Source: Bugula neritina (lineage: Eukaryota; Animalia; Bryozoa). Taken from it: 64,000 bases of DNA. Positions 1-64,000 of this stretch are shown here, piece by piece. Both the position numbers and the translations under genes were made by a program. Below the pieces are notes generated by a model that was not told the DNA's origin, searched no databases, and saw only the letters and a list, made by a program, of their open reading frames with translations. Positions within the stretch are counted from its first letter, which is position 1. The number at the start of each line of letters is the position of its first letter. The stretch spans positions 11,998,741 to 12,062,740 of the forward strand of contig OZ037768.1 of the NCBI GenBank assembly GCA_964035545.1, read 5' to 3'.

Positions 1-10152
<10,152 letters not shown>

Positions 10153-11499
10153 AACAACACCGTAATCCAACACCTGCAAAAAATTTTTGGTATAAGATCA
10201 ACTTGTAAATAAGTTCTTCAGAGCGATAAAAAGACGCACATATCTAAATTAAAAATCATGTAGTAAAAACTATAAATTTGACCTTAAACTAAAGTGGACC
10301 TTATCTATTACATGATCAGCTCTAAGTTTACCTTAGTGTTGCATTTCTTTCTTTCATTTTACTTTTAGTAATTAAAATTAAAATTTTCACATTATCAAAT
10401 TCAATATCAATAAAAAATTAAACATCAATTCAATATGAACACAGTATTAAATTAAGAATAATACACTTTAATAGTATTAGTATTACCAACATCAAGTCAA
10501 ATTACCCGAATTGACCACCAATATAATCATTATTATATTAATATTATTATGAATGTCAATATGTGATGGTAATCAAAATAACAATATGAAACTTTATTTC
10601 AATTTGAAGCTGAATAATAAATTCAAATTCAAATTCTATAACATTACATAAACTAGATAGCTGATGTTTAATATCATATTCATAGACTATAGTAGTAGTA
10701 TTAGTTATAGCCTACTAAATCTAATAACTATAATATTATGATTATCATGATCATCAACTTCAAGTGATCACAATCATAATGATAATGATAATCATCAATA
10801 TGACTATGAGTCTGATATGAGTATCAGACTCAGTATGAGTATTAAATTTTATTTTATATTTATTTTAATTCAGATTGAGATTTACTTTTAGCTTTAATCA
10901 TTTACATTTTGATTTTGATTTTATCATTATCATAATCATTTTGATTTTAATTAGTAAAAATTTAATTACCAATGATTGCGAAGTGAAAGTTTTAGTTAAT
11001 TAATAAGTATTAGTATGTCTAAATCACACTAACACTAACTATTAAGTTATTGTTACTGAGTAACACTAACTACATAATCATAATGACTATGAGTATGAGA
11101 GTATCAGTCTGGCTATGAGTACATTAACGTAAGTCTAAGTCCTAGGCCTAAGGCTAAGGGCTAAGACTAAGAGTAAGACTTACAGTTACTCTTAGTCTTA
11201 CTCTTAGTCTTAAGTCTTAGAGTTAGTCTAAGAGTAAGAGTAAGATAAATATTAATAATAAATTAATAATTAATTAATTTACTATTATAACAATGTCAGT
11301 GTAAGCTAATGTTATGCTTATCACTATCATTATGACTATGCTATAACAATGAATAGTAATACTAATACTAATAAGTAATACTAAGACTAATAGTAATAGT
11401 AATACTAATACTAATATTAATAGTAATAGTCTATAAAGCAATAAAATCTTGAATTTCAAGTTCAAACGGAAATGGATTTATTTTGTATAGCTAAATCCT

Positions 11500-11850
11500 A
11501 TTGGTGTACCTTTCAAAGATGTAACATCTAATGTTATTCAACAAATTGCTTTACAAGTAACGCCTATCTACGTACTTTTTATTGGAAACCTACGGATTTG
11601 CAATAATAATGTTCCGATTTTCTAACGACACCTAATTGTGTACGCTATCGCACGTGTTTTAGCTCACATGAGAATATTGACAGCCCCACTGAGGCTGCCA
11701 GTATGCGAGATGTAAATAAGAAGCCGGCTGTGGTAGACAGGAGATGGTGTCACAACATAGTTTAATCACCACCAGAAAAGCTGCATGACATCAACTATTG
11801 AGTTAATACAGGCGGAATCTCAAGGAATTATGCTAAATTGTTTTAGTCGG
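11500..11850. promoter_or_regulatory. Inferred divergent promoter region for BRPF (-) and ADAMTS (+)
   Basis: Head-to-head genes. Local rise in CpG/GC. Candidate minus-strand donor GAAAG|GTACA near 11508 for the BRPF non-coding first exon. Confidence 0.45.
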
Positions 11851-12256
11851 TGCGAAGTATTTTCAAAACAACATAAAGTTAATGCTAATGTTGTGATTGA
11901 AAGTTAGAGCAAGACTTTAACTTGTACTAAGTTCTACTAACCCGGGACTGACCTGAAAACTCGCTGATACCTTGGTTCACTTCAAATCTCAGTAAAGCGC
12001 AACTCTACAAATTTAAAGGCTAACAAATTATCTAGAAGGAATCTATTTTCTCTAAGGCGTTTGCTAACACAGAACTGGAAATGTTTAAATTTTTCATTTA
12101 ACTCTGTTTACATTAATATATTGGTGTGATGACTTTGGGACTGCAACTTGGATTCTTTTCATTTTCTGGGGCAAAAGCTTTTGGCTTAGCTAATTCCTAA
12201 AATTTTTGCTGAACATATAAGCTTTCAAAACAGTGATAGGTAGCTCAGGAGGTAAA

Positions 12257-15200
12257 ATGCTACTAAATTTGAAACCTTGGTTGCTAACAATTGTTGTTAG
12301 CTTATTTTCTCTTCACACCCACAGCTTTAGTCAAAGTAACTTAGAACCAACGTTCTTTGCAAACACTAAGAGTGCTTTCACCAACAATGGTAAGTGTTTA
12401 TTAAAAATAATTACTGTTGTCACTATTTGTAAAAAGTGTTGTTAAATTACAGATAGAATAGTTATATTATTGATCATGAAACAAGGTAATATATTTGTAC
12501 ATTATTTTGCAGATTGGGAAGAAGAAATCATTACACTGTTGCCTTCCCACCAAGGTCTGGTTAGAACTCGTCGAAATGTAGCTAGCTTCACCACTTCTAT
12601 AGATTCACAAGATATTCAGACTCAGCTTCATGCATTCAAAGAATTATTTCATCTAAATTTTACTTTAGATTCTAGTTATATATCGCCATATCTTATTGTT
12701 CAAAAAGGAAACTCTAGTTGGATTAATACTCTCTATTCTAACAAAACGTCAGATTTTAATGAAAGGACTTGTATATTTACTGGATATGTAAACAATAACC
12801 CAAAGTTTATAGGATCTGCTAACCTGTGCGAACCAGATGGAATGGTAATACTTCCTAGTATCTTCTCACTTTTTAAAACCAAGTCAATACAAGTTTTTGT
12901 GTCATAGGAATTTCTTTACTCGTCTCATATTATATAAAAAAAATTTTAATTTAAAGTTAGACTAATCAACATCCTAGTCTAAATGATCGCGAGTTAATAT
13001 TTTTAAATGTAAACATTGAAAGATTTGCATTTGTTTATTGTGGTAGCTATACATGCAGCTACATCTTATGGGCTACCTGGAACTTTTGGCATCACATGTT
13101 TAATAAACTTTGAGTTTGGTTAGATTTATTCTTCCATCGTATATATGTTTATTTTGTGCCCATGTAAGCTATTAGATTTTAACTACAGCAATGAGCAGTG
13201 ATATAATTACTGACCAATGCATGTACAATTAAATTGAAATATCTGCAGTGTAACAGTGTAATGCTTTTCCCTTTCTGTGATTGACTTCACACCTGCAGCA
13301 ATTGTTTTGTTTTGTTAGAAAGTAAGGCATGTAACAGCTCACGCCCAGCCCATTGATTAGCATAGTTTAGTTCTTGTGTGCATTACATTTCAATAATGTA
13401 TTACAGACTGCAAATTTTGTGCACAAAGATTATGAGTATTACATCACACCTGTAACTGATAGAAATGAGGTAAAAGGCACTCATAGTATTCGAAGAAGGA
13501 TGAAAAGATCTGATGACAATGAAAGATCTAAGCATCATGAATGCGCCACAAACACTACAGGTAGTTATTTATCCATCAGAGCTTACCTTAACAATACTGT
13601 TTATATTTATTACTAAGTTTTAATGTTTCATGCTTTTAAAAAGCATTTCAACTTCTTAAACTCTGCAAGGTGAGTAGTTTTGTGGTGTTTGTAGCAAAGT
13701 ATCACAGAGTCCTAATAATGCAAAGAGGAATAAAGGAGTATTGTTTTTTGTTTTTGTCTTGTGAACAGAGTAGTCTTTGTTCTGCTGCATGATCACTGAC
13801 TGGAAGCATAAAGGGCCTATTTTTACTCATTGCAACAACATGATATCAAATTATCCCAACAGGCATGAATTTCCTTCAACATGCAGTTTATTTGGTAGAC
13901 TCTTTCTTACAGGAAGAGTTGGCAATGCCCTTTCATGTTTGAGCTTGTGCAGCTCTTGACAATAGGGCAAATTTTTAATGATGAAATTATTTACTTTGTA
14001 GTATTTAATCAATAATTGTTGCATAATTTTTATACCAGGCAATATTGTTTGAAAATGGTAGCTATGTGCAACAGAAATTCATTCTCGTAAATGCCTACTC
14101 TGAAAAGGTCAATCTCTGTAAAAACTGATGCTTTTACGTTTTCCTAACTGGTTTTAGCCTACAGTGTTGTACATATTCCATCATCTGTTATAGATATGAG
14201 TGATATAAGTTTGAACTACAAAGCTGTAAATTTATCAAACGCTGCTTCAAGTCAGACTGATGCTAAGCACTCACGAGGCCGCAGATCTATCTCTAGTGAA
14301 CACACTGTTGAGTTGATGATTGTGGCTGACAGTAAAATGGCTGAATACCATGGAGATAAGCTAGAAACTTATGTGCTGTCATTAATTGCGGTGGTAATAT
14401 ATACAATAATCAGGGCTTTATTTTATATGATGTCACTAAGTTTGCACTATTTCATCATTGTTTAAAAGTATAGGCGTGTAAATAGTTTGAATAGTTTATG
14501 CTGTAGCTTTGAGAAATAGAAAACCTGTTTTCAAATAGCATTTTCGGTCTTTTTGTAAAAGATTTCTATTTGGTAAAAAGAACAGTTAATAGTTAAATAT
14601 TTTGTTTTCTAAAGTATGTTGGCTATAAATAAAAAAATAAATACAAACATTTTATTATAAACTATAGCTAAAATATCAGGACTTGTAGTTTTGAGAATAC
14701 AATAAATGGTTCTGTATGCACAATACAAAATGTCCAATTGAATATATTTTTAGACTTCTCGTATATATAAAGATAGCTCTCTGGGAAATTTTGTCAACTT
14801 GGCGTTGGTGAAAATCAGGATAATCACAAATCCACAGGTAGGAGTTTCAGAGTCATTTGATATTTTTATTCACTCTCAATGTAATCACTGGTACTGCACA
14901 CCTACATTAGCACTGTACACCTACGGTAGGTAATTATTAGATAATGTAATTTCCTATTGTCATTATTTATATGCAAAGCGTATAATGCAAAACAGCATTA
15001 GGTCTGTCTTTGGCTTATATCATAGCTTGTTCATTAATTAATAAGTTAACGCATGAATGTCACATGATCTAGTTGCCCTTTATTTTACTGCTTGCTGTTA
15101 TTTGCATTAAAAAGCTGCTTAATTCTTTACTTTAATCAGTAACTATGATTAAAAATACTATTCGTAACATATAGAAAATTAAATAACATTACCCATGTTT

Positions 15201-18200
15201 GTAGAGGTATTTTAATGTAAGCTGTTAGTTTACAATCACCTCTCATTTTGCCATTACCAATTATCAAGTTTTTAAGAATTGGTAATGGCTTACTTCTAAT
15301 GGGAATATTAGCAGCTGTGAAGAGATTTTTCTAAACCAAAGATTTGAGATTTGCCAAACACGTAAAATTTGTGATACGATTCTCGAGCTTGAAATTTAAA
15401 ACGAATCTTATAAAGATTGTGTCATAATGGTCTGGCCAGTATTTAATAAGGCATTGATTGAAAAGTTTAATACATATTTGATTTTATCATAAAATGACCC
15501 TCTCAAGTTGCTGAATAGCATCACGTTATAAAGCCGACTGAAGTATAAATTTGAATGAAATTAATTTGCATCAAATATGCAGGCTTTACGCTTATCTCTT
15601 ACATACCTGCCATATTTATATATGTTTTATTTTAGGAAGGACCAAATATTACTAGTGATGCCCAAGAGTCTCTTGCAAATTTCTGTGAGTGGCAATATAA
15701 TGAGAATGAGTTGGATGATTCAAGTCCTTACCACCACGATACTGCCGTTCTTTTAACTAGGTATGTTGGCCAAAGCTGTCAGTAAGCTATCAAATTGAAT
15801 GACTTTCCCTGAAAAGATTTTTATATTACTGAAAATACATAAGCAGGAGCTCAAGTGTGTTATATAAGCTAACTGCTAATGCCAGCTCTAACATTTGCAG
15901 GGTGAACATATGTAGATCTGAAGGAAAATGCGGAACACTTGGTAAGCTTGTTACAATCTACTACAAATATTTCATAATTAATTATGCAGTGTAGTATTGT
16001 ATATTATGAGGGCAGTGTTTATTAGCTGTTCTTCCAGTCATTCATTAGCAGTTTTTATATAAATTATTAACAGCTGTTATGATGTTTAGATCAGGCTTTT
16101 GTTTCTGCTAGTTATATATTTAAAAAAGTATATATATATTGCTTATATTTTCTTACGCTATATATAACTATGGAACTGTGGCAGTATGCATGTATTACGT
16201 AAATACTGCCCTAGATCTAGTATCTTTTATAACAATTTTTTGCAGGTTTAATTCCTTAGTTTGAGTTCTTGTGTTTCAGCTAAAAGCTTACTCATATCGA
16301 GTGCACAGTAGTTGTTTTATACTTATAATGTGCATTTATAAAACCTTGTGTATACGTAGTTGAGAGCTCTTGTACCGATCTTTACACAGTATTCCTGGTG
16401 CAAGTATACACTGACTTAAAGTCATTATTGTAAATTAACACCTCTAATCTTTCTCAAATATGTCTAACAGCTGCAATATGATGGCTTAGCATCTTGTAAT
16501 GTAAGAAATATAAATCTAACTTTATTGGCACCATTATTCTTGTGAGTTAAATTTAAAAATAAAGAAACTCAGTGCTCTAAGTTGTATTTTCTAATGATTC
16601 ACAATGCAGTCCATTAATTTGACCGAGTATGTAATGCAGCTTACTAGTATCTTCTTATGTCTTCACAGACTGTTGCCAGATGTAGAGTAATCTTTTGCAG
16701 CGGTTATCTACTTATTGTTCTTTCTAGGGCATTGAGTTGATAAATTTTGAATTCATTTATATTGCAACCAAGGTATAATGATTGATATTGTTGATGCAAT
16801 TTGTTTAATGTTTAATTTTTATTTTGCCAAAAGGCCTTGCTGAGCTAGGTACTGTCTGTAACCAAAGAAGAAGTTGTGCAATTATCGAGGACAATGGCCT
16901 TAGCTCTTCATTTACTATTGCTCATGAGATTGGGCATGTGTAAGTAATGACCGTCCTAACTTTAGCTCAGCATATGTCATGCGCACTGACTAATCTATTT
17001 TAATATATGGATAAATTAATAGTTTTCGAATGTTGCTAGTTATATGTATCTGCAATTCTATTGTTTGATAAAAGTTAAATCAGCTGTTACTTTCTTATTG
17101 TTTGTCAAACATCATGCATGCTAATAATATATCAGACTGACTCATCTTTTGCAAAATAATGACATAGAATTAATTTGTTCAATATTGACATTAAAAATGA
17201 AATTTAATTCTAATTTAGGAAATTAAATGTACTATTCAGGTTTGGTGTTCCACACGATGACTCCAACGCCTGCACACGGCAAGTGTTCAACGGCGACACA
17301 GTGAGGAGAAGTGACTACAAAGAGAATCAGTTTCATCTCATGTCCTCCACTTTGGACTACAACTCTCAAACATGGTCTTGGTCTGACTGCAGCAGGCGAT
17401 TTATTACACACTTCCTCGAGTATGATGCCATTAAAGTTTTTATTATCTCTTTCAAAATTAGAAACATTACTATTGACCTCCATGTTTAGCTTTTCAATTC
17501 TAGTTATTAGTTTGAAAGCAGATTCGAAGAGTAGGTATTCTGTATGAAGCAAATTTCTAAACAAAAGCATTGTTTTGACATTCAAATGTGATTTAATCAT
17601 AACCAAAGCCATGCTTATGGTCGATCAAATTGGTATATGTCAACTCTATAGTCAGCCGGCGAATATTCAGTGCCTTCAAGATAAGCCCACTCTACCATTG
17701 AAATTTGATGGAAAACTAGCAGATGACTTTCTGCAAGGAGAGCCTGGAGAAGCTTATAGTAAGAATGTTCAGTGTGAGCTCGTCTATGGGAATGGTGCTA
17801 AGATTTGCCCATATATGGTAAGACAACATTTATTTCATGAAGTTTTTAATACTTTTTTTAAAAATAAGCATGCAAAACATTAAATATTCCTAACTTTTCT
17901 GCTCTAACTTTAAGGAAAGGTTTATGTTTCTTTTCTACTTTGTATATGGCTGTCTTTGCTAATTACTGTATTCTGCATTTAGTTCATTTATATTGCATTT
18001 AAACACTTGCTTGTCTAATAAGGTGCTTGCCATCAATATGTGTGAATTAAGCAAAATACTTTTAAAGTAGTATACATGTATAGGTTTCAAACTTTTTCAG
18101 TCTTTTTTATAATGCGGCATCTCTGAAATTTTATTGCTGCTAATTATTTAGATGCTCAATATAAGTAATTACTCTGCTAATGGCCAAATCCTGCCTTTAT

Positions 18201-21200
18201 AGATTTAAGACAGCAGTTTGAGCCTGTCTGCTCTTTGCAGCTAATTAATGAACTTTAATGGAGAGCCCTAAATACTGTAAATTAGTAGAGTACTACGCTC
18301 TTCTTTGAGGCTGGCTTCCTGCCAAACTGTTTTAAACATGCAGCATACTTAGGGTCTGCTCTGGCTGGCCCATATAATGCCACAGACAAAGCTGTTTAGT
18401 TATGCTATCCAGCCTCTATATAGTCTCTATAGTCTATAGTCTATACTAAAGTGTGTTCTCAATGGCTAGTTGGGCATACAGCAAATAGTATACCGTATTG
18501 CATTATTTTTTAAAACTACATTATAATTTTACATGCACACTGTAACTGTGGAGCGAGTTGGGTATATGTTAGTATCTAGATACCATGTTTATAGTTGAGC
18601 ATTGATTTTATACCATGATAGATGTCGTTGAGTTATTGTACTCTTAGGTAAAATGTTGATATTTTACAAATAATATTAGCTAGAAGTATTTCTTCAAGCA
18701 AAGAAGTTAAAATTTATAAAATTATTTGTTAAAAAAAGTTGTTATAGCATTTTTTAAGCTTTTTACTCCATCAATCAATGAGCTACTATACTTCTCACTG
18801 ATTGGTTTAGCCAAAATTCTAAGAAAATATTTAATACCTTGTGAGTTTTTCCCAGTTACGAATTTTGCTATAGAAATAATACCGTATTTATATATCTGAT
18901 AAGGATAAACTGGTGTAACAAAGGTATATTGTTGTGAAGTAAAACCTGGTCATTTTGTACACCACAGCCAGTATGCAGACGCTTATGGTGCACACTGCCA
19001 GATAATACTGGCTGTAGAACACAGCATATGCCTTGGGCTGATGGCACTCGGTGTGGAGGTCCTGACCAGGTTGGTGTAGCCACAGCTTCCTATCAAACTA
19101 TGTGAATGTCACAGGAGTCAGAAATGCACTGATACTTGGACATTTGTATTGCGTTATTGTCATGTGAATTTTGTATACTATTGCATTATGGTTATGTGGG
19201 TTTTTCTAATAATAAGTTTTTCATTTCATTGGAAGTAAAAAATATCTCCATCCCAGTGCCATGGTTCTTTTAAGGAAAATTCTAGTTATCAATAATATCA
19301 TTTTAGGCAAAATCTCATAATACTTTTTAGATGATACTGTAGAATATATGCTTATATTTATCTAATATGACTGAGCAGGCAATGAAGTTATAAAATATTA
19401 TATTTACTGATAGTGGTGTCAGAGAGGAGTGTGTGAACACAAGTCTCTGCAGCCAGAGCCTACTGACGGCAAGTGGAGTCTCTGGGATAGCTGGTCGGAA
19501 TGCTCCAGAACATGTGGAGGCGGAGTCAAATATTCTGATCGTACTTGTGACAATCCCAGGTTGGTTGCATCAACCTAGCAAACTTACAGATCATTTAATC
19601 TATCAGCCTGTGCAACATTTTGCATTTCTTAGACACTAGTACCGTAAATTAGTGCATCATATCTATTAAATAATGTCTGGAAGCTGTGGCATCATAGCCA
19701 CAACTAGCATCGCTGTATGACTCATCTTCTAATAGCACTACAAGTGTTGGAAAGGCTTGCTAAATGTATTTTTTACTTTCTTTTCTGCAAGCTTATAATT
19801 ATATAATTTTACTTCAATCAAGTTTCAGTAATTTTTTAAATTTGATTTGTTTACAGTTTTTGAGTACTTTGTTCAATAGAATTGTTTGCTTTTTACAGTC
19901 CACAATCTGGTGGAAAGTTCTGTTTGGGCAGAAGAAGAAAGTATCGTTCTTGTAATACTAAGGTAAGAAAAGATGAGCTGATATTTTACTAACTAAACAC
20001 AATTCAAGAACCAATTTACAGTAGACAAGTGTTGGGATAGTTTTGCAGAATGAAAGTTCAACAGTTACTTTTTTCATATTAATTTTCATTTTTAAATGCC
20101 ATGCATGCTCAATTTCCACCTTCAGTTTTCACTGAAGCATGAATTCAAACAGTGAATTATATTTAGCCTTGCCCAACTGGTGCACCGAGTTATAGAGAAA
20201 AGCAATGTGAGGCCTATAATGGGCAGAGATTCAACTACGAAGAAATTCCTGCCAATCCAAAATACACTCCATACTATTCAGAAGGTATTTTTATATGGTA
20301 ACCCAATATCTGTAATACTTAGTGAGCTTTTAATGGAATGGCTACAATAATCTTTGAACACATAAAAATTCATTTAGAAGCAGTAGTGGAGAAATTGAGA
20401 TAGCCTAGGTTCTTTCATTTTTTATTAAATTTTGATTTGGGGTGCAGGTTGAAGTTCTTGCAGGAACATAACTTCTTTTGCTAAATGTCTATTTTAGAAG
20501 AGTCTAGTTGCTCTAAAGCTATGAATACTATTATTATAAACTAGTAACTCTACTGTTTTAGTGCTATCCGAGCAATGTAAGCTATATTGCTCAGTGAGTG
20601 ACCTCAGCACAACTAATTTCTACAAGATGAATGACAAAGTTGAGGATGGAACAAAGTGCACAAAAGATGGTACTGACATTTGTGTGGGAGGAGCTTGCTT
20701 GGTAATGACCTACAAACCATCAACATAATGATATTAGGAATCAACAGAAAGTTTAATGTCTTCACCTACATGTTAGGTCATTGTGTTGTTTACACTGTCA
20801 ACTCCTAATACCATTATTTTATGACTCATAGCCTTTTCACAAACAAAAATTTGCTGCACTTGCAAAATATTTATCCATTGTGCAGTTTGTGCTACTCATT
20901 GGAATGCTGCTTATATATCATGACTGCTACTAATTAAACAAAGCGAGCTAAAATTTCAGTGTATTATACATCTTGTTATTCAAGGCCCGTGTTATCTTGG
21001 CTAATTTAGATGGCATTTATGGGCCCACCAGATTAGATATAAAACCCCCACTGAGCCTATAGTTGAATTCACTAATTAATCTTCAATTCTGCTCTACTTT
21101 CTAGACTGCAGTTGTTGATAAATTGAACTTGGTTAATCTTCTTTGGTTTTTGCCAGGGGTGTTACAGAGTTGTAAATAATAAGATAAATATACTCTAATG

Positions 21201-24200
21201 TAGTTGATGTAGCATCAAATAACTGCAGGGCTCAATAATCAGTAACTGAAGTAAGGGATGAGTCAATTTCAGAAAAGCATGTTGTAATATTTATTTTGGA
21301 AACTTGAAGACTCTACGCTCCAGTTTCTCATAAGCTTTATTATTACATTAAATGTTTTATTAACTCTTTTGACAAATGTTGAAAGCTACTTCAGAAGGAT
21401 TTTTCTACTAATCATAACATCCTAAAGACATTAAAACACAGTCTGCATATACTATGACCTTAGTGCAGTGTCTACACTATCTTCTGATGTATTTGGTAGT
21501 CTGCTGGTTGTGACAACGTGCTAGGATCTGGCCAAAGAGTGGACATGTGTGGTGTTTGTGGTGGAGACAACTCTACATGCCGCCTGTCCAAGGTGTCATA
21601 CAAGGCCTATGTGACAGGGTACATGGCGTATGGGTATAACAGAGTGGCTACTTTGCCTGTCAATTCATCTTCTGTTCAGATAACTCAGACCAGTGTACTG
21701 TACGACAGACCTGATGAGAACTATTTGGCTATGAGGGATAGCAAAGGCACTTATCTATTCAATGGACAGTTTATTGTCATGATGTATGGGTTAGAGGTGA
21801 AGCTTCAAAATGGAGCCACTGTGGAGTTTAGTGGCTCTGAACAAACAATTGAGGAAATTGTGATTAGAGATTTTATTTCTGAAGAACTTACAATAGAAGT
21901 AAGTTTACAGTTTTCCCTCCTCTTTTTGCTTTTATAAACTAACAACTAAGATGCTGTTTTGTTTATATTAGTGTTGATCAGTTACTTCTTATGGGGTTCT
22001 CATAAAAACATTGGTTTAGGCTAAAATATTTTTACCATTAGTAGTTGGATTTGCTCAATGGCTGCTATTTTTATATATGCTTCAAATCATACTAGCATGT
22101 CCCTACCATTAAATTGTTGTCACCCTAATTGTGTATAATATTTTTAGATGGTAATCACATAGCTATTATAATCACTCTAATTTAAGCGTAATGTGAAATA
22201 CAGGTTTCTTGTTTCTTTCCTTAGGCTAGAGCTACCAATAAAACTGCAACCCATTGATTAATATATATTTCGTTATTAGTCTGCAACAGCAAAAATCCTG
22301 TACAACTTTTATCCTCATAACTTGTGGTTTTGTCTGCATGTATTGCCAGGTTCTGTCCGTGGGCTCACTCAGACCGGCCAATGTTTCATACAGCTATGTC
22401 TTGCCTGTCGAAGGAAAGATCTCATTTCAGTGGAGTGTCAACGATTCATGGACTCGGTGCAGTAGTGAGTGTGGAGGTAATTACATTTACGAAATGTAAA
22501 TACACTGTGTAATTATTGTTTACTCTTGTAATTGTTAATTAATTTTCTGATGTAAACAATTATTATCAATTTGCAATCATTTCTATTACCAGTGTGCATG
22601 CTGTTGTAAACTTCATATGATAAAGTTATCATTGTTTGTTTATTATTTTCTAATTCAAATATAATTGAATCTTGTTTACCATATTAATAGACAACTTGTC
22701 ACGATGAGATAGTATTCTGCTTGATTAAACTATTGAAATAGCTGCTTGCTATTGGAAAATATAGACATGCTGTAAGTGGGTTTGAACTCTTGCAGCATTT
22801 ACTCTCATAGCAGTATGAAGTAAGACCTTATACATTGCTTTATCAGGCCAATGTTAGCCTACATACTTTCATAAAATCTTTATAGAGTTTTATTATGTGT
22901 CCTGCTTTTAGTTAAAATGTTTTGGATTTACTTTTACTCTTTGAAAGTTGTGCCTTTAACACTTATTTTCAACTTCAATTGTTCATTTATAATTGGCTCT
23001 AGTGATATTTCAATACTCATAATAATTTTATCAATCATGTTCTAAAATTAATTGGCAAATTTTAGAAGCAAAGCAGTGATATTACTTGAATACAGTACTT
23101 TTACAGGTATAAGATCGCAAGTAACTGTGTGCCTCAGAGATCAAGATAATTTGATAGTGAGTGACGGGAACTGTAAGGATGAGCAGAGGCCAGCTGTTAG
23201 GCAGCAGAAATGTAACTTACATTGTGTATTCAGGTTAGACAGTGTTTACGTATACATGACACATGTACAAACCCATCTTTCTAATACTATCAGCTAATGT
23301 GTAGAAAATAGCATGTGAAAGTTTTATAGCACATCAAAGTGCCTTATATTTTGGAAAACACAGTCATAACATAATAGATAAGTGTGTATATACATTGGTG
23401 ACCTTAATATATTATGAACTGTATAAAAGTGATAAATTTAGGGGTTTGATAGTGGCTGGGGCAGAGCGTATCGTGTTACACTAAGTAAAATAAACACTGA
23501 GAAAGTAGTCATACATTTCAGCTGAGAGATGAGCAGTTTGAGGCCTAGACTATGTTGCCACTGCACTAGATTCACATGGTCGAGTTAGCTTCACTTTAGC
23601 AGCTTGACTTTCCTAAAAATATACAATACTATAATGTTTTCAACACTGTAATTATCGTTTTATTCATGAAATTTGCTAAATTATTCAAATGCTAGTGCCT
23701 CATTAAAAATGTTGATATATTTATTTATTTTATTTATGCTAGTATGCTGATGAAAATAAAAGAAGTGTGTAGCTGCCATTCAGCCACTAGTTATAGTTGT
23801 ATACCTGTATGAATTTACTCTGCGTATATAGTAAGTAGGTATTGTATTGTTACCTATAAGTACTTATCACTAGTTATTTTATATGAAAGTTTCACTTGAA
23901 AATTTGGTGGCTATTTAATAAAAAATAAAAGAACTCCACTATGTTTTATATATGCTACTGTACGTTATGTCATAGTGTTAAGTGGTATTACACTAGTTTA
24001 TGATTTCAGTTGTGGGGGAGACAATTAACCTGAAAACATTGTCAAAAGCAGATATAATTTTTATGAATATCACATAATGCTATAAAGAGATCCGATCTCA
24101 CTACTTCAATGCAGCATGATGCAGCATAATATAACAGTAATGTATTGTGAAATAATCCAACACTATATGATACTTTTACTGCAGATGGAAGACAGAAAGC

Positions 24201-27200
24201 ATCGAGGATTGCTCTGCTAACTGTGGAAGAGGTTTTGTGCAAAGAAAGGTAACTTGTATAAAGCAATCAAGTGCCGCTCTGGACGTGGTACCAGACGACA
24301 AATGTACAGCTCCAAAACCTAGCCAGATTGAGGCCTGTCAAGGACGATGCTCTCCTACCATTTGGAAGTTTACAGATTGGACTAATGTAGGCAATATGAG
24401 TATATAATATAGTACTTGTATACTGTATACAGTGCATATAGTACAGACACACACACAGTATATATAGTATATGTATAGTATAATTTTATTGGCTTGTAAT
24501 AACTTACACCATTTCTGATCTATTTTTAAGAAACTTTTATATTTCCTAATATTAGCTAAGCATTACCTGAAGACTATTACTAAACTTAGCCTATAATACA
24601 CATCCATTTATTTAAAATGTGTAGTTACATTTTTAACATTTCAAGTTTTGATCAAACTGTTTATTCAAAACTTTATAGTTGCAAAAGAAATATTGAAATT
24701 GAAAATACCGAAACTTGTGTCTCTAAAGTTCAAGCTTGTGCTGTTGCAATAATTAAGAAACTCAGAGAGATGTAATGCTATACTCGAACAAAGCATTTTA
24801 ACATTTTGCAGTTGAAATTTTGAAGTTCTTTATATATATTGAAATTTTTAACTAGTGGTTGTGTAGTTTATTCATAATATACAACGTTACATACTGGACT
24901 ACATTATGAAGTGGTTATCAAACAATATGGCTGCAACTATTTACTTGCAGTGTTCAAATCCATGTGGTGGTGGCGTACAAACCCGGCAAGCCAAGTGCAC
25001 ACTAAGAAGTGGCCGTGTTATTGGAGATTTTGCATGTAGTAAGCAAAGCAAGATTGTAAGGCAGGCCTGCAACACACAAGAGTGCACGCAGTACAACATA
25101 GATGATTGGGGCCAGGTAACTATTAGATGCTATTACTACATTTTTTCTTAGAGTGTTTATTTTCAACACCTGTGATGATATGATCGCAACCTTCATCTGA
25201 GATGAGCTTTCCTATTTGATGATGCCCTCCTCTGGCATTTGAACCCCTTAAAAGGTTTTTTACTAAGCTGTATTTAGCACATCTAGGGCAGCATTTAGGA
25301 ATGGTAATTTCAAATTTCAGCCAGATTTAACCCCCCCCCCAACCAGATTTTAGCACCTTGCACCGCATCCTTTTACTAAACAGCTTGAGATTCACCAATT
25401 TTAGCCAACACAGTGTTGTAAACACTCTAGATATATATTCTACAAAATATAGACCAAGTGTTCAAAGAAGATATTTTCTGTCTTCTATGCTGTATTCATG
25501 GACATGTTGCTTTTTTGTTACATGGAAAATATTTTTGAAAGAATGCCTAGTACTCGATTTGAGGTGTTCATCTGAAACCTCAAAACCCTTAAAGTTTGAC
25601 CCTTAACCTTTTAGCAGAAAATTTCGAATTCAACTGTCATCTGTCCCATATATTGTAAGCTAATTGAATTTTCACTCAGTTGACCATTGTAAACTATGTC
25701 ACCCTGCACAATATCGTGTTGGGCACTTTTGTGCTAGATAGATTTCGTAGATATTATGTTTTCTAAAAAGTATATAAGTATCGAGTGGCAGAAGACTTGT
25801 AATTAGAGCTGTTGTTTATTCCAGTGCTCAGTGACATGCGGACTTGGGTTTAGGACTAGAAACGTGGTATGTTTAGAGGCTGGCAGGCCGACAGATTTAA
25901 ACGTCTGCGGGAGTAATCCTCCCCCGGCGAGAGAGCCGTGTCACGCAGGGGTCTGTCCAAAATGGGTGACTTCAGAATGGACAGACTGCTCTGCCACATG
26001 CGGCCTGGGACTCAGGTTTGTTGTACTGCCTGTACATTATTTAGAATTCTATGGCCACATCTATAGTTGTAAGATGATTAATTTGAAGATAATGCACACT
26101 TATTGAATTTCTTATTTGTGCTGCTAATTCCATTAATAATCTAATGAATATTTACTATTGCTAATCATGTTTATATAAGCTAATGAGATTAGTGAATTGA
26201 TAATAAACTACACCTTTTACCATTCACATATAATTTGTAAATAGATATCAGCATTAAGCATTTTATCAGGCCTGGTGGACATTTCAACGGGCCTAATAGT
26301 GAGTAGAGTTTCAAAGACCATACATTAAGCTTAACTTAAGCGTTTCCTTTGTTTATACTTGTTTAACACAAATATGAACTTGAAACATTCATGTACAGCT
26401 CATATCAAAATTTTGAGCTATGGCTTGCTGCTGATTTTGAAATCAACTTTTGAAATTTAATTTGAATTATAATATTAAATTAAAAAGGTCTAAAAATCTC
26501 TTCCATAAATATTTTTATGTTGTCATATAAGAAGTATGTTTTACTATTCTTCACCATATAATTTATTACTCTTCAGCAACTTCCCCGTCAAACTTTATAG
26601 ACTATTTCAAGCAAAGTATATACATAATATTGTCATACCACACACAATTATTCATAAAAGTAAACTATTAACCATGCTGTAGGTATCGTGCTGTCAGGTG
26701 TATCCGTGGTGATGTGAATGGTGAGGAACTGGAAGATGAATATTGTGCAGCAGAACTTCAGCCATCAGAGGTATCAAACTGCAGCATAGTTTCTACCTGC
26801 CCTCAATGGATACCCACTGAGTGGTCAACAGTAAGTTCTCTATTGCTTTAATGTGATTGCGCAATCAAAACTCAAATTTTTGAGTGTTGCTCTCACTAGA
26901 GACAGGCTTTAAGTTTGGGGGAGTTATCTCCAGGAACCCAACAGAACTTCAGTCTAGTCTTTTCAATTTGTAGATAATCTACATACCTGTACATAATATA
27001 CATGGCTGTACATAATATACATATCTGTACATAATATACATGACTGTACATAATATGCATATCTGTACATAATATACATGACTGTACATAATATACACAT
27101 ATCTGTACATAATACACATATCTGTACATAATACACATATCTGTACATAATACACATATCTGTACATAATACACATGTCTGTACATAATCTACACACATG

Positions 27201-30200
27201 TATGTATAATAAATATCTGGGAATAATATACATATTTACACCTAACATACACAACTGTAGATGATATCCATATTTGTATACGATAGCAGATTTACAACAC
27301 AGTAAATTCTAGTAGTTGATCTTGCTTCAAGTTTGCAGTTGCATTTATTTACATGGTCATAGACAGTCAAATTGAAATATTCATTTTTGCTTATAACTCA
27401 TGCTGGCTAATAATTCATTCTGTATGAATAGTATTGATGCTTTCAGTGTTCAGTCACTTGTGGTGGTGAGGGTATTCAGCGCAGGGCCGTAGAGTGTCGG
27501 AATCACGAGGAATCTCTTGTAGCTGTAAACTATTGTCAAATGGATCAGCGTTTACCCAGCACCAAGCTATGCTCTTCGACAACTCCTTGCTCAGGGGCTG
27601 TCTTTAGGGGGGTTGGCATCTTTGGACTTCAGAATAAGAAGCGATACGTCTGGAAATTTGGGCTGTGGTCCTCCGTAAGTAACAAAACCTTTATAATTCA
27701 ATTATTAGATGTTTTGAATATGAGCAAAATTATGAATAGCATATTGTGCACCCTATAATATATTTGTAAAAAGATTAATAACAGTGTAGTTATACAGCTA
27801 TTTCTATGAAGGATATATTAACTCTACTTAGCATACTTATTATTTCCGTCATTACCAATATTAATACTGGTTTTGTCTCAGTTTTTGCTTGTGTCCCCTG
27901 TCATATACCTAATTTTGCCAGATTGGGCTGAGATTATTGTTATTATTATTGATAATCTATAGTTATTTGATTTATGATTCTATTACTATTTACTATTTCC
28001 CTGCAGTGCTCAGTAACCTGTGGAGAAGGAGTCACCAACAGACAAGTCAAGTGTATTGTTAGTCTGTCAAATCCAGAAGTTAAAGTCTCGGAGACTCTCT
28101 GCAAGAAAGAGCCAAAACCCGCCGCAGAGAAAAGTTGCATTAAAGCTTCTTGTGGAGTCTGGCGAAGTGGCAGCTGGAGTCAGGTGATTGTTGCTTTGTG
28201 TCATCTGTCTGAAAATATTCAACCTATGTGCATTGCTAGTTAAAGGGTTTCTATGTTATGTGCCATGTATGCACAATACACACTACAACATAAACATATG
28301 TTGCAAGAGATTTGAGTAGTTTTTTTTTACTTTTTAATTTGCAAAAAAGTTGATTCAAATATTTTACAATTTTGCCTTTGGTTTTTAGCCAAAAATAGAA
28401 TTATTTGTTCTTCATTTATACTGCTTTACTGTTTGATATATTTCACTTTTGGTGTTGGCAAAGCAAAAATTTATTTTAATAAAGTAAATCGTTTTCTGTA
28501 AATTATAACATTTTAGTTTTAAAGTTTTGGAAGCTACAGAGTATATAGTATTTAAGATTTAAATGTTTTGAATTGGTTATAGTGCAGTACAACATGTGGT
28601 GAAGGCATACAGAGTCGGGTGGTGATTTGTGCTCTCTCAAATGGTGAATATAGTTCTCCCGGTGATTGTGATTTATTGAACATGCCAGAAACTAAGAAGC
28701 CATGCGAGAACTTAGAAACCTGCCCAACGGTTTTATCTACTACGACTACTGCTGACAGCAAAAGTGCCAACTCACTGGATGCTGCCTATTGGAGGGCTGG
28801 ACCTTGGACTCAGGTGCAGTCACACACATTTATTTAATATATATTATATTATCAAATTTGTTTGTTTGGGCGAAATTAACTTTAAACATTTCATTGGACA
28901 AAAAGTCACTCATATAAAACTTACATGTATTTTGTGTTGATGCAATTATTGAAAATTATTGGCCAAGTTAGATTTTTATATATATACAATTTTGCTAATC
29001 ATGAAAGTTGCTGTTTCTAATTTGTTTTAGTCTTATCACAGTACTGTTACTAGCGTTGAGCAAGTGTTCACTTTCTTTGCTTGAAATTGTGTTGTGTTCT
29101 TATTTAACTTTTTTTGCCCAGTATACTTTTTGTAATTATTTAATAATTTTTAATCAGTGAGTAAACATTGCCAGCACATGACAAGCAAGATTACTTTAAA
29201 ATTTAAACTCATGAGAATCACAACGGTATGAATTTTGCAATGCCTTAGTGTTCAAAGTCGTGTGGGGGTGGCTTACGTCGAAGGGCAGTGGAATGTTACA
29301 CAAGGTACAGAAGAGGTAGTGGGTGCCATCTGGAAGATAAACCAGAAGAACAGGAAGCTTGTAATGAACAAACGTGTCCAACATGGCGAAAAGGAGGCTG
29401 GGCAAAAGTGAGGAACATAAAGTCTGAAATAAAATCTTGGCGGTGCAGATTAGTGCAAACAAAGTGCATGTCGATTCTAACAACTGTATAGACTTGAAAT
29501 TGTGCTGCATAATCGTTGCAGAGCTCTGGTCTCTGTATTTATTAGTAGACTATTAAGTATGTTTCAAAGGAGTTGCTTACTAGCATATTACATAAACATA
29601 ATGATTCTTTACTGTTATAATTAATGCCTATATATCATTTTAACCTAAATATCATTTCCACAAGATTTTATCTGCAACTAGAATAAACTGCTCTTTTCCT
29701 GCAGATGGCTAATTATTAGAAAATGCAGGCAGCGTTTAAAGCAGCATTCGGCAGCTGTATGATGTGGATACTGATCATTTATGCTAATAACAAATGTAGC
29801 AGCTTCTTCACTGCACAACTAACTTTGTTTATGGTTTTATGCAGGTGGCAACTTATATGTTATATAACTACACCTGACTTTGCCAGAATTACCTGCTTGA
29901 TAAATAAAGGCATACTTCTGTAAATTATATTGTTCTTGTTCACCACAAAAAGTTTTATATTACAAAATTTTGTACTTGAGGAATTGAAACAAATGCAGTA
30001 CATTGTAGGTGCATAGTGCACAGTGTAGGAGTAAATTTTATGTATTTAATATTTGAATGTATAGGCTATGTAATATTACATGCTATAAATTACTATTGCA
30101 TAGTGTGCATTCTGTAAACACTGTGTGCTTTGGAATACAGTGCTCCAGTGACTGTGGCTACGGAACACAGCAACGAATGGTGATTTGTCAACTCTATGAC

Positions 30201-33200
30201 AAGTCGTCAGGTAAACCTGAGCAGTGCAGTGGTGAAGCACCCAGCAGGCAACAGGAGTGTATGATAAAGCCTTGTGGAACCCCTGTCTGGGCCACGTCAC
30301 AGTGGAGTCAGGTTAGCATGTAATTCCTTACAGGTGCAGGTGTTGTGTTGAATTAAAAATATGTTAAAGCTTATGTATGAGCTAAAATATATAGGGATCA
30401 GCCTAGGTCTAGACTCTGGGGGTTAGAGCTTTTGCCTAGTAGGCACAAAGTCAAGGGCTTGAACCCCGACAAAGGCCATTGGTGATGTTAGGAAGAGTAT
30501 CCAGTCATAATTGCTCCTGTGCCTCATCTTAAGTCCTTAGCCCGATTTAACAAAAACCCCTTTCATCAGGGGTTTTCTCACAGGGATGGTGACTATAGAC
30601 TTGCGCGAGTTTTGCTAAGTTTATGAGCTAAAAGTATTCAATATTCTGTTTGCTAATCAAACAGTTGTTCATGGTTGGTAGTTACCGATTTTACTGTCCA
30701 ATGATTTTATGCAATACTTTGTTACAAGTGAGACGTCTGTATATTTTGCATCTGTTTGTAGTGCTCGATGTCGTGTGGTGCAGGAAACATACTCAGAAAT
30801 GTGACATGCATTGACAGTGCCAACAGGTCACTTGTGTTGGACAGCAGTCTCTGCTCGTTGGACGCAAAACCTTTGAGACAGAAAGTCTGCATTCTAAGCT
30901 CTTGCAATGAGTGGAGGGCTACTGAATGGAGTGAGGTATGCTATTAGATTGTCTCTATATTTAATAATATTTTGTTTATTTCCTTTCACAATATATAGGT
31001 TGTATAAACTATAATTGCATATTCTATATTATATTCTTAGTATATTATTTGTAATTATCTCTCATTATTATTTTTGTAATTTTAATATATTATTACGTGT
31101 TCAATTTTTTATGCCAAATGTTGTGTTTTGGTTATTTCATGTAATTTTTATTATTTATACATGTTAGTGCAAAAGATATTATAGCTATGCTGATTAAAAC
31201 AGTTTTAAGTTATACATGTTTACTTTTCTTTCTATTGGGTATTTTCAGCTGATGATTTTGAAGGTTAATTTCCATATCATTATACTTGTTCTTGTTTATT
31301 ATTATTTGTGTATAAATTCTTACACTATGCACATGTATATAGTGCAATATAATTTTTATATACAAATAATAATTATAAACATGAATAGTTATCATGATAT
31401 ATAACTTAACCTATAAATGTATTTATTACATGCTTTTAGGTTTTCAGAGTAGGCTATTTTCTTTTAATTTTGTACACTTGATAACTACCAGTAAAGCTGC
31501 TTGGTTATATATATAAAGTTTAATTATAATGAATTGTAGCTGTGAATTATGATTTTACATAATATTCTTAGGATAAAAACATTACAAGTTTTGACTTTGT
31601 TATCACAACACTGAAATACCAATAAAATATACTTCTGTTTAGTGTGACGGGACATGTGATGGCTCAGTCCGTAAGAGAACTGTTTGGTGCTCGAGTCTCT
31701 CTGGAAAGGAACTTATAGAATCCCAATGTGCAGACGTTGCTAAACCAGCAGAAGTTGAGTCATGCGTAAAAGAGCAATGCAAGTATCAGTGGAACACATC
31801 AGAGTGGACAAAGGTATTAGGATTTAACCTATTTTATGCTCCAAAAAATATATTTGCTAAACAATTTTCACTCAATTACAGTTTTTCACCATTTGTTGGA
31901 AGTTGTCTTCTCTGTACCATATCTTATTGTTAGAAAGTAAAAAGAGGCTGTAATTTATCATAGTTGATGGACAGGAGAGCTGTATTATACAACTACATGT
32001 ATGTTACAATTTCAATGATGTTGGATAATTAATAGTAAACTTTTTAATGTTTTGCATATTTATTTTTTCTAAAACTATCTAATCTAACCCTTGATTATGT
32101 TTGTGCATGCCAAGTAATGCAAAATAAAATGTTTGAATTTATAGATATGTTGTCAATATTGTGTTAAATTATTGTTATCTTTCTCTATTTGTTTCCAAAA
32201 GGATAAATTTTATAATTTTTTTATGGCTAACGGTTTCATAAAAAGTTGTTTGTTATTGATCTTGAATTAAGCTATGCACACATTTATATTTGATCTAATG
32301 GAAATTTATTGAATTTTTATGTAATTGTATGACTCTATTAATCTGGATATGCTGTAGTGCTCTGCTACCTGTGGTGAAGGTAGAGAAATGAGAGTGTTGA
32401 CATGTGTAGCTGGTAACAACACTGCTGTGAATTGGGACCTCTGCTCCTCATGGCATACTCCAACTCTCACTAGGCCTTGTAACGCAGGTCCTTGTCCTGT
32501 ATGGAAGGCCTCCACGTGGGACGAGGTAATTTTTCTAACTAACAATTAAATAGCTCACTCACTGGCCATCTAATAATTGTCAGTACTTTAAAAAAAACTT
32601 AGCATTCTGATCATCACAAGATATGCAACTACAAAGACTTATCATATATAGGGGTAGAAATTATTATTTTGGCAAAATTATTATCTATTTCAATTTTTGC
32701 TTGTAGTATTGCTCTGTTGTATGATAAATATAGTTTAAAGTGATGTAGACATTGCTCTAAGGTCTAAATGTTGCATAACCTGTAAAGATGCTGAGTTACT
32801 AAAAGAAAAATAGAACTCTATTTAAAATTAAGATCTAAACTCAGATTATATGCTTAGTGCTCAGTCACGTGTGGAGAGGGTCAGAGGTTAAGGCTAGTGG
32901 AATGTGTGAATACTACAGCTAATCTCTCAGTTAACACTAATTTGTGTGACTCTAAAGACAAACCTAGAGAGCTGAGCTCGTGCCAGGCACAAACGTGTGC
33001 AGTGTGGGCTACATCTGACTGGGGACAGGTAACTCCTAATTATAACACAATTTATTCAAATGTACAAATAACTGTCCTCAAACAAATCAGTAGCTGATTG
33101 TGTTAAATTCTAAAAGTATGTTATTTTTATTCAAGAACTTTCAGGTTTTTACTTCAATGGTTTATTTTTGATAAAAATCATTCTATGTTACTGCTATGCT

Positions 33201-36200
33201 CTACATTGAATAATGAAGGTAATCGTTTGCTATGCTACATGATACATACTTATAACATTGTTATGCTATGTGTTAGCAACATTGTGATTCTTGTAGTGCT
33301 CTGGTCCATGTAATTCTTCCAAGTCTTTTCAAACTCGACAAGTGACCTGCATTGACCCAACAACTTCTAGACCTACTCTCCCTGATCTGTGTTCAGTCGC
33401 AACTAAACCGTTGTTTTCTAGACCATGCCAAAACTGCTCATACTGGGTAGCCATGGAGTGGAGCAGAGTGAGCTGTTTGTTATAACAAATATATTTGTTT
33501 TTGATGAAAAAAAAATTTATCTGTGTGTATTTTATTTCTGCTCCTGCTGCTGCTGCTGACTCAGAAGTTGAACATTCTAATTGGTTCAAAACACTGAGAC
33601 CTGTATGGTATCACTAAATTATTATAACATAAAACTTATATAAAACATATATATTATATATAATATATATATATATTATAATATTGAAACTGATATAATG
33701 CATCATTTAAACATTTGTTTAATCAAAATTTTGCTTAGTTTTACTAGTGGAGTATTTTATATTATTAGAGGGTTAGATAAAATGCTTCGTTCTATAAATC
33801 GATGTAGCGTTTTTCTTTGATAATTTATGTTAATGCAAGACCCTATTGTTATACAGTGTTCAGCAACATGTGGCGTAGGAATACAGGCTAGGAAAATACA
33901 GTGTGTAGGGAGTAACAACCTCAAGCAGCAGGAAGACAAGTGCAGCAACGAGCCTCGACCTAAACTGCTACAAAGCTGTCAGCTGAAAGTCTGTGCAGTC
34001 TGGAAGGAGCAACTATGGAGTCGAGTATGTGAATACGTTATTGCAACTCTCTCGGTATTCTGTCTGCTTTTATACTTTACATCATATTTAATTTATTAAA
34101 ATTAAAACTGTAAATTAATAATTTGGTTTTTATATTTGTAAAGTGTTCAGCTACTTGTGGTGAAGGAATTAAAACTCGGACCGTGGAATGTGTAGACCCA
34201 AACACCCAGAAGCCTTTCAGTGATGAAAACTGCGTGGACATACTGAAACCCCTCACAGAGTCTCCATGCTATGTGCACCAGCAGTGCCCGGTCTGGACTG
34301 TGTCACCATGGTCTGCGGTAAGAAAACATGCTGTGAAATACCTCAATGTCTAAAGTGTAATACTGAACTAGTTTCTACATAAGATGCTACTTGTTTTTAT
34401 GCATAGAGTTGCTAGAGCCAACATTTTTATCGAACACAGTGTTTCATGGGTTTATTGCAAATATTTTCTTATTTTTTTGTGCTTCACGATTTCTTAATTA
34501 TACATAAGTCATAAGCTGTACATTTTGAGTCATTTAAAACAACTAGAAACTACGAATCAATGTTTTTGAGAGTGTCAAGTTTAGACTGTGCAGCTGTCAA
34601 GCTTTCTTGACTACTGCCTTGCGATTTCTTCTTCAATCATTTAGAATTGACCAAGTATCATGACTTTGCACGGTGGAGATATGCCACCATTTTGTTATTT
34701 ACAACGATTCATCTTTGTTAGAAGTTGTTGAATCGTGCTATATTATAATAGCTGGTCATCAGTGATGATAATTTAATTTTTTTAGTGCTCGGCTTCTTGT
34801 GGAAATGCTTTCAAACGAAGAAATGTAACCTGCACTTTAACTAATGGTCGAATTGCCGAAGCATTCTGTAGTGCTAAACTGAGGCCATATTCAGTTGAAA
34901 AGTGTTCCGTGCCAGTCTGTAAGTCTGGTTTCTTGTGGAAGACAGAGAAATGGTCTGAGGTAAGTAGAATACTACATTCAGGATACTTGTTGCAAAATAA
35001 ATGGTGGTTGTACCAAAAATGGAAGAAACCTACATAGTTTTTCCTTATAACTTGTTGCGTAAACATTTACCGTTTTAAGCAAGGTTCTTGCTGCTTTAGT
35101 TTGGTAAATTTAGAAGAATAAAAATTTTGATTTACATTTAATAGACTGTAGAAATTTTACATTATGTTACATGTAAAAGTTGACTGAAATAATATGTGTA
35201 TTTAAAAAATTTGAAACGAAATTTAGTATAGCATATCAGCATGTTACTGGCATACGATAATATAGCAGCGTAGTTGTATCAAATGTTGTTTATGTGCATA
35301 AACACCAACATGTGTGAAGCACTTATTATACTGCCAGCACATAAATGTGTTAATTGTCTGCACTTGCACTTATATTGTGCATACTCTTGTTACCTATACA
35401 TGTTAAAGTGCCAAACAAAGTATAAGTTAAATTAGCTTGTGCTGACTCTTTTCTTATCAAAAACCTATTTCTAATCGGAGAAGTAAATCATGATGCACTG
35501 TGTTGATGAGTCATATATATATATTATTATGATTGATGCATTCAGCACCCAACACACATGCATATTATGGTTACATGCATTCCAATAGCTTAGTTATTTC
35601 CTTTCTCACTATCTGTGTTCTACCATGCAGTGCTCGGCTAGTTGCGGTTATGGTGTAAAGTCCCGTGCTTTAAAGTGCTATAGCATAAAATCAAAAAATC
35701 AGGTGCCAACCTACTTCTGCCCAATCCAAGACAGACCATCAAGTCAAAGAAGCTGTCAGCTAAGATACTGCCCTTTCTCCTGGTGGGCCGATAGATGGTC
35801 ACAGGTAATGAAGTGCTGAAACGCTTAGAATTTATTCTTTCTTTCTGTCTTCCTTCCTTTCCCTTTGCTTTTCATGCATGTGCACATGAGTGTTGACTTG
35901 CAGCTACTGTTATTAAGATCACTACATCATTAGTCATAGCGTAGTTATTCATTTCATATTTATTTACAACTTTAATGATATTTCCTGTTTTGTTGGTTTA
36001 ATAGTGTTCCTCTAGTTGTGGTGAAGGGCGACAGTTTCGTAAGGTGTTATGTAAATCAGTGAGTGCTGAAGGTTGGTACGCTGGAAACTCTGGTTATGGC
36101 TGCACTATTGAAGAAAAACCATCAGCAATAAGATCTTGTAACATGGGGCCTTGTTACGGAACTTTTATTTGGGAGCCCGGGCTGTGGAGTAAGGTAGGGG

Positions 36201-39200
36201 TCACTATAATTAGCTCTGAGGCTACCTCTTATATTTCTCTTTGAGCAACATTTGTTGTGACTTGTGGGTTCGGTTTTTACATTTGCTAACAGTAGAGTTT
36301 ATAAATGGGGAGAAATCACAACTTTGTCTTATCACCAGAACTACCTAATTCTACAAGAGTAACAAAAATGCTGTTGAGGTAGAACTAAAAGTGCTCCTCC
36401 CAGAAGAATATGTGCTTTAAATGTGTATTTTTTTCTATCTATCCATATATCCTCAGTTTTTTCATTTCTTCTTTGATTAAAGTTATCTGCCTCACAGAGG
36501 ACTTCTCTCTTTCTTATCCTCGTCATCTCTTATTTTAACTACATGCCTTCATTTCTTATTACATATGTAGCCATTGCCACATACATTCATCATACAAGTG
36601 TGCAAAAAAAAGATTAGTGTTTGCCAAGTTCTTTACTGTAAGAATAATAATAGTTAACAGCTTACAATGTTATATGCAATAGTTACAGAGGCTGGTGCAA
36701 CATTAAATGAATTAAGCGTCATTTATGTTAATGACTAACTGTTGTAATAGAAATTGTTTTTTAAACAATTTGCTCTGATCAGCTGTTTACTGTGATATTT
36801 GAATGATTTTAGCAATAAATAGAGTGACTAAATAGTGGTAGCTAATCAATACTATACTTGTATACTATTTTAGCTCACTGAGAAACTGTTATGTGTATGA
36901 TTCATGTATGTATCTTTGTTTTATAGTGTTCAGTAGAATGTGGTTGGGGAAATCAGCGAAGAAAGTTGTCTTGTGTCGCCAGCAATGGTGAGGTGGTGAC
37001 TAAGTCGAAGTGTAACTTGGCATACAAACCTGAACGAGCTCAGAAGTGCTATGCTGGAGCATGTAAGTTAAAGCTATTGTTAATGTTGTTTCTCAAGAAT
37101 TGTTACAATTCCACAGTAACATGCTACAGATCAACAGTAGTATACAACAGTTGAACTTTATCAAACTACAGTTCAACCGTTGTATACTACAGCTGCATTC
37201 AATTTTATACCAGTTTGAAACTAATGTATTGTTAAATATATTGTTGTGGAATTATTTAACCATGCATCATTCTTTCATCAAAAACGATGCACACACCTAT
37301 ATCTTAGGTAGAATATGTACATCTCAAGCATTCTAGTAACACAAAAAGCAGCACGTGCAAGCAAATCTTTAAATGATACCTCAATGGCGCTTTTAGACAC
37401 CTTTACTTTCCTACATGGTTGAACATAATTTTTTATAATGAATAAAACGTTATGTCAGTTAGAATCAGTTACTCTCAAGTTTTCTAGTGACGAAAATAAA
37501 TTCTAGGTGGCCTCACTTTGAATTTGAGCTGAATGTGCAGTCATATGTTGATATATTACAGAATACAGTAAACTGTTGTGCTTTTTTACAGGTCAGTCAA
37601 AGTCATGCAGTGAGTTAAGACAACACGGTGTCATCAGAGAAGATGGTGAATACCAGCTACGTGTTCGTGGAAAGCTGGTCAAGGTTTGTCAAACATCAAT
37701 AATATACCGAACTGGTGTGGTATATGGATCTAGCAGGTGTAATGTGGCAAAAGATTTTGTTCTTGACTTCAATTGAAGCAGCCATAACAAAAACAAAGTA
37801 ATTTAAGATCAATTCCAACGAATAGAACACTCTTTTTCTATATTAATGTAATTCAGTTCATCTGATCTGAACTATGCAATAATTAAAAACTAAAATTTAA
37901 TTCTATTACGCTTTGGTCTTCACAGTCTATGCAACCTTTCTACTAGTTTACTCATCATAATTATACATGTGCTAATATAAATATTATTTTTATTTGGATA
38001 TCGAAAGAGTTGTCTACCATCTCCATAAAGTATTCTATAAAATAACAGAGTCTGTGTTCTGTGAAACATAGATCTTATATCAGCTTAGGATTCCAATACT
38101 TAGTTCAATGCACTATTTCACCAACTACTTTTTATGCTGCTAGCATATGCTCAATTAGTGTTGTACATAACTTGTGAATAATATGCATCTACCTCACCTC
38201 TATTTCTAATATATATCATGAGTTGAGGTAATAAATTGGCTGCTTTTGTAGATTTTTTGCTACAAAATGTATTCAAAGACTCCAGAAGAGTATTTGACAT
38301 TGCCTCTTGGGGCAAGTGAGAACTACGCCTCAATATACGGGCATCGTCTAGCCCACCCATACGAATGCCCTTACGACACTAACAAAGTTGAGACACCATC
38401 AATAACATGCAAAGATTGTATAGCCAGCCTTTATCATAGAGCGGGAGAAACTAGATTCACCAAGATTAGACTCAATATTACTAGTCTTATGGTTGATGGT
38501 AAGTAAATCCTACATTGGTAGAGCTGTGTTATTTCTAGTGGTTTGAATTCTAATAGTTGTCAATCTTTTTCTGCCAAAGGGTTGCAAACTTGTTCTATTA
38601 TATTGCTGTGCGTGATTTAAAAGAGTATAGTAGATTTTAAAACAAAAGATTTTTTTGTCAGTTACTTGTGTTGTTGCTTTTGTGTATGCATAGCAAAACT
38701 AAGATAATATGCTAAATGCAAATAAATGATTTCAGAAAAACATGGTACTCGCACCTTTGTATCATATATTGGCCTGCATTTATTTTATTTAAGAATTAGT
38801 TGTATATTATCATACGCAAGACTTGAAAGTTTAATTCTTGTTTCTTGATCATGTTCAACAGTGAAAGACTTCACGTTTTCCAACACTGAGGGCTTGAATC
38901 AAATACCCTATGCATCAGCTGGAGATTGCTACAGTGCTCTGATCTGCCCCCAAGGCCACTTCTCAATAAATCTTAAAAACACAGGCTTTAAAGTAGCTAA
39001 ACGTACAAAGTGGACAGTAGAGGGGAGCTACTCTAATCAACAGATAAATCCAGATGATGTAAGTAGTTCATAGTGATATATTATTTATACTTGTATGGTA
39101 AGCAAAAAGAAATAAAACCTGAAGTCTGACAAAAGGGGGATGGGGAAAGTTTGGAACTATGTATTTATAAAATTGTTATACACAAGTTATGCTGAACTGC

Positions 39201-39428
39201 TCATGAATGCTGATTTGTAAGCATCAAGACTAGAGAGGTTTTCTGAAAACTGTGTTGACAGCAAGTTGGTTGTTGAAAGTAAACTAATTAACCAGTTATT
39301 GCAATGATATAATTAAATTATGTTGCTTACAGTCTGGTGAAGTGGTAAAGGGAAAGTGTGGTGGCTATTGTGGAATCTGTTCTCCAAGTGATGGTGGGCT
39401 ACAGTTGGCAATTACTAACTATGACTAG
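12257..39428 (+). CDS. ADAMTS9: ADAMTS9/ADAMTS20/GON-1-like secreted metalloprotease (multi-exon, complete)
   Basis: Signal peptide [19 protein letters not shown]. Prodomain with furin site RGRR/S (~14275). Catalytic domain [21 protein letters not shown], zinc motif HEIGHV|FGVPHD split by the intron at ~16940-17239, Met-turn HLMS. Disintegrin-like, TSP1, Cys-rich ([13 protein letters not shown]) and spacer regions. About 21 further TSP1 repeats. C-terminal GON domain ([19 protein letters not shown]...[11 protein letters not shown]...AGDCYSA...[10 protein letters not shown]). Stop TAG at 39426-39428. Confidence 0.96.
26982..27190. repeat. ~20-bp minisatellite in an ADAMTS intron
   Basis: About 10 tandem copies of CTGTACATAATA(T/C)ACAT(A/G)(T/A). 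Explains the spurious repetitive ORFs at 26896-27254. Confidence 0.95.
30395..30600 (+). mobile_element. Degenerate tRNA-derived SINE in an ADAMTS intron
   Basis: tRNA-like head (GGTTAGAGC..TTGCCT...AAGTCAAGGGCTTGAACCCC, a decayed B box) followed by GGTGATGTTAGGAAGAGTATCCAGTCATAA, which resembles the AGGAAGGGCATCC..CCGTAA central block I recall from metazoan SINEs. Confidence 0.55.
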
Positions 39429-40644
39429 TATAAAAATCAATCAATTTAGAAACTGCGTGAGAAGAAAGCTATCTTGTTTAATGATAGTCTTCTGATAGAT
39501 TTTTTGAAAACTATTGCTAATACCCGTTTACCTACTATTTACAGCATAAGGATATTTTGCTTGTATGCTGTCAATACCTTTATTTTGCCATTTACTTGAT
39601 AACTTACGTTATTAAAAGATAAATCTACACATAAAACTGCAATATTGTCACTATGTCTGAAACAGATATGTGAAGATGTATGTTGTTTAACCATGTTAGC
39701 AGGGCTGAAGTTAATTCACAATTTTCTTTCACATACTTAGAGGCGCTTGGTGTGTTGACTTAGGTATAGAGTTGTCTGCAGTTTAATGTTCTTCTATGTA
39801 GGTAGTTATACAAGAACATACTTCTACATTTATTTATTGAGAAGTTTTGAGGAATGTAGTTAGTTTTCGTATTGAACCTTAGTTTAGTCATTTGTACTGT
39901 TGACCACATTGTACATAATATATTTATTTATTGATTGTAAATAATGTGAAATTTAGAGATTTTTTTTAGAAACATATTTATATTGTCAATTTTTTATGAA
40001 TGCTGATTTATATGTGTAAATTATTTGAAGTGGTTATACTTTAGAATCTACAATGACTTATGTTTAATATATAATTCAATTCAAGAGAAGTCCTATTGGT
40101 ATTGCTTTCACATGTTGTGTGTCTGGCTTGTTGTAATGATCCACTAATAAAGTTTTCAGATCTCCAATCAGGAAAGAGTTGCAACAAAAGCATGCAAATT
40201 TATAACTGCTTTTTTCTTATAGAAGTTTTTACTATAAAAATTTACAGAAAATTCAAATGATATTCACTTTAATAAAATACAACTCATATAGTCAATAATT
40301 AAAACTAATAAAAAATGACATAAAAATCACTTTTACCTAAAACTATAACTCAATATAATTATAAGAAAATTCATAATCATTGTGATTCACAAAATACATT
40401 TAATATAAAATTATGAAAATAAATAACTATGGAAATTGTAAAAACAATATCACAATTTTTCCTACAAAAGAAGGAGCTACAAAAATTGTTTTATACAATG
40501 GTATAATACAAGTGTAAAAACAGTATAGAATGAATAGCAAAATAAATAAGCTGACACGTGGTAAGTTTACCAGGTCAAAGCGGTTGTATTGTGAAAATAG
40601 TCATGAGGTTTTGGTTCATTAAATTACTTACAGTATTCCTCAAA

Positions 40645-43600
40645 TTAGCAAAGGACGGAACTGGCATACTCTACATTATCTGAGAGTTGGGAATCTTCTA
40701 GAAAACGACTCCTACAAACAAAACTTGAAACAGTTTAAGGTGGTTACAATATATAAATTTTGTCAAGACAAGTTGATACGAAACACTCACCATGTGACTG
40801 GAAATTTGTCTGCTACATCACGAGCACAGAGTTTTCCTTGTGCTTTTTGACTGTCAACCCAGTCTACGTAACCAACACTCAGTTCCTGGAGAAAGAACAT
40901 GACTATATATGCATGCATCATGTTCAACTGTACCTCTACAGTTGGCAAATATTGAGCACATAAATTTTAAAAAGAGAGTTAAGGCCTGGCCTCACGCTCG
41001 TGAGAATCACACGAAACCGTCTATTTGACACGAAAAACACGAACGTATGGTAAAATTTGACAGAATTCAAACGAAATCCTCTTCGTTGGGTGCACCTGAC
41101 GAAGACGATGGACGAAAAAAAGCAATTTACAATAAGCACCATTTGATTGGTCAATAAAATTTTAGCAAGAGTAATTATTTCATTTCTACCACGTTTCTCT
41201 GTTTGGTAATTTTCTGCTGTTTGTATCTCGTGCAAGACTCATTCACGGACTATTTATTACGTGTTTTGTCCGACGAGTGTGTGGCTGGTCATAACGAGAG
41301 GATAACTCACGAAAATCGTCACACGATTTTTGGGTGATTCTCACAAGCGTGAGGCCAGGGCCTTTAGTAGAACAGCACCAGGAAATTTAGCTGTGTTGAT
41401 ATTGCTTTACATATTGCAGCAGTTGAGGCTACAAGTTTACTTCAGACGTTTACAACCAATGAGTAAATAGAAGATTTACACTGTGCACCTTGTGTGTGGC
41501 ATATATAACTACAAAAGCTAGCAGCAAAAATTGTAATACTCTCATCACTTCTAAAATAATTTATAATAAAAAATGTACCCTAAACAATGCTTCTTGAAGC
41601 CTGTGTAGGCATATCTATTTAAACTAAAAGATACACTATAAACGTGCAGCAGCAATCTTAGTACACAGCAGGGATGTCAACAATAGCTAGCACAATAATG
41701 AATTACCAACCTGCCATTTCTTAACACTGTCCTCGTCTAAGTTCAACCAAGACTTTATTTGTCTGAGCCGCGTGTCTATCTGCAACAAACTTACTGATAA
41801 ATTTGGACTTTAACTTATCATAACTTTACATAAAACTTGTCATTTTCCATAAAACCAAATTGCCAAATGCTAAAACACATTCATAAATATATTAATTTAA
41901 GCATGCAAGAAAATGTTTTACATCAATAATACTTCACAATGAGAAGTTTTCTCCCTGTTAAAAATTGTAAATTACTTTGTAATGATTTACTAAACATCAA
42001 AATTGATATATCTAATTTAGTCAAAATAACTTACCTTTCGTTTTGTTTCTGTAACAGAAAGTCCGTTTTTACTAAAAAGAGCATTCCTAACTCTTTCCCT
42101 GACTGCCCTACATATTATATACCAAGCGGTCTTTTTCTTCAATAGACCAATCACATTGCGCTCTCTATCCAGATAGTAGAAAACTTCCCCTTCGAAACCA
42201 TGCTGGTGTCTAATCTAAAACACATCACGACACTGTAGAAATATCAACTATAAAATGCAGAGATACAACTACAGTAGGGGCTCCGAGTTTTGCTCTTGCT
42301 GCAATATTTGAAGTCATAATTGACTATAGAAATACCACAGAATAACCACTCTTTCAAGCCTGATAAATAAAATGTTGCAATAAATAATACACATAGTTGG
42401 CTTCAATTACATAAAGAATGACTGTTAAATTGGAGAAATACTGTCATCGTGATGGTTTGATTAAATTCAGAAGCTTAATATGTTTAGCCAATAATATTAA
42501 AGCATCTTGTACAACAACTGGTGTAGCAAATTGGCGGAGCAAAATTCTTATATAGGTTTTGTACTTTTAAAAAAGCATAAAACTATGTATACATAAATGT
42601 GATTAATCACAAATGCACAAAAATTAGAATTGTGTGATATAGGTCAACACAACAAGTAAAATGAGCATCGTCTATACATCCTTATTTATAACTCTACTAT
42701 ATACTAAAGAAGCTACAAAAGCTCTAATTCCATTAAAGCGGTGGCAGCACCTACTACTAATCACACTAACCTGTAACATATGAGCTTCTGCATCTACAGC
42801 ACTAATCTCTTTGTATTCTACAGGATCAAAGCCGAAGTATGCTGCCAACTTTATAGCTAGGTCTGGTGGGAAAATACACAACTCGTCTTTAACATTGAGG
42901 TTTGTAGATGTCCATGTGATGAACTTCAGAGCACTCCTGCGAACAGATATGAAGAATACGCTTCTATAACCAACAATATGCTTTAGCACTAAACCTATCA
43001 AAGCTCTGTTCAGTTACTTTAAAGAAAATAACAATATTTGTAGCCTTTGAAGTGCCAACTGTTGAATTATCTAAAAGTAAAGATAAAAGAAATAAAAAAT
43101 TGCTACAAATTGCAATAAACAGATAAAGCTAAGATAGAAATAGATTTCACACTTGCAGCAGTTGATGTGGGATAGCAGGCCGAATGTTCGGACAATAATG
43201 ACCAATACTTTGATGGCATTCTAACTAAGAGCAGGTCTGCATTAAATACAAAGTGAGATAGGCTGTGATATGTTATGGTTTAATACATGCTAAGCATCAC
43301 AAATTTTAGTGCATTTAAACATCTCCAAAAATATTTTAGCTAGTTGAGGTTTATCTCGGTAGTAAATGGTCAACACTAATCCCACGTGTTTGTAAATATA
43401 ACATATTGGAAAGCAAAAGACTATGGCTAATGAAATAAAAGCATTCAAAACAGTTAGAAGTGGCTTCTATCACTTTTAGGTCTTTAGAGCTTCAGATTTT
43501 TCATAGAAATAGAAAAAAATAAATGCTAAATACCTATAATAACTATCAGGACAGGTAAAACTAGTAGCAGTAATTACGCTGAGAATTATTAAGCCTTAAA

Positions 43601-45549
43601 AATGCAATTCTAATAAAAATGGACTAAACTAGAGCTACTAATTATAATACCAACTTTTCTCCAAGGTAGGACAAATCCTCAACATGCTGATGGTGAGGAT
43701 TGAGGATTTCAAACACCATAGTGAGTCGAGTTTCAGCAAGAAAGTCTAAAAATCTATGAAAAACAACAGAATCAGCTGTGTACTAAAATTGAAACACAAT
43801 ACATGAAATGTTGGCTAAAGAGTATATAGCAATCTTATTAACAATAATGATGAGCAACCGTTTGTATGCTCTATGTAAACATAACTTCAAAAATAACACA
43901 AACCACTTTAATATAAAACCTAGATAATTCACATACTTGATAACTTTTGAGCGCTCCATGGTCTCCAGAAAAGCTAGAATAGTCTCGGATATTTCACGGG
44001 CATACTGATAACGAGACTCATCATATTTATTGATATCAGACTTTTTCCTTATAATCAAGTGAACATTCTAAAACACATTGATTGCATTTAATCCATAAAA
44101 ACATATCGCTATAAATAAATAAGGCAAGAAAAAATCACTAATAATGTTTATATAGAAACAAAGAATTACTTTAGAGCCAGCGATAAGGTAATGAACTCCA
44201 CAGTGTTTTATACAACTTAGATGTGCTGCTTCACCATTAGCCTTTTTTAGAGAAATCACAGATGAAGCTTCACTGATGTCCTAAAATCAAATAAGAGACT
44301 GACCGAGTAAAAATTTACAAGAAAAAGAATACTAGTGTGGTCAATAAAAAACACTGAATGATACTAGAATATTGCCACTAGTATTGCTACAAGTACTGAT
44401 ATTACTAATTCTACTAAAAAGAACTTCAAAATATTTTCAACTTTTAGATAATAGATTGTTCTGTAATAATCTATAATTAGGTAGAACTACTAAAAAGTTA
44501 TTGAAAATTAGAAGTAAGGCAACTCCATATTTTAATAGAAGAATAGTGAAAAAATAACTACATATAGGTAGCGTCTCAGCTTCATGAATGTTTTTGTTAC
44601 TCACTAATTCCAGCATAATTAAACACTCCAGCTGTCTTTTTGTTAGGATAATCAAGTAATGGTTGTTGTAAACTTGTCATTTACATTAAATTAGGTAAAC
44701 TATATAGCAATACTTTACTGTCAAATTTATCATTAGATCACAAGATATTTTTTGATAGTTTTTCAGTTTTCAAGATGCCAAATTTTTATAATCATTTTAA
44801 TCTTACTTTAACAAAATATCGTTTCCAAATTAACTTATCTCCTCCTTCTGATCGATCATCATCATCTCCCATACCGCCTGTGAACTTTTTTAAAGCATAA
44901 GTTACACAGTTCCAAGGCTCATCCTGAATCCTTATAAAGGCATTACCACGAGCCACCTAAAATGTTAACTGATTCACTTGATGGCCATGTCACCTTGATT
45001 TTTAAGCAGAATAATAACTTTTTCATTTATCTTTCTCAGCAGGTTCAAAGAATGTTCAGAGCAAATTTTTAAGTATTAAATAATAGAGCAAAAATGTTTC
45101 TGAATTATTAGCAGTACAGAAAAATTTTAATTGGAATTATTACTTCTACCGGTAACATACTTTTTGTCTAAGTTCCACATCTTTGTCATATACAAGGTCA
45201 TCTGGACCTCTGCTATGTACTTTTACATCAGCCAGTTGAACTTTAACACCATCTGGAAATATCCCCAAAGGAATTTCCTTTATAAAGACTTTAAGCTGAG
45301 AGTGTTGCTCTGCCCAATTGACAAATCTAAATCACAATACGGACTATGAATACAAAACAATGCAGCAGTAGATTAATTGTCAAAATATACATTGCCATAG
45401 AGCTATTGCATCCTTTACATGAAATCTTAATAAGATGTGTGAAAAACGACATACTCGGTTCCTAGTTCGGAATTGTGTTCTAACGGCTGCTGTAGTTTTT
45501 CAATGTAGACATCAGGGTCATCACTAATAGCTTTCAGAGTTTCTTCCAT
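40645..45549 (-). CDS. Putative ATP-dependent RNA ligase, T4 Rnl1/fungal Trl1 ligase-domain-like (442 aa, 11 coding exons)
   Basis: Exons 45549-45455, 45326-45161, 44956-44807, 44280-44170, 44067-43937, 43753-43655, 42936-42771, 42214-42035, 41779-41711, 40885-40791, 40711-40645 join in phase with GT-AG ends (1329 nt including TAA). Motifs in order: VARG, LKKFTG, motif I KKANG, Ia GSKN, III TMVFE..HQHV, IV FEGEV, V LLKKKT. Confidence 0.82.
40982..41363. mobile_element. PIF/Harbinger-type MITE in an intron of the RNA ligase-like gene
   Basis: ~29-bp imperfect terminal inverted repeats AGGCCTGGCCTCACGCTCGTGAGAATCAC ... GTGATTCTCACAAGCGTGAGGCCAGGGCCT, flanked by a TTA target-site duplication (40979-40981 and 41364-41366). 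CpG-rich interior with no credible ORF. Confidence 0.85.
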
Positions 45550-46212
45550 TATAGATGCCCTACTAATATCCAAGTGTCATGCAACATATAAGGTGAATTC
45601 TGTTATAAAAAAGTTTGATTGAAAATAGAAACTTAATCTTTTTTTAACTTTGTATGAAGTTTGGCAGAATGCATTTTTCATCACACCGCACACCCAAATT
45701 TACTAGAAAATTAGGATAAAACATATACGATCAAGCAAGAAAAAAACTTGATTATTCAGCTGTATTTGTTAATATTTCATCAATTTAATGCAAGAAACTA
45801 TATACATTGGTGGCTAAACTGTGAAAAATAGCTAGAAACTAGAGATATATAGTGTGCACTAAAGGATTTAAAATGACCCTTACGATAACTATCTATAATT
45901 CACTATTTCACTTCTAGAATTAATATAATAATTATATCAAAGTGACATTACTTATTAGTCATTATATTTTAAAGTACTAATAGACATAACCCTACACTCT
46001 GCAGGTTACAAAGTCAAATATTTAAAGTACATGTTTATTATTTTTATCTATATTATAATTTAATAAATTAATTTTTAATTACAATTTCAATTTGATATTT
46101 TTATTTTACTAATTTAGATTATTGCAGTAAATCTGGGAATGTTTATTTTAGTATTTGTATTTCACTAATATGTATTTGTTTACGTATTTTATTTTTGTAA
46201 CCTTTTGCAATT

Positions 46213-46392
46213 AGCGAGAGGCGGAAGTCTTTGACTTCGGCCAAGTCGAAAGCCCGAAATCATTCATGATGTCTGATTCGCGCGCAAGACTGGGTTCGAG
46301 CGTCCATTTCAGGCGCCAGTTCCAACCAGGCGTCCGATGTGGACGCCCGAGTGCCAGTCGGGTGCCTGAGTTTAGCCCGACTTCCGCTTTGC
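46213..46392 (+). other. GC-rich structured island (candidate ncRNA or fold-back element)
   Basis: Closing stem GCGGAAGTC/GACTTCCGC enclosing several internal hairpins. G-U pairs favour the + strand. T6 run just downstream (~46399-46404). Confidence 0.45.
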
Positions 46393-48119
46393 AGGATATT
46401 TTTTACCATATAAGTGGGGAAGTTCTAGTACCTAGTCAGTCTGAACTGGAAGCTGCTATAGACTAACACTACTTTTAACTACCTACTAATTATCATTTTT
46501 GGTTAAAAAAACTATGCCTAAATTCTTTTTTCAGCAGGCATTACAATAAGCCATTCATCAACCAAATCTCTCCTCATCTTTATTCAGCAATACAAAGAGT
46601 CTATGTTCACATAGTTTATTGTCTTCAAAGATAATTCACCTAACTATCACTAAAATTTACTGCTAGACTTTAGTATTTCAATCTTAATTATAAACAATAA
46701 ATATAATATAAATTTCAATATAATATCAACTATAAATATTGATATTTATAATTTAATACACAATTACTGAATTATAATAATAAATATTATTAATATTTAT
46801 AATACTAATTAATTATCAAATTTTATGTCAAATTACAAGAAATTAAATTATAAATAAGCATAGATTATTATAAATATTATTTTAAAAAATGCATTACAAA
46901 TCATATGATTATAATTTATAATTATTCATTATTTAATTATTTTATAATAAGTCCAATATGAATACTTATTCTGATAACAATAACATTATGATTATCAGAA
47001 TAAGAGTATCAATATCACGTTGGTATAATTGTAGTTATAGCAAGCCGCAAGGTATTTGTCTTTAAAATTCAAGTTGAATTTTACATTGACATTCATTATC
47101 ATTATGATTGTGATTGACATTATGATTATCATTATGAATTATGATATTGATAATGATCATCATTATGATTATCCTTATCAGGCTTATGATTATGCACAAT
47201 TTAAACCGAAATTGCGTTAAAAACTATTTTGTACACTAAATTTATATTTTACAAAAAAAGAAATAAGTACCGTGTCAATATTCAACTGCTTTATTGATGA
47301 AGTCAAAGAAGAAAATAATTTTTTATGCTTCTATCGTTAACCACATTCAATTTCATATAAGTTTCACCATCAGGCGTAAGAACGATTGTAAATTCATATA
47401 CTTGGAGCGAGTGTTTTGTTTGAATCGCTAAACGTAAGCTCCAAAATATACGTTCGCTTATTGGGCTAAATTGCTTGAAACAACACCTAGTTGATGATTC
47501 AGTGTATTAGTTTGGGGGTCTCGAGAATGATGTGTGTGAAAATACTGTTCTCACTCACTCCCAACTCGGTGCTGCTTTTAGCAATATTCTGATATGCATG
47601 GCACCGAAATAGAGTGTATTCCAGTGATGAGAAAAAGCAATGCGCAATGTGCTTATCTTATGGCTAAAAGCAAAGCAGTTAGAGTTATTCGTTCCATAAA
47701 GAATAAAAACTCCTCATCACCGGTGGTATGCAATAATTCTACAATAATAATAGGTTTCAACTTATAAAAATATACCACCCTGCTGCTGACAAACCAATTC
47801 ATGCACATCTCAAATAAAATAATGACACATACTAAATGGATTATGCTATACCATGTTATGCATCAGCCAGTGTTGTGCAATTGTTTTTACTTATGAGTTA
47901 CGGTATATCCACAAATATTATGTAGCTACTTTTTAATTTTTGTTTTAAACTTTTTAGGTGTCAGAACTATATTCAAACAAAATGAATTACAGCAATACAA
48001 TATTGAAGGATGAAACAGTTAATGCAAACTATAAAACTTTTGCCCTCAATGGGATTCGAACAATAGAAATTGAATGATTTTGGTATGATGATTTAGCAAC
48101 ATGGTGGAGAAAACAACAT

Positions 48120-48210
48120 ACTGGTTGGTATTGGGGTTCAACCCTACCGCATCAGTGCACTTGCCAGTGTGAACGGGGCATTTATCAGCTAGACTACCTG
48201 ACCAACCTCC
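48120..48210 (-). mobile_element. Degenerate tRNA-derived SINE head or tRNA pseudogene
   Basis: Minus strand reads GGTTGGTCAGGTAGTCTAGCTGATA (A-box-like) ... GGGTTGAACCCC (B-box-like) ... ACCAACCA (pairs with the 5' end). No intact cloverleaf. Confidence 0.45.
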
Positions 48211-48981
48211 TCCCCCCAACATGATAAGCGGATAGCAGATTTACTAAGAGCTCACTCTATTCTGCACAAGGTATGTTTAAGCATATTATAATGTACAATA
48301 GAGCAGAGGCTTTGCAAGTTGTGTAAGTTGAAGAGAGTGAAGAAATCAAAGTAAATAATTGTGCACTATCTTCATTTATTGCAACTATAACACTTGCAAT
48401 GTACTTGCATTATAAATAAATGCCCTGTGAAAATCAAGTATTAAATAGTCATTTAGTAAATATAACAGAAATGTGTTTAAAATCAAAAGGCTTTTATAAC
48501 ATCACCATGAGCAACATTTAGCTATGCACAAGTTAAACTCTACACTCATTCATTATGTCACAACGCGTGACTTATTGAAAATATCTACAACTAGCAAATT
48601 ATAGATTTTCAATATGGATATCACACTCAACATCAATCAGGAATTCTCTCAACAACAAGTGAATTTTTACTAAAAGTGCATAAACTTGTGAAAAGACACA
48701 GACAAAGCTTTGAGTAAAGTTGACCCAAAACAAAAAAATTAGAGATTCACAAATAGCCTAGCAGCAATGTCTATGTTAACATCGGTGTGTTTTACAGAAT
48801 TTATTTGTTTTCAGTATGGTTAGTTAATGATGTGAAAAGCGAAAACTTCCTAAACTCCAAAACTTAGCAGAGTTTCATTAATTGCTGATAATCTAAATGA
48901 CTGTACAAAATATTTTAATGCTTGAACTTTACACTATGCATTCAATGGAAACTATCTCCTTTTACCACAGCCAAGCACACC

Positions 48982-50064
48982 TCAATAGGTTTTCCATTGT
49001 TTATCTGAAAGCACATGTTCACCATATTGTTTATCACTTTCTGCATGTTGTTGTTGCAATAATAACTCAAGTTCTCGCTTTTCCTGCTCAGCAGCGAGCT
49101 TTGTTTCCTTTGCATCTCTTATTTTCCCTTCTTTCACTGGTTTTACATCTAAAATTTTAACAGCAGTAATACTTGAAAAAAAACTGTTTAGATATTGTTT
49201 TGTAAAAAACACATTGAGAATGTCAAAAGTCAAAGTTCCAGAGCACAACAAATAATATCTAATATCATCATAAAAAATGTTTATTCGCTGTTTAGTGCAC
49301 TTGCTGGGTATATCATCATTGCTGAAATGAAATAAAATATAATTAGTATGCTCCTCTGTAATAAATTGATTCACTACTTTTCTTACCTTTTATATTAACA
49401 TGTTTAAAGTTGGATACAAAACAAAACTTACAGTAATCAATTTGACAGCCTATTTTACTCCTAAAATGCAAAAGCTATGAAAATGAAAATTACTGCAAAA
49501 GAAATCTAGCTCGAACGTTTACCAGATACAAGTAGATAATTCTTACATATATAAAAAACTGCATGATTTCCATTATGCAGCTCCATTGCAACATTTTAAA
49601 AAAAAAATGAGAGTGTTAGATACATTCAATTACCAACTGAGATTCATTCTTAAATTTTATACATCTGTGTAAGGATATTGATGGTATAATGTACTTTCTT
49701 TGTAAAAATTAGCAGATCAAAAATTTTCAATTATGCGCCTATGGCTTTTATTAAATAGTGCTTCACAATAGCAACAATGCTACAGGAAAAGATATTAAAA
49801 ATTATTGATGTTGACTATCAACTTACAATTAAAGATTTATTTATAATTTTCTAATTGACCGGTGGGCATCCTAGATTAATAATTAAATACATGATCTGAA
49901 AACTTACTTCGTACATAATCTATTGCGAGGATTGTACATACAACTCCCAAAACAGCTGTGATTCCAAAAGCAGCGTTAACTCCAACCCTGTGTAATCGAT
50001 TATAAAGTTTCTCATTCTTTGCTTTTGACTTTGATGACACTGACAGCTTAGGAATGTTTTTCAT
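48982..50064 (-). CDS. Small single-pass membrane protein, COX14-like cytochrome c oxidase assembly factor candidate (107 aa, 2 coding exons)
   Basis: Exon 50064-49908 (MKNIPKLSVSSKSKAKNEKLYNRLHRVGVNAAFGITAVLGVVCTILAIDYVR) splices in phase 1 to 49148-48982 (NVKPVKEGKIRDAKETKLAAEQEKRELELL...WKTY*). Basic N-terminus, one hydrophobic helix, charged helical tail. The gene model is solid; the COX14 assignment rests on overall layout only. Confidence 0.55.
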
Positions 50065-50819
50065 CTCTGTTCTTTGTCTATCTAGTGAAAGTTATAACTT
50101 ATTAATTGAACTGTTCTTAAATTTGATAACGTCGTGTCATAGCCTAAGGTTAATCTATTACTTGAAGGCTTAAAACAATTTAACCATCGCCGTAGTCACT
50201 ATTAAAGTATTAGTATTACTACAGCTGATAGTCATAGTGATAGTATTACCATTATTTAATGTTTAATTTTTATTTTTATCAATAAATAAATCAAATTTGA
50301 ATTAGTATTACAGCGAATTATCAAATTGTATCTGTAACTGTGAGCCTAGCCCTATGACTCACTCACTGCCTATGAGATAAAATTAAATGTTTCACTTTCA
50401 GTGAAAGAACCTACCCAGACTGGTAATACTTATAGTTATACTAATACTGTAATACTAATAGTCATACTAAAAGTAAAAGTAATATTAATAACCGTCTAGA
50501 AAATCGTCATGCCTATAAGTCACAAATCATTTCATCATAGTTATAGTATAAGTATAGTAATAGCCTCAGACTGAGGCTCGGACTGTCACACTCACTGTCA
50601 ACTCAAATTGAAATTGATGCTGGAGTCACGAGTAAAATTGTATTTGATATTTTTTATAAACTGTAACTTGAATTATTTAGTTATTGATATGAAAGCAATA
50701 TGACTATGTAATGATTTTGATCAAAGTCTGCAAGTTAGTAATCACTATCGCTATTAGTATTACTATAATATTACTACAATTGAATAATATTACTTTGCGG
50801 TAAGTGAAAGCTAGTTAAT

Positions 50820-51110
50820 GTTACATATACAACTCTCACTTGGGGAAAACCGGAAACAATTTGCGATTTATTACAGCCTTGACATGTAAGATAACGCAGT
50901 CAAGGCAATATTACTGTATCTATAATCGGTGTTGATCTCGCGGCTCATTGAACTATTGATAAATTTAAAGAATTTAGCCTATACCATAAGCAACAGAGTC
51001 TGAAGTATTCGCTTCAATTTTCAAGGTCATCGTGTTTCGAAATCAGTACTTCATTGGTTCAGAGCGATCTGCAAGCGCTACCGCATTCTATTCGCAGCAG
51101 TGTTCAGTAT
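50820..51110. promoter_or_regulatory. Inferred divergent promoter region for the COX14-like (-) and ERICH2-like (+) genes
   Basis: Head-to-head genes. CpG-containing patch flanked on both sides by AT-rich micro-palindrome tracts. UTR acceptor at ~50083 upstream of the minus-strand ATG. Confidence 0.45.
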
Positions 51111-52939
51111 TCAATATAAATATTATACAATTTCCAATTATAATAGTAGCATTATGTATAGCTATCGCATGAGGGTCAATGTCGTGGTTGGAAATCAAAC
51201 ATCGAAGTTTTTTCTGGAAAAATCTTATAGATGTATTCTTAGTAAGCTAGACATTCGGTTTGAGTTGGTATTTCAATTTGCCCGTTGGCTTACCCTTAGC
51301 CCTGGCCTTGGGTAGAACTAGATACCCATAAACAATAATGATAATGCAGACTAAGTAGTGCTAACAATGACTATTATCATAATTACTATTATTACTATAA
51401 GTTAATGTATAAGTATAATATCATAGAAAATAATATTATTTTCTATGATGCTTATAGTAGTACTATTATACTGTTTTATTATTCATAATAAGTTTTCAAC
51501 GATATTATTATAATTATTTAATTTTAAGGGCCAAAAAGAATTACATAAACTTAAAGATGTAATACAATTCACGATTACTTTCAAATTAAAGATAAAGTAA
51601 ATCTCACTTGAAGAAACTTTTTTGTGGTTTTCCTTTTAACACTTATTACTTATTAGTGAACTTGTATTATATAACTAATAACTATAAGTATAAGTTGTAT
51701 AAGGTGTACTGATTATTAATATTAAAAAATGAGGTTTAAAAACAAAACATTCACATTGCTGTGATCATTTTGAGTTTTTCAATCAATATCGTTTTTACTA
51801 AAATTACTTACTTTATAACTGAAACTATTATTGTTTGTATATAGATAATGATTTTAAAAAAAGTTGTTTCTTTTTCTACAACTACAATTTCATCAATTGC
51901 AATAACTGTCAGTGTGTAATTTTCACTATTGTTAGAGTAGTTAAGCTGTAAGCATGTTAACTGGCACTTTCACTTCGAATTAATGATCCTAAGTGATACT
52001 GTGTTGTTTACTTTTACAGAAATTGTGACTTGAAACAGTGTTATTGTTGTATTATATATTTGTAATATATTGCGCAGTTAAATAAGGTTATCCACTATAT
52101 CAACTACAATTAGAATGCAAATATTCACCACATTTAAAGTCATAATACTACAATGTATGTAGCATAATGCAAGTTTTATGTGGCCATTACTATGTTAATT
52201 TATCTATTAGCATGTTACTGAATTGTTGTGGGGTGTTGACTTTTTAACTTTTAGTATGTAGACAGCCTTTACATTAGGTTTTATCGAATAAGCTATTTTA
52301 TTGGTTAGTATGTTTTGGTTAAGAGCATCATGATATAGGAAAATTTTTAAGAGGGCACCAATTGTCTCATTTTTATACACGCACACATGCGCGCACACAC
52401 ACGCACATTTTGCATTTTAGTAGTATAGTGTAAGATAGCAATACGTGTATATCATTTTTCGTCATGTATGTTACAAGACAATTTTTTTATCTTTTGAGCT
52501 TCAAATGTTTCATGGAAGGTACTAAACCTAATATAAATATTATAACCTACTGTGTTTTACATGAAGTAGCGTGCAGTAATTTGAACCCTTGTAAACGTGC
52601 ATGGTTTTATGATTTATTTTTGTTGCAGCTAACAGCTTTACAATACATTGATTATATTTTGAATACACATACAACATCAAAACTCTCCTGAATGCTTCAG
52701 AGTTTACACCACACTCTCACATTTATGTGTTCTGCTGCTTTCACATGAAATGTTAGTAATCTTACAATTAATAGATTTCGCATACTATTTATAATGTATT
52801 AAACTGATCATTTGTTATTATTTGTTTTTAAAATGCACACGTCATATTGTTTTGCATATTATATTAGCTTTATATTTTTTTTATATAATCAGTTATAATT
52901 TTCTGTTTTAATAGTAACGGAAAATGTGTGTTTTGTAGG

Positions 52940-55900
52940 AACAAGCAGAACATTAGAAAAGACTACATCTCCAAGGTAAGGCGGTGTACAAATCAAGTTT
53001 TAGAAACTTTGGTTTTCTTTTTTCATGTAATGAAGTTTTTAACTTTAAGAATTTTAGATTTGTTTGTATGGGATTTTATTTTTTTTATAATTGAAATTTT
53101 GTCAAACAGCATATCTTAACTAAAGTTAGGTAACTTGACTTGATGAAATTTTGAATATAGTAGATTGGCTATTTGCAGAGTAGACATAACTATAATTTTA
53201 CAGACAGCTAACTTATGATTGTAACTGACCTCCATGAATTGGTTTAATTTTGAGTTATATGATGTTGTCTAAAAGGCTGTGCTTCTGAGAGCATAATAAA
53301 ATACGTTTCAGTGATTCGTGTTGCTTTGTAGCAAATATGTATCGTGTAATGTGGAAATGTATAATATTGTCAAATTACAAAAAAACAGTGTCCTAAACAC
53401 CTTTCACAATATAATAACTGATAGTGGCAACTGATTTCTTACCTTTTTAAACTTGCCCATCAAAGAGTGTAAATACAGCCACTCTGGTTTAGAATCTCCT
53501 GACAACTAATACTATTTAAAGTATTATTTAGTGGTGAAAAACTATCTGCTCTAAAAGCATAGTTTATTCACCATTTCAGTCCTTGTAATTTTGAATTAGC
53601 ACATTATTTTGACTAAAACTATGAGTTTAAATCTATTTCAGATGACTCATAATGGAGGTCTGGAAGTTGTAGAGCCTGGAAGTCCTGGTAGCTTATTGCA
53701 AATACTTTGTGTCTGAGTTCTGCTGCGTTAAAAGTTTTTTCTGTATTTTGAAAACTTCAGTTTTACAATCTGCAAAAGCTTTTCTGAGTGCAAAGATGAT
53801 GAGTTTTCTTAGGATAGTCTTTTAGTAACATTTTATTACGAAATGTAAAAGCTGCTTTATTAGCAAGCATGCAATTTCTGTACAATAATTTTTCTCTACT
53901 ACTATCAGCAATTTTGCATCTGATTTTTAAGACTTTATTATAGTTTCAAGATGTTTCATTGTGAAAAGTAGGAAAATGATATTCAGTGATATCCATTTTC
54001 ATATTTACACTTTTCCATTCAGTTTGGTTTTCTGCATATTGTAATTACTTTGTTAATTTTTCAGGGAATCAATCTCCTCAATCTCGCCCTTCAAGCAGTA
54101 AGCGAGCTCCTCCTCCACAGTGAGTTTGATTTATAAATAACTTGTAAAAAAAAATATCCAATATCATTAAAAATTCCAAATGACATTGATTTTTTTCTAG
54201 CAGTTTTATCAAGTGTTGGAAATTTTTGATATTGCTGAATTGTGAAAATAATGTAAGTTATGATGATTATTTTGGGTAATTTCAGTGGTTTCAAACATGG
54301 CTCTGCAGTAGTTAATGGAAAAGCTTTGCCCACTATAGAAAAATCATTAGTGACAGTAAAGCGGAAAGAATCCCAAAGGTACTTTGAAGTATTTATATTT
54401 ACAATACAATATATAGAAAAAAGTCTGCTAAAATTATTAACTTATAAATGAAGCATTTGAATTAGATTAAATGTTCAAATGTTGATGTGTTGCTACTAAT
54501 AACAATTGAACTTTGCCTGTATACTTTATGCATGTGCATATTTTTAAACATTAAAATGCCTTGTGATTCTAAACTATTGATGCCATGTAATTCATTTCAC
54601 CACATTATAATCATTCAAAAACTTTGATGCATTTATGACAAAACTTTGTGTTGTAATCTTATAACTAAGTTATTTTGAACTGAAATAAAATGAAAACTTT
54701 CAAAGTGTAAGCATTGTTTGAAAGCAATTATCAAAAAATATTTTTGCTACCAACTGTAATATCATGTTTATTTATAAACTAAATATGTATTTAATTTGTC
54801 AGTAATCTCTCATCAGATCTAAACAACCTCCAATTAAATGGTGAAGATGATGGAGATATCATTGCAATGGCAAAGTAAGTTAACTTATTATGATTGCCTC
54901 CTTGTAAAATTATGTTGCTTGACGCTAGCTTTTGTGTTTTCTGGATAAATTTTTTTGTTAAATTGCTGTTTTTTATTATTGTTCAGCCATTATTTTAGTT
55001 TGGATGGTGCTTCAGCCTTATCAGGAATTACAAATAAAGTGCAAGCTAAAGGTTCACAAGCTAATAGCTCTAATAATAATAAAGATGCAGGTAATTATAC
55101 AAAGTGTTAATTTATTAATAAATTCAAACAGTATGTGCTTGCTAAGTAAATCTATTCTAGATTTAAATGAATTTTTTTTAAATTTTACATCTTCTACCAT
55201 CTAGAACTTTTTAGTCACTACGCAAAAAGCTTAAAATTTTGCTACAGTCTAGAAATTTCATCTCTCACAACATTAAGGGACAAAAGTAGTCGACAATGTA
55301 CCATTAAAATGTCACTTACCTTTCCATAGTGTGTTCAAATGATACCTCCGTCCTCCTATAGCATGGAGTTTACGTGTTTGATGCACATTTATTAGCAGTA
55401 GCATCAGTAGATTGCAAGCTTTCTTTTGATATGACTAGTTTGGCGGAAGTGGTAGAACATCTTGAAAGACTTTTTATAGTAAGCTAACATGCTGGTAAAC
55501 TTCAATTCAACTGATTCGGTGATAGCTCTCATACAAAGCTACACTTTGATATTAGGTTAAGCTGAAATTAAATGTACTTGTTGAAGAATGTACTGCTAGT
55601 TGTTCATAGAGAGACTTTTCCTTCCAGATTCAGACACAGATGACAGCTCTGGGGAGGACGAGGAGCTAAAAGCTCCAAATGAGCTGATTATGGAATTTTT
55701 GCAATGTGTTATGACAGATGACATAGAAAATGGGTTAAAATTATGTAAAATGAGTAAGTATTGTATATTATGTGGCAACATAATCCCTTTTCATGTATGA
55801 CGCTTTTTGCTTTCAGTTTATATTTTTTTCAGATAAATATTTTGTTAACTGCTGAATTATTCGTTTGAACTAAAACTCAAACTGTATTATTAAAATTTAA

Positions 55901-58260
55901 AGCTCCTCTGTTGCAGTTCTTTTGTATGAGCCCAATAATTCTCGGGCTTTGAACTTCCTTCCTGTCCTGGAAGAGAAGTTAGCTCAAGGTTAGTCAGTAC
56001 AGCTATTCAATTATTCACTTTTTATACAAAATTTGTAGTTCTTTAGACAAAATTAATTTGTTTATTGGGATACATACATGTCTAATAATACATACACACA
56101 CCAGTACTAGTACTTCTAACTTTTCACCAGCGCTAAGCTAATATCTATTGACACACTAGGCTACATTTACTATGCAATTTAAACTTCACCTGTTTAACAT
56201 TGGTGTAATATTGTGTTACATGTCTATAAAAGTTGAAATTATAAGTTTCAATAGCTTATAACAGTTTTTGCATGCATTAGACACCTAATATAAGAACTAT
56301 TTTATTTAATTGCAGTATTTTGTTATTGTTAATGTTAATTAAAATTCTGCTTTTTTGGGGTAAATAACCAATAGAACGACTTGTCTGTATTAATTCAAAC
56401 AACAATATTCATCAATTAAACTACATATAGCTTTGTCCTGGGCACTAATTTTGTGTGTTGAAAAACATTTATTTTACTGAGTTCTTGAGCTATCCATTTT
56501 TTGGCACTATAATAAAAATATAATAGAATGATATTATATTATTTCAATTTCCTAATGTAGCATTTGAATTTATGGTTTGTATTTTGTGTTAAACATGTGT
56601 ATGCAAAAAATAGTCTCAGCAAAATGATTTACTTTGATTTTTTTCTAATAGCTACAAGAGTATTTATATGTACAAGTCTGAGTTTGTTATCTAGATAAAA
56701 GAAACGAAGAAGAATCAGATAGTGATGACGACGATAGTGATGACGACGAAGACGATAGCGATGATGACGACAGCAGCGATGATGACGACAGCGACGATGA
56801 CAGTGAAGAAGAATCCAGGTAATATTTCAACTTTGCATACATTTTTGTTAGAATCACATATATATTATAGTCAGCAGCAAAATATTTTGTCCCTTAATTT
56901 GAGATACTATAATGAAGGAAAGTATTTCTATATTTCAAATGCTTTGCATGTGGAGGAAATATGCAAGAAACATTCAACATACACGTGCAGTAACAATACA
57001 AGGCTAGTGCATGGCCATAATTGCAAATTATAAAGCACAACATCAAAGATTAGCATGATGTTATGCAACAACTATAGAGCTGCTTTATCTTTCAAGATAT
57101 ATCTGTTTAGTGATGCAATTACGTTTTTGGGAATGCAACTATACCTTGCAAGATAAATGCTTGATATTATGTTTTTGTTCCGTCAATTTAGATTTTAAAC
57201 TAATTTGTGTATTTAGTAACATATTTGTTATACACTATGATTATAGCTGCCAGGGGGTCTGTTTTTTGATAAAAAATTGGGCATGCGGGCAAAGCAGTTA
57301 AACATAGAACTAATTTGCAAAAATATTATTTTAGAAGTTGTAAAAGCTTGTTTTCAGCAGTTTATATCATGACGTTGGTGCTTCCTCACTTCATCAATTA
57401 GTTTTTTGTTGCATGCAGGATAAGCTCTCTGGAAGGTGCATGTGAAATAAGACCCTTTAGTAGTGGCTTTACTAGCACAGCATGCTTGAAAACAACTATA
57501 GATGTCTGTTGGAAAATTTTAGTTATAATTTATTATCCTGGTATGGGTTTGTTATGTTGTTTCAGGCTATATTTATGTAAAATAAGTATTGAGAAAAATA
57601 ATAAGCTGTTGCAATATTGAGGTATTATGAGTTGTCTTCTTTTTGTAGATCCATATGAAATAGTAAAAATAAGTATTAAAATAATTAAATTTCTGCACTT
57701 CAAAAGGCTAAACATTTTGAGGTCTTAAGGCAATAATTTTATAGCATAAAAATTATTTAATAATTAGGGCCTGTATCAAGTTCTTGAAAAAGTTGTTTTT
57801 GCAAGTTTTGTTTAAGAGCATGAAATTCTTTTGCATACTTTTTCTATTTGCTATTTATGAATGCTTATATATATAACATGATTGTAGATTACAATTCTTT
57901 TATGTATTGAAAAAGACACCCTCAAATATTTCTTTTGCAAATGAAAGTTACTGAAACTGCCTAATTGATGTTGTAGGTATTTACTAATGTAAATAGTGAA
58001 GCCAGCTGTATTAGCAAAGAAATATTTTTTGTTTTAGTAAAAACATTTAACGTTGAAATAATTTGAATGGTTGTTTCTGGTTAGTTTAGCTAAATTGTTA
58101 TAATATAACTTCAAAATATGTTCTAGATTGACATCATGACTAACGTCATACAGTTATTATACTTGAGAGTTTTGTGTTTAGCACTGATGGAGAAGATGAT
58201 ACAATACAAGCAAGTGGTCCTGCAGCACCTCAAGGTGGAGATAATCATGCAGCTAGGTAG
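52940..58260 (+). CDS. ERICH2: Glutamate-rich protein 2-like (ERICH2-like); exact start uncertain
   Basis: In-phase exons at ~52940-52975, 53642-53687, 54065-54119, 54286-54378, 54803-54874, 54999-55090, 55629-55753, 55917-55988, 56695-56818, 58182-58260. Core KAPNELIMEFLQCVMTDDIENGLKLCKMILLYEPNNSRALNFLPVLEEKL resembles the ERICH2 conserved block (APLEL..EFL...AKKLCQMILIYEPEN), followed by a D/S/E-rich acidic tail. Confidence 0.8.
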
Positions 58261-59527
58261 CACGAAATCAACATGACTGAATAGGCTGCATTATTATAGC
58301 AGTTTGATTTATGGGCATTTACAAATTTAGTGTAAGCATGCTAAATTTTTTTTTCAAATTTAGCTCTGCATTCAAAACAAGTTTTTATTCTTTTAGTTTA
58401 TTTAGCAATGATTGAAATAACTGAGTATTTAATTTTATTGCATTCACTGCAGACTATGATGTTATTACAGGCTCTCATATTTTGTACAACAGTCTTGTAA
58501 TCTCTGTATAAAATCAATCACTTTGTTTTTATATTATATGAATATACATGTAAAAATATATTATATATTTAAATAGTATTATATATTGAATACATTGTGT
58601 AATATATGTATTCAAAGCCCCTTAATTTTATTTTCCGTATATAATCTTGTTGCACATAATAGCAGTTGTTTGGTATAGCTATGATATATTACATAAATGG
58701 AATTGATTATATGTAACAGTATTATACCTTTAATGAGACTTGAAAGATATGGCGCCAACACAAGTCTCAGGGATTGAGTACTGAGCACCTGTTTACTATA
58801 GGCTACATCTAGTGGTGCTATATGATCTTAATGTCATTCTAAGTAAAGTGTCTACACATTGCGGTGTATATAAAGTAATTGACTGTATTGTGGCTACTAT
58901 AAATAATTTGTAATTGAGTTCTAAAGATACACCTTACTGAGTTATATATGTGTATAAAATATGCATTTGAAATGTTGGGTTCTGCATTGTTAAACTGGTA
59001 TAAATTCATATAACAATATGATCAATATAATTTCAAGTGTCTCCAAATTTTGTGTCAATAAAATATTTTTAATTTAGGCATTACAATTGCAAGCCGAATC
59101 AGTTTTGCTGTTTTTAATGATATTTGGCACAGGCATGTATGTGTTATAAATATCTTAATGAAACATTGTGATTTATAAGTGTTATATTAATTATCAATGA
59201 TTTGAATATACTTACTTCTTGTACATGCATTCTAACAATTTTATATAGACATAGCTATGTATGTGTATGGTATGTATTGAGGTTTATATTAATGACCTGT
59301 ATTTTACTTGTTACCTTAATTCTGTACGTAACTGGTGAAACAGTTTAGAAATTAACTTGGAGTTGCAACATTTTAAGAAATAAAGATTATAATTTGGATA
59401 ATTTCTACATAGTTGATTCCACAGTGTTAATGCAATGTTGCAATTATGTCCAAGTGTCCCCATGCTATATCTGGCTAACTAACTAATACAAATACAAGTA
59501 ACTACATAAATTGAATGTATGTTAACG

Positions 59528-59663
59528 TACTACTACTACTACTACTACTACTACTGCTACTGCTGCTACTACTAGTACTACTACTACTACTGCTACTGCT
59601 ACTACTACTACTGCTACTACTACTACTAGTACTACTACTAGTACTAGTACTACACACTAGTAC

Positions 59664-59725
<62 letters not shown>

Positions 59726-59754
59726 ATAGTAGTAGTAGTAGTACTAGTAGTAGT
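59528..59754. repeat. Inverted trinucleotide microsatellite (TAC)n-(TAG)n
   Basis: ~125 bp of CTA/CTG repeats followed, after a few bases, by ~100 bp of TAG repeats. The halves are reverse complements. Confidence 0.95.
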
Positions 59755-59756
59755 GA

Positions 59757-60190
59757 GCGTTTAGTAGCTGGATACAACTCGCCTTCCTGGTCTCTACTTT
59801 GGCACTGTGGCGCAACCCACCACCTCCTGGCTCGTTTCTCATTGATTGATTCGTCTTCCTCATCGTCATAAAATAACATATAAGCTGCAGCTGCTAAAAT
59901 TTGTTGATCTTTTCTAGCCATTTCACGTGTGAAAAGAATGTATATTATAATAATGCCGATGTATGTTTACTCAGTTTACTATGCTAATGCACGTGAAACT
60001 AATCTTGAATTTTGCGCATGAACCTAAAAGAAAGTTGTATAGACTGAGAGCCATCCGCCAATAAAACGCAAGCAGAAAATTAACCCGGGAAATAAAAATT
60101 GCCTAGAAAATCAGTCGATTTTTCAATCAGCAATAGCGAAATCGAGAAGTACAAAATCGGCTGAAAAAATCAGCGTGTGTACATGTAGCT
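59757..60190 (-). mobile_element. Truncated PIF/Harbinger-like transposon 5' end (terminus plus transposase N-terminus)
   Basis: Minus-strand ORF from 59921, MARKDQQILAAAAYMLFYDDEEDESINEKRARRWWVAPQCQSRDQEG, matches the typical RRWWVxP..xRxxxG start of Harbinger DDE nucleases. Terminus AGCTACATGTACACACG (minus) next to TTA/TAA at 60191-60193, with subterminal AAATC(A/G)G repeats. The ORF is cut off by a microsatellite. Confidence 0.65.
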
Positions 60191-61244
60191 TAACCGTGCA
60201 ATAGCTAATATCCATATTATAATATTTTGTTATAGATACTATACAGATCTTACAAATTCATTTTATAAAAGTAGGTACACATACCTGTAGAATGAAAAAT
60301 AAAATATGTTAAGGTTTTGCTTCCTCTGCACTTTTCCGCAGATCCCAATGGTTAGGAACACAACTCCAACAATCTGAAGATTCTGCTTCATCTTTTATTA
60401 GTGCACAAAAGATGTTTTCTGTATGCTTAGAACAGACAGCATTTGCAGTTCTATTTATAGTTAAAGGCTATTTTGTGGGTTTAATGTCAGAGATTGGGGG
60501 CAAAGGTGACACTTTATGAAAGCAGTAAAATTTGACATGGTTGAATGACTCAATACCATAATTATGTACTTTAAAACAATTATCATATAATAATGGAAGC
60601 TTTTATTTATTAATTAGTAATGATGCTGGCAATATTATAAATAGTTCAATGATAAGAAAGCAACTATAAACATGCATTTACCTAAGTTGAGTACTTGGAA
60701 TTAGTTAGATAAGAATAAGAAGCAAGAACTCATAAATGTATGTCTCTAGTGTAGATAATACTTTATCGAGTGTAGTCAGATGAGTTTTATCTGCTATGAG
60801 TCTACAAAACATGGAATATACCTCATGCTGTTTGATTGTTAAAACATATTTGTTTTTGGTGTTTATAATAACTTGAGCAACATGTAGTTTATGTGGATCA
60901 ACATATTAATATGATTAGAGATACGATGAACTATAATAAATTACCGCTTTTTGGTATAAGTTTGAGTTTTATTGAATGGGCTACTATAAAAGCACTAACA
61001 GCCATCAAGTTTATTATATTTTTGCCTTATGGAATGAAATTCATAATTCAGTAAATGTAATACTGTTGTGATTTTGTGGATCATAAGAATAGACTAGTAG
61101 TCTGCATGCCAGTTATTGTGATAGAAATAAAGAGTCTTGATTAAAATGAATCTATGAGTATTTATTACTTCTGACTTCTTCGAGCTCCAGTACAAGAATG
61201 AATTAACTTTGAAAAGCTTCGCACTTATATACGGGGGAATTCCC

Positions 61245-61377
61245 GCCACTAATGAGGGGCCGAAACTCGTGCGAACGTCGGGGTTCCGCCGACCGACATC
61301 GGAGGGAGTACTGCCCGATCTCGGGCAGGTCCCTCCGACATCGTGTCTTCGGTCTCCGACTTCGCACGAGTCTCGGC
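61245..61377 (+). ncRNA. Type I hammerhead ribozyme-like motif (variant core) with long rod-like stem III
   Basis: CTAATGA (61249-61255; canonical is CUGANGA), 1-bp stem II G-GGGC-C, GAAA (61262-61265), stem III CTCGTGCGAA...TTCGCACGAG, GTC triplet at 61370-61372, weak stem I GCCA/TCGGC. Confidence 0.55.
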
Positions 61378-61749
61378 TTACATATAATAAAAAGAAAACG
61401 AGTGCGAGGGAATACAACTCACAAAAACTATTACAGTAAACAAACAAAAATAATAGGAAGGGCAATTCACAATCATTACGCTATTTACTACACTAAGCTT
61501 AGCTATAATTACAATATTTGAGGCATTAGAAAGCTACGCAAGGAGCTTAGCTATAATTACAGCATTTACAGTATTTACAAAGTTACGCTAAGTCCATTAT
61601 AATAGTGACGCGATATAATTACTAGAGCGTTAAAGGCCGTAAGCATCCAGATTATTTATTACATTTGAGCAAAAGTTTGCATGCTTTTCAACTGTTTTAT
61701 CAGCATTTCATCCAATTTCTTATACGAAAACACTACAAAAATGCAAGTA

Positions 61750-63880
61750 AAAGTGGTCACATTAGGTGTCTTAGACTTGCCCAGACTTGCCCGCGAGCTT
61801 GCCCTCCGTGTCCTATTCTGACGTGGGGATGGCAAAATAGCCCTATTGTAGCGTGAGTTTATATCGCTTAAAGTTATTAAAGGCGGGTTTGTCTCAGATT
61901 CTCGTCATTCGTAGCTCAAATCACATGAATGTTACTCTTCGGGTGGCTACTAACACTGAGCTGGAATAGCTGGAATATTATTGAGTTCGATGGCTACTAA
62001 TAACTAACGTTAGCTACGCAACATCAAGAAAGGTAACTAATTTGACTGTTTTCAAATGGACTATTCCATTTCGCTGGTTTGTAACTTGCTGTAAATCACA
62101 AAATAATTATCTTCCCTATTTTAATTTCAATTATCACGTCGACCACACTACCAGAAAATTACTTTTAAATATGCAGTAAATGATGATTTTCAACCGTTTT
62201 GTGATGAATTATAGGTTAGTAGTTGTCTACGTAAAATCAAGTTTTAAAATTTGTAACTGAATCAGTGAATCACAGTATCAGTATGAGTATGACTATGAAT
62301 ATCACTATGTCTATGACTCTCACTCAGTCTATGACTATCGCCTATTGGTGAACTATTAGTATTTTTAATAATATTCAATGGTTATATTTATTAATACTAT
62401 TAATAATCATAATGATAATCATATGACATTCGACAATATCAGTATGTTACGGAGCAGGATCAGTTTCGAAACTAATACTAATAGTAATACTTATAATATT
62501 AGTTATAACTATAAGTATAAGTTATATCGATAGCAATATTAATATAAATATTTATATTCATAGTAATATTAATAGCAAATGTAATATTATTATGTTGATA
62601 GTTATACTTGTAAGTTATAGTATAAAGCAAACGAAACAAGTATTAATTTGAACTGCTGGTCTTAAAATAAAAAATAAAATAAATATAAATAATAAATTAT
62701 AATAATTTAATTATACTAATACTAATAGTAATAGCAATACTTTTACAGTAATATAATTATAATAAATTTATAAAACCCAAACAACTTTAAATTTAATGAA
62801 CAACTTTAAATACAAACATAAAGATAATATTAAATAATTATATAATCATAATGATCATAACAATAAATATGATTCCAATAATTACCAATTTATTATATAA
62901 TATTTAAATTATTTTAATTTATAATAATAATCATAATTTTTATAGTTATAGTGAATAAATTCAATATGACATAATTACTATAATATAAAGCAGTCAGTCT
63001 ATCTCTAATGCTGACTGATATTCAGATTGTTATGACTGTATCATTATTCACTAACTCTAAGAGTAAGTGACTACAATTATTAGTATCAATGTTGTGTTAG
63101 AGTACTATACCCATTGGAATTTTGATAAATCCATTATATTTACAACTCTGCCTGTTACAGCTATTAATAAATTGAACCAAAATACCAACAGTGCCTAATC
63201 ATCGCCTTATTTGTAAAATAATCACTATCATAATGCTCAAGTTAGTAGATTGGAAATTATTGAAAATTATATTGATGCCAATATAACTATGACATTGCAT
63301 GCATCCAAGTAGTGATGTTGTAATATATCTTGGAAGATAATTACATTATAATGAGAGTTAAATTCCTCTAAGTAACTTTTTTGCAATTATTCCTTAGAAT
63401 AACTATAACTTATACTCCTAATATTTAGTAGCGCATTAGTTTTAGATTGAGCTACTAATTGTATTTATTGCATGTGAAGGTTAGTTATTCTCCATTAGCT
63501 GCATGAATGTGACTGGTAAATTTTGTAACCTTTGGCAGTAATAACTCTATAGCATAAATTAGACACATTTTTATAAAAATACATGATTGCTATAGCTGCT
63601 AGTAATTCTAATGGGTGAAATAATATTACTTTCACCAGCATTAATTTTTACTTTGTTCATGCTTCATGAAGCATTTTCTAAATTCTTTTTTAAATAAATT
63701 TCTACAATACATATAATGTGCTGAATAGACTACATATGTTGGGGTTCTTCCTTTACTGCAGCTCAGCCTACACTCCCGCCACAAATGTTCCTAAACTACT
63801 AGCTTCATCAGGACACAGGTTGATGGAGCTGTATTGATAGAAACTTCTCTTTTTAGCAGTAGAGGCATCATGGAAAATGG
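61750..63880 (+). other. Probable 5' end (promoter, non-coding exon(s), first intron) of a gene continuing past the right edge
   Basis: CpG-containing patch at 61750-62150. Donor-like AAG|GTAACT (~62032) and TAG|GTTAGT (~62215). Acceptor CTTTACTGCAG (~63761) followed by an exon-like stretch ending ATGGAAAATG|GCAAGT. Confidence 0.3.
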
Positions 63881-64000
63881 CAAGTATTTTACTCAATAAG
63901 AATGCGGTTTTTTACTTCTACAAATTTGATAGCCTACACTATTCTATTTAAATGGAGACTGGTCTGACATAATGTGTCTGCAATTTATTAGTTATAATAT

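Follow-up and report, generated by a model that had tools for sequence, protein, structure and literature searches.

The closest described counterpart of the gene considered here is the RNA ligase BfRNL of the lancelet, an enzyme type so far known in animals from one 2010 study. As described in PMC10946426, BfRNL was shown to stand alone as a 3'-OH,2'-PO4/5'-PO4 ligase and to complement yeast trl1 (Englert et al. 2010). It is listed as gi|260818956 in a review (PMC3400036), and according to the supplement to that review its family is not caught by RNA_lig_T4, a model of Pfam. Reviews still present metazoan ligation of tRNA and XBP1 as RtcB-only. In the lancelet, Rnl and RLIG1 are two separate genes, and the division of RNA breaks between the ligases of this animal has been stated to be unknown (PMC10680797). 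Other systems that invite comparison are the trifunctional fungal Trl1 (LIG-KIN-CPD), the sealing-only RNL of Mucorales, the human ATP-dependent 5'-P/3'-OH RNA ligase RLIG1/C12orf29 (PF17720), and T4 Rnl1 (PF09511), which is without the RxxR motif of the C-domain and seals 2'-OH ends (PMC10946435).

The window, i.e. the whole stretch of 64,000 nucleotides of Bugula neritina DNA that was analysed, carries on its minus strand a ligase gene that is single-copy in this genome. Its 11 exons join to 1329 nt, encoding 442 aa and a stop with 0 internal stops, and its ten introns (79-825 nt) have GT-AG ends in 10/10 cases; the exon count, protein length, canonical introns and motif order given in the preliminary description were all reproduced from the coordinates. 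The features of the locus are as follows:

45455..45549, minus strand: coding exon 1, aa 1-32; ATG at 45549; the 5' UTR extends the same exon upstream to at least 45710
45161..45326, minus strand: exon 2, aa 32-87; N-terminal subdomain, in which GPDD is conserved
44807..44956, minus strand: exon 3, aa 88-137; ARG, KF and acidic GDDDD loop
44170..44280, minus strand: exon 4, aa 138-174; motif I KxNG (K150, N152) and motif Ia SK (K174)
43937..44067, minus strand: exon 5, aa 175-218; last part of motif Ia, H177 (invariant) and helices
43655..43753, minus strand: exon 6, aa 218-251; motif III E233; H241
42771..42936, minus strand: exon 7, aa 251-306; F256, motif IIIa by position
42035..42214, minus strand: exon 8, aa 307-366; motif IV EG (E314), motif V KxK (K332, K334), and the first part of the C-domain, including R342-x-x-R345
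41711..41779, minus strand: exon 9, aa 367-389; helical C-domain
40981..41364, no strand assigned: repeated MITE-like element within intron 9, its terminal inverted repeats 32-37 nt long
40791..40885, minus strand: exon 10, aa 390-421; helical C-domain
40645..40711, minus strand: exon 11, aa 421-442 and stop; 3' UTR to at least 40520

The MITE-like element is a passenger of intron 9 and no part of the ligase. All splice junctions are covered by contigs assembled from four probable RNA runs belonging to four studies; the RNA nature of the runs is assumed, and their contigs are ~95-96% alike to the locus, pointing to a sibling lineage. Nine introns are absent from these contigs exactly at the predicted CT..AC ends, and intron 8 is absent as well, with equal net length but with four letters differing where exon 9 begins. 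The ATG at 45549 is likely to be the start codon, since exon 1 continues unspliced through the 5' UTR and an in-frame stop lies upstream; an extra upstream coding exon (AG near 45564) was considered and dropped, the run contigs passing through this AG unspliced. At the other end the protein stops after its helical C-domain, with the contigs continuing into the 3' UTR, and it contains no P-loop and no 2H module, as had been noted in the preliminary description.

The ligase motifs occur in the order ARG (89-91), KKF (110-112), KKANG (149-153), GSKN (172-175), TMVFE (229-233), H241, EGEV (314-317) and KKK (332-334), with Lys150 of motif I (codon 44244-44242) as the predicted adenylylation site. 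Across 121 homologues K150, N152, K174, E233, E314, K332, K334 and R342 are invariant and H241 and R345 are 99% conserved, while the nucleotidyltransferase set formed by K150/N152, K174, E233, F256 (by position), E314 and K332/K334 is conserved at 96-100%; the Bugula protein agrees with its family at 61 of 62 near-invariant columns. By order, R90 of the ARG motif is equivalent to R99 of Trl1. By order and spacing, H241, R342 and R345 are candidate counterparts of the His-Arg-Arg triad that binds the 2'-phosphate in Trl1 (Cth H227, R334, R337): the two arginines lie 8 and 11 residues past the last Lys of motif V, as against 9 and 12 in Cth, an agreement within one residue with the reference residues K325/R334/R337 of Chaetomium Trl1 (PMC11404444, PMC12440814). 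Where the fungal enzymes have the Tyr of YRxxR, the Bugula protein has C341 and the family C, L or V; an invariant WY is found three residues before this position.

Database searches were carried out exon by exon, with the spliced 442-aa protein serving for local comparisons. Pfam scans of single exons returned nothing useful, an Atlas search with exon 3 gave sub-threshold noise only, and searching the PDB by sequence and by profile recovered no Trl1 match; it was the fold search alone that revealed Trl1. The structure was predicted for the 58% identical orthologue from Watersipora as a stand-in for the Bugula ligase, and this model (pLDDT 93) had Trl1-LIG as its first Foldseek match (E 4e-11). 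The two superpose with Z 27.9 and rmsd 3.1 over 349 residues, residues 20-448 of the model aligning with 23-406 of 6N0T, Trl1-type helical C-domain included. T4 Rnl1 aligns over 274 residues (Z 19.2, rmsd 4.7), and DNA ligases reach only Z 7-8 without a matching C-domain. As judged from this model, the Bugula ligase is of the Trl1/Rnl6 type and not of the T4 Rnl1 type, so that of the earlier designation "Rnl1/Trl1-type" the second half stands and the first does not; the nucleotidyltransferase fold implied by that designation is likewise that of the model. No exon matches PF09511, to which the best family member scores 27.4 bits against a cut-off of 28.3, and no PF17720 match was obtained with the Bugula exons or with the full-length orthologues scanned, which sets aside the T4 Rnl1 and RLIG1 families. 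Separately, a single-sequence fold of the N-terminus of protein P0127 gave a pLDDT of 33, and no relatives of it were found.

With the ligase domain of fungal Trl1 (Rnl6; PDB 6N0T, 6N67, 8RBJ, 9QW7) the Bugula protein thus shares the fold, helical C-domain and motifs I-V, as well as counterparts of N150, H227, R334 and R337, the triad by spacing. It differs from it in having only ~15% identity, an acidic GDDDD loop before motif I and an RxxR preceded by C/L/V rather than Y. The kinase and CPD modules of trifunctional Trl1 are absent from the Bugula polypeptide, which in standing alone resembles the Mucorales enzyme, and unlike in most fungi, which are without RtcB, the ligase coexists with RtcB. 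What it has in common with T4 Rnl1 is the nucleotidyltransferase core with RG, KF, KxNG and SK, and with RLIG1 the predicted character of an animal ATP-dependent 5'-P/3'-OH ligase.

The bryozoan Watersipora protein is 58% identical over 440 aa, and lancelet proteins are 47% identical over 412-415 aa. When lancelet XP_002604648 is used as a query the single match in the genome is the ligase locus, and the searches in turn recovered one Branchiostoma cluster only, which holds XP_002604648.1/BRAFLDRAFT_126791; this protein is very probably BfRNL (gi|260818956), although the accession itself is named nowhere in the literature examined. Intron positions are common with Watersipora in 10/10 cases, and of eight lancelet introns five lie at exactly the same position, a sixth being common with a 484-aa lancelet form. 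In a quick tree without bootstrap the ligase groups with Watersipora (SH-aLRT 99), and the two fall within a group of spiralians and deuterostomes (92). The gene lies on a large contig adjoining an ADAMTS gene, the same neighbor as in Watersipora. The Bugula ligase is, from these comparisons, very probably an orthologue of BfRNL, the enzyme characterised in 2010, and not a new animal ligase. It resembles the lancelet system in being stand-alone and in having a genome that encodes RtcB and, as a gene apart, a PNK/CPDase; it differs in its bryozoan origin and in an N-terminus ~30 aa shorter.

Further homologues include proteins of Macrostomum, Brachionus, Hypsibius and Aplysia, and others occur in chytrids, choanoflagellates and a virus-like marine contig, the last carrying an apparent kinase-2H-ligase fusion. 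Databases call these proteins uncharacterised, and nearly all homologues listed carry the label DUF7920 (PF25536), which gives no function and of which no mention was found in the literature examined; the names "actin-binding protein IPP-like" and "SWIM-type", borne by some homologues, are unsupported automatic labels and were set aside. Animal members score ~45-65 bits against the 315-position DUF7920 model and are probably outliers to its seed.

Healing enzymes are encoded separately. A gene of six exons on the same contig as the ligase (G000:C4:3858552-3860977) specifies a 375-aa protein with a P-loop and two HxT motifs, whose exons match AAA_33 (E 1.5e-8) and, without reaching the cut-off, CNPase (E 0.001); it surfaced via AAA_33, genome profile searches with PF05881 and PF08302 having been blank. 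This kinase/2H phosphodiesterase is a putative healing partner of the ligase. The genome also encodes Tpt1, a CLP1-like kinase and RtcB, so that the CLP1/PNK and CNPase partners anticipated earlier have candidates. A genome search with PF17720 gave no match, and its control gave none either; the top matches of a tRNA search were all intron-less. Tpt1 and CNPase-like genes are also present in species without heal-and-seal splicing (PMC10946435), and BfPNK/CPDase prefers DNA over RNA as kinase substrate (PMC5434554).

The explanation that best fits these observations, and that is very likely correct, is a stand-alone ATP-dependent RNA ligase of Trl1-LIG (Rnl6) fold, orthologous to BfRNL, with healing enzymes acting in trans and in parallel to RtcB. 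The fold, the invariant motif I Lys, the stand-alone architecture and the separate healing genes argue, as the best reading, for an RNA ligase that only seals, joining 3'-OH,2'-PO4/5'-PO4 ends within a split heal-and-seal pathway, and its Trl1/Rnl6 type suggests that 2'-phosphate is probably required. The preliminary description had proposed such a sealing-only role in repair or circularisation; heal-and-seal is what gains support, and nothing favors a specific circularisation pathway. By homology, K150 would attack ATP to form ligase-AMP, the AMP would pass to the RNA 5'-phosphate, and an RNA 3'-OH with 2'-phosphate, held by H241, R342 and R345, would attack to yield a 3'-5' bond and a 2'-phosphate. 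The ends, from breaks with 2',3'-cyclic phosphate and 5'-OH, would be prepared by the kinase/2H cyclic phosphodiesterase, perhaps helped by CLP1 in the role of RNA kinase, and the junction 2'-phosphate would be removed by Tpt1; the substrates might be tRNA exons, IRE1-cut mRNA or stress-cleaved RNA.

It is unlikely that the protein is an active Trl1-fold RNA ligase of a family apart from BfRNL, or one relaxed to 3'-OH,2'-OH/5'-PO4 ligation like T4 Rnl1 or RLIG1. The link between GI number and accession is a presumed one, the profile has no Trl1 match by sequence and C341 replaces the YRxxR Tyr, but a single Branchiostoma cluster was recovered, the C-domain aligns with that of Trl1 with His/Arg/Arg 99-100% conserved, and the protein is stand-alone and missed by RNA_lig_T4, just as BfRNL is described (PMC3400036). 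Less probable still is that the chemistry is unchanged but acts on DNA or on breaks other than those of tRNA, the partner kinase/phosphodiesterase being engaged in DNA repair and RNA heal-and-seal an in-vitro property only: DNA is without a 2'-phosphate for the conserved triad and DNA ligases are distant in fold, even if the lancelet kinase phosphorylates DNA better than RNA (PMC5434554) and RtcB, which is present, might suffice for the whole of tRNA and XBP1 splicing. Almost no credence can be given to a contaminant, recent horizontal transfer or pseudogene. The assembly does contain small, apparently foreign contigs, e.g. one (C317) with an intronless kinase gene, and the chytrid, choanoflagellate and virus-like homologues might suggest transfer; this is refuted by the introns shared with the lancelet, the synteny with Watersipora and the contigs spliced in four runs, the introns having been cited against contamination from the outset, and the near-invariant columns are matched almost throughout.

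Returning to the BfRNL-type ligase with partners in trans, it is possible, if rather doubtful, that the lancelet system is no exception and that the complete split pathway (Rnl6-type ligase, kinase/2H phosphodiesterase and Tpt1) descends from the bilaterian ancestor. It would then survive alongside RtcB in many invertebrates of water and soil, with a dedicated task outside the range of RtcB, e.g. repair of stress- or pathogen-cleaved RNA. Were this so, vertebrate CNPase and TRPT1 would be orphaned remnants of the pathway, and the viral-like fusion would be its Rosetta-stone link.

What is added here is that many invertebrates keep the ligase under an unknown-function label and that the Bugula genome retains the predicted partner enzymes. 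Many "uncharacterised" or DUF7920 invertebrate proteins are now tied to the BfRNL enzyme and placed structurally in the Rnl6 clade, which had been described as fungal, a point that bears on the fungal specificity of Trl1-directed drugs with respect to invertebrates. The residues predicted to impose the use of a 2'-phosphate are now named. How RNA breaks are divided among the ligases of animals that possess both systems becomes a testable question, with Macrostomum, Brachionus, Hypsibius and Aplysia among the tractable hosts.

Splicing of the window sequence gives 442 codons plus a stop from 11 minus-strand exons (45549-40645) separated by 10 introns, all GT-AG, and the exon chain proposed in the preliminary description (11 exons, 10 introns, 442 aa) is thereby confirmed. 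Assembled contigs from 4 runs in 4 studies cover the exons and omit the introns, with 9 of the 10 junctions exact; intron 8 is omitted with equal net length, but 4 letters differ where exon 9 begins. These contigs, typed as RNA by an automated guess, are evidence of presence rather than of transcript level or strand; they are ~95-96% alike to the window and therefore come from a sibling lineage. Three of five exonic differences checked are silent, and one converts R347 to the family-consensus K. In one contig of sequencing run X4, 29 loose letters with no match in the window adjoin the 5' end of exon 1 (window 45570), candidate readings being an alternative leader, a trans-spliced leader or an artefact. 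Intron 9 holds a MITE-like element (40981-41364; terminal inverted repeats of 32-37 nt), of which the window has a single copy and the sequencing runs contain many diverged ones.

The ligase gene is single-copy in the 216 Mb genome. The protein nearest to its product belongs to the bryozoan Watersipora subatra (58% identity across 440 aa), whose gene has all 10 intron positions and phases identical, and both species share a neighbor:

~12470-39400, plus strand: large multi-exon ADAMTS gene, tail to tail with the ligase gene in the window and in Watersipora

The predicted fold of the Watersipora orthologue (pLDDT 93) is that of a nucleotidyltransferase, as the preliminary description had expected, and fungal Trl1 ligase domains account for all of its best structural matches (Foldseek E 4e-11 to 9e-10). 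Its residues 20-448 match 6N0T 23-406 with Z 27.9 and rmsd 3.1 over 349 residues; T4 Rnl1 (Z 19.2) and archaeal Rnl3 (Z 16.7) score lower. This match takes in the helical C-domain, the defining trait of the Rnl6 clade to which Trl1 ligase domains belong (PMC11404444). In Chaetomium Trl1 the adenylylation site is K148, the 5' end is contacted by R99, K169, K323 and K325, and the 2'-phosphate is recognized by H227, R334 and R337 with N150, mutation of the 2'-phosphate residues slowing RNA adenylylation 60- to 420-fold (PMC11404444, PMC12440814, PMC10946435). In the window protein the corresponding order is R90, K150, N152, K174, E233, H241, E314, K332, K334, R342 and R345, these counterparts being assigned by order and spacing rather than residue-level superposition. 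Each is 99-100% conserved in a 121-sequence alignment, including K150, the motif I lysine noted earlier. R342 and R345 lie 8 and 11 residues past the last motif V lysine (9 and 12 for the Chaetomium arginines); unlike in fungal Trl1, the Tyr of YRxxR is Cys.

Homology searches with the window gene were run one exon at a time, and exon 8 as sole query recovered 168 clusters at 50% identity. A full-length family member recovered gastropods, bivalves, a chiton, nemerteans, an annelid, a flatworm, rotifers, a tardigrade, copepods, barnacles, springtails, hemichordates and lancelets, and outside animals one choanoflagellate and one chytrid; vertebrates, nematodes and winged insects were absent among the matches listed. 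Almost all homologues are labeled uncharacterized or DUF7920 (PF25536), and the window protein agrees with the alignment at 61 of the 62 columns that are near-invariant. A quick maximum-likelihood tree joins the window protein to Watersipora (SH-aLRT 99), nested in a spiralian, hemichordate and lancelet group (support 92) branching roughly as the species tree. Five of eight lancelet introns coincide in position and phase with those of the window gene, with a sixth in a 484-aa lancelet form. These comparisons show vertical inheritance from the bilaterian ancestor. Some members (P0108, P0139, P0259, P0262, P0265; ~700 aa forms) bear C-terminal additions, either a lysine methyltransferase (Methyltransf_16) or a weak B3/4 domain (PheRS-type RNA-binding).

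A 1036-aa homologue, P0127 (L019:7210-10320; related P0132 in L021), is encoded on a gene-dense intronless marine metagenome contig that gives a giant-virus-like impression, with TFIIS zinc ribbon and NYN nuclease neighbors. Its residues 595-984 belong to the ligase family (hhalign probability 99.9), preceded by a GxGKST loop and HxT-like motifs. As a lead only, its Atlas features have a likeness of 0.87-0.89 to kinase and 2H phosphodiesterase clusters, and P0127 is possibly a kinase-CPD-ligase fusion in an order unlike that of Trl1.

The one Branchiostoma cluster found shares 47% identity with the window protein and contains XP_002604648.1 / BRAFLDRAFT_126791; in the reverse search the ligase locus is the sole match of this accession in the genome. 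XP_002604648.1 is probably gi|260818956; its K184 is the motif I lysine, and the published catalytic mutant of BfRNL, the lancelet ligase characterized in 2010, is reportedly K184A. The supplement of the Popow review lists BfRNL as gi|260818956, and the Pfam RNA_lig_T4 model misses its family (PMC3400036), as it does that of the window protein. The animal Trl1-type ligase gene is real and well supported, though of a kind already known rather than new to animals.

Candidate partners of the CLP1/PNK and CNPase kinds, suggested previously, were both found (G000, genome of the window; C, contig; L, locus):

G000:C4:3858552-3860977 (L012:565-2990): PNK/CPDase candidate, CNPase-like, 6 exons, 375 aa, P-loop and two HxT motifs
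G000:C2:7319508-7320026 (L006): Tpt1 gene, its Pfam domain within a single 212-codon reading frame that has no intron

The former shares a contig with the ligase gene, 8 Mb distant, and has an intact-looking P-loop kinase; its exons match AAA_33 and, weakly and in order, CNPase and its homologue G-RICH. It has the architecture of BfPNK/CPDase (PMC5434554) and is a candidate orthologue. The genome also encodes a CLP1-type kinase and a multi-exon RtcB, so that there is a candidate for every heal-and-seal step beside the direct RtcB route. This co-occurrence is weak evidence, because species without a heal-and-seal route still keep Tpt1 and CNPase-like genes (PMC10946435). Small contigs (G000:C317, C306, C214 and others) carry an intronless PNKP-like gene, a CLP1-like match and a dense tRNA cluster, a sign that foreign or organellar DNA may be present in the assembly.

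The window protein very probably acts as the sealing enzyme of a split pathway of Trl1 type. For this reading the gene structure, orthology, conservation and fold are established, and the chemistry, partnership and substrate are inferred. RNA ends would be healed in trans by separate enzymes, sealed by three-step adenylate ligation requiring a 2'-phosphate, and cleaned up by Tpt1; tRNA exons, XBP1 mRNA or damaged RNA may be the substrates, stated to be unknown for lancelet (PMC10680797). Beside the conserved 2'-phosphate counterparts and the single Branchiostoma cluster found, a ligase of relaxed specificity, or a family separate from BfRNL, appears unlikely. A DNA-directed role is more improbable still beside the Trl1-like fold, and contamination or a pseudogene, beside the shared introns, hardly credible.

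A literature search found neither DUF7920 described as a ligase, nor the Rnl6 and triad placement, nor the partner links; the 2010 BfRNL paper, outside that search, may list invertebrate homologues. The present analysis annotates as predicted ligases a broad invertebrate family at present concealed under DUF7920, places it in the Rnl6 fold with a predicted 2'-phosphate triad, and offers a candidate partner set within one genome.
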